Below, piece after piece: positions 1 to 64,000 of a stretch of 64,000 nt of DNA. The DNA comes from Eledone cirrhosa (lineage: Eukaryota): assembly GCA_964016885.1 (NCBI GenBank), contig OZ024750.1, positions 23,374,001 to 23,438,000 of the forward strand. Reading direction: 5' to 3'. Each line of letters begins with the position of its first letter. Position 1 is the stretch's first letter. The translations under genes and the position numbers were made by a program. The notes beneath the pieces were generated by a model. That model saw nothing but the letters and a program-made list of their open reading frames with translations. It was not told the DNA's origin and ran no database searches.

Positions 1-60
1 TGGAAAGAATGGAGAGAACGAGCAGCCTATGGAGCTCTTGGTGACTGGACTGATCTTTGA
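1..60 (+). CDS. possible 3' end of a terminal coding exon (WKEWRERAAYGALGDWTDL*), entering from upstream of the window
   Basis: Frame +1 is open from base 1 to TGA at 58-60. The peptide is non-repetitive and is followed by AT-rich UTR-like DNA. Family not recognised, and 19 codons can be open by chance. Confidence 0.3.
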   Translation, partial: WKEWRERAAYGALGDWTDL

Positions 61-193
61 TATGTGGGGTTCCTTGTTTACCAATGGTTAATAATGGAAT
101 CATTACTTTTATTATTAAGACATAATTGTTAGTGTGTTAGATGAAAGGCATTGAAGTATTTCGTGTAGATCCCTCTCTACATTCTAGTTTGAA

Positions 194-638
194 ATTAAAA
201 GGACACCACACATTTATTAAGTTGAAACAACGTCTAGCAACTGTGATTATCCAAGAAATTAGTAAATAATATTACACTCTAGCGGTTGTTTAAAATATAT
301 ATAAATAGGCAAGGGAGGTAACTCGAATAATAGGAGTAATGTTCGAAATTTTTGGACATCTGGAACCTTCAAAATCTGTAAACCATTCTCACTATTCAAA
401 GGATGAACGACATCACACAGGACGAAAATTGTTCCTTTTCTTTGGTGGCCGGTTAAAAATAAACTAGGAATTAAAAAGACAACACATATACATATATATT
501 AAGTTGAAACAACATCTAGCAACTGAGATTATCGAAGAAATTAGCAAATAACATCGCACTCTAGCGGTTGTTTAAAATATATAAATAGGCAAGGGAGGTA
601 ACTCGAATAATGTCAGTAATGATCGAATTTTTTGGACA
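194..638 (+). repeat. diverged direct duplication of ~165 bp (194-358 and 469-638)
   Basis: Both copies carry ATTAAGTTGAAACAAC..CTAGCAACTG..CTCTAGCGGTTGTTTAAAATATAT..AAGGGAGGTAACTCGAATAA..TTTTTGGACA. Confidence 0.9.
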
Positions 639-1076
639 ATACCGACAATGCAAAATGGAGTAGATGTGGTATGTAAAGCTCACTGGAAGAAGTAACATGC
701 ATGCTTTCGTCTTAGCTGATAGACTTCCTCGACGAAGTATATTCTACTCAGCAAGACTAAGAGTGATCAATACACACACATGTAGCTTCCATATCTTCAG
801 TTATAGATTTGCTTCATCAGGACTGAACTGAGACTAAACAACACAGTAATATATTATAAACAGACATAATATATTTTATATACTGAAACCTTTGAATGCA
901 GAAAATAATACATGGAGGGAATGTGTATTTGATTTATTAAGACATCTATATTCAGTTTTGAAAATCACAATAAGTTAAGACGAGGTTGTCTCCCTTGACA
1001 ACTATAATTTAATTTTCAATTCATATTTCTCCACTTTACTGGTAGGGTCTGGCATAGGTAATATAGCGGATAATAT

Positions 1077-1350
1077 GAAGGCATGTGGCTTAATGGTTGA
1101 GGGTATTCGACTTACGATCCGAAGGTAGTGAGTTCGAATCTCAGCGGTGCATTATGTCCTTGAGCAAGACACTTTATGTCATGTTGCTTCAGTTCACTCA
1201 CGTGACAAGTTCTATTTGGTCACACCTTGTATCACGCTGAATATCCTGAGAAGTGCGTTAAGGGCGTACACGTGTCTGTGGAATGCTCAGCCATTTGCAC
1301 GTTAATTTCACGTGCTGGCTCATCGTCAGAATCGATGGACGACCAACATT
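1077..1350 (+). mobile_element. tRNA-derived SINE, family B (CORE-like central domain)
   Basis: A-box-like TGGCTTAATGG, B-box GAGTTCGAATC, then TGTCCTTGAGCAAGACACTTTA resembling the CORE consensus. Related copies lie at about 11635-11890(+), 23439-23620(+), 36330-36570(-), 39960-40170(+), 50255-50345(+), 51470-51565(-), 53237-53355(+) and 54165-54284(-). Confidence 0.8.
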
Positions 1351-1604
1351 GAATAAAAATAAACTTCAGTTAACTAATATCTATATAATTAGTGGACGAA
1401 AATCTTCCTTTAAAGGTCCTTCAAATTAAAAATAAATAAAACCAAATAAGCAAGGGAGATAACTCAAATACAACTCGTCTACCCAAAACTTTAAAAAATG
1501 AAGATGATGTAGATTGTTAATGGATCTCGTCTTTAATGCTAGTGATGAGAGACAAGAGATAATACAGGCTGTGAGAAGACTCTTCAGTATGGACGAACAT
1601 GTGG

Positions 1605-1850
1605 CAAACTTTAGTGCTGCTGCCACAATAATATGCACCAAATACACCCTGTAAAGCGTTAGTGCTGATAAAACACACTCACCCCACTCTGTAAAGTCGT
1701 AGTCCTGGTGCCACGAAAAAATGCACCCAGTACGCTGCTCTGTAAAATGGTAGTGCTGGTATCACTAACAATAAAACGCATCGAGAACATTCTGTAAAGT
1801 GGTAGTGCTAGTGATACAAAAAAGCGCACTCAGTAAATACATCCTGTATT
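1605..1850 (+). repeat. degenerate ~45-55 bp tandem repeat (TAGTGCTGGTGCCAC..CTCTGTAAAG)
   Basis: CTGTAAA and TAGTGCT(G) recur about five times at regular spacing. Confidence 0.65.
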
Positions 1851-3242
1851 GGCGTTAAGAGTAACATCACTTGCAATTGAGTATGATTTGGTAGTAATGA
1901 GGCTGCTTGAGCTAATTGTTGTAAATACCCAGGCAATTATGCGCATACATAGGCACCTTCTAAAAAAATGGAACATTCAGGATGTTACAGCTGGGGAAAG
2001 AGAGGGCTGTGTCAGACACTGAGCTGGTAGTTTCGAAATCGACTCTCAAAGGATATAAAGGCAAAGTAGACTCCAGCAGTTATCTCCCTTGCTTGTTTTA
2101 TTTTGAGCAGAGTGCAGAGTTGGAACAAATGCATTTTATCCGCCACTCTAATGACTCTGCCAGAGAAATAAAAGGAATATAGTTACTTTGATTATGAATA
2201 AGGGAAAGGACATTCTGTAATGTAGCTGGAGTGGGTGGCGAGGGGTGGTACGCTCCGGGTGACACGTTTATTGCACAGTGACTTTAAGAAGCAGTCAATG
2301 TGCAATATGCATTTTTTTATGCGGGGTGGGAGAGGTGCGGGTGAGGCTTCCCCAGGCGGCATACATTTGAACTACGCTACTGGCCCTCACATGCCCGCCA
2401 AAGACCGGTGAAATGCCGTCATTGTTCTGCTTAAAATGTTGCCCGTCGACACCTGAGTAAGGTGGGAATTTCAGAGAGCTAACTTACTGGACATAGTATA
2501 GGCGATGAGGGTAGCGATGGGTGAGTCGGGGGTGGGGGTAGTTACAGCTGTTATTCGCAATCGAGTATGACTTGATAGTATGGTTTTAGGGCTTTGGGTG
2601 TCCATGCAGTCGTGTGCGGACAGACACCTCAACCTCTTTCTATGATCCAACAGAACATCCAGGATTTGATAGCAGGAAGGAGTGGGGAAAAGGGAAAAAA
2701 GGACTGCACCAGATGGGGGCTGGTACTTTCTTTATCGACCTCGAAAGGGGGAAAGACAAAAAGTAAACTTCAGTGAGATTTGAACACAGAAGGTAGTGAC
2801 CCGGAACAAATATCCAACACTCGAACGACTCTGCCAAATCGACTGCCTTCGAGCAGACGTCGCTAAGGAATAAACATAACACAACCAATATCCCAAGTTA
2901 ACAAATGTCTTCTGGAGAATGTCTATATTAATTGCTATCTTTATAGCAATGATTGTACATTATTTTAATTGTGTATCATCCAATTAGAAAATGGGACGAA
3001 AACATTTCTTACATGCCAGAAATTCAATAGTTAAATCAATGTAATTGTTTAGTTCTACACAATTTCTGCCAATTGTCCATATACATGCATAACGCACGCA
3101 ATATGTATATAATAAAACCTTTTATGGTTATATATTTTTTTTCCTATACAAACCCCAAATAGTGAAAGATAGTCATTCATTACTATCTTATTACCAGTAA
3201 GATAAATAGCTCAATGTAATAACATATATATATATACACACA

Positions 3243-3571
3243 CAGTGTACCACCGACATTCGCGGTCCCGGTTAATCGTGGAATTTTCCTCAGAAACCTA
3301 AGTAATAATTGTTCGTGGAAACCACCGCATATTCGCGGAATCACAAATATCTTCCGTAGTTTTTTATGGCTTTTTTCTTGGCAATATATATTTTTTCACA
3401 CATTTTAACGCAAAATTATTAATAGAATATACCGTATTCGCCGGCTTATATTTTACGTTATGTTTTGACATTTATAGGCATTTTTATGGACAACGTCCAA
3501 TATTCGCGGTTTTTAAACTCTTCACGGGTGCTCTAGGAACGTAACCCCCCGCGAACACCGGAGGACAACTG
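3243..3571. mobile_element. pogo/Tigger-like MITE (~330 bp), copy 1
   Basis: Imperfect TIRs CAGTGTACCACCGACATTCGCGG / CCGCGAACACCGGAGGACAACTG. It is the reverse complement of 7635-7979, and a terminal fragment lies at 53476-53531. Confidence 0.85.
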
Positions 3572-3577
3572 TGTGTG

Positions 3578-3662
<85 letters not shown>

Positions 3663-4474
3663 CCCTGGGTTAGTGATGCCAAGTTTATTGCGTGTCGGAA
3701 GTACCCAGAGTAATTAGCCACGTTTCGGAACAGTTTCGAATCATGCTCCCGTCTCGCCGAGGGAATCCTATCTCCTCTCTTCTTCATGGTCGATGTGTCA
3801 CCGTAATGGTGTCGGACACCACGAGCATCGAGACGGTCGGTCCCGTTTGAAAGGAACGCGAGGCGGTGACCGGAGCCCAAATCAAGCCGGTCAGACAAGT
3901 CGATGGACAAAGTTGATAACATCGAACAGAGCTGAAACGGTTAAGATACTTGGAGCTCTCCATGTGGATAGGAAATGGGACAAAGTCACATGTAGGTTAG
4001 TCAATTTCACCCAGAAATGGACTGAGAGAATTCTATATGTGAAACGTTGGACAGAGTTGGAGAACGCGTATATTGTTTCCATTATATATTAGTGCCCGAG
4101 TTCAAATCTCGCCGCGGTTAACTTTGCCTTTAATCCTTACGGGGTCGATAAAATAAAGTACCAGTTCCGCACTGGGGTCGATTTAATCGACTTTCCCCTC
4201 CCCCAAAATTGCTGGCATTGTGTCTATATTAGAAACCATTATATATTACTGCTTGACCGCAGAGCCTTGCCCTAGTTTCCATGTGATCAGATGGGAGCGT
4301 CATCTGTATCACTTCCTGTGGAAAAGGTGCGTTTCACTGGTTAGGCGAACCATCTGCTGCTAACATCCGCTACGAACAGCTTGTTCGTGAAATCGAACCC
4401 TCGGACATACGAGCATGAGCTGAATACCCTAACTTCTAAACCAATATATACAGAATCTAATTTGCGCGAGTAGA

Positions 4475-4512
<38 letters not shown>

Positions 4513-4808
4513 GTGCGTGCGTGTGTGGTGTGTGGTGTGTGTGTGTGTGTGCGCGTGTGTGTGCGTATATATATATACTTTGTAACGACTCTGCCAATTC
4601 CCCGCCTTCAGTACAGTATAGAATGGCAATAAACAAAAAGCTAAAATAAACAGTTTTTAGTTTCGCCATAAAATGAATGACGAAGCCCTTAACCGCTGGT
4701 GGAGTCGTAGAGGCGCCGTCGGTACATACGGTTTGGTTAGGGCATTTAAACCTGGTGGAGCTCATATCTCTCCAGAACTGAACAGTCAGTTTTTTTCCAG
4801 GGAGAGAG

Positions 4809-4848
<40 letters not shown>

Positions 4849-5460
4849 CGTGCGTAAGTACTGGATTGGCGGTATTTTATTTATCCACCCCAAGGGGATG
4901 AAAGGCAAAGTTGACCTCCGCAGGATTTGAACACAGCGCATAGAGAGCCGAAATGAATATCACAAACCACACTATCCGACGTTCTAACGACTCTGCTAAC
5001 TCGCTGCCTTAAACAACTATAACAACCGTATATTAAATTGTGTTCGAAACAGCTAAAGTAAATTATAAATTCATATCTGTATAAACAAGATAGGTTTTAA
5101 CAAAAACTACAAGAAATGTTTAAGTAAACACACATATTTATATATTTAAGCATGTCAGCATGTCTTTACATATTTCTCTGTAAAACAGTATGATGATAAA
5201 CAAAAAGCAAATACGAACAAAGAGCCTTTATGAAAGAAGTAACCAAATATATTTTACAAGCGAATGTTAACCAGATTCCTTCCAGAATTATCTTGAGAGT
5301 CAATCCTGACTGAAATAAGATTAAACAGATCAGCTACCAACCAACTTTTAACCTCTCCTAGAATCTTGGGTAAGTGGAAAATTGGTTTATGTCTCAATGA
5401 CGTCAACAGAGACTTGTTGATAAAACTGAATACGCCCTATGTATATAATATATATATATA

Positions 5461-5561
<101 letters not shown>

Positions 5562-5593
5562 CATACATGTATATATGTTTTACCATACACACA

Positions 5594-5635
<42 letters not shown>

Positions 5636-6424
5636 TAGGTTAGGGTTAGGGTATATACACTTCCCACGAGACATTTGAATCGAATTTCATATTTACTGGT
5701 TTTAGATGAAATTTATTTCGGTTCTGTAGAATTTATTTGACTATCAAAGGTCGTGACCCGTTATAGATCGTTAGATAGTTTTAAAAACACTCAATTGAAC
5801 CCAGAACCACATGCTACGTCCAACATAATCAGAAGACTGTATTTCCATGTGGGGATACACTCATTTTGAGTTGATAAATTTTGAAACAAACAAACAAACA
5901 AACAAAAGATGATGGCTAACGTATCCTTCGGCCTCGAATATTCTGGGTGAATCTTCCAGGCCTATTTTAGGTAATAAAAATAAAAACAAAAAAAAAAAAA
6001 AAACAGACCAGGATATACAGTTGTTTTATTTACTGGGAGAGAAAGGCCTTCAAGTAGGGAGAGAAGGTATCCCCAAGCTGGAGATCTGGCTCGAATGCTT
6101 GCAAAAGGAGAGAGAATTCTAGCCGGATAAAATAAACATGGCACACACTTACACTTAGAGTTCAAACCATTACCACCACATCACCATCAAGACCATGCCC
6201 ACCCCAACCACCAATTACACAGATTCCTAAACAACAAATGTCGCTGATATATCAAATACCATTTGTAAACAATTATTATCAACATATTTTTGCAATGTTG
6301 TCATTTGAAATTAGTTCTTTTAAATTTCTGAAAACGTGTACCCGTGTATAATGTTACCCTACATTTTGTTCGCGCTCTATTGACAGATTCTGCTACCCCA
6401 GCGTCCCGCTTCTATTTATTTATA

Positions 6425-6810
6425 TAATTGTTTCTATTTTGGGCACAAAGCCAGCATTTCCCCAGTGCACTACTGGTACGTAATTTATTTTATCGACCCC
6501 CGTAAAGATGAAAGGCAGAGTTAACCTCGGCGGGATTTGAACGCAAAGGGCCATAACTCTATGCTGCAAAGCATGGTGTCTGACGCTCTACCGATACTGC
6601 CAATCCACCGCCTTATATACATATAACTGTTTCTACTTTTGGCACAAAGCCAGCAATTACCCCAGTGCATTACTGGTACTTTATTTTATCGACTCCGTAA
6701 GGATGAATGGCAAACCTCGACGGGATTTGAACTCAGAACGTAAAGGGCCGTAACTCTATGCTGTAAAGCATGGCGTCCGACCCTCTACAGATACTGCCAA
6801 TCCGCCGCCA
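6425..6810 (-). mobile_element. two tandem copies of tRNA-derived SINE family A
   Basis: Reverse complement of GGCAGTATCGGTAGAG..GAGTTCAAATCCCGCCGAGG..GTCGATAAAATAAAGTACCAGT..TTGTGCCAAAAGTAGAAACAATTA. Other dispersed copies lie at about 2700-2850(-), 4097-4240(+), 4855-5010(-), 8990-9180(+), 10232-10580(+), 12230-12385(-), 16783-17005(-), 36885-37055(+), 38815-38970(+), 39372-39750(+), 50612-50735(+), 51140-51240(+), 51245-51455(-) and 57673-57745(+). Confidence 0.9.
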
Positions 6811-7634
6811 TATACATATATATTACGTGTTTGTCTGACAAAACATATCTATCTACTAGTGGTTCCATTTGTCTTGTTGCCTTTATTATATTATTTGCCA
6901 ATAATCCAAACAACAGCGCTTCTTCCATTCGTTAAATGTAAAAATGCCAGCAATTAATAACATCAGCTACAAAAACAACCTCGGTTATCTCGCATCTATT
7001 ATATTCTTCACAGCAAGACAGAAAGATAGGAAAACGAAAATGTTGAAAACGTTATCTATTTTAAAAGCTTCACTACAAAACTACGCAGACTCCACACTCT
7101 TTGTAGAAATGAATGCGCCACGAAAATAAGTCCACTGCTGTTAATATATGATGAAGAAATCAAGCTTTATAGAAAATATAGCAGTGTATTTATAAAGTAA
7201 TGTGAACAGGCATAAATTGATAATTTATATACGCATGAATAATGGCAGCATTTATTGTTAATCCTGAGGAAGACAGAAAAAAAAAAAATTCACGAATTTT
7301 GTTATACAAGAACACAACAGTTTTTCATTATAGTAACTTGGACATTTAGTTTTCTCTCATCGAAGATAAAATCAATCTCATTGATTGTTTTTTTTTTTTA
7401 TTTTATTTTTGTTTTGTTTTGTAATATACATCCATCTTTTTTACAAGTACAGCAATACTGTAATTGTAGCTAGCAACTAAGTACTATATAGAGTTCTATA
7501 GTTTAATATTGTCGGTTTTGCAGTTTAAGCAAGGAAGCCATCTTGGAGGAAGAGGATAAACAAATAAAGCAGTGAAATAAAGCAGTGTAATCATAGTTAC
7601 ACGTGCAGCAGTGTCGAATGTATATATGTATATA

Positions 7635-7976
7635 CAGTTGTCCCCCAGTATTCGCGGGAGTTAGGTTCCTAGAGCACCCGCGAAGAGTGAAAAACAAATA
7701 TTGGACGTGGTCCATAAAAATGTCTATAAACGTCAAAATATAACGTAAAATATTTTTTTAAAAAAAGAGGGGCGTCCAGTAGGTCGGCAAATACGGTAGA
7801 TTGTTATTAATAATTTAGCGTTAACAAATATATATATTGCCACGAAAAAGCCATTATAAAAATCGTGGAAGATATTTACGATTCCGCGAATATGCGATGG
7901 TTTCCACGAACAAGTATTAGTTAGGTTCTAAGGAAAATTCTATGAATAACCGAGACCGCGAATGGCGGGGGGTACA

Positions 7977-7979
<3 letters not shown>
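7635..7979. mobile_element. pogo/Tigger-like MITE, copy 2 (inverted relative to copy 1)
   Basis: TA|CAGTTGTCCCCCAGTATTCGCGG ... CCGCGAATGGCGGGGGGTACACTG|TA, with a TA target duplication. Confidence 0.88.
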
Positions 7980-8022
<43 letters not shown>

Positions 8023-9212
8023 TTGCTTATTCACTCAGGAGGACACGCACAGGCATCGATTGATCTGCACAGATTCTATAGATTGTTGATCATTTATATC
8101 GATCTAAGCGACACTTTTAAAGAACAAATCCAAATTACATCTATTCATGATTAGAAATAATGATTTTTGTTAAAATGATAAATTTGTGAGTAAAACAATC
8201 AATTTAATCGATCTCTTTATTTAACTGGTTCTATCGATCCTGGAAGGCTAAAAAGATAAAGCTTATCTGTATCGGCGGAACGAAACTCAGATCGTAAATA
8301 CATATCGTCTGACACTCAACTGATATTGCCACTCTTCTTCACATTTTTTATTGTAAAATTCTGAATTACTCGGTTATTATCACCATCACACTGCATTTCT
8401 TTTCTTGTTGAAAAGGGACAATAGCCCCGAAATATAAAATAGATGGTATATGTTTGAAAACTGTTTTGTTTTGTTTGTTTTACTTTACTGAAGTTTCAAG
8501 TCTTGTAAGTTTTAACTTACACTGTATTGGCTTTCCCTCCAAACAATCCTAACTTAAGTACAAACCTCTACTGACATTTACAACAATGGAATTTATTCTA
8601 ACTTGGAAAATTTACTTTCATTATGGCAAATAATGGTTTCATCGATTAAAATTAAAATACAATTTAATCACTGCTTACAAGAATTGCTAAATAAATGTGT
8701 ATTTAATTTTAGATTAATGTTTCCAAAAATGGGTTCAACGAAACTGTGTTCTGTAAGATAAGATCTTTTAATAAAATTTAATAAAAGTCTATTTTATTTT
8801 TTTTATATAAATAAATACTATCTCTAGAGCAATTTTTGGTTCTTTAAACGTCTCATTAAAATTAGAATGGTGAGAAATGTTCATAAAATATAGATAGATT
8901 TTTTTATATATAGATATAAGTTCCGTCAGATACGGTGTCATTTAATAAAGAAATTACTGTTTTATTATTAATATGTTCATACAAAGAAGGGCGGGGGATT
9001 GGCGGAATCGTTAAAGCGCAGCCAGTCAAAATGTTTTGTAATATATGGTTACGACCCGACGTTCTGAGTTAAAATCCCGCCTCAATTAATTTTGTCTTTC
9101 ATGTTTCCGAGGTTGATAAAATAAAGTACCAGACAAATGCTGAGGTCGATTTAATGAACCCATTTCTCTCTCTGAAATAATTTTTGTTTCATTTAATATC
9201 TTGTCAAAATTA

Positions 9213-9592
9213 GTATGGAAGGGATTGTACCTCAAATATACAGGTATGGGGTATGGTGGGGATTGAACGTCTAATATACAGGTATGGGGTATGGTAGGGA
9301 TTGTACGTCTAATATACAGGTATGGGGTATGGTAGGGATTGTACGTCTAATATACAGGTATGGGGTATGGTAGGGATTGTACGTCTAATATACAGGTATG
9401 GGGTATGGTAGGGATTGAAGGTCTAATATACAGGTATGGGGTATGGTAGGGATTGTACCTCAAATATACAGGTATGGGGTATGGTAGGGATTGAAGGTCT
9501 AATATACAGGTATGGGGTATGGTAGGGATTGTACGTCTAATATACAGGTATGGGGTATGGTAGGGATTGTACCTCAAATATACAGGTATGGG
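9213..9592 (+). repeat. 38-bp minisatellite (GTATGGTAGGGATTGTACGTCTAATATACAGGTATGGG), about 10 units
   Basis: Direct tandem units are visible in the sequence. Confidence 0.95.
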
Positions 9593-9677
9593 TTCCACGA
9601 GAAAGTCAGTTTGGGAACCACTGGTTTAAGTGTTCTAAATATAGAAAGAACATCAACTGTCAGCGATCTGTCAATCA

Positions 9678-10078
9678 TTCTAAATGTTTATATAAGTGTT
9701 GTGTCAGTGTTCTAACATGTTTATATAAGTGTTGTGTCAGTGTTCTAACATGTTTATATAAGTGTTGTGTCAGTGTTCTAACATGTTTATATAAGTGTTG
9801 TGGCAGTGTTCTAACATGTCTATATAAGTGTTGTGTCAGTGTTCTAACATGTCTATATAAGTGTTGTGTCAGTGTTCTAACATGTCTATATAAGTGTTGT
9901 GTCAGTGTTCTAACATGTTTATATAAGTGTTGTGGCAGTGTTCTAACATGTCTATATAAGTGTTGTGTCAGTGTTCTAACATGTCTATATAAGTGTTGTG
10001 GCAGTGTTCTAACATGTCTATATAAGTGTTGTGTCAGTGTTCTAACATGTCTATATAAATGTTGTGTCGGAGTTCTAG
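9678..10078 (+). repeat. 30-bp minisatellite (ACATGTYTATATAAGTGTTGTGTCAGTGTTCTA-type), about 12 units
   Basis: Tandem units of roughly 30-33 bp. They explain the repetitive LTCLYKCCVSV ORF. Confidence 0.9.
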
Positions 10079-10675
10079 CTTTATTGTGCATCTTACACTA
10101 TTGTGTACAAACTGCATCATCTGCCGGCTTTCAGGAAATACCAACAGTGAACTGCTTTTCAAATTCTTAGGCTTATATAAATAAATGATCGATTAGGTTT
10201 TGATGGATTTATGGCGCTACATAAGAGCATTATTGGCAGTGTCAGTAAAGCGTCGAATACCATGCTTCACGGCACAGAGTTTACATTTTGAGTTCAAATC
10301 ACACTGAGATTAGCTTTGTCTTTCGTCCTTACGGAGTTGATAAAATAAAGTACCAGTAATGCACTGGAGTGGATTTAATCGATTTACCCCTCCCCCTTAA
10401 CTGTTAACCTTGTGCCCAAATCAAAAACCATTAATTATTATAATTATTGTCCTCTCATACTTCTGGAGTCGATAAAATAAAGTACTAATCAAGTACTGGA
10501 GTCAATTTAAGTGACCCCATCCTCACCCCCCACCAAAGAATGACTGGTCTAGTGCCTAAATTAGAAACTATTATTATTATTATGACACAACAATAGTTTT
10601 CTCTTCCTTTATGTAACAAAATCGTACTTCAGTTTAACAGAACTGTCTGTTTCCTTGGTCACTATTCACCTGGAC

Positions 10676-11055
10676 CAGCGGTCGCTAACCGGTGGTCTGA
10701 GAGAAAAATGTGGACATTATTTGCAATTTTTATGTTTTATTAATAATTTGCAATTTTTATGTTTTATTAATAATAAAACAATTTTTATTAATAAAACAGT
10801 TTTATTAATAATAAAACAATTTTTATGTTTTATTAATAATAAAACAAAAATAATATTCGGTTAAAATATATTTTATAACCCCCCCCCCCCTCTAAACAAT
10901 GTTTCTCCTCAGTGAAGAACTAACATCCATGAAAGAATTTTACACAAATGTATCATCTATCGACAATATGACAGACGTACGCTTCAGTATTGTTTCAACT
11001 ATTGACCATTAATTCATATTAGTGGTCCGTGAGGTTGGAAGGTTGGTGATCGCTG
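10676..11055. mobile_element. hAT (Charlie-like) MITE
   Basis: TIRs CAGCGGTCGCTAACC / GGTTGGTGATCGCTG. The 8-bp flanks ACCTGGAC / ACCTAGAT match at 6 of 8 positions. Confidence 0.7.
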
Positions 11056-11094
11056 ACCTAGATGACAATACATTAGGGAAATCGCTTTTCTACC

Positions 11095-11415
11095 CAACAT
11101 CAACCAGACATCATCAACAACACAACCACTCACAACCAACACAGCATCAACCACTCACATCAACAACACGACATTAACAACTGAACCACTCACAACAACA
11201 ACACAAACAACCCCTCACAACATCAACACAACCAACCCCTCACAACATCAACTCAACCAACACATCAACCACTCACATCATCAACACAATCCACATAACA
11301 TCAAGAACACAACCAACACATCAACAACACAACACAACCACTCACAACATCAACCACAGAACCAACACACCAACCACTCACAACAACACAACCAACACAA
11401 CATCAACCCAACAAA
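11095..11415 (+). repeat. AAC/CAC-rich low-complexity repeat
   Basis: Recurrent CAACAACACAACCACTCA and CATCAAC motifs. Confidence 0.85.
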
Positions 11416-12535
11416 CATTTCTGCTAAATCCCATTAAAATGTCTCCCAACTACCAGCCAAGATGGCACATTAGTTCTTACTTCCGTATTTTTTATATATA
11501 ATGTAACTGACTAAAATTGTTTTCTTCAAAGCAGAAATAAAATATACTTCCATTTAAAGTCTACAATTTTCGAGATAAATCATTTTAGCTACCGATACAT
11601 ATTTTTATTCCTTTTATTTAACACAGCGTTAAGCTGCATCATGGCCCAATGGTTAGGATACTTGACGTACGATCGTAATGTTCTCCGTTCGATTCCTGGA
11701 CAGGGTGCTGCGTTGTGTTCTTGAACAAAACACTTTATTTCACGTTGCTCCAGTATACTTAGCTGAGATTGAGTACCAGCAGTAGCTGGGGAGTTAATCT
11801 TGTTTAGGGAAAGAAAGTCTTGTACTCTCAGTCGCTTAACGCCAAGGAAACCGGAGATAATCGCAGGCCTGATTAGCCTTTGGCTTAGAACAGACTTTAA
11901 CATTTAACACAGAAATAGAATAAGAGGAATGTTATACAGTTAACAAAAATTGACAATTACGAAACACCACTCACTATACAAAACCCATTCATTTCCGGCA
12001 TCAATTCACTTTAATTTTTGACGTACCAATAACGAAAGAATACCAAGTATACTAGGAAAGGAATAGTCCCTCAATTTCTAATGTAGTCACATGACTGCTA
12101 CTCTCACAAATGGTGTCTTGGACATTTTTAACCTGGCGGAGCCCATTTCTCTCCAGGTTTGAACAAAGCCGATTTTTTCTTCTAGAGTTTGAAAGGGAGC
12201 AAGAGAACGTGAAATATATAGAGAGAATAAACCTCCAGTACTTGAATGATGATACTTTAATTGACCTCGAAAGGATGAAATATAAAGTTGACCTCGGCGA
12301 GATTTGAACTTAGAGTGCAGTGAGCTGGAAGAGATACTGAGGTATTCAATCCGACGCCCAAACTATTCTGGCAAATCATTGCCTTTAAAATATGTAATAT
12401 ACATACACATCGCTTTGAAATATGTGTGTATATCAATTAAAGTCAGGTGCAATATATCATATCTTTTCTATCTAAAGACATTTTTTTCCAATTCCACCTC
12501 GCCCGTCCCTTCAATCTATCTTATTTCTCATTCTT

Positions 12536-12571
12536 TCTTCTGATGAAGGACTAGCGTCCGAAACGTTAAGA
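12536..12571 (+). ncRNA. minimal type I hammerhead ribozyme motif (Penelope pLTR type)
   Basis: TCTT-CTGATGA-A-GGAC-TAGC-GTCC-GAA-ACGT-T-AAGA: intact core, 4-bp stem II, palindromic ACGT stem III and 4-bp stem I. The downstream ~90 bp ends in (TA)n. Confidence 0.75.
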
Positions 12572-12755
12572 CCTTCTTCCTGCTATTTCAAGCGTTAACC
12601 TAATATATTCCTTCCATATACTGTACCGATTGTGCTGTTATTTGTTTACCTTATACATATATATATATATATATAATTACCACAAACTCACAGCATTCTT
12701 GACTGTTTACCATGTTCAGACAAATACGTTTCTTCTATCAAATGTTCTTTATTTA

Positions 12756-12935
12756 CCTTATATACCGGCATACAAGCCGATCCGGAGCATAGGTCGACCC
12801 TTAAAATTCAGAAGTGTAGTTCAGGTGAAGCAGCATGCATACTTATAAATTTTATATTCGGCGGACAAGTCAGCGCTTGGTTTTGGAGAGATATTTTAAG
12901 GCTCCAAATGTCGACTTGTACGCCGGCATATACAG
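12756..12935. mobile_element. Tc2/pogo-like MITE (~180 bp)
   Basis: TA|CCTTATATACCGGCATACAAGCCGA ... TCGACTTGTACGCCGGCATATACAG|TA. Confidence 0.75.
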
Positions 12936-13329
12936 TAATTCATTATTCCGTTCATCACACAACACAACAGTTAATTTGTACTTTTGGCGGGTGAGGATGG
13001 CGTTCTTATGTTTTAACTAGATGGCAATCACTGATCAATAACTTCATTTTATATTCATTTAAATCAATCACAATAATTTTCTTTAAATTTTATCAAACGA
13101 TTAAATTTTCAACATTTACATATTCCAAAATCCCTGCAGGTACATGATGCCCATGCCTGTTGCGATATTTCCTTTTCTTTTACCAATAAATCATTCGGAA
13201 TTTAGATATACAGATCAATCAAATATTGTTCACTTTCATCTTTCATTTTATTGTGTGCAGGAGTTGAAGTCTACTTTAAACGAAAGAACCCCCCCCCCCT
13301 TTTTTTTTTGCTATGCCCGGTCCTGAAGG

Positions 13330-13590
13330 AAGGGGGCTGTGTCCATGATCTTTTCAGGCACTCAGACACACACGATATTGATGCAGTTTAAATTGCTGCA
13401 GGTCAACTCCTGCAGGAAGAGAATTCCAGAGGGAAGCTGTTCTGAGAAAGAAGGATTGAGTGTAGAGGTTAAATGTTAGTGCGGGGGCTGGACACAATAT
13501 GGGAAATGAGAGAAGAAACGAATGAGGCTGGAGTGCCTGAGTGGATGTGGTACGAGATCTGTTGCCATTAGAGTAGCGGTAGAAAACATA
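13330..13590 (-). mobile_element. 3' fragment of a CR1/L2-group LINE ORF2
   Basis: The minus strand reads VFYRYSNGN and, after frameshifts, LYTQSFFLRTASLWNSLPAGVDLQQFK. This is the SFFxRTxxLWNxLP C-terminal motif of CR1/L2/Jockey-group ORF2. Confidence 0.75.
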
Positions 13591-13601
13591 ATTCTATAAG
13601 C

Positions 13602-13769
13602 CAGACATGTCAAACTGAGGGTCACTCGCGGGCCACATATGTGTTTTCTTTGCCACACACGACAACTAATTATACGAAGATAAAACATGCTCGCGCTGTA
13701 AAAACCTTTGTGTGGGCCGCAGGTGTGCTTGTAAAGGGCTACACGCGGCCCGCATGTTTAACATGCCTG
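13602..13769. mobile_element. hAT MITE (168 bp) with a perfect 8-bp TSD
   Basis: CTATAAGC|CAGACATGTCAAAC ... GTTTAACATGCCTG|CTATAAGC, with subterminal GCGGGCC/GCGGCCCGC motifs. Confidence 0.92.
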
Positions 13770-14371
13770 CTATAAGCCATCTAAAAGGTTCTCAATTGTC
13801 ACCTGTATACATTAAACCTGGGACCGGCGCTACTATTAAGGGCCGCTTCAAGCGCAAACCTCAGAGAGATGCATCACAGTTTTATATGATTAACTTAAGA
13901 TATATGTGGATATATCCAAAACGGTGGAGAGGGTCGTATGGTGTTATGATCTGTAACATAATTTTTCATTGTTGATTATGGGGCTGTGTAGTGGAAAATG
14001 TTGGCTTAATAATTGTCTTAGTGTTGTCAGAGCAAGAAGTATCGAAAATAAGGTTCATCAGCTTGCCAAACTGGAAGTTGTAATTATTTTATTCGGGAGA
14101 ACGTGGGGTGCACATTGTTTAGCCGGCCTTAAGCTCTACATTCCCAGTCGCTGACCCTGCTTCAATCTATGATGATCTATTTGAGTGCCTCAAGGTAAAA
14201 TAGATATATGTTGGTCTTCTGCTTTTCTTTGCCAAGATACCCCCCACCCACCACCACCCCGATCCGGTTCAACTCCTTAAACTGTGAGCCTAAGTAAGTT
14301 ATGTAAAAATAGAATCAATGTCAGGAGGGGAAGGAGCAGGAGGAAGAGGGAGAGTGACAGTAAGAAGAAAG

Positions 14372-14750
14372 GTGTATCAATGTGGAGGGAGGAGGAAGGG
14401 GAGTGTGAGACAGTGTATCAATGTGGAGGGAGGAGGAAGGGGAGTGTGAGACAGTGTATCAATGTGGAGGGAGGAGGAGGAAGGGGAGTGTGAGACAGTG
14501 TATCAATGTGGAGAGAGGAAAAAGAGCGGCAAGGGTGAGACGGTATCAATTTAAAAAGGAGGGGAGAGGAGGCAAGTGTGAGGCGGTATCAACGAGGTGG
14601 GGGTGCTGACAGTGTATGGTGTGGGGTGGTATCAATAAGGAAGGAGGCGGAGTGTGTCAATTTAGTGGGAGGGTGAGACTGTATCGATGAGGGAGGAGGA
14701 GGGAAGTATCAATGTAAAGGGAGGAGTAGGGAAGAATAAGGCAGTATCAA
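14372..14750 (+). repeat. ~41-bp purine-rich minisatellite (GTGTATCAATGTGGAGGGAGGAGGAAGGGGAGTGTGAGACA), decaying 3'
   Basis: Three to four clear units, then degenerate GTATCAA-anchored units. Confidence 0.85.
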
Positions 14751-16349
14751 CCAAAAAGGTAATATGTTGGCTGCCAAAAAAGCCAGGAAACCAGTGTGCG
14801 TGTGTGTATGCACATCCCTCTCTTGTTTACTATGTTTATATATATATATATATTTGTGTGTTTATTCCTTAATCAGAGGAAAGGTAAGCTCCTATGACCT
14901 TTATTGTAGAGACCCCACTACCACCACCACCCCCACCTTTTCCCCAGACTACAATCCTCAAGGTTTGTTGCAGTCGGAAGCAACGCAACTTAAGATCGAA
15001 TTATCCTTAATCCGGAGACCTCGTTGTAATCAATACTTGCAACAGATTGGACAACCCCCATCCATCCCCGACAGATTAGCCCCTTTCAATACTAAACAGA
15101 TCCTTTGTATGATACAAAGCTGTTTAAAAAAAAAAAAACTTTCCTTAAAAAGAACCTTAATAATGAGAAAATTAATGATATGGCTAAATCCTAAATTCTT
15201 GATTAATTTTCAAGATGGCTTGAAAATCAGTCAGTATCTTTCATTAGAAATATAATAACGAAATGAGTTAAAGTGCTTATTATATTTATCTAAAAAAAAT
15301 TATTCCACCATAATTTTAATGAGAAAGTTATTTATTTTATAAAATCCATTTATATATTATAAAATAATTTGAAAATTAATAGCAATATGATTTATTAGAA
15401 ATATGTTCACTCGCCTTTTCTGTGTGTCTGTACATATGTTAACTACAATGATTATATATGCGCATATGCATTTGTTCTCTGCTCTCAATGTATTGAGTAC
15501 ATTTCGGTTTTACAAACGCGCGTGTGTGCGCGCGTCCATGCAATAAGGTGTTTTAACACTTCCATTACCATATTTCTAATGAAAAAAAAACACTCTTTTA
15601 CTCTTTTACCTGTTCCAGCCATCCGGCTGAGGCCATGCTGGGGCAATGATTTTCATGATTTTCAAATAATTTTGAAAATAATCAAGAATTTGGAGTGATT
15701 TAGCAAAATCTCATAATTAAGCCGGTGTTTGAAGCATAACTTAACAAAGATTCTTACATAAAATTATGATGGAAAATAAATAAAAATAATCTGTTTTGCA
15801 TCGTAGAACCAGGGGCAATTTCAGGGGTTTTAAGCAAGCAGAAAATGTGTAAAATAGAAGAATCGGTATGATCAAAGAACAAGATATTGTTGGGGAAAAA
15901 ATATATTATATATTAAAAATAATAATCTTAGCAAATTCGATAAAAGGCCATCTTGAAGTTTTGTTTGTATAGAGAGCACTACTAGAGTATCCTTTAGTAA
16001 AAGGTAATATTATCTACTGATGGAGAGAGTTTTGAGTTGGTAATAACATAAATATTGATTAAAAGTTGAAAGGAGAACAAAACAATATTCGGTTAGGAAA
16101 AATGTGAAGAAAAATAAAATGAATATATTTTATATGAAAAAATATTCTAAAAAAAAATTTTAAAAATTAAGAAAGGTGACTTACTTGAGATAATATTTTC
16201 TACTATATATATATATATATTAATATATTAATGTATAGTGAAGTCCAGAAAATGAACTCAGTTAAAGGTATGCTATTTCAAAGGGTAGCACGCAAGTGGA
16301 ATAAACGCGCAAGAAGCTTACTAAAGGCGGCTGCTAAAAAAGTGTGTTC

Positions 16350-16450
16350 AGAACGGACCAATCACAGAGCAGATTTCTACCCCATTATCGGCAACTCAAC
16401 CAATAGAAAACTGTATAAGTGCGTCGTTCCTCCTTAGCTCACAAACAGAA
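16350..16450 (+). promoter_or_regulatory. candidate Pol II promoter (tandem CCAAT boxes plus TATA-like element)
   Basis: GACCAATCA (CCAAT 16358-16362) and AACCAATAG (16400-16404) are 42 bp apart, with TATAAG at 16414-16419. The context is non-repetitive and contains CpG. Confidence 0.4.
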
Positions 16451-17367
16451 TTACTTTCTTTTAACCTACAAGAGTTTGCGTCCAATTACACGTGTTCTAT
16501 AGAGAAAGGATATCTCAGGAAAGAAAGAAAAGATTAAAACTAAGAAAGGAATAAAAAGATGGATTTAACAAAAAGACAACAAACTCGAAAGATAGGAAAT
16601 TTAACAAATAGATAAATAATTTTTTTTTAAAAATCAAGCCAGCGGCGGAAGGTTTGATGTTTATGTTGGAGTGAATTTTTGAAGAGAGATGCGCATGTTT
16701 GATAGAAACTCACAAAAACTGTGTCAAAAATCTAATTTCCTTTTTCTATGATTGTTTAAAGTAAATTTTCAAACGTTTAAATAATAGTTTCAGATTTAGA
16801 CACAAGGCCAACAATTTTGGGGGAAGAGAAAGTCGATTAAATCGATCCCCAGTACGTTACTGGTACTTTATTTTATCGACTCCGTAAGGATGAAGAAAGG
16901 CAAAATTAACCTCGGCGGGATTTGAACTCAGACCGTAAAGGACCGTAACTCTATGCTGAAAAGCATGGTGTCCGACTCTCCACCGATACTGCCAATCCAT
17001 CGCCCTAAAGTGTTTAAATAATAAATTCTATTCACGAAATGTGATTTTTATTTTAAGAGACACGTTTATCTCAATATTAACATATTTGACGTCAGTAGAT
17101 CATTTTTTCTCTCTCTCTCTTTAGTAAACTGCATACCTGAGATGTTGTATAAACAGTTTATTGTCTTATTTCTTCGGTGGAGGGTATTTATTTTGGATGC
17201 AAGCAGCAGCCGTCAAAATCTGCTGTAAATGGCAGCCGATCTAATCAGTTATATTTCTTTTAGACGTAGTTTCGTCCCGCCCATCAAGCGTAACAGTGCG
17301 ATCAGCTTCTCTTGAAAGCCCTTTATTTTAGATGCTTGTGAAATAGTGAGAAATCGCGCAGCTTTGT

Positions 17368-17499
17368 TGGTAGTGTTGTTGATGGTGGTAGTGTTGTTGA
17401 TGGTGATAGTGTTGTTGATGGTGGTAGTGTTGTTGATGGTGGTAGTGTTGTTGATGGTGGTAGTGTTGTTGATGGTGGTAGTGTTGTTGATGGTGGTAG
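17368..17499 (+). repeat. 18-bp tandem repeat (GTGTTGTTGATGGTGGTA) x7
   Basis: Direct tandem units. Confidence 0.95.
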
Positions 17500-17948
17500 C
17501 GGCAGAGACAATGGCGGCGGAGGAGACGGAATGAAATGGAAAAAAAATATTTCTGTTTCTAAGAAAGATTATGATTGATAAACTGAGACGAGATGAAAGA
17601 AATCTGTCCCAGTGACTATTTTCAGCCGATAATAAACAGAAAGGTGAAGTAGTGCTTACATCGAAGGCCAATCTCCATCTCCATGTCTCTCTCTGTCGCT
17701 CTATCTCCCTCTCCTCTCTCTCTCGCTCTTTCTCCCTCTCCCTCTCGCTCTTTCTCCCTCTCCCTCTCCCTCTATCTCTCTCTCATCATCTTTCTATATA
17801 ATTACGGAGTACAACTCAGTTTTCATGTGATCACAGCGAACAACTATTATGCCTTTACATATCTATATATATATTTGTCTATCGTTTTACATCACATTTT
17901 TGTTCTTTAAAGAAATAAAATATATATAAATATATATATGTATATATA

Positions 17949-18214
17949 CCGTATTTCCCAGCGCCGAGGACGCTTCGTCCTCGAGGACGCACCCTAATTT
18001 TGACAACCAAAAATTTGAAAAAAATAATTGTGTCTACTTTTGGCACAAGGCCTGCAATTATCTCAGAGCGTTACTAGTACTTTATTTTATCGGCCGTGTG
18101 AGGATGAAAGGCAAAGTTAAAAATAATAAACAACCTTCGGCCTCCAGGATGCTTTGATAGATTTTTTAGACTTATTTTAGGAAAAAAGTAGCGTCTTCGA
18201 CGTCGGGGAAATAC

Positions 18215-18216
<2 letters not shown>
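17949..18216. mobile_element. Tc2-like MITE with a nested 5'-truncated SINE A
   Basis: TA|CCGTATTTCCCAGCGCCGAGGACGC ... GCGTCTTCGACGTCGGGGAAATACGG|TA. The minus-strand SINE at ~18025-18120 is flanked by AAAAATAAT on both sides. Confidence 0.88.
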
Positions 18217-18281
<65 letters not shown>

Positions 18282-18756
18282 TTGGTATTTTTAACTCTGT
18301 ATCCAATGAATTATACCGTTGAAAATTTTGTATTTTAAACTTTGCTTCACGACATCTACATACAGATTACATTGAGTTCTTCATACGGTTTAGACCCTAC
18401 CATTAATTGGTGGATTTATCTGTATATATATATATATAGAGAGAGAGAGAGATAGCAGTATTTTTTTTATGTATGTGTGTTTATTATACACTTTCAATAT
18501 TTTCCCGTAGCCTGATATAGATGTACATCTGCAGGGTTGTGTTTGCAGCCCTGCAAGAATATCAAATGCACAAAGTTATATAACAGACGCGGCTGCTATT
18601 TTTAGCATTGTAGTAAAACTGGGCTGTGTTCCGAGGATCGTCTTTACACAAGTCTTCTTCTCCACTCACAATACATAGCACCTAATAAAATAGTTATTAC
18701 TTTTTCTAGCACCCCAGACCATATAAAACACCAAACTGTGCGCGCACACGCATGCA

Positions 18757-18825
<69 letters not shown>

Positions 18826-18869
18826 ATTATGTGTATATATACATATATATATTTATATATATATACAAA

Positions 18870-19063
<194 letters not shown>

Positions 19064-19335
19064 TATATATATACACACACACAAAATGTATATATATACA
19101 TACATATATATATATATGTGTGTGTACGGGAATGCATATATATATACACACACACATACATACATATATATATGTATAAACAAAATCTATCTATTTATCT
19201 ATCTATGAGAAGAATATGTATGTTACAGCATTACCGTAGCAGATGTACACCATTGTGTGTGGGGGGTGAGATGATTGGGTTGTAGCTAAGGGTCCCCATA
19301 GTTCTATGGGACCCAAATTACTATTACTTTTATTA

Positions 19336-19912
19336 GGCAGAATTGGCAGTATCGGTAGAGGGTCGGACGCCATGCTTTCCAGCATAGTTACGTCCCTTTA
19401 CGGTCTGGGTTCAAATCCCGTCGAGGTTAACTTTGCCTTTCGTCCTTACGGGGTCGATAAAATAAAGTACCAGTAATGTACTGGGTATTTGCTGGCCTTG
19501 TGCCAAAAGTAGAAAAAACTATTATTAGACAGAATCGGTAGAGCCTCGGACAACATGTTTTATGGCTTAGAATTACGTTATTTTACTTTCTGAGTTCAAA
19601 TCCTGCCGAGGTTAACTTTGCGTTTCATCCTTACGGGGTCGATAAAATAAAGCACCAGTAATGCACTGAGGTCGATTTATTCGACTTTCCCTTCCCTGAA
19701 AATTGTTGACTTTGAATCTAAATCAGAAATCATTAGTATCGGTAGAGGGTCGGACGCCATGCTTTCCAGCATAGTTACGTCTCTTTACGGTCTGAGTTCA
19801 AATCCCGCCGAGGTTAACTTTGCCTTTCATCCTTACCGGGTCGATAAAATAAAGTACCAGTAATGCACTGAGTAATTGCTGGCCTTGTGCCAAAAGTAGA
19901 AACAATTATTAT
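19336..19912 (+). mobile_element. head-to-tail array of three SINE A copies
   Basis: Three successive (GT)ATCGGTAGAG..GTTCAAATCC..GTCGATAAAATAAAG..ATTA units. Confidence 0.9.
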
Positions 19913-20160
19913 CATTGTTGCTGCTGTTGTTGTTGTTGTTGTTGTTGATTTCATACATAATACGCAAGGGCTTTGATGAAATTTCAGTCGGGGACTTTGT
20001 GTAAACTTAATTTTCCCCTTGCTGTGAGCTTTCTAGAGGTCAGTAAATTTTCTTTTTATGGAGGATGGGGGACAGAGGGGGATGATAGTTCTTTTCTGGC
20101 TCTGAAGAGATTCCTTGAGACACTGGTATCATATAATATCCTCCAGAGTAACCCTATATA

Positions 20161-20255
20161 CAGTAACGATCAAAATAAGAGAACGATAAATTAATTTTTC
20201 ATTATTTTTCTTATTTGACAAAAGTCTTTCCTTTAAAATTTGAAAGAATTTTTAT

Positions 20256-20313
<58 letters not shown>

Positions 20314-20566
20314 GTGCTAAAATATTTTCTAAATAATCAAGAATATAAAAAAAGATATTAATGATACACATTTAATTTAAAAAAAATACAGTGATCAATA
20401 TAAGAGAACTCTAGTAATCTTTTATATTTTAGGGATTTTCTAGAAATATCTGGCAACACTTCTCAACAAGGTCACGTTACCAGTATGTTCCATTTTCCTA
20501 TCAACTCTCCATTCCAAGGTAATTGAAGCCCTCCGACGTAAAGTCGTTCAGATGAAGAGTTATGGA

Positions 20567-20597
<31 letters not shown>

Positions 20598-20607
20598 TCT
20601 CTCTCTA

Positions 20608-20697
<90 letters not shown>

Positions 20698-21865
20698 TCT
20701 CTCTCGGCTATTGGAAGGGAAGTTAGCCGTTCTAAAAGTGTAATAGCGAGGATATTGAAATTGGATAATGAAACCAACTCATTCACGTCTATGATTAAGG
20801 CCGGCTGTCCACATAAAACCAGTCAACGAATGGTGCGCATGATCAACAGAATGTCTTTGGGGAATCGCTTCAACACTGCAGCTGGAATATCTCGACAAAT
20901 CAGAGCTAATTTGGGCAAGGGTGTGTCTCGGTGTACAGTCCCTCGTCTGGCAGAAGTTGGATTGAAAGCCCACTCCCCATAGATCAAACCTCTTATCAAC
21001 AATAAAAATAAAATTGGTAGACTTGACTTTGCTGAGAAGCATGTTGTGAGGGGTGAAAAAAACTGGTCCAAAGTTCATTTTAATGATGAAAGCAAGTTTA
21101 CTTTGGTTGGTTCAGATGGTAACCAATATGTAAGACGTAAAACTGGGGAAAGATTTCAAAAATTCGGAGGCGGCGGTGTCATGATTTGGGGAATGGTCTC
21201 AGCAGCCGGAGTGGGACCTCCCATGCGCTTAAATGGCACTGCGAATGCTAATGTGTACCAGAACCTCCTTCAGCAACATGCCATTCCCACTCTATAGACT
21301 TCTCCCAATCAACCAGACATTTTTATGCAAGATAATGCTCCGTGCCAGACTGCAAAATGAGTGAAAAAATTTCTCGAAGATGAGGAAATAGAAGTTTTGA
21401 AATGGCCAGCCCAGAGTCCCAACTTAAATCCAATCGAGAACCTTTGGAAGATCTTTGGGGACAACATCATGACGAAAAAAAACAACTACAACCACTAAAT
21501 TATGGAAGAAACTGGAGGAAGGGTGGAATAATATCACTCCAAAACTGTGCAATACGATCGTGACATCATGTTAACACAGATGTGCAGAAGTGATCCAAAG
21601 CAAGGGCCTCTACACTTCCTATTAATGTTTGAGAATGCATAAACTCTAGTTTGTAGACCAAATCTCATATTTAATTGTGTTTTTGTTAAGATTGTTTCCG
21701 CTCTCTTATTTTGATGAGTGTATTTTTTTCAAAATTAAAGGTATATCGTTAATATCTTGTGTAAACCCTTGATTATTTAGAAAATATTTTAGCACAGCAC
21801 AGATATATATACTATGAATATTATTTCAAATTTTAAAGAAACAAATTTGACAAATAAGAAAAATA
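20161..21865 (+). mobile_element. decayed Tc1-family (DD34E) transposon with long IR/DR-type TIRs
   Basis: The left end is TA|CAGTAACGATCAAAATAAGAGAAC, with an inner direct repeat at ~20389-20409. An inverted copy of the TIR lies at ~21700-21865, and its outer tip is interrupted or lost at the SINE array. Confidence 0.88.
20514..21625 (+). pseudogene. Tc1 transposase pseudogene
   Basis: Reads KVIEALRRKVVQMK..AIGREVSRSKSVIARILK (HTH), WSKVHFNDESKF, KFGGGGVMIWG, FMQDNAP and [15 protein letters not shown]. There are 34 residues between the second D and the E. It has in-frame stops, frameshifts and an expanded (CT)n. Confidence 0.93.
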
Positions 21866-22650
21866 ATTGTTTCTACTTTTGGCACAAGGCCAGCAATTAT
21901 CCCAGTGCATTACTGGTACTTTATATTATAGACCCCGTAAGGATGAAAGGCAAAGTTAACCTCAGCGGGATTTGAACTCAGATCGTAAAGGACCGAAACT
22001 GTATGCTGCAAAGCATGGCGTCCGACCCTCTACCGATACTGCCAAATAATTGTTTCTACTTTTGGCACAAGGCCAGCTACTACCCCAGTGTATTACTGGT
22101 ACTTTATTTTATCGACCCCGTAAGGATGAAACGCAAAGTTAACCTTGGCGGGATTTAAACTCAGAATGGCAAGGGCCGTAACTCAAGCGTCAAAGCATGG
22201 CGTCCGACCCTCTACCGATACTGCCAATCTACCGCTGCCAAATAATTGTTTCTACTTTAGGCACAAGGCCAGCAAATACCCAGTACATTACTGGTACTTT
22301 ATTTTATCGACCCCGTAAGTATGAAAGGCAAAGTCAACCTCGGCGGGATTTGAACTCTGCCGCTGCCAAATAATTGTTTCTACTTTAGGCACAAGGCCAG
22401 CAATTACCCAGTGCATTACTGGTACTTTATTTTATCGACCCCGTAAGGATGAAAGGCAAAGTCAACCTCGGCGGGATTTGAACTCTGCCGCTGCCAAATA
22501 ATTGTTTCTACCTTTGGCACAAGGCCAGCAATTATCCAGTACATTACTGGTACTTTATTTTATCGACCCCGCAAGGATGAAAGGCAAAGTCAACCTCAGC
22601 GGGATTTGAACTCAGATCGAAAAGGGACATAACTGCCGCTGCCAAATAAT
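21862..22650 (-). mobile_element. tandem array of five SINE A copies inserted in the Tc1 right TIR
   Basis: Five units each begin AAATAATTGTTTCTAC on the + strand. The array is bounded by AAATAAT on both sides. Confidence 0.92.
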
Positions 22651-22860
22651 GACAGTTAAAAAGGAAAACAAGTCAACATTATTGACTGCCAACAAGTTGC
22701 AGGTTTTGCATCAGAGTTTTCCTTCTAGAAAGTGCCCTAAAAAGGACTACAGTTCTCTCACTCCCGGTGGGCATACCGCGTGCACAGGCACCAACATTTC
22801 CATGTCCCCGCGCATATATACATATATACATACACACACACACACACATATATATATATA

Positions 22861-22950
22861 TCACCACCAGCCCACTCTCAAGGGCGTGAAACTAATAAAC
22901 CTTTGTTCGTACTGCCTCTCTGTTTTGTTCCCGTTCAATTTTTTACTATA
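22861..22950 (+). mobile_element. ~85-bp 3'-end stub of a Penelope-like pLTR, flanked by (TA)n
   Basis: CCCACTCTCAAGRGCGTGAAACTAATAAACCTTTGTTCGTACTGCCTCTCTGTTTTGTTCCCGT. It recurs at 28919-28993, three times in 49824-50046, and at 54553-54637, where it follows a hammerhead motif. Confidence 0.7.
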
Positions 22951-22960
22951 TATATATATA

Positions 22961-23039
<79 letters not shown>

Positions 23040-23105
23040 GGTATTTATATTAGTACTATGCGCTGATCGGTCTTTTCTTTCGTTTGACCCACACCTATAT
23101 ATATG

Positions 23106-23194
<89 letters not shown>

Positions 23195-23665
23195 AAGACA
23201 AACATATATACATTATATATTTAGACATATTTTGAGAAAATCTGATGGTTGCTACAGCTGTCTTCATTCTTTGTCACAGCCAGTAATTGTTCTTCAGATT
23301 TCCAGTGTAATTCCACTATAATTTCGACAATGACTGCATGGCAATCCAGAACATAAACCTATAGTGTCTTAGCCATTATCGTGATGAAAATGGTTTAGAG
23401 CACCAGTGTATTTACAGTATTTACTTAAAATCTCTTTGAAGGCGAGTTGCTTTGTGGTTAGAGTAGTTGGCTAAGGATCATTAGGCCATCAGATCGATTC
23501 CCGGCGCTGCGATGTGTCCTTAAGTAAGACACATTATTTCACATTGCTGCAGTTTTCTCAGCTGGCAATGTGTCGTACATCTGATTCAAATGATCAACCT
23601 TATCAGTCAGTGTATCACGTTGAACAGTGATTATTTTAACATGCAGTTGATCCTTGCTTGTGTAA

Positions 23666-23843
23666 TTCTAAATCTAATTTCATGAAGTTTTAAATCTAAT
23701 TTTGTGCAGTTCTAAATCTAATTTTATGAAGTTCTAAATCTAATTTTCTGCAGTTTAAAATCTAATTTTATGACGTTCTAAATTTAATTTCGTGAAGTTC
23801 TAAATCTAATTTTGTGAAGTTTTTTTTATTTTAAATCTAATTT
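23666..23843 (+). repeat. 22-bp minisatellite (TTCTAAATCTAATTTTGTGAAG)
   Basis: About 7-8 tandem units. Confidence 0.92.
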
Positions 23844-23864
23844 AGTGGCACTAATCTCTATGCA

Positions 23865-25010
23865 CACAGCCACACTAACTACTATATACAGACCCAACAC
23901 AGCTACACTAACTACTACACACGTAGGCTCAACACAACTGTACTAACGACTACACACGTAGGCTCAACACATCTGTGCTAACCATTAGACATGTAGGCCA
24001 ACACGGCTACACTAACCACTAAACATGTAGGCCAACACGGCTACACTAACCACTAAATATGTAGGCTCAACACAGCTGTGCTAACCACTAAACATGTAGG
24101 CCAACACGGCTACACTAACCACTAAATATGTAGGCTCAACACATCTGTGCTAACCACTAAACATGTAGGTCAACACGGCTACACTAACCACTAAACATGT
24201 AGGCCAACACGGCTACACTAACCACTAAACATGTAGGCTCAACACATCTGTGCTAACCACTAAACATGTAGGTCAACACGGCTACACTAACCACTAAACA
24301 TGTAGGCCAACACGGCTACACTAACCACTAAACATGTAGGCTCAACACATCTGTGCTAACCACGAAACATGTAGGCCAACACGGCTACACTAACCACTAA
24401 ACATGTAGGCCAACACGGCTACACTAACCACTAAATATGTAGGCCAATACGGCTACACTAACCACTAAACATGTAGGCCAATACGGCTACACTAACCACT
24501 AAACATGTAGGCCAACACGGCTACACTAACCACTAAACATGTAGGCCAACACAGCTACACTAACCACTAAACATGTAGGCCAACACGACTACACTAACCA
24601 CTAAATATGTAGGCCAACACGGCTACACTAACCACTAAACATGTAGGCCAACACAGCTACACTAACCACTAAACATGTAGGCCAACACAGCTACACTAAC
24701 CACTAAACATGTAGGCCAACACGACTACACTAACCACTAAATATGTAGGCCAACACGACTACACTAACCACTAAACATGTAGGCCAACACGGCTACACTA
24801 ACCACTAAACATGTAGGCCAACACGGCTACACTAACCACTAAACATGTAGGTCAACACGGCTACACTAACCACTAAACATGTAGGTCAACACGGCTACAC
24901 TAACCACTAAACATGTAAGCCAACACGACTACACTAACCACTAAACATGTAAGCCAACACGACTACACTAACCACTATCATGTAGGCCAACACAGCTACA
25001 CTAATGACTA
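23865..25010 (+). repeat. ~34-bp minisatellite (ACATGTAGGCCAACACGGCTACACTAACCACTAA), about 33 units
   Basis: Direct tandem units, with a variant unit (GGCTCAACACATCTGTGC) interspersed in the 5' half. Confidence 0.95.
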
Positions 25011-25204
25011 CATCCAGTCATTATTCACCAGAAGGTCACCACTCTGGAACCCCCGCCTCCTGTTCATGTCTTTTCAAAAGGAGTGAACACGCCACAGTTT
25101 AAATAGAACATATCGACGGTGGTTGGACCCTCAAATGGGCGCTGTGCGTAACACATACATACGAACATACGAACATACATACTTACTTACTTACTTACTT
25201 ACAT

Positions 25205-25525
25205 ACATGATGGCTGTAAACTCTGCTAAGAGTATTGCAATCGCTTGTCAGAGTATAGCGTTTGGTGCACTTTTAGGCTACGGCCAGCTACACGAACCTG
25301 TAACAGATCCTGAACAAACAATACCTGTGCTTTGAAGGTTTTTTAAGTGGGGAAAGGTCTTGCAATCGACCAATCCCACTCTCTGAGCATCGACAAAAAA
25401 AAACCGAAAAGGAGAACTGGTCTACATCATCAGATGATTCCGAAGCCGCAGGTTTTTTTTTCAGAGTTTCCATCTCTTAGAAAGGTTTTGTGACAACAAC
25501 TGGGGCCTTTCACTCCCAGGAGAAA
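25205..25525 (-). mobile_element. interspersed repeat with a (TATG)n tail, probably a non-autonomous retroposon; second copy at ~55460-55775(+)
   Basis: Shared blocks AAAACCTGCGGCT, GATGATGT, CTCAGAGAGTGGGATTGG, CACTTAAAAAA, GCACAGG and CAGCCATCATGTATGTA. Both copies end in (TATG/TAAG)n. Confidence 0.65.
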
Positions 25526-27902
25526 AAAAAGTACTATTTGGATGGAGTTCCTCCGTCCTTTGCCGAGTCTTGTATTTCATCCCACAGGGTGTCGAAATAT
25601 CACCCTCCTCACCAAGCAAGTTTGGTGGAGTTGCCGGTGGTGAGACAGGTTGTACTGGGTTACATGTTACCAGTAGCATTCGAGAACGACCTGACATATA
25701 TACTGATCTCAAATATATATAGTCAGACTGAAAAGCCGAGAGATAATAATAGGTTTGTATGAATGAATATATCATATGAATATACATACATATATTTATA
25801 TATATATATATGTGTGTATATATATATGTGTGTGTGTGTGTGTGTACACATATATATACACCCACACACATACAAACATATATATATATATACAGACATA
25901 TATCAAAAATACAAGATAAACTATGTGAAATTTATAAATGTTTTCCGTATCACTGAAAAGTTTTTACATCAACCTCTGGTCCATTTCAGACAAAACAAAT
26001 TATTCTCGACATTTATCGAAAGAACTATTTAACATTTCGTATTGTTGGGTGTATCTAATCGTTCCTTTAATTATTTATTCAATCTTTCATTGTTTTGGGT
26101 CGTTGTTCTTTTTCTTTCTACTGACTTGTTCTTCGCTCTTCCTTCCTCTCCATTTAAAGGCATTAAAACGTGAAGATAACATGGCGGCGTACTTAGCCCT
26201 ACACTTCCATTGCTGGTCCTGCTGATTATTCTCCTCATTATTATACCACCACTTTCCAAACATCTATTCCCTTTCTTTTATTACTCCTACCTACCCACCA
26301 CTTTTTTTTACTGCCTCTCGTTATATATTTTTTGTACTTGATAACAAGTATGTTCTTCTTCTTTTATGGATATCAGGTTTTTCACTGTTGTCAAGGTAAC
26401 TAGGTTATTATCGCGCGCAGATACCGACTAAACTTAATCATGAAAACTAAGAGGAATAAAAAAAAAAAAGAAAGAAAATGAAAATAAATAAGTAAATAAA
26501 CATCTATAATAGTGAAGATGAGGATAAATAGAAGCAGATAAACCCATTTTGAAATATTTCTAAAAAAAAATTGTTGAAAAGAAAAGAGTAAAAAAGATTA
26601 ACTACAGACTGCAACATAAAGAATTACGATAGAAGCAACTCAAAAAGGTTTCTAAAGGTCGTAATGGAAAGAGATGCCTCTTGCTCATTTGACCTCAATA
26701 TTCTAGCCAATGTAGTCGTCGACATCTGCGATTTTATCGTCTGAACCCCATCATTACTTCAACAGGAAGATGCCTGTAAGTCAATCTGTGGAAATTCAAT
26801 CGCGTTGTCCTTGTTACGATGCGGAGATGAAGATAGCCTGAAACAGCAGACGACAATTGAAAGGGCAATAGAAACAGCGATGGCGCCTTCGTTTCCAGAC
26901 AGCGAACCTATGTTTTAAAAAAAAGACAAAGACAGAGAGAGAGAGAGAGAAACAAACAACATAAAATTGTGTTCGTTTGTGTGTGTGTCTGTTTGTGGAG
27001 GGATGTAGGCTATGGAGAGGAAATATGTCTTCATAATAAATGAAGAAAAATCGATGAAGAAGAAAAATGACAGAAGAAGCAAGAAACACATTTATATAAA
27101 AAAAAAAGAGTAAAGAATGTAAAGTGAATGTTTTCCCCCCTTCTTTTTAGCTACTAAAGGTGTGTTAAAACAGAAATATATATAGCTAAAAAAAACAACT
27201 CAACTTAAGAACGAAATAAAAATAGTGTGCGCATGCGCATCAGCGTGGAGATTAAGTTGTCAATTTTTTTTCTTTTGTTTTTATTTTTCTGTCTTTCTAT
27301 ATTCTGTTTCTATTTGAAAGAAATAAGGAGAATTTAGGCTTCTTTGTCGAGGAAACACCATAAATGGTTGACTGTTAATAAACATGACAAGTTTAACGTT
27401 CTAGAGAGACACGGCATGATATATAGAAGGCACATATGTTACATACATATATATGTGTGTATACGTATATATATATATATATATATATACGTAGTTTTGC
27501 AAATAGTTATAAATTTATATATATACGAGTTTTGCAAATAGTTATAAATTTGCACATAGCATAACTAGGCTGTATAACCACCGTGGAAACATTTGTAAGC
27601 ACACGGAATAAATTACCTTTTTATGATGTCTACCTGTTATTATTCATTCTTTATATATATATATAATAAGGGTTGACGGACCCAGCATATATATATATAT
27701 GTGTGTATATGCATATATGTATGTATATATATATATATATATACGTATGCTTGTAGCTATATAACATATACACACACATATGTATACATATATATATATA
27801 CAAATATGTCTTAAATATACGAGTATATACGTATATATATATATATATGTATACATATGTATGCTTGAATATATATGTATATATATATATATATATATAC
27901 AC

Positions 27903-27958
<56 letters not shown>

Positions 27959-27966
27959 ACACACAG

Positions 27967-28022
<56 letters not shown>

Positions 28023-28133
28023 GGTGGTAGTACTGGTGTTGATGTTGATGATGTTGGTGGTGTTTTTACTTTCTGATTTTCATCTCAGAAATCTGAATAT
28101 CATTAACGACAGATTACACCAATCAAAGTTTAG

Positions 28134-28164
<31 letters not shown>

Positions 28165-28203
28165 TATATTCATATAAATATATAAATATATATATTTATA
28201 TAC

Positions 28204-28242
<39 letters not shown>

Positions 28243-28391
28243 CAGACAGACAGATAGATAGATGCGTGTGGGTGTGTATGTATATATATATATATATATA
28301 TAAACACACACACACATCCATATATTCACGTTTAAATATCGCGTTTACGTGAACAGGTGCTTGTGTCCGCGCGTGCGTTTATATATGTATA

Positions 28392-28732
28392 CAGTGGAAC
28401 CTCGGTTCACGAACCTTACATCACGAACAAATGGGGTCATGAACCATTTTTCCGAAAAGGTCTCGGTTCACGAGCGGTATCTCGACTAACGAACACCCAA
28501 ACCGGCAACAACGACTGGCAACAAGCTTACAGTATCGGCAGGAAAGCATCACTTGATGTGTAGTTAGTTATTGTGGTGATATCTATCTGTCTTTCACACA
28601 CAGTCTCTCTCTCTCTCCCACTGTAATTCTCCCCCAACATTTCGTATTCGAAAAGTAGTTTCGGTTTCCGAACATTTCGGGTGGCGAACGGCTTTCAGGG
28701 ACGAATTATGTTAGTCAACCGAGGTTCCATTG
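28392..28732. mobile_element. pogo/Tigger-like MITE (~340 bp)
   Basis: TA|CAGTGGAACCTCGGTTCACGAAC ... GTTAGTCAACCGAGGTTCCATTG|TA. Confidence 0.88.
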
Positions 28733-28789
28733 TATATAATTTTTACTGGTTTCTTTACTGCGGTCATGCTGGGGCCCTGCAATATGTAC

Positions 28790-29448
<659 letters not shown>

Positions 29449-29451
<3 letters not shown>

Positions 29452-29583
29452 GAATCCTGATGATTTCTAAAGAATGAAACAGTTCTAGTCCTGTAGAATC
29501 TCATCTATATTAAAACTTTTATACTCTGCAATGTATTGAGTACCTTACTTACTGTGGTTACCTCCGATTCAACCCGGAATAAC
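29449..29583 (+). mobile_element. Penelope-like pLTR fragment with a degenerate hammerhead motif; second copy at 46880-47016(-)
   Basis: Both copies read CAGGAA..CCTGATGATTTC....GAATGAAACAGTTCTAGTCCTGTAGAA..TATACTCTGC.ATGTATTGAGTAC.TTACTTACTGTGGTTACCT and end at TA-rich tracts. Confidence 0.65.
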
Positions 29584-29584
29584 G

Positions 29585-29657
<73 letters not shown>

Positions 29658-29792
29658 TGTGTGTGTGTGTGTGTATGTATGTGTGCGTATATGTATGCAT
29701 GGGTGTGCGTATGCGTGTGTGTATGCGTGCGTGCGTGGTAGGGTGATAAATTTAAAGAAATTTCAACTACATAAAGCTTTGTTTGTTTCACT

Positions 29793-29830
29793 CCTGCTGC
29801 TACTATTACTACTGCTATTACTACTACTAT

Positions 29831-29873
<43 letters not shown>

Positions 29874-30078
29874 GGTGTTGCTGCTGCTGCTATGGCTGCT
29901 GCTGCTGCTTTTCTATCGACTGCTATCCATCTAGTATCATCTGTAACATCAAGAATATTTCAATCATCAACATTATCCTCCACCTCCGCCTCCTCCACCT
30001 GCCCCTCCTCATCCTCCTCCTCCTCCTCAACATCATCATTGTCATCATCATCATCATTAACATCACCATCACCGCCGC

Positions 30079-30110
<32 letters not shown>

Positions 30111-30153
30111 ACATCAATCTCATCAACATCATCAACATCAACCTCATCAGAAC

Positions 30154-30184
<31 letters not shown>

Positions 30185-30320
30185 GTCGTCTTTCGTCATC
30201 ACGCTTACCACTGTCATTTTATTAATTACCATCATCCTGATCACCATTATCAACCCCCCCCCATCATCACCACTACCACCAACACCAGCATGATCAGCAC
30301 TTCCTTTACCATCCACAACC
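29793..30320 (+). repeat. compound trinucleotide repeats (CTA)n, (CTG)n, (CCT)n and (CAT)n
   Basis: Seen directly. They grade into the satellite. Confidence 0.92.
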
Positions 30321-33300
30321 CCACCACCACCACCACCACCACCACCCCCAACACAAACAACAAAGCCATCACCACCATTACTTCTACCACCACCACCACC
30401 ATCCCCAACACAAACAACAACGCCATCACCACCATTACTTCTACCACCACCACCACCACCCCCAACACAAACAACAACACCATCACCACCATTACTTCTA
30501 CCACCACCACCACCACCCCCAACACAAACAACAACACCATCACCACCATTACTTCTACCACCACCACCCCCAACACAAACAACAACGCCATCACCACCAT
30601 TACTTCTACCACCACCACCACCACCCCCAACACAAACAACAACACCATCACCACCATTACTTCTACCACCACCACCCCCAACACAAACAACAACGCCATC
30701 ACCACCATTACTTCTACCACCACCACCACCACCCCCAACACAAACAACAACACCATCACCACCATTACTTCTACCACCACCACCACCCCCAACACAAACA
30801 ACAACACCATCACCACCATTACTTCTAACCCCCCCCCCCAACACAAACAACAACACCATCACCACCATTACTTCTACCACCACCATCCCCCAACACAAAC
30901 AACAACAGCATCACCACCATTACCTCTACCACCACCACCACCTCCAACACAAACAACAACACCATCACCACCACACCACCTCCAACACAAACAACAACAC
31001 CATCACCACCATTACTTCTACCACCACCACCACCACCACCACCCCAACACAAACAACAACACCATCACCACCATTACTTCTACCACCACCACCATCCCCC
31101 AACACAAACAACAACACCATCACCACCATTACTTCTACCACCACCACCACCCCAACACAAACAACAACACCATCACCACCATTACTTCTACCACCACCAT
31201 CCCCCAACACAAACAACAACACCATCACCACCATTACTTCCACCACCACTACCCCCCAACACAAACAACAACACCATCACCACCATTACTCCTACCATCA
31301 CCCCACCCACCCCCAACACAAACAACAACACCATCACCACCATTACTTCTACCACCACCACCCCAACACAAACAACAACACCATCACCACCATTACTTCT
31401 ACCACCACCCCACCCACCCCCAACACAAACAACAACACCATCACCACCATTACTTCTACCACCACCACCCCAACACAAACAACAACACCATCACCACCAT
31501 TACTTCTACCACCACCATCCCCCAACACAAACAACAACACCATCACCACCATTACTTCTACCACCACCACCACCCCAACACAAACAACAACACCATCACC
31601 ACCATTACTTCTACCACCACCACCACCACCCCAACACAAACAACAACACCATCACCACCATTACTTCTACCACCACCACCACCACCCCCAACACAAACAA
31701 CAACACCATCACCACCATTACTTCTACCACCACCACCACCACCCCAACACAAACAACAACACCATCACCACCATTACTTCTACCACCACCACCACCGCAA
31801 CACAAACAACAACACCATCACCACCATTACTTCTACCACCACCAGCCCCAACACAAACAACAACACCATCACCACCATTACTTCTACCACCACCAGCCCC
31901 AACACAAACAACAACACCATCACCACCATTACTTCTACCACCACCACCCCAACACAAACAACAACACCATCACCACCATTACTTCTACCACCACCATCCC
32001 CCAACACAAACAACAACACCATCACCACCATTACTTCTACCACCACCCCCAACACAAACAACAACACCATCACCACCATTACTTCTACCACCACCACCAC
32101 CACCCCAACACAAACAACAACACCATCACCACCATTACTTCTACCACCACCACCACCACCCCAACACAAACAACAACACCATCACCACCATTACTTCTAC
32201 CACCACCACCACCCCAACACAAACAACAACACCATCACCACCATTACTTCTACCACCACCACCACCCCAACACAAACAACAACACCATCACCACCATTAC
32301 TTCTACCACCACCACCCCCAACACAAACAACAACACCATCACCACCATTACTTCTACCACCACCACCACCCCAACACAAACAACAACACCATCACCACCA
32401 TTACTTCTACCACCACCACCCACAACACAAACAACAACACCATCACCACCATTACTTCTACCACCACCACCCCCAACACAAACAACAACACCATCACCAC
32501 CATTACTTCTACCACCACCATCCCCCAACACAAACAACAACACCATCACCACCATTACTTCTACCACCACCCCCAACACAAACAACAACACCATCACCAC
32601 CATTACTTCTACCACCACCACCACCACCCCAACACAAACAACAACACCATCACCACCATTACTTCTACCACCACCACCACCACCCCCAACACAAACAACA
32701 ACACCATCACCACCATTACTTCTACCACCACCACCACCCCAACACAAACAACAACACCATCACCACCATTACTTCTACCACCACCAGCCCCAACACAAAC
32801 AACAACACCATCACCACCATTACTTCTAACCCCCCCCCCCCTCCAACACAAACAACAACACCATCACCACCATTACTTCTACCACCACCACCCCCAACAC
32901 AAACAACAACACCATCACCACCATTACTTCTACCACCACCACCCCCAACACAAACAACAACACCATCACCACCATTACTTCTACCACCACCACCCCCAAC
33001 ACAAACAACAACACCATCACCACCATTACTTCTACCACCACCACCCCCAACACAAACAACAACACCATCACCACCATTACTTCTACCACCACCACCCCCA
33101 ACACAAACAACAACACCATCACCACCATTACTTCTACCACCACCACCACCCCAACACAAACAACAACACCATCACCACCATTACTTCTACCACCACCAGC
33201 CCCAACACAAACAACAACACCATCACCACCATTACTTCTAACCCCCCCCCCCTCCAACACAAACAACAACACCATCACCACCATTACTTCTACCACCACC

Positions 33301-35520
33301 ACCCCCAACACAAACAACAACACCATCACCACCATTACTTCTACCACCACCACCCCCAACACAAACAACAACACCATCACCACCATTACTTCTACCACCA
33401 CCACCCCCAACACAAACAACAACACCATCACCACCATTACTTCTACCACCACCACCCCCAACACAAACAACAACACCATCACCACCATTACTTCTACCAC
33501 CACCACCCCCAACACAAACAACAACACCATCACCACCATTACTTCTACCACCACCACCACCCCAACACAAACAACAACGCCATCACCACCATTACTTCTA
33601 CCACCACCACCACCCCAACACAAACAACAACACCATCACCACCATTACTTCTACCACCACCACCACCACCCCAACACAAACAACAACACCATCACCACCA
33701 TCACTTCTACCCCCACCACCCCCAACACAAACAACAACACCATCACCACCATTACTTCTACCACCACCACCACCCCCAACACAAACAACAACACCATCAC
33801 CACCATTACTTCTACCACCACCACCACCACCACCCCAACACAAACAACAACACCATCACCACCATTACTTCTACCACCACCATCCCCGAACACAAACAAC
33901 AACACCATCACCACCATTACTTCAACCACCACCACCCACAACACAAACAACAACACCATCACCACCATTACTTCAACCACCACCACCCCCAACACAAACA
34001 ACAACACCATCACCACCATTACTTCTACCACCACCATCCCCCAACACAAACAACAACACCATCACCACCATTACTTCTACCACCACCCCCAACACAAACA
34101 ACAACACCATCACCACCATTACTTCTACCACCACCACCACCACCCCAACACAAACAACAACACCATCACCACCATTACTTCTACCACCACCACCACCACC
34201 CCCAACACAAACAACAACACCATCACCACCATTACTTCTACCACCACCACCACCCCAACACAAACAACAACACCATCACCACCATTACTTCTACCACCAC
34301 CAGCCCCAACACAAACAACAACACCATCACCACCATTACTTCTAACCCCCCCCCCCCTCCAACACAAACAACAACACCATCACCACCATTACTTCTACCA
34401 CCACCACCCCCAACACAAACAACAACACCATCACCACCATTACTTCTACCACCACCACCCCCAACACAAACAACAACACCATCACCACCATTACTTCTAC
34501 CACCACCACCCCCAACACAAACAACAACACCATCACCACCATTACTTCTACCACCACCACCCCCAACACAAACAACAACACCATCACCACCATTACTTCT
34601 ACCACCACCACCCCCAACACAAACAACAACACCATCACCACCATTACTTCTACCACCACCACCACCCCAACACAAACAACAACGCCATCACCACCATTAC
34701 TTCTACCACCACCACCACCCCAACACAAACAACAACACCATCACCACCATTACTTCTACCACCACCACCACCACCCCAACACAAACAACAACACCATCAC
34801 CACCATCACTTCTACCCCCACCACCCCCAACACAAACAACAACACCATCACCACCATTACTTCTACCACCACCACCACCCCCAACACAAACAACAACACC
34901 ATCACCACCATTACTTCTACCACCACCACCACCACCACCCCAACACAAACAACAACACCATCACCACCATTACTTCTACCACCACCATCCCCGAACACAA
35001 ACAACAACACCATCACCACCATTACTTCAACCACCACCACCCACAACACAAACAACAACACCATCACCACCATTACTTCAACCACCACCACCCACAACAC
35101 AAACAACACCATCACCACCATTACTTCTACCACCACCACCACCACCCCCCAACACAAACAACAACACCATCACCACCATTACTTCAACCACCACCACCCA
35201 CAACACAAACAACACCATCACCACCATTACTTCTACCACCACCACCCCCAACACAAACAACAACACCACCACCATCCCTCAACACAAACAACAACACCAT
35301 CACCACCATTACTTCTACCACCACCACCCCAACACAAACAACAACACCATCACCACCATTACTTCTACCACCACCACCCCCAACACAAACACAAACAACA
35401 ACACCACCACCATCCCTCAACACAAACAACAACACCATCACCACCATTACTTCCACCACCACTACTACCACCACCACCACCACCACTACCACCACCAACA
35501 ACAACAACAACAACAACAAC
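30320..35520 (+). repeat. ~50-56 bp satellite (CCAACACAAACAACAACACCATCACCACCATTACTTCT(ACC)n), about 100 units
   Basis: Invariant core with a variable (ACC)n/C-run linker. The linker shifts frame between units. Confidence 0.97.
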
Positions 35521-36226
35521 CACACAATAACCATTATTACCATCAACAGCGACATCAGATAGCTAAGTTCTCATCAATACCTAAACCGTTTTCACAAAGA
35601 TTTCCCTCCCACGACGTTTGTATGTTGTGGTTGTTGTATGTTGTATACAGTGTCGCCCGCATAGCTAGCTAGAAGGGGTAGTTAGTCCCCCACCCCCAGA
35701 CGGCACTTTTTGGAGGGAGCACCACTTTTCGTGTATAACTGTGTTATGGTGGGCGACAAGACACACGGACCGACACTCCCAGACCTCTGTTGTGTTCACC
35801 ATACCTTCCTTACCAGAATGTTGTTTGCACAGAAAAAAAAAAAAGAAGAAAAAAAACACCACGAATCTACATGGACCTCCATCGGTTTCGACGATGAGTA
35901 CTCCAGCTGTTCGATCAACGGATCAGCCTGCCGAACCTATAGCGGCGAAGACTTCTGGCGTTCTTTGTTCCCGTACCACCTCCCTACTTACTCTTTGCTA
36001 TTGTTGCGGAGTTGGCCACCCACGGGATTTAGCGCCGCGAGTTGGAATGGCTGGCTATTTCAACGCATGCATCTCTTTCTGCTGAAACCACAAGGCGGCT
36101 TGTGCCTTGGGCTCTGCGCACCAGAGGGCGTTCTCCCACGCTATCCGAGTTTGTATCATTGGAGTAGCGATAGTATAGGTTGATGATATATTTAAATGTA
36201 TTCACACAAACGTTCGCGCACGCATG

Positions 36227-36257
<31 letters not shown>

Positions 36258-37640
36258 ATACACACACACGCACGCACCAGCTTAATATATTATTTATATA
36301 CCAGCCTGCTCAGAAATATAACTTGTGATTAAACATGCCACAGATGCATGTACCCTTAATGTAATTCTCAGGGAGAGCCAGCGTGGTATAATGTATAACA
36401 AGGCTAACTGACCCTCTGACGAGCTTTCAAACGGTTTTCCTCAACCCAATTTTACTCAAAAGGGGTGGTTAGACCCGAGGCTATAGAAATTAATATTTGC
36501 CCAATACGCCACGGAGTGAAATCGAACACGGAACCCCTTGATCGCTAAGCGAACTTCTTAACCAGTCAACCACAGGGTGAATGAATTGACTTAACAGTTA
36601 AAATAAAATAAATGATGACCATTCTAACCAGGACTGATTTAAGGCCAACTTGGGTGGCTCTCGAACTCCCTAATGACCTTCTTCCTCCTTGGTCCCCTTC
36701 AAATTAGAGCAGGGACCCTCAAGTTTTTAGATTATTGTCACCTTCCTGGAGTCTTTGTTCCATCATCCCCCACCCAGTCTGTACAAAAATAAATAACTAA
36801 ATTACTAAAACAGTAAACAAAATATACATATAGACAATAAAGACTAATTATATAAAAAAAAAAAACTTGTATAGAGCATGATTGGCAAGGCGGTGAATCG
36901 GCAGTATCGGTAGAGGGTCGGACGCCATGCTTTAACGCATAGAGTTACGGCCTTTGCTATACTGAGTTCAAATCCCACCGAGGTTAACTTTGCCTTTCAT
37001 CCTTACGGGATCGATAAAATAAAGTACCAGTAATGCACTGGATAATTGCTGGCCTTCTTATAGAAGTACCAAGGTTCAGTTGACCCCGAGGGTCGATATC
37101 GACCATTGTGGGACCTCACTGTCTCCTCACTTTACTTTTTCTACCACTATACAGTGATTTCCACCCTTTAGAGTCAGTTGTTCTCTTATCATTGCCATTA
37201 ATGGTTTCTAGTAAAGGTTTCGAGGCCAGAAATGTAAGGCGACCCCAATACTGAGAAAGACAACCAGGTGCAGAGGGTAACTAAGAGAGTCTACAATGCT
37301 AAACTAAAAAATCTTAATGGAGTTCTGCTACATTTGTAAGTCTGATAGCTAGGCTTTGACTCCTGATAGATGGGTATTGATTTTGTCCTGTCAGTGTGTC
37401 CTTCCAGCCTACACACATTATGGTGTGACCCTAAAGTGACTTTGCGGGTTTAGTTTCCAACTGTCCGATCATTAAGCAGGTAGCACAACTGATTTGCGTG
37501 ATTACCAGTAGATCATTTGATCTGGCCTTACCCTGAAGCTAGAAACTTACCCAGAGGTGTAAGACAAGAAGGCTTTTTCAACTGGAGTCAAAATAGAATC
37601 GTGTGACACTGAGATTTTAAGACTGACAGGCGACATCGTC

Positions 37641-37748
<108 letters not shown>

Positions 37749-38159
37749 CGTGTGTGTGTGCGTGTGTGTGTGTGTGTGCGTGTGTGTGTTTAGAATAGCA
37801 AAGACTGCATCATAAATCCTAACCTCCCAATTCGGGGCCAGATGATGCTCAGTTGACTCAGTTGAGGCCCACTGTGTGTATGTATATAATATGTATATAA
37901 AATATATATATAATATATTTTATATATATATATACTTGGGGAGGGTCATATTTGTGTAATAATATTGCCAGAATTAATAACAGAACACACTCACTGTTTG
38001 GTTGGTTTTCGCTTCTGTGTCTTTTATATCGGTTAATTTAATTTATTCGGTCCTCAATGTTACCATTGACTGACCAACGGTCAAAAATACAGATACAATA
38101 TAGACACAAACACATATATATAGTCTAACAAAGTTCTTTCATATATATATCAGTATACA

Positions 38160-38453
38160 CTGAGGATGAAAAACTCAGAGCTGTATGGGAGCATCCCAAA
38201 AGTCAGCTCAAAAGTGACACAGAGGAGACTGAGGTTGGCTGGACATGCTCACCGACATCCAGAGTTGACATTGCACTCAGTTCTCCTTTGGGAGCCCCTA
38301 CATGGACACACTAGAAGAGGAAGACCAAGGTTAACATATGTTGATGCCCTAAGGACAGACACTGGTCTGTTGGAGATGCAGGATATGGCAGCGATAATGA
38401 GGGACAGAGACCGCTGGAGAGAACTCGTCCATGGATCTCGGGAATTTTACCCG

Positions 38454-38458
<5 letters not shown>
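38160..38458 (+). mobile_element. 3' end of an RTE-clade LINE ending in (TA)n
   Basis: NSELYGSIPKVSSKVTQRRLRLAGHAHRHPE..LLWEPLHGHTRRGRPRLTYVDALRTDTGL..MRDRDRW carries the RTE C-terminal RRLRxAGH and RGRP motifs. Confidence 0.9.
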
Positions 38459-38508
<50 letters not shown>

Positions 38509-38736
38509 ATATTAACAAATGGAAACTATATTTATAAAACCATATTTATTTCATTATACATATTTCAAGGGCCACCAGAGCAAACTATGGTGCGCTTTCA
38601 TCAGATAAAATATAATATAGGTTAGTTTTATAAATAAATATTGACATACCCTTAAAAAATGCAACCATTCTGGTTGGAATCTCCTGGATAGATAAATATT
38701 TAGCTTGTTGTATCCCAACAAATTAAATATAACCTC

Positions 38737-38818
<82 letters not shown>

Positions 38819-38967
38819 TAGTATCAGTAGAGCGTCAGAGACCATGCTTGGCAACATAGAGTTATGGCCCTTTACGATCTGAGTTCAAATCTTTCATCCT
38901 TACGAGGTCGATAAAGTACCAGTAATGCACTGAGATAATTGCTGGCCTTGTGCCAAAAGTAGAAACG

Positions 38968-39029
<62 letters not shown>

Positions 39030-40391
39030 CTCTCTCTCTAAATATACATACATACATATATACTAATATAGATAAATATTCTAGACACGTCCTCCACATA
39101 CGCACACAGATCCCTGAGCATGGCTAATGCCCCCCACCCCCACCCCAAGACTTATTATTAATCATAAAGATTGTTTTAGCCTGATATAAAAGATTATTGA
39201 CCAAGCGACAAGCAATGAGTGGAATATGTAATAAATGTGGCCACGAAGAAATGTTGCACCAATGAAGCATTAGATTTGTTGCTTCACATTTGCTTGGCTG
39301 TCTGACTCTTTGCTATGTAGTTCAAAAATGCTTTGACTTATATTAAGCCTCTGTAATTATTACTTAACGACAGGGCAGTGGATCGACAGTATCGGTGAAG
39401 CGCCGGACGCCATACTTTGCACCATAGAGTTACGGTCCTTTACGATCTGAGTTCAAAGCCCGCCGGGGTTAACTTTGCCTTTCATCCTTACGGGGATCGA
39501 TAAAATAAAGTACCAGTAATGAACTGAGATAATTGCTGGCCTTGTGCCAAAAGTAGAAGCAATTATTATAGAGGATTGGCAGTATCGATAGAGGGTCGGA
39601 CGCCATTCTTTGCAGCATAGAGTTACGGTCCTTTACGATCTGAGTTCAAATCCCGCTGAGGTTAATTTTGCCGTTCATCCTTATGGGGTCGATAAAATAA
39701 AGTACCAGTAATGCACTGGGGCAATTGCTGGCTTCGCGCCAACAATTATTACTTAACGACAGAAATGTTAAAATCTAACAGACCACAGTCCTCCGGGGAA
39801 ACGCCTTCTCCATTCTGTCCACCGGGGCTGTGGGTGAGCCCCATCGCGTACCATTGTAGTTGTTGTATACATATATTAACTCATCAATCCTATTGTCCTA
39901 ATAATAGATTTTATTGTTCTTTATTTTTGGTTTTATTAATACAGATTGTCTTTTCGATTATGTGTGTTGTGTTCCTGAGCAAAACACTTCTTTTTCCCGT
40001 TGCTCCAGTACTCTCAACTGAAAATGAGTACCTGCAATAGCTGAGAGTTTAAGCCCGCGATCGACTGGCATCCTGTCCAGGTGGGAGTATTGTACACTCA
40101 GTCACTTAAAGCCATGGAAACCAAGATAAACACTGGCTTGATGAGCCTCCGGACTTGAGACAAACCTTAGACTTTAGAGAGACATTACGTTTAACCACAT
40201 TATCACCATATTTATAATGAAATACACTGTCTATAATTTTCGAATCACATTGAAAATGATTAAGAATTTGGAGAGATTTTTGTAAAATAACTAGCTTTCT
40301 AATTATTTATATGGTGTTCTTCTTAGAGAAAATTACGATGGAAGGTTTTTAGATAAACATAAACGCAAACCCTTTTGTTACCATATTTCTA

Positions 40392-41039
40392 ATGGCATGG
40401 CATGGCACAGTATGGCATGGTATGGTATGGCATGGTACGGCATTGCATGGTATGGTATGGTATGGCGTGGCATGGTATGGTATGGATGACATGGTATGGT
40501 ATGGTATATGATACGGTATGGCATGGTATGGTATATGACACGGTATGGCATGGTATGGCATGGTATGGTATGGTATGGTATGGTATGGCATGGAATGGTA
40601 TGGTATGATATGACATGGTATGGTATGGTATTGTATGGTATGGCAGGGCATGGTATGGCATGGCATGGTATGGTATGGTATGACATGGTATGGTATGGTA
40701 TGGTATGGTATGGTATGATATGGCATGGTATGGTATGGTATGACATGGTATGACACGGTATGGCATGACATGGTATGGTATGGTATGACATGGTATGGTA
40801 CGGCATGGCATGGTATGGTATGGTATGGCATGGAATGGTATGGTATGGTATGGCATAGTACGGTATGGCATAGTATGGTATGGTATGACATGCTATGACA
40901 GGGCATGGTATGGCATGGTATGGTATGGTATGGCATGGTATGACAGGGTATGATATGGCATAGTATGGTATGATATGGTATGGTATGGCATGGTATGATA
41001 TGGTATGGCATGGTATGGTATGGCATGGTATGGTATGGT
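40392..41039 (+). repeat. (TGGTA/TGGCA)n pentanucleotide satellite
   Basis: Seen directly. Confidence 0.96.
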
Positions 41040-41438
41040 CCCGTAACTCCTAAGGGAGTCGTAAGGGCGCCATATTAACATACGACGTTTCTAAGGCACT
41101 TTTTAAACCTGGCGGAGCCCAATCGTCTCTAGATCTGAATACAGCAGATTTCTTCCAGAGAAGGATACAGGGAGTGAGAGAATGGAAGTGAGAAAGAGAT
41201 ATAGAGGAAGAATCGACCCCTGTGCTAGACTGGTACTTGACCTCGGCGGAATCTGAATTCAGAGAGCAGAGAGCCGAAACAAATACTAAATGAACGGAGT
41301 TCAAAACATTTTGAAAATAATTCAGAATTCGGGTTGGAGGATCGTAATATACCTAAGTTTTTCATTATTTATCTGGTGTTTGGAGCTTAACTTAACGAGG
41401 GTTCTTACACAAAATTATGATCGGAGGTTTTCATTCGA

Positions 41439-41679
41439 ACCCTTTTGTTACCGTATTTCTAAAGAAAGACATTGCCTATATATAACTTTCATGTAATTGT
41501 GAAAATAATTAAGAATTTGGAGGGACTTAGTAAAATACCTAAATTTATCATTATTTATCTGGTGTTTGAAGCATAACACATATGAAATGTATTTAGATAC
41601 ATATAAACACTTTAAAATAAATAGTTTTATATCACAGAGCTTTGGTCAGATTCAGGCGGTTTGGTATCAAAAGTTTTAA
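41439..41679. mobile_element. piggyBac-like (TTAA-type) MITE; related pieces at ~15545-15830, 40190-40392 and 41305-41438
   Basis: Ends are ACCCTTTTGTTACC ... GGTATCAAAAGTTTTAA. Copies share the body GAAAATAATTAAGAATTTGGAG..TGGTGTTTGAAGCATAAC. Confidence 0.6.
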
Positions 41680-42567
41680 CTGAAAAGCTTAAAGTCTATT
41701 CGTCAATTTTTATGCGTCGTTGCTTTAAATGGGGATTGCAGCAAGAAACAGTCATATTAGAATGAATTTGAAGGAGACTAGGACTACATTAAAAATACAA
41801 TAATTCTAAACAATTTTTAAATTACAAAAAACGATAATGAAATCTGTGAATGATAGTAGTTAAATTAATTCATTTATTTGAAATACGTATAATAAAAGAA
41901 AGAAAATTGAATAAGCTAGAAGCAGTCAGATAAAATGAATGGTAGACAATAGAACGGTAAAGAGTAAAATGTCTTCTAATCTTATGCAGGGGAAGAAGAG
42001 AATGAAAGCGAGGCTGGTTGACACACATATAAAGAGGATGTGATGATGCATTTATTTTCAAACTAACAATTGCTTATTTTCTATAGCAAGGAAAATCGGC
42101 AGCCATGTTTTAAAAGATTGATTTAAAATTAATGACAAAGTAAAATATGTATATACATTTTTTTTTTCATTGCCGAAAGCAGTAAATAAAACGATGTTAC
42201 GTTTAGTTACGATAATACACACACGCACGCACACACACGCACGCACGCACACACACGCACACACACACACACACACGCACACAGATATGATTAAGATGAT
42301 TGAGATATTCAAATATATTGTAGTCACTTAATTATTTCTTTGAAAGACAAACTAATGATGAGATAGGCTGGTGGAGAACGACCTCGTGTGCAAATGGCGT
42401 ATCTCTGTTACCATATTCTCCTGTCTGTCTACAGCTAACAGCTCTGCTTATCTATAATTGTTTATTGAAAAACAACTTAAATAGAATATATATATATATA
42501 TATATACAGTTACATATATATATATATACGCTAAGGTGAAACAATTGTTCTCGGTATGGTGAACTAA

Positions 42568-42646
<79 letters not shown>

Positions 42647-43124
42647 CTAACCCAGTTAGCCCTGACAACGCTAATTTTATCCAATTATTTGTGTTCTCCA
42701 AAAGCAGTTTGTTACTAATATTAAATATATTTAATGTACATTTCATACAAATCTGATTCTGTTAGATTTCTTTTACAGTAAAAGAATAAAACACTTTTTT
42801 TTTTTCAATCAACAAAATTAAATATTTCTCGTAGGTTCGAACAGAATCAATAATATTTGATATAATTATATTCTTTGAGTATATGTATGTATGTATGTTC
42901 TTCTGGTTTTATAATTTCACAAATTTTTGCCAATAGAGAGAGTTGGTTTCTAACATAGTTACAAGACTCTCTCATTGGAATTTACACAACATCAACTAGG
43001 TAGATATGTCTGCATGTCTGCATGCATGTGTGTGTAGGTATGGATGTTATTGAATGTGTGGATGCGTATGTTTTGAGTCGTATGTGTACATGTGCATACG
43101 CTTTGTATCTGTACATGTGTATAT

Positions 43125-43588
43125 GCAGTTATTAGATGCAACATTTTTGGAATGTTTTACATATTTTTACTGTTCCATTAATGGATTGTACTTGTAATTT
43201 CCTAACTAGTTGTGTTCTTTCTGTTCCTGTGAAGCCCAGCTTCTCAAGATTTGTATTGAGACAGTTACTAACATATCTCAGTGCCCCAATAATCACAGGC
43301 ATAAATCTGAATGTATAGGCAGGGTGGAGTATCTGCAGATTTCTCATTAATTCTTCTAATCTTTGATATTATATTGGCATCTGCTGGACAGCTAATTTCA
43401 ACTACTGTGCATGCCTTCTTTTCCCTATCCCATATCTTTATATCTGGTCTGTTATGCCTGCATTTTATTGGGGCTTTTACTGGAATATTCCTCCAGTACT
43501 CTTTCATGTTATGTATGTGTATGTCTTCCACATTGCTGTAGCTTTTAATGTGTTTATTATCGGGCCTATCTTTTCTACGGATTGCATC
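43125..43588 (-). mobile_element. 3' fragment of an R4/Dong-like non-LTR retrotransposon (restriction-like endonuclease domain)
   Basis: KEYWRNIPVKAPIKCRHNRPDIKIWDREKKACTVVEISCPADANIISK, then after a frameshift LQILHPAYTFRFMPVIIGAL. This is the HNRPD..E(I)SCP PD-(D/E) motif and the PVIIGALG motif. Confidence 0.85.
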
Positions 43589-43984
43589 GTATGTATGAAT
43601 GTATGTATGTGTGTATGTAGGTAGGTATGTATATATGTATGCATGTATGCACGTATGTATGTACGTATTTGTGTATGTATGTATTTGTGTATATGTATTT
43701 GTATTTGTGTATGTGTGTATGTATGTATTTGTGTGTGTGTGTATATATTTTTGTGTGTGTGTATGTATGTATTTGTGTGTGTGCATATATTTGTGTATGT
43801 GTGTATGTATGTATATATGTATGTGCATGTGCATGTATATGTATGCAAGTATGCATGTATATTTATATATATAGTTTTGTGCTAAGTAGCCGAAGTATAT
43901 TATGAAGTTATATCTGTATATATACAGAATAGAAGTAACCGAGACAGCGTAAATGTGTTTATATTATATACATATTTACACATG

Positions 43985-44012
43985 GACGTTTCGGACAGAA
44001 GTCCTTCACTAG
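43985..44012 (-). ncRNA. hammerhead-like motif with a mutated core
   Basis: The minus strand reads CTAGTGA-A-GGAC-TTCT-GTCC-GAA-ACGT-C. Stem II and III match the 12540 motif, but the core has AG in place of GA. Confidence 0.55.
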
Positions 44013-44212
44013 GAAAGTCCGGAGAAGGAGAGAACAGGTAGGAACATGAAAGTAGTGTGTGAAAGTTAGGAAAGGGAGTTAGGAAAAGAGTGTTGGGGGG
44101 AGAATGATAGGCCTTTAGTGGTAGGTGAGATGTCCGGCCTTGCAGATGAGGGCCAAAGGAAAAACAAGATGGTGTAGGACAGAACAAAGGAGAGACACGA
44201 AATAAAAACTTC

Positions 44213-44255
44213 GTCACTGAGGAGGACACAGAATGTGTGACGAAAGAGCTTTGAC
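44213..44255 (+). ncRNA. minimal hammerhead ribozyme motif
   Basis: GTCA-CTGAGGA-GG-ACACA-GAA-TGTGT-GAC-GAA-AGAGCT-T-TGAC, with stem I GTCA/TGAC. The downstream ~100 bp ends in (TA)n. Confidence 0.65.
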
Positions 44256-44620
44256 AATATATAAACAACCTTGTGGTTATCGAACCAACCAACCGAGTGA
44301 AAACCAAGATGCGTGTGTTTTTATTGGCAGCATGACCCTTCCAAAGTATAACAATATATATATATATATATTATATATAAAGAAGAAGTTTAAGTCAACA
44401 GGTTAAAATTAACTTCGTTCATTCATAGTCATATTCGCTGTTATACATATTTCGGTGATAACCATTATGGAACAGCTATGACTTCGTCAGACAGCTACAA
44501 TTTGAACAGAGAAAAAAATAACGATGGAATAAAGCTTATTTCTATTATTTCGATTTTTTGATAAGCTCAGTGCTGAAGTTTGTTGTTGTTTTCTCAAAGC
44601 ACACTGGTGGCATATGTGTG

Positions 44621-44693
<73 letters not shown>

Positions 44694-46038
44694 ATACATA
44701 TATATGCTGACCTTGGTTCCCTCACCAGTTTTCTTCGGACTTACTGAACCTTCTGCACACACACACACACACACAATCCACAAGCATAGCTTTGTCACAA
44801 TTTAGTGAAAGAAATGACTATAACTTATTCCGTCAGTAAAACAATTTTTTGCTGTCTTCACTATTTATTTCGTTTGTTGTCTCCCCCCCCTCCCCACCAC
44901 CACCACCACCACACATACTTACTCAATTCTCTTTTCCTCTCACTTCCAGCTCTCTTTTATCATTCTCCTCTTTAAATTGGAATGTAATGATAATTGATAA
45001 TGTGTATGCAAAATGTTGAGTAGCTACGGTAATAATTCAAACTATCGATTTTTCACTAGAATTCAAAACAATGAAATAACTGGTGTTGTTGTTTAGCCCT
45101 AGGTTAGGAAGGGTCGTGCAGAGCTCTGGACAAAAGTTGCTCTAAACGTTACCATACCGTCTTTTTTTTTTTGTCAAACTTTGTTCTATTTACGATACCC
45201 GCATCGCATAAACAAACAGTAAATGTGCACACAGAGACATGTCGTGTGTGTGTATATATATATATATATATAAAATATGTAAAAAATAATGAATAAAACA
45301 AAGAAACAGTTCCTTATATTAAACAAAAAAAGGTCATTATTTTACGATCGTTTCTAGGACATATATGTGTTAGAATTGGTATGCATATTCAAAAGATCTA
45401 TGTACAAAATTATACAAACTATCAAGGAGAATATACATACCATCATATATATATGCTGTCTTCAGAAATAATGATGTATATTTATTGATAATAACAACAA
45501 TTCAAAATTACAGGTCTGTTTGGGAACAGATTTTAAATAGACCAATGAAATACATAAAAATTCATCAAGAAAATACAGTTAGGTGTGTGTATATATGTAA
45601 GTAAATTCGCTCACAGATATGCATAAAAATGTATGTTCATATGCTTACGCATGTTGAAAAAGTGTATGTAAATATAAAAATTTAGGGCTAATGTATCTGT
45701 ATGTTTACAATCTACAGACAAAATATACATATATATACATATATATATATACATATATATATACACACATATACACACATGCATACACACACACGTACAC
45801 ATACATAAACACACACATACATACGAACACACATATACAAACACACACACACACACATACGTATATATTATTATTATAACTATATGGATATTGAGGCGCT
45901 CACATAAACACGCCTATATATATATATATAATAAGAAAATGCGAATTAGTTTCAGATGTTAAAGTCCTTTATTGATAAGGCCGTGACATATATATCTATA
46001 TATCTATATATATACACACACACCCATATATATGTATG

Positions 46039-46179
<141 letters not shown>

Positions 46180-46402
46180 GTGAGGTTTTTTTTACAAAAT
46201 GAAAAATAACCGAGGTGTCCTACACGAGTGGAAGTATAAAGAAAAAGGGATGAAATCGAAAATGCAACTGAAGTCTTATTTTTTTAAAAAAATATATATA
46301 TTTATTTGGTTCCAAATAAGGAACCAATAAGGAACCAAATAAATATATATATATTTTTTTTAAAATAAGACTTCAGTTGCATTTTCGATTTCATCCCTTT
46401 TT

Positions 46403-46529
<127 letters not shown>

Positions 46530-46571
46530 GTATGTCAAACCACGACAGAAACACAAACACTCCATCTCAAT

Positions 46572-46615
46572 TTTACTTTTGAAAATCATAAGAACTGTGA
46601 AACCGGTAAAGTAAA
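46572..46615 (+). ncRNA. hammerhead motif, U3-A8 core variant
   Basis: TTTACTT-TTGAAAA-TCATAAGAACTGT-GAA-ACCGGT-A-AAGTAAA: 7-bp stem I and palindromic ACCGGT, but stem II is weak. Confidence 0.6.
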
Positions 46616-49135
46616 TAAATATTCTTAAAACACTCCAGTTGCATTTTCAATTTCTTTTCCGCGTAGAGAATAGGCTTCCACTGCCATAGGCTTTTTGATG
46701 AAGTTAATAAATAATTAAGTATTGCATATGATTGAACAATATATATTGTAGTCAGCATATGTAGACAATTACAATAGAAACAGAAACATATCTTAAAGCA
46801 AATAAATTACTAATCTCCTTCACGCCGACATTTTATTTTCCCTGGTGCAATAATTGTTTATATATATATATATGTATGTGTTTATCCCGGGCTCAATCGT
46901 AGGTAACCACAGTAAGTAAAGTACTCAATACATAGCAGAGTATAAATATTTAATATAGAAATGGCTTCTACAGGACTAGAACTGTTTCATTCGGGAGAAA
47001 TCATCAGGGCTTCCTGGTGATTTTAATGTCCAGGGTGAGCGCTCGATGCGTATTTCCAGTAGGTAAATATACGTTTTTAAGAGAGTGGGGCGTTGTTTAA
47101 AGGAGATTTCTAGCAGACTGAGCAACTATATGAAGGGTCCATTGTTGAATCGGTGCTGTTTACAATGGTTGATAAACAAAATACGGAATAGTCTCAAAAC
47201 AATTCAAGAAAGGAGAATCTGGATAAATTTTAAAGGGAAATAATTGTGGTTTAGATTAATGTGTGGCAATGAAAGGCGCCGTTATTAACTGGGGAAGACG
47301 AAGTGAAATTGAAGATGTTTGTTTTGTAAGTGAAGTGAAATAACAGTTTGATTTTATTTACTTGATAATGTTGAATAATTTATAGAATCCCCAAATACTT
47401 ACAAACTGAATGACAGCTAGAGGTAAATTCATTGCAACAACATTAACCCTTCTTGTTCTCATTTTGAATAATCAGTTTATATAATAAGGTAAAGAAAAAC
47501 AAAAGGCAATCGTCAGATTGGACCAAGGAAAATAGTTATTTATTTATTTATCAAATTTAATCGTCTGCGTAAATCTAGTAAGCCATGACAAAATGAAATG
47601 GGTATGTAATATTCTTTATATATAAGAAACAAAACCAGGAGAGAGAGAGAGAAAGGGACAAAAGAAGAAAAAGAATTGGGTATAAATGGACATCATATGT
47701 AGGTTAAATGTTTCTGTTGTTAAATCTTTTTGTAGCCTCCACGAATTGGAAGGGGTGTAGAAGGATATATATTATAAAACAAGGTCACTTTGTAGTAATG
47801 TGAACAGTGAGAAGTAGTTGTTTCTGTTAAAGAGGGAGAATAAGAGATAGAAACTATTACTGTTTGGGTGGGGGATTAAATGTTCATTTGTAGAAGGAAT
47901 AAAAGATTTAGTGCTGTAGTGGGAGGTTATTGTGGGAGTTGTAGAAGGAGTAGAAGATTTAATATTGTGGTGAGAGGTTACTGTAAATTTGTAGAAGGAG
48001 TAAAAAAAGGTCTATGTGGAAGTGGGAGGTAAGTTTTCAGTGAAAGATTATTGCTAAGGTGCAGGGAAGGTATTACTGTACCGACATTATTCTCACGTTG
48101 TAGCGAGAGAGTGGGAGAGAGAGGAGAGATTGACAGACAGACTGCACAGAGTTAATAGTTATGGGGAAGAGAAATATTCTAATTAAAGGTTACTACTGCT
48201 GTATTATGGAGGAAAGGATAGCTGTTAGGCTGCAGTGAGGAATATTGTTTCACGGTAGGGGAGAGAGAGAGGTTTGTGTACTGTTCTGGAAAATGGTTTT
48301 AGGTTCTTGTTCAAATCTGAAAGATGTTAAACGTTCACAATACACAAGATGGCGTCTTGATAATAATTATCTATTCTATCCTATAGCCATTCACGACAGT
48401 TGACACAGATTTATGAGTACGAAGAAAAGTATTTTTTCTTATACTTTTCGGAGATAGATTTAAACAAAAAAAAATTATTATTTGTACATTAAGTATGTAT
48501 AAAGAATCTAAAATAAATTAGAAAAAAAGCAAAATATATTATGTGAAATTTGGTATAACTAAGACCATTGTATAGCGCCGTCGTGTATATAATTAAACAC
48601 GAGAGAGAGAGAGGGGGGGTGGAGATAAGGTGGGATTGGAAATACAAAACCCCTGTTTTGTATAGATATATATATATATATACAGAGAGAGCGATAGATA
48701 AATAGATAGATAGAGGGTGCCAAATACAAAATATCGTTTTAAAACACCCTACCACAGCTTTTGTCTTGCATTTTGGGTTCCATAAATACTAAATAATAAA
48801 ATAAAAAAAAACAATTTGAACGTTTTTAAGATAAAGCGTGTGAGGCAGACGGACGAAAATGCTGTACATTTATTATAATATAGATTAAACAATGTCATTC
48901 TATTAAATATAGAATTACATTATGATACTTGTAATGTAATTCTAACTTTTGACAACATTTATTTACTCATATCTATCATGCATTACTTTTTACTTTATCA
49001 ACTGTTCATCCGCCATATTAGACTGAATACAACAGTACTGGCGCCATCTTTAATAATCTGTCACTCAAGGATGAAAAACGTAGATGCAGTAAATTTGCAC
49101 CCCACTTCTCGAATTCCTTTCATAGCTGTTGGCTT

Positions 49136-49184
<49 letters not shown>

Positions 49185-49226
49185 CAAAAGAATGAAGAAT
49201 AACATGGTCGGCTGATACCGTGTTAT

Positions 49227-49294
<68 letters not shown>

Positions 49295-49508
49295 TGTGTG
49301 TGTGCGCGCGCGTGTGTGTGTGAAGGCGCGTGGCTGAGTGGTTAGAGAATTGGATGATTCTGGGGCGGCCAGCACGTGGGACCCCATTTGCTCCTAACAC
49401 AGAGAGATGGGGAGGGCGAGAGAGATGGAGGCATTGACAGTGGGAGTTCGGCTCTTCTGTGTTCGGACCTGGTGTGCAGCGCCAGTTGTCCGTAGGGAGG
49501 TAGTGATT

Positions 49509-49580
<72 letters not shown>

Positions 49581-50042
49581 ATTTCCGTAGGAAGGGTAAA
49601 GGAAAGGAGAGTGCTCTGTGTATGGTACAGAGCTATTTGATTATGTAATAAACAACATAAGACAATTATTCCATTTACCAGAGGTTTCACGAAGACATAC
49701 GAGCTCAACAGAGACGTCTGATGAGCGATTTCGGACGTCTCTGTTGAGCTCGTCTGTCTTCGTGAAACCTCTGGTAAATGGAATAATTGTCTTATGTTGT
49801 TTATTACATAATTATATATATATATTTGTACTGCCTCTCTGTTTTTGTTGCCGTCCCAGTTTTCACTGTATATCACCACCCCACTCTCAAGAGCGTGAAA
49901 TTAATAAACATTTGTTTGTACTGCCTCTCTGTTTTGTTCTCGTCCCAGTTTTCAGTATATATCACCACCCCACTCTCAAGAGCGTGAAATTAATAAACAT
50001 TTGTTTGTACTGCCTCTCTGTTTTGTTCCCGTCCAATTTTTC

Positions 50043-50102
<60 letters not shown>

Positions 50103-50755
50103 TATTTTATTGAGCTGCCATTAGATAATGATATATGAATCCTGGGAGTTCTTAAGTATAGAAGTACAGTCCTGGTTAAACTAGGTTTTATTGATAAGGT
50201 CTAATAGGGCAGAAAATTTTAAGATCTTTTACATTTGTATGAACAACAATATAGCCCTGTGGTTAAAAAATACACTTCACAGTTACGTGATTCCGGGTTC
50301 GATTCCACTGTAGATCAACGTAGACAAGTGTCTTCTATTGTAGCTTTGCGTTATTTAATACTACTAAATATTGTGCATGCATCTATTAGTTTCTTAATAA
50401 TTTGGACATCTTTAAGTCTAAATTGACAGTAAAAGCCTCGATCTTCAAACAAATTGGTCCGAGATGGGTGGATTGGTGGGATTAATTGCTTGGGTGCCTT
50501 TAACAGAATTCACTCTGCCGCAAATATTTGGGCCAGGTCTCCAGTTTGAGGATACCTTTATTGGAGATGAGATATTGTGGATGTTTATTACTTTCCTTGT
50601 AGAATGTGTGTTGGAGGCGAATCGGCAGAGTTGTTAGAATACTTTCCAGCTCTCTAGACCCTGAGTTCAAATCCCACCGAAGTCAATTTTGCTTTTCATC
50701 CCTTTGAGGTCGATAAAAAAAGGTACCAGATTTCGACTCTCTCTCTCTCTCTCTC

Positions 50756-50811
<56 letters not shown>

Positions 50812-51683
50812 CACTTTCACTCTCTCATTCTTTATTCTTCCCTGAAAGAAATCGGTTGTGTTTAAATATGGAGAGGAATGGACTCTGCCAGGTTTAAAGT
50901 AGCCGTGGTGGTGGTGGTGGTGCTATTGTTGTTGTTGTTGGTGGTGGTGGTGGTGGTGGTGATGGTGGTAGTCTTTAGAGATATTTAGCTGTCAGTTAGA
51001 AGCTGAGATTCCTACAAAGTATTAAAGAAATATAGTTAACCATTAATTAATTAATTAATTAATCTAATTAATAACCAGAGAAGATATCTTCTCACATTAG
51101 AAAATGACATAGAAAGACACCATGTCAGGGAGATAAAGTAGGAAAATGTCCTTGTGGTATTTAGTTAGGGTTCATTACATTCTGGTTTCAAATCCCGCCG
51201 AGGTCAATTTAACCTCTCATCCTTCCGTGGGTCGATAAAATATAATGGTCTCTGATTTAGGCACAAGGCCAACAATTTTGTGGAGAGAAGAAAGTCGATT
51301 AAATCGACTGCAGTGAATTACTGGTGCTTTATTTTATCGAACCCGTAAGGATGAAAAGCAAGGCTAACCTCAGTGGGATTTGAACTCGTACCGTAAAGGG
51401 CCGTAATTCTATGCTGCAAAGCATGGCGTCCGACCCTCTACCGATACTGCCAATCCTCTACAACTCAATATTATATTTAAGAACACAACGTACCACCCGG
51501 TCGTGGGATCGCACCCATGATGCTATGATCGTAAGTCCAACACCCTAACCACTAGGCCACACGGTTTCAATAGACATAACATATCATACACGTATATACA
51601 TGTATAAATAACTAAGTAACTTTTAGCATCACAGAGAATTGCTTACAAGATGCTCACTACAAGTAAGCAAAGCCTTCGATGTA

Positions 51684-51862
<179 letters not shown>

Positions 51863-51969
51863 GTATATATATATATGTATATATATATATATGTATACAT
51901 ATATATATATGTATATATATATATATGTATATATACATATATATATATACATATATATATGTATATATT

Positions 51970-52129
<160 letters not shown>

Positions 52130-52137
52130 TATATGTA

Positions 52138-52233
<96 letters not shown>

Positions 52234-52325
52234 TGAAAAATGGCGAGCTGTGTTGTTGCATTTATGTATAATAAATGAAGAATTAGAAATAGAAGCCAGG
52301 AATATCCGTCATCAGTGGTCTACTA

Positions 52326-52368
<43 letters not shown>

Positions 52369-52369
<1 letters not shown>

Positions 52370-52575
52370 AAGGCGGGTAAAATTCCCGAGATCCATGGAC
52401 GAGTTCTCTCCAGCGGTCTCTGTCCCTCATTATAGCTGCCATAACCTGCATCTCCAACAGACCAGTGTCTGTCCTTAGGGCATCAACATATGTTAACCTT
52501 GGTCTTCCCCTTCTAGTGTGTCCATGTAGGGGCTCCCATCCTCAGCATTCTCGTGTCCAAGTCTCAGACCCATAC
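52369..52575 (-). mobile_element. second, internally deleted copy of the RTE 3' end
   Basis: Near-identical reverse complement of 38289-38458, preceded by ETWT- and RMLRM-encoding pieces. It is flanked by TA repeats. Confidence 0.9.
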
Positions 52576-52797
52576 ATATATATATATAAGCAACTAACTT
52601 CCACCATCTGTTTAGAAGGAATCACTCACAGAGAATTCCTTACGAGATGCTCAAGATAAAATTATAAAACCATTTTAAAATACTGTTAAAATGTGATAAG
52701 GAACACAGGAAAGGACAGAATGAAGAGTGGGAACGGGAGAGTAGGAAGATAGGATATAGACAAGGTGAAGTTTCTGCAGAAACAGCTGGATATATAC

Positions 52798-52855
<58 letters not shown>

Positions 52856-53124
52856 GAATAAACAAGAGAGATGAACACTAATATAAACATACATGTGTTC
52901 GAATCGCAAGGAAAAAATTTGCTAGGGTGAAAAAATACTAACTACAAGTTAGTATTTTTTCACCCTAGCAAATTTTTTCAGCCTAGCAAGTTTGGTCCTT
53001 ACGATTCGAACACATGTATGTTTATATTAGTGTTCACCTCTCTTGTTTATTCAATTATATTGTACGTCTCGGAAAAGCTTTTTTCTTAGAGCTATTTAAT
53101 TGTAAGAGACTACCCTGATTTCTT

Positions 53125-53235
<111 letters not shown>

Positions 53236-54513
53236 TGAAGGCGTGTGGTTGAGTGGTTAGAGAATTGGATTCGCAATCGTAAGGTTGTGAGTTCGATTCC
53301 TGGACCAGGTGATGCGTTATGTCCTTGAGCAAGACACTTTATTTCACGTTGCTCCTTCTACCTGGAGTTGCGACCGATAGATAGTATTAGCAATTGGAAA
53401 GACCAACGGAAACATTGTTCCCTCGGTCCGATTTGACGAAAGTCGATCGTTCCTAAAAAAAAAAATATATATATACAGTGTACCCCCGGCATTCGCTGTT
53501 CCGGTTATTTGCGGAATTTTCCTTAGAACCTGACGCGCGTTTCGCTATTGATCAGCTCAAGGTTCGATCTGTATATACGTACACAACACCGAAAAGTTTG
53601 TTTGTGTTCTGTCTTGCCTTCTATTTGAATTTTATATACAACTGTTTCGTCAGCAGAGTGTTGTGTCCTTGACCCTATCCAGAAACTGATGGGTGGGGTA
53701 AGCTACAAGTAAGGTGGAGTTTCCACAAAGAAGAGAAAACTAGCTGCATTTTCATTGTTTATTGTTTAGTCAAAGAGGGTAGAGCTGCACCCTTGATTCT
53801 TTTCAGGGCCTCTAAAACTGGTGGGAGGGAAGGAACGAGGATGATATCCTCAACCTAGAGACCTAACCTGATTGGACTCTGCTAAAGGCACACAAGAACC
53901 AGGTTGTGGTGTTTAAAGAATGAGCGAGAATGATAGAGAGGAAGTGTGAAAGGGATATAGAGGAAGAACCCCCCAGTACTTGACTGGTACCTTTTTATCG
54001 CCCTAGAAAGTATAGAATATTAATACTAATAATGTATTTGATCTCTCTCTCTCTATATATATATAAAGGAACGATCGACTTTCGTCAAATCGGACCGAGG
54101 GAACAATGTTTCCGTTGGTCTTTCCAATTGCTAATACTATCTATCGGTCGCAACTCCAGGTAGAAGGAGCAACGTGAAATAAAGTGTCTTGCTCAAGGAC
54201 ATAACGCATCGCCTGGTCCAGGAATCGAACTCACAACCTTACGATTGCGAATCCAATTCTCTAACCACTCAGCCACACGCCTTCTCTCTCTCCCTCTCTC
54301 TCTCTAGAGAGAGAGAGAGATTATATCACACTCTGCTCTGTAAGAACATAGAGTGCTCAACCGGCCTACCGCATATGGAAGCATCATAGCTACCATCAGA
54401 CAAACATATATATTTAATTTCATTTGTACCGTTTCCTCTCACCCCCCTTTTTTCTATATGTCTCTCCACCACTCCCCTACACACCCTTGGAACTCTCTTC
54501 CCACACACTTTTC

Positions 54514-54545
54514 ACCTGAAGAAGGGCTTATGCCCGAAACGTCGT
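54514..54545 (+). ncRNA. minimal hammerhead ribozyme motif
   Basis: AC-CTGAAGA-A-GGGC-TTAT-GCCC-GAA-ACGT-C-GT, with a GUC cleavage triplet at 54541-54543. It is followed by the 85-bp stub, AATAAA and (TA)n. Confidence 0.72.
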
Positions 54546-54933
54546 TCCCCACCATCACCCCACTCTCAAGAGCGTGAAACTAATAAACCTTTGTTCGTAC
54601 TGCCTCTCTGTTTTGTTCCCGTTCAATTTTTTACTATATATATATATATATACAGTAGAATAATCGAGTATCGAAAAATCGGCGCACGAGTTCACGATAA
54701 ACAAAATTCGAAAATGAGCGGCAGAGGGCTCAATAATTCAGATAAATCAGAGCTATAACTATCGTTAAAATACCGTCACACATAGAACAAGTCTATAATC
54801 AACCGTACGACCGAAAAATTGCGATCTGGAAGATTCGGGACACTCAGAAAAAATATCAATAAATCAAAAAATCAAATGAATATATATATATATATCTGTC
54901 GGTCTGTCTAAAGAAACATATCTGTCTGTCTGT

Positions 54934-55053
<120 letters not shown>

Positions 55054-56587
55054 GTGTGTGCGTGTGCGTGCGCGTGTGCGTGCGTGTGTGTGTGCGTGTG
55101 TGTGTGCGTGTGTGTGCTGATCAACTGACAGATCGCTATTGAAAGGTTTCTCTTTATAAGTTATTGAAGTAATCATAGTGTTCAAAGAAACTCTTACATT
55201 AAACATGTTAGTACCGACTGCTGTTTATTACAGCCTTCGTTTGAAACTATTAACATGTAAGTATGTATGTGCGTTCGGGTATCTAGTCCGACTATTTCTA
55301 TGTCCCACCGCATATATATACACATGCACACATGCATCTACATATATACATATACATACATATACATACATATATACACGTGCATACATGTATATACATA
55401 CTTACACATTTTTGGATAGCCGTTGACTCTTATGAGTTCTTCCGCCCTTTGTTAAACCACTGGGAGTGAGGACCCCTAGCCTTTGTCAGGGCATTCTTCT
55501 AGGAGAATGCAACTCAGGAAACTGGGAGAACTCCGATATAAAACCTGCGGCTCAGTAGTTACCGATGATGTTGATCTTTTCTTCTTTTCGGGTTATAGCT
55601 ACTGTCGCTCAGAGAGTGGGATTGGCTCAGTGCACAGTCTTTCCTCACTTAAAAAAAAAATCTTCACGCACAGGCATTGCACGATGACATGAATGAATAA
55701 TTACTAGCACACTGGATTAATAATGGTATATCATGCAATGGCCATACTCGATAACGAGGGGGCAGCCATCATGTATGTATGTATGCATGCATGCGTGTAA
55801 GTATGCATGTACGTATGTATGTGTGTGTGCAGAGCCCTACATGAATTACTAATACTAATTATGTGTGTATGGTCTATCGGTTTGTGTTGAGAACCGTACT
55901 GATGTATATATGGAAAGGTTTTATTCAAAGAAACCGTATACGTTGGAAATACAAATGAAAGGAGAAAGAATAAATAGAATAACAACTTTTCTAAGATAAC
56001 ATATGTTCCTGGTAATCTTCCCAATATCTTTATTTCATCTCGAAAGACGTTATAGGAAACGTACTTTGTTCGGAACAATGGCGGCAGCAAACTCTCTGAA
56101 GATAGACGTATCACATGACAAGCTGGTTAGAAGCTGGGGGAGTTTCTGCAAATGGATTAATTTCTTATGAGAATGTGATGATTGACCGAAAATATTGTAA
56201 ACTAATATTTCAACATAGATTTCTTTTTCAAAAAAATGTTTCGAGTTAGTAGTAAAATCTAGACGTTTATCTCCACCTGAATGCACCTAATGTAGATATT
56301 AGATAAATAGTGTAGTCGCCGGTAACACAGGAGTATTATTGGGCTTGATTAGACTAATAAAACACAGAGAGAGGGAGAGTGGGGAGGTTTAGCTACGAAC
56401 GATGTGGAAGTTACAACCAAATGTTTCCCAAGCTGTTGATGTATTTGTAGATTATATGTAGTTAATAAAGTCTGTGTAGTTGAATACTAAAACGCCATAT
56501 TCTGCAGTATTTACTTTACTAACAAACTTTGCTGCGATATTGTCTCAATTACTATTTCAGCAAGTAATCGCCATTTGTAACTGCATA

Positions 56588-57259
56588 CGAGGTATGATCA
56601 TTAAGTAATGAGAACATTTCAGGAGAAAATTATTTATTTTCATAAGCTTACAAAAACTTTTGTTGCCTTTAAAATAATTACCTCTTGCATCTACACACTT
56701 ATGCAGATATATTGAGCAGCATTCCTGGAAGACCTTCTCCCAGTCCTTCTTCTGCAGTTTCCATTCCTCTTTCAGCTCCTGTGTTGACTCAAATCTGAAT
56801 CTCCTAAGGCTGTATTTCATGTGTGGGTGTCAGTAAGAAGCCACTGGGAGCCAGACCGGGCTGTTCTATGCTCCAGATCTGGGGTTCATCTTAAACATGT
56901 TCATTTCCTTTAGAAAATTGTTTAAACCATATGTAGAAACTAACTTTGCCCATTAACTCAACCCTGTAGGACTCCTCTAATATTCCAAAGGCTTCTTGTT
57001 TAGTTTTCTTAAGCTGAACACAAAATTTGATGGCGTCAAATTGCTCCCTGTTTCCATGCATCTTGGAATGTGTTGACAGATCGGCGAACGGGACCAAATC
57101 GGTTCCAACACGTACACCGCTGTGCTCCAGCCCAGGGGATAAGAAGTTGCCAATTAGACACTTTATATATTATATGTAAGTCTACTTCATCATGAAATAG
57201 GATTATAATTGAATGATACCTCTCCTGAAATGTTCTCATTACTTTTTTAACATACCTCG
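56588..57259 (-). mobile_element. internally deleted mariner element with both TIRs
   Basis: TA|CGAGGTATGATCATTAAGTAATGAGAACATTTCAGGAGA ... TCTCCTGAAATGTTCTCATTACTTTTTTAACATACCTCG|TA. It keeps the N-terminus EQFDAIKFCVQLKKTKQEAFGILEESY..WFKQFSKGNEHV*DEPRSG and the C-terminus LHKCVDARGNYFKG. The catalytic middle is missing. Confidence 0.92.
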
Positions 57260-58404
57260 TACTTAGCATTGATATAGTCATAGAATTGGCTGCAGATCCG
57301 GTACCATGATATTTAGCGCCATTGACAAGTTCTACGATTACCAGCTTTCAGTTTTGAAAGCCGACAAACATAGTTTTTGGCCCTTCTTGCTCTAATCATA
57401 TTAAAAAATTTACTAAGCTCGCATTTTCCACTACACTGTCCACATTCATTGTCAAATCATGTTACGACCCTCTTTATCGCTTATATTTCCACAACGCTGG
57501 ATTTATTTATTGATCACAGTAAATTATTATATAATTAATTTAACTATACAAATTTATATAAAACTGTGATCTTTTAAGGCAGTCATGGGCAATCTGCGGC
57601 CCGAGAAGCTTTCTGAATGGCTCATCTGAGTCACCTAAGTGAAATCTTTCTGATTTTTTTACCCCAACTTTTCAGTCGATAAAATAAAGTACCAATAATG
57701 CACTGGTAATTGCTGGCCTTGTGCCAAAAGTAGAAACAATTATTATGAGCAGATGGGGTCCCACGCGCTGGCCACCTCACGACCCGGCAGACAGAATAGA
57801 GAGGGCGAAGTACTTTTGCAGTATACATTTTATAGGTAAACACATTTCCCATTATTTACTATACTGGAAATTGTAAACAGATTTGTTTCATAAAAATATT
57901 TCGTGGTTATTTATTTAAGGTGATTAAAATACATCGGGAAATATATATTACAAAATGTATTTTTGGTTTTACTAAATGTTTTATAACGGAGCTGGTAAAA
58001 GAAAGAAACTTTACACCATTGGTTTCGTTGTTAAGTGAAATCGCAACCGAAACTATGTATTAGTCTACTAGATTAGCAACGAACTGTCTGTTAGTAAGAC
58101 AACCAGGCGCAAAAGAATTGTAAATAGAAAACCACCCGATAAAATTGTCATAAATAGAACTGCAATGAAAATAGTGAGAAAGAGATAATATTGGAGAAAA
58201 CGTTCGTTCAATTTTTTCGCTTTCAAACATGTTTATATATATATATTATTTATCTATTTCTTAACGATGTTGTTTCAATGAAGTTCTTGTCATAATGAAC
58301 CAGAGTAGAGTAAGACAAATATAAAACATAAAAAGGAAGACGTGTTTTACCAGACATATCTGAACATAGACTAAGAAAAATATAATTACGTACTTGATGA
58401 GGTT

Positions 58405-58630
58405 CAATTGTTAATCCTCCTGTACCTCTACGATCTTAACCCACCGATACTTCCACGGTTCAAAATACTTCTTCGGGAATGGCACTCAACTCCATCAAAA
58501 GGATCCATCTCACATCTCAGGAGAATAGGGAGTCTGGCGAAAGAATGAAATGCCTTTGTTTGTCAAGAAGCCTTAGATAAGCTGCGACGATTGAGCAAGG
58601 TCATTGTCGTGATGCAGGTGCCAGTTCTGC
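58405..58630 (-). pseudogene. mariner transposase relic (catalytic C-terminal part)
   Basis: The minus strand reads NWHLHHDNDLAQSSQLI*GFLTNKGISFFRQTPYSPEM (HDNA and YSPD motifs) and PWKYRWVKIVEVQED. Confidence 0.8.
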
Positions 58631-58829
58631 GAAACTCACAGTAAATTGCAAGTGTGTATGTGATTTGAACTACTACCGCCTCAGTTGGTAAACTAGGAGA
58701 GAGAGAAAGAGAGCCTCAGACAGAAACATGAACTTTCCTCTCTAAATATGTATGTAAAAACTATTAATTTGTCTTCTCCATTTTATTATTATTCGTATAA
58801 ATATGCAATTTAACTGCACTTTACACTTC

Positions 58830-58869
58830 CGTCGTTGAAAAAGCATATAATGCTGAAACCGGTACCACG
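58830..58869 (+). ncRNA. hammerhead motif, U3-A8 core variant
   Basis: CGTCG-TTGAAAA-AGCAT-ATA-ATGCT-GAA-ACCGGT-A-CCACG: 5-bp stem II, palindromic stem III and 4 of 5 pairs in stem I. The downstream sequence has AATAAA and TA repeats. Confidence 0.68.
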
Positions 58870-59706
58870 ATTAAATGCGGAAATCCCCACTTTATGAATA
58901 AATGTTTTGATATTATACTGAAAAAATCCCTCCAACATTTTCTACTGTATTTTTTCCTTTTTACTATTTGTTTATATATATCAACTCGCGTATCTCTTTT
59001 CTACATTCCCTATATATATATATATATATACATCGTATATATCGCTGTCTAATCGCCTGTTGACATTTAATGTCCGAAAAGGTTTTAGGCACAACCATTG
59101 TTACTGTCGCACTATTTCTTGTCATGGGACTTGGAGACTAGAGCCGAATGCTACCATTCTATTGTACAGCGATTGGAGACAGATTTTTTAATAACTGATT
59201 TTCACACGCTTGTCAATTTGTGTTTCAGACACGTTGGCTGAGAGCTTATGGCAGGAGCGGAACTATTTGAATTTCGTCTCCTACCGTCACGTAAATTTCT
59301 GAACCAATGGCCAATCGGTTGACGGCATTATGATGACACGTAGGGATTTCAGTTGTTAATGTTTTACTGTGTTGGCCGTCACATTCAGTCATAGCCGACA
59401 CGAACTGGAATCGAATTCTGTTGATCGATTGGTTATTGATTAGGCGAAACCCGCTGATGAAGCCACATGCAGCGATTGTGCATTGTTGCATAATAAATGC
59501 AGACAGTGGATGCTGTGCACTCTATTTCTGCATTACATATGGCAGAAACTCGAGTTCGGGTATAGTTTGAAGGTACTCATTTACGTGTGTTGTGGTGTTA
59601 AAGCGAATAACTATATGTCTACTCTGGGAGTTACTTAACATTACCTATTGAGTACGCTGAGATGCAACCGGTGTTAGCAGTGAAACCCATGCTAGTCACG
59701 TCAACT

Positions 59707-59747
<41 letters not shown>

Positions 59748-59840
59748 AAAAATGGAGTGCTGCATGGTTGCACATGGGTTACATATGAGTAAATTTAGTC
59801 CTTCATCAGTGATCTTCCAATCTTCATTGGTATTTCATCG

Positions 59841-59896
<56 letters not shown>

Positions 59897-60368
59897 GCGA
59901 TGAAATACCAATGATGGTTGGCAAATCACTGACGAAGGACTATTTTTATCATATGTAACCCATGTGCAAACCACGCAGTATTCTTCTTTCTTCTCATGTT
60001 TTATATATATATATAATTATATATATATATATATAATTATATATATATATAGGAAAATGTTTAACCTCGACGGCTATTTCAGTCAAGAAATAGCCGTCGA
60101 AACAGCTTGAGCTCTGCCGTCGGCGTAAAACATTTTCCTATTACGCACTCTACTACCCTAAGTATTGAGTACTCTGGTGCGTTATGGTCCATCTGGTGCC
60201 TTACCACACTTCCTTCGTTATATATATATAACGAAGGAAGTGTGGTAAGGCACCAGATGGATCATAACGCACCAGAGTACTCAATACTTATATATATATA
60301 TGAAGTGTCAACGTTTCGGAACTGACTGAAACTGCCGGGTTCGCCGTTAGGGCTACACCTCTTAACTA

Positions 60369-60428
<60 letters not shown>

Positions 60429-60553
60429 TGTGTGTGTGTGTGGTGTGTGTGGTGTATGGTGTGTGGTGTGTTGTGTGTGTGTGTGTAGACAGGTGAGTAG
60501 GTAGACGGTAGCTAAGATTTTCTAAATAAAATTATTTAGTGTGTACGGTGCAA

Positions 60554-60593
<40 letters not shown>

Positions 60594-61220
60594 AGAACCA
60601 GGTAGAGAAAAGAAACGGACTCTCTCTCCGCCTATCTTCCTATAACACCATGTTGACTGCTTTGGATACAGTGTGAGGGTGGGGATAAATAGAACTGAGA
60701 GAGAAAATAGGAGTAATAAAGAGAGAGAGGGAGGAGAGTGAGAGAGCGAGAGGGGCGTATGAAAGCGAGCAAGGTAAAGAGAACCGAAAGGGAGTGAACG
60801 AACGAGAGGTGGGTGATCGCAGGGAAGAGAAAGAAAAGCGAAAGAGAGGTGGGGGAAGGCGAACTGGTGAGAGCGATAAAGAAATAGAGAAAAATGGATA
60901 TGGTGGGGGAGATTTCGTTCTTTCTTTTGGCTGTGTTTCTGAAGAGTTTAAAAGTACGACTGTATTGAAGTAGCTATTCTCAGCAGCAGTTCATAAATCA
61001 AGAGGAACTGGGAGCTCCTATGTAAAATGATAGTGCAGCTGCAGTTATTAGTTAAAATGGCTGATTGTGTGCTTGTTCTCGTTGCTGTTGCCTCGATGTA
61101 CAATATTCCACCATTTTTACTCTTTACAATATCGTAGCAGTGTTTTAGTTAAGCTGGGCACTGAAAATAGTGAGTCGGTAAAAATTGTCACTTTTAACCT
61201 CATGTTATTATTTTAATTTA

Positions 61221-62380
61221 GGGCGGTAGATTGGCAGTATCGGTAGAGAGTCGGACGCCATGCTTTTACTGTCTGAGTTCAAATCCCGCCGAGGTTCACT
61301 TTGCCTTTCGTCCTTACGGGGTCGATAAAATAGAGTACCAGTAATGTACTAAGTACTTGCTGGCCTTGTGCCAAAAGTAGAAACATTTATTATTTTAATT
61401 TACAAGGGCGGATTGGCAGTATCGGTAGAGCGTCGGACACTCTGCTTTGCGGCACAGAGTTATGGCTCTTTACGTTCTGAGTTCAAATCCTGCCGAGGCT
61501 AGCTTTGCCTTTCATCTTTACGGGGTCAATAAAATAAAGTACCAGTCATGCACTGGCGTCGATTTAATCAACTTTCCCCTCCCCCAAAACTGCTGGCCTT
61601 GTGCCTATATAAGAAACCATTATAATTTACAAGGGCGGATTGGCAGTATCGGTAGAGCGTCGGACACTATGCTTTGTGGCATAGAGTTATGGCCCTTTAC
61701 GTTCTGAGTTCAAATCCCGCCGAGGTTAGCTTTGCCTTTCATCTTCTCAGGGTCGATAAAATAAAGTACCAGTAATGCACTGGGTCGATTTAATCAACTT
61801 TCCCCCTCCCCAAATTGCTGGCCTTGTGCCTATAGTTGAAATCATTATTATAGTGGATTGGCAATATCGGTAGAGGGTCGGACGCCATGCTTTGCAGCAT
61901 AGAGTTACGGCCCTTTATGGTCTGAGTTCAAATCCCGCCGAGGTTAACTTTGCCTTTCATCCTTACGGGGGTCGATAAAATAAAGTACCAGTAATACACT
62001 GGGATAATTGCTGGCCTTGGGCCTAAAGTAGAAACAATTATTATAATATACAAAGGCGGATTGGCAATATCGGTAGAACGTCGGACACTATGCTTTGCGG
62101 CATAGAGTTATGGCCCGTTTCGTTCTGAGTTGAAATCCCGTAGAGGCTAGCTTTATTATAATTTATAAGGATGGTGGATTGGTTGTATCGGTAGAGCGTC
62201 GCAGTAAATATTTAGTTACGACTTTCAACGTTCTGAGTTCAAATCCCACCGAGGTTAACTTTCTCTTTCATCCTTTCGGAGTCGATAAAATAAAATACCT
62301 TCAATTACTGGGATATATTTAATCGACTCCCCCCCCCCCCCCCCTCCCATGCTGACCTTGCGCCAATGTCAGAAAGAATT
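61221..62380 (+). mobile_element. head-to-tail array of about six SINE A copies
   Basis: Successive GATTGGCAGTATCGGTAGAG..GTTCAAATCC..GTCGATAAAATA..ATTATTA units with two different 3' tail types. Confidence 0.92.
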
Positions 62381-62381
62381 A

Positions 62382-62715
62382 CCGTATTTCCCGGCGCCGA
62401 AGACGCACCCTAATTTTGACTACCAAAAAGTTGAAAAAAATAATAATTGTTTCTACGTTTGGCACAAGGCCAGCAATTTATCAGTGCATTACTGGTACTT
62501 TATTTTATCGACCCCGTAAGGATGAAAGGCAAAGTAAACCTCGGCGGGATTTGAATTCAGAATGGCAAGGGCCGTAATCTATGCGTCAAAGCATGAGGTC
62601 CGACCCTCTACCAATACTGCCAAATAAACAACCTTCGGCCTCCAGGACGCATGGTAGATTTTTGAGACTTATTTTAGGGGGGAAAAAATAGCATCTTTGA
62701 CGCCGGGAAATACGG
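62382..62715. mobile_element. Tc2-like MITE with a nested near-full-length SINE A(-)
   Basis: TA|CCGTATTTCCCGGCGCCGAAGACGC ... TTGACGCCGGGAAATACGG|TA, with the SINE at ~62440-62603. Confidence 0.88.
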
Positions 62716-63233
62716 TAATATAGTTTAGAGAACATCGCCTCCAGAGGTGAAATAAACTTTACATACGACACAATGGTGAATTTAAATAATAAATTAAATA
62801 GCAACCTGAAATCTTTTTCATTTTTTTTTCTTTCCTAAAATACTCCCCATCCTTTCCTTAGTTCATTATTAACGTAAATCTCTTCCCAAATTTTCTTCCT
62901 CCTCATTCTCCCCCTTATCATTCTTTGGATTTTCTATTCTCTTCTCTAAACTCCACCCCCCCCCCTTCTTCCTTCCTATATTTTGTTTCAATGTCCTCAA
63001 GCCAGTTCATCAATCCACTCTAATCCCCTTCTTCTCTTCACTTCTCCATCACAAGTACTCTTATTCCTGAAATAGCCACCGTCGCCATCAACGTCAAATT
63101 CCCTGCACCTCACCTCAATTCTATTCAATTCTTAACATTGCCACCTCCCCACTCCCCCAGCTTTACACTTGGTGAGTCCCTTCTAAGCTTAGAGGCCCCT
63201 TAACACACACATGGTCTCACAACAATTAAACTA

Positions 63234-63383
63234 CCATATTCCCCGGCGCCGAAGAAGACGCCACGTCCTCGAGGACGCACCCTAATTTTGACAACAAAAA
63301 ATTTGAAAAATACCAGGGTGCATGGTAGATTTTTGAGACTTATTTTAGGAAAAAAGAAGCGTCTTCGACGCCGGGAAATACGG
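63234..63383. mobile_element. Tc2-like MITE, SINE-free copy
   Basis: TA|CCATATTCCCCGGCGCCGAAG ... CTTCGACGCCGGGAAATACGG|TA. Confidence 0.88.
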
Positions 63384-64000
63384 TATTTTGAGGCGCCTGC
63401 TGATCGTGAAGCCCTAAGCAGTAGCTAGAATTCAGATGGCAAATCGATGACAGTGCGCATGCGTCAGCAAAATCATTTCCTTTATTTCCTTCGTTTTTTT
63501 TTTTTATAATACCACAAGTGAAACATATTTTTACTCATTTACTCCCAGGCATTGCCTGCGGTCATGCTGGGGCACCGCTTGCTTTAGTCAGATAGAAATA
63601 AAGCCAATTGTGATGATTCGTTACTTAAAATATTTTTTTCACATTTAGCATGGGACATCCAAAATTCAATACCCAGTATGCCGTCCGACTTAACGCTCCA
63701 AAGCCAAAGAGTGAGGCTTCTAAATAGTAACAAACACTTTAGAAAGTTACATGTTGGATAATGTGAGGTTTCTTACACACATGAAAAACATGGTATGTCA
63801 CGGCTAGAACGTCTTTGATAACCTGGGTCTAAACAACATGAGCTAAAAAGAGAAGCTTCTCAGAGATCGGTCAATCTATTAGAAGTAGCAGCCAAATCTG
63901 CCTCAAATTAATACAAGGGACACATTGGGTAGTGTAGTCCTAGATATTTACTTGTCTGAAAATAAAACCGAACTCGTGACCTCGTCAATGCGAAACGAAA

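What the first reader, a model, noticed from the sequence alone, without database searches (positions are those of the whole stretch)
49640..49812. 79-bp-arm fold-back whose junction sits on the hammerhead core
Seen: arms 49640-49718 and 49734-49812 are inverted with one mismatch. The loop plus right arm spell CTGATGA-GCGA..TCGT-GAAAC-CTCTG-GTA-AATGG, a hammerhead missing only the 5' strand of stem I. That strand is replaced by the inverted arm via GACGTC(T/C)GA microhomology. Established: Penelope-like elements often carry inverted partial pLTRs. Inference: the RT stalls or switches template at the ribozyme, or two cDNAs primed from either side of a break anneal there.
Basis: partly seen in the sequence, partly recalled or inferred. 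Interest (0 to 1): 0.7.

Follow-up and report, generated by a model that had tools for sequence, protein, structure and literature searches.

The report
Head-to-head Penelope stump at hammerhead
This 173-base palindrome is two back-to-back stumps of a very common hammerhead-bearing repeat, likely the end of a Penelope-like jumping gene, joined at a five-letter overlap that likely glued two freshly copied DNA strands together; the layout is a known one.

Summary
The arms (79 bp, one mismatch) and the hammerhead fold are real. Four public runs show a high-copy family (207-2535 records laid per run). The family base at 49733 is A, so the arms were likely 82 bp, joined at a perfect TCTGA/TCAGA overlap around a 9-nt spacer. 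The 63-nt left flank is also family sequence: a 3' tail present at one end only. Other loci show the same head-to-head layout with other junctions, so this is not a MITE. The layout is published for Penelope-like elements; the RT gene itself was not found. Best mechanism (about 0.5): two cDNAs primed from either side of a break in (TA)n anneal at the overlap. Self-priming with later loss of one tail is the rival (0.3). Ribozyme cleavage does not explain the junction: both arms read through the cut site. One lead remains: shared sequence ends abruptly about 12 nt upstream of the core, as if the template RNA began at the edge of helix I. This locus's own junction was not seen in independent reads.

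The parts
49512..49576 (.). (TA)n run, left boundary and likely target
   Evidence: sequence; a family contig also runs from this end into a TA run (table 7, X4 49596)
49577..49639 (-). 63-nt 3' tail of the element, on the left copy only; holds a 7-bp stem-loop with an AC-rich loop (49613-49633)
   Evidence: contigs run through 49577-49704 (table 8, records 1, 9, 11, 17); tail/body depth 0.035, 0.039, 0.34 in X1, X2, X4; fold z -4.46 for 49577-49660 minus
   Evidence: the family letter differs at 49698 in 245 of 287 depth units, X1
49717..49721 (.). junction overlap TCTGA, shared by the start of the ribozyme core and the reverse complement of the 5' strand of inner helix II
   Evidence: family has A at 49733 in 8628 of 8783 depth units, X1; the perfect overlap at birth is inferred from that
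49718..49783 (+). type I hammerhead lacking the 5' strand of helix I: core 49718-24, helix II 49725-63, GAAA 49764-67, helix III 49767-75, predicted cut after 49776, 3' strand of helix I 49777-83
   Evidence: helix I completed in other family copies (table 7)
49722..49730 (+). 9-nt unduplicated spacer, native to the right copy
   Evidence: 49725-28 pair with 49760-63 in the fold; family contigs run 49717-49825 (table 8)
49731..49812 (+). right arm: sense copy ending at the family's common, tail-less 3' end; private change at 49733
   Evidence: loose ends behind 49825 are TA runs in 63 and 70 contigs and 522 reads; 7% of X1 depth at 49815 has the letter that continues into the tail
49813..49825 (.). 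short (TA)n run, right boundary
   Evidence: sequence

Best explanation
This is a single head-to-head insertion of two 5'-truncated copies of a high-copy hammerhead-bearing repeat, likely the pLTR end of a Penelope-like element, and it likely formed when both ends of a break in (TA)n each primed a cDNA and the two cDNA 3' ends annealed at TCTGA/TCAGA. Inferred steps: (1) an element-encoded endonuclease, supplied in trans, cuts both strands in (TA)n; (2) the left end primes at the far end of the tail, the right end at the internal start that omits the tail; (3) both cDNAs read through the uncut ribozyme, the left one into helix II and the right one to the 5' edge of the core or up to about 12 nt beyond, where shared family sequence ends; (4) the ends pair over five bases, flaps including the helix I strand are trimmed, and each strand primes on the other; (5) one substitution later arose in each arm. 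The junction lands on the core because the overlap is built into this family's ribozyme and probably because templates end just upstream, not because the ribozyme cuts. The copy cannot form helix I, and any transcript would fold into the long hairpin, so it is predicted to be inactive. Odds: Penelope-type identity about 0.85; this route about 0.5.
For: Shown: family depth on arms, spacer and left flank; two kinds of 3' end (with and without tail); helix I strand in non-folded copies; 14 skip joints linking inverted tail/3' pieces to sense copies, with 0-96 unduplicated sense bases as aligned; a separate near-identical fold-back in X4 (record 20) whose sense copy starts 4 nt before the core. 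Arms agree at all 8 positions where 22-84% of X1 family depth has another letter (product 0.003 if independent, at most 0.16 if fully linked), so one template lineage. A sister subfamily has a wholly different helix II sequence that still closes just before GAAAC (13, 16, 2 contigs; table 7). Literature: a purified Penelope-type protein cleaves and extends both strands, starts at two sites that bound the tail, and does not need ribozyme cleavage (PMC11167929); inverted 5'-truncated copy, one-sided tail and microsatellite bias are described in PMC8557442 and PMC3846280.
Against: No RT or GIY-YIG gene was tied to the family: 28 of the window's 92 ORFs were scanned, with one weak unrelated Pfam hit, and no genome is held. 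The tail is 63 nt against 30-40 in print. Helix II closes with G.U (A-U in 13% of X1 depth), not the G10.1-C11.1 pair called highly conserved in PMC4209133. Identical arms at birth are expected equally under self-priming. For the other joints the far end of the sense copy is not shown, so one-sided tails are shown only at this locus. This locus's own junction was not seen in the listed contigs. Depth is no copy number, and X1/X2 are one sample that may be the source of the window.
Confidence: 0.5

Rival explanations
1. Self-priming (snap-back). One cDNA, or an antisense transcript, ending at the core folds back on TCTGA/TCAGA across a 9-nt loop and copies itself; the template carried the tail, and one tail was later removed when the intermediate was resolved.
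For: The hairpin needed is small and built in (one search shows the 9-nt loop). Arms share all 8 polymorphic letters. PMC3846280 reads palindromes at head-to-head junctions as self-priming on an antisense template; PMC8557442 ascribes the one-sided tail to endonuclease resolution; small hairpins give inverted duplications at L1 ends (10.1101/2024.12.14.628481, passages). One other joint (X2 49624-49717) shows an extra short mirror of the core itself (table 5c).
Against: The left arm holds 63 nt that its supposed template, the right arm, lacks, and the right arm stops at the family's commonest end, so an extra trimming step is needed. In 7 of 14 other joints the unduplicated part is 60-96 nt as aligned, and in 7 of 14 the inverted piece aligns only in the tail.
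Confidence: 0.3
2. The RT stalls at the folded or cleaved ribozyme and switches template there.
For: In 6 of 14 joints the sense piece resumes at 49717-49724, and shared sequence ends about 12 nt upstream of the core in all four runs.
Against: Resumption at 49717 is where the reference itself stops being native, so that count is biased. Only 1 of 14 joints is within one base of the cut site; both arms here span it. Depth falls smoothly from 49797 to 49725 with no step at 49776 that 9-nt bins resolve. The other three close fold-backs in the window (52853, 46239, 60161) have no core at their centre.
Confidence: 0.1
3. Two unrelated insertions at different times happened to land back to back.
For: The window holds such a likely case (59760-59978: 88% identity, TA run between the arms), and the site is a (TA)n nest.
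Against: No target DNA between the arms, a perfect inferred overlap, and agreement at all 8 polymorphic positions.
Confidence: 0.04
4. Fold-back artefact of library or assembly.
For: No listed contig shows this exact junction; long-read fold-back chimeras are a known artefact (recalled).
Against: Each arm has one private change from the family majority, one of them inside the overlap; the same layout occurs at other loci in contigs of two samples and in raw reads of a third.
Confidence: 0.04
5. A palindromic MITE.
For: TA at the outer ends; short and non-coding.
Against: Most family copies are not palindromic, junctions vary, depth falls about 170-fold from the 3' end to the core in X1 and X2, and the two ends differ by 63 nt.
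Confidence: 0.02

Closest known systems
Inverted 5'-truncated pLTR with optional tail of EN+ Penelope-like elements (Arkhipova et al. 2013, PMC3846280; Craig et al. 2021, PMC8557442)
   Same: Head-to-head copies, overlap or palindrome at the junction, tail at one end, heavy 5' truncation, (TA)n target without a readable duplication, hammerhead in the repeat.
   Different: No ORF between the repeats (solo stump); tail 63 nt rather than 30-40; clade unknown (Naiads are said to lack canonical hammerheads).
Hammerheads of Penelope-like elements (Cervera and de la Pena 2014, PMC4209133)
   Same: Type I order, conserved core, long helix II, short helix III; that paper also notes pairs of motifs on opposite strands 100-700 bp apart.
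   Different: Helix II is 39 nt with two internal loops and closes with G.U or A-U; helix III has 3 bp and a non-palindromic loop; helix I is lost in this copy.
PAc (Poseidon, Anolis) in vitro mechanism (PMC11167929)
   Same: Two start sites bounding a tail, both strands extended, AT-rich target, uncut RNA as substrate; an AC-rich stem-loop also lies near the internal end here.
   Different: No protein or biochemistry for this family; that paper's main text does not describe joined inverted products.
L1 twin priming (Ostertag and Kazazian 2001; seen only as a citation and in passages of 10.1101/2024.12.14.628481)
   Same: Two primers, two cDNAs, inverted join.
   Different: As recalled, L1 inversions do not duplicate the inverted part; here 82 bp are duplicated, there is no poly(A), and there is a tail.
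Animal non-LTR retrozymes (10.64898/2026.07.22.740005, first fifth read)
   Same: Non-coding, type I hammerhead, PLE-related.
   Different: Defined there by tandem units each holding a ribozyme; this locus is an inverted pair with one partial ribozyme.

Membership tests
Type I hammerhead ribozyme | CUGANGA, GAAA and NUH core in type I order | tested here: met
   49718-24, 49764-67, GTA 49774-76
Type I hammerhead ribozyme | Helices II and III | tested here: met
   unconstrained minimum-energy fold; sister subfamily keeps a helix II of different sequence
Type I hammerhead ribozyme | Helix I in this copy | tested here: not met
   descriptor with helix I misses 49718
Type I hammerhead ribozyme | Helix I in non-folded family copies | tested here: met
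   loose-end consensus plus 49717 pairs with 49777-83 over 7 bp, one G.U (A-U in 38% of X1 depth); pairing read by eye
Type I hammerhead ribozyme | G10.1-C11.1 closing pair (highly conserved in PLE motifs, PMC4209133) | tested here: not met
   G.U here, A-U in 13% of X1 depth
Type I hammerhead ribozyme | Match to an Rfam hammerhead model | tested here: not met
   none among 12 matches to E 10 on 49600-49850; none among the 150 shown of 194 for the window
Type I hammerhead ribozyme | Self-cleavage | not testable with these tools
   no assay
EN+ Penelope-like element | ORF with PLE-type RT and GIY-YIG endonuclease linked to the repeat | tested here: inconclusive
   28 of 92 window ORFs scanned, no such family; no genome held; no relatives in prokaryote, viral or metagenome collections
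EN+ Penelope-like element | Hammerhead in the terminal repeat | tested here: met
EN+ Penelope-like element | Inverted 5'-truncated copy joined head to head | tested here: met
   this locus and 14 skip joints shown
EN+ Penelope-like element | Optional 3' tail at one end, in a fraction of copies | tested here: met
   49577-49639; depth ratios; longer than the 30-40 nt in print
EN+ Penelope-like element | Heavy 5' truncation and microsatellite targets | tested here: met
   depth profile (partly due to diverged subfamilies) and TA loose ends
MITE | Copies of uniform length with fixed terminal inverted repeats and a target duplication | tested here: not met
   variable junctions, non-folded copies, unequal ends
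Non-LTR retrozyme | Tandem units each with a complete hammerhead | tested here: inconclusive
   not at this locus; no second copy in the window; arrays elsewhere could not be examined

The most novel reading that the evidence does not exclude
The template RNA of this family begins at the outer edge of hammerhead helix I, about 12 nt upstream of the core, so run-off cDNAs end there and head-to-head joins are made within those last bases by annealing of two cDNAs primed from both sides of one break; the ribozyme would mark the RNA's start without cutting. Thousands of tiny copies would then be a natural junction library that decides between two-primer annealing and self-priming for Penelope-like elements.
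Probability: 0.3. Interest if true: 0.55.

Novelty: new member of a known kind. Interest (0 to 1): 0.3.

Why it matters
The locus itself is a dead stump of a known layout. Its value is as a test set: how Penelope-like elements build their inverted ends is still called undefined (PMC8557442), and a family with many very short copies, two defined 3' ends and subfamily-diagnostic letters allows the two standing models to be told apart by counting. A fixed 5' boundary at helix I, if real, would also bear on what these hammerheads are for, given that cleavage was dispensable in vitro (PMC11167929).

Tried and rejected
No whole genome is held, so junctions could not be mapped genome-wide. Pattern scans for relatives: viral contigs 0 and 0, metagenome contigs 0 and 0, prokaryote genomes 1; that hit, L001, shares 25 bases and nothing more and was rejected as chance. 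Rfam returned only hairpin-type chance matches below gathering score. No RNA holder listed. Piles of read ends in X5 at 49642, 49664, 49667, 49785 and 49788 were not taken as biological ends: they fall on AATT (at 49639-42 only with the family letter) in a reduced-representation library and are likely enzyme sites (enzyme recalled). A TATTTG target duplication was considered and dropped, because the left copy lies inside the family tail and its G is private (99% of X1 depth has A at 49639). A splice acceptor at the 5' edge of helix I, as in D. virilis (PMC4209133), was considered: the family letters there do not end in AG. The 6 of 14 joints resuming at 49717-24 were not counted as a hotspot, because the reference forces them there. 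Earlier-finding look-ups by sequence, place and eight words returned nothing. One joint row of opposite-strand kind (49729-49771) was left out of the count of 14.

Full report
Observation. The window is AT-rich, full of microsatellites and repeats, and has no gene of note near the finding. It looks like an animal genome (cephalopod-like by recall, not tested). The arms 49640-49718 and 49734-49812 pair at 78 of 79 positions around a 15-nt loop, and two more pairs follow one further mismatch. Folded alone, 49718-49776 adopts the hammerhead layout without constraints. A descriptor that leaves out helix I hits three places in the window against 0.09 per shuffled window, and 12 of 20,000 shuffles of the 173 bases. 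Helix I cannot form in this copy. Rfam lists no hammerhead here.

The family. No genome is held, and the family has no second copy in the window. One search listed 7 runs; I laid 4 of them (three samples, two studies) on 49577-49845 at 85% likeness. 2419, 2535, 207 and 2358 records were laid. Contigs run from 49717 to 49825 and have loose ends before 49717 in 36, 35, 7 and 195 records, with a consensus ending in TTTCAT in all four runs. A sister subfamily replaces helix II by an unrelated A/T-rich hairpin between the same core halves, and one joint shows a third, fully paired helix II; the fold is kept while the sequence changes. Against full activity: the helix II closing pair is G.U or A-U, not G-C (PMC4209133, passages and first quarter read).

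The true extent. Contigs also run continuously from 49577 into the left arm, so the 63 bases left of the palindrome belong to the element. Most copies instead end at about 49812 and go into (TA)n. Tail depth is 3.5%, 3.9% and 34% of body depth in X1, X2 and X4 (depth is no copy number). The insertion therefore has one tailed and one tail-less end, each in a TA run. Two stem-loops flank the tail boundary on the sense strand (z -4.46).

The junction. The family has A at 49733 (98% of X1 depth) and G at 49698 (86%), so each arm has one private change. With A at 49733 the arms are 82 bp, the spacer is 9 nt and the overlap is a perfect TCTGA/TCAGA. The arms agree at all 8 positions where 22-84% of family depth differs, so they come from one template lineage. 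Together this argues against an artefact and against two separate insertions. No listed contig shows this exact junction, but only 24 of about 5,200 pieces are printed.

Other loci. Table 5 shows 15 joints; 14 link an inverted tail or 3' piece to a sense copy. As aligned, the sense piece resumes at 49717-24 in 6, at 49753 in 1, at 49778 in 1 and at 49783-95 in 6; the inverted piece lies only in the tail in 7; the unduplicated part is 0-96 nt. X4 record 20 is a separate fold-back whose sense copy starts 4 nt before the core, and 175 X5 reads (agreement 0.66, perhaps few loci) join the inverted tail to a variant core. The family is thus not a MITE, and the mirror half is built anew at each insertion. 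Three other close fold-backs of 66-114 bp in the window have no core at their centre.

Is the ribozyme a hotspot? The cut site is not: both arms span it, and 1 of 14 joints falls within a base of it. The count at 49717-24 is biased by the reference. Background loss is steep (about 5% per base between 49743 and 49725, median further reach 13 nt), so copies that reach the core would mostly end soon anyway. After reading earlier scan notes (unchecked AI notes on other genomes) I compared the loose-end consensus lines by eye. X1 and X2, one sample, agree at 11 of the last 11 letters and at 8 of the 19 before; X4 and X5 agree with X1 at 10 of those 11. That drop is more abrupt than 5% per base would give and suggests a boundary about 12 nt upstream of the core, near the outer edge of helix I. 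Slippage in the A/T runs there could also scramble an ungapped consensus, so this is a lead only.

Mechanism. I favour two cDNAs (about 0.5). A purified Penelope-type protein cleaves and extends both target strands, starts at two sites that bound the tail, and uses uncut RNA (PMC11167929, main text read). One start at each site gives exactly a tailed left arm and a tail-less right arm, and the two 3' ends are complementary over five bases. Self-priming (0.3), proposed in PMC3846280 (passages, abstract and Discussion read), explains the small hairpin and identical arms equally well but needs the right tail removed afterwards; PMC8557442 (passages) allows such resolution. All steps are inferred; none is shown for this family.

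Comparison and novelty. Head-to-head pLTRs with junction palindromes, one-sided tails and microsatellite targets are in print for Penelope-like elements. Membership rests on this non-coding anatomy; the RT/GIY-YIG gene was not found (28 of 92 ORFs scanned). Seven full-text searches listed no paper whose title or abstract start maps inversion junctions to the ribozyme, but the library lacks most subscription papers, and I saw no figures or supplements; Fig. S2 of PMC11167929 and Fig. 2 of PMC3846280 may bear on end positions. I also read the first fifth of 10.64898/2026.07.22.740005 and passages of 10.1101/2024.12.14.628481. Verdict: real, a new member of a known kind, interest 0.3.

Noticed in passing
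window 52853-53055: Fold-back with 114 aligned positions per arm, 2 mismatches, 3-nt loop and 18 extra bases in the right arm; TA at both outer ends; no hammerhead core.
   Followed up: partly
window 46239-46405 and 60161-60288: Two more fold-backs (79 and 66 aligned positions) ending in TA; the first has a short tandem duplication in its loop, the second a (TA) run at its centre.
   Followed up: partly
window 59760-59978: Two 88%-identical copies back to back around a (TA)n run, each with a CTGANGA half core but no GAAA partner nearby; likely two separate insertions.
   Followed up: partly
window 12540 (+), 54516 (+): Minimal hammerheads of other families; 12540 passes the descriptor with helix I.
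   Followed up: partly
window 29457 (+) and 47007 (-): Two 87%-identical copies of another hammerhead-like repeat whose helix II also lacks the G-C closing pair.
   Followed up: no
window 49825-50045: Partial tandem (about 2.6 units of 89 bp) of the 3' end of the family whose hammerhead stands at 54516; further ends at 22855 and 28919. It abuts the finding across a short TA run.
   Followed up: partly
window 17932-18233: About 300-bp element with short terminal inverted repeats between TA runs; looks like a Tc1/mariner-type MITE (recalled).
   Followed up: no
window 53234-53478 and 54043-54287: Inverted arms of 221-245 bp (94-99% alike) 564 bp apart.
   Followed up: no
X2 joint 49624-49717: Another locus where a 10-letter mirror of the core itself lies between the inverted tail and the sense copy: two turns at one junction.
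   Followed up: no
window 29756-35672: Long, strongly skewed array of about 51-57-bp CA-rich units with open frames of up to 1792 codons; probably a minisatellite.
   Followed up: no
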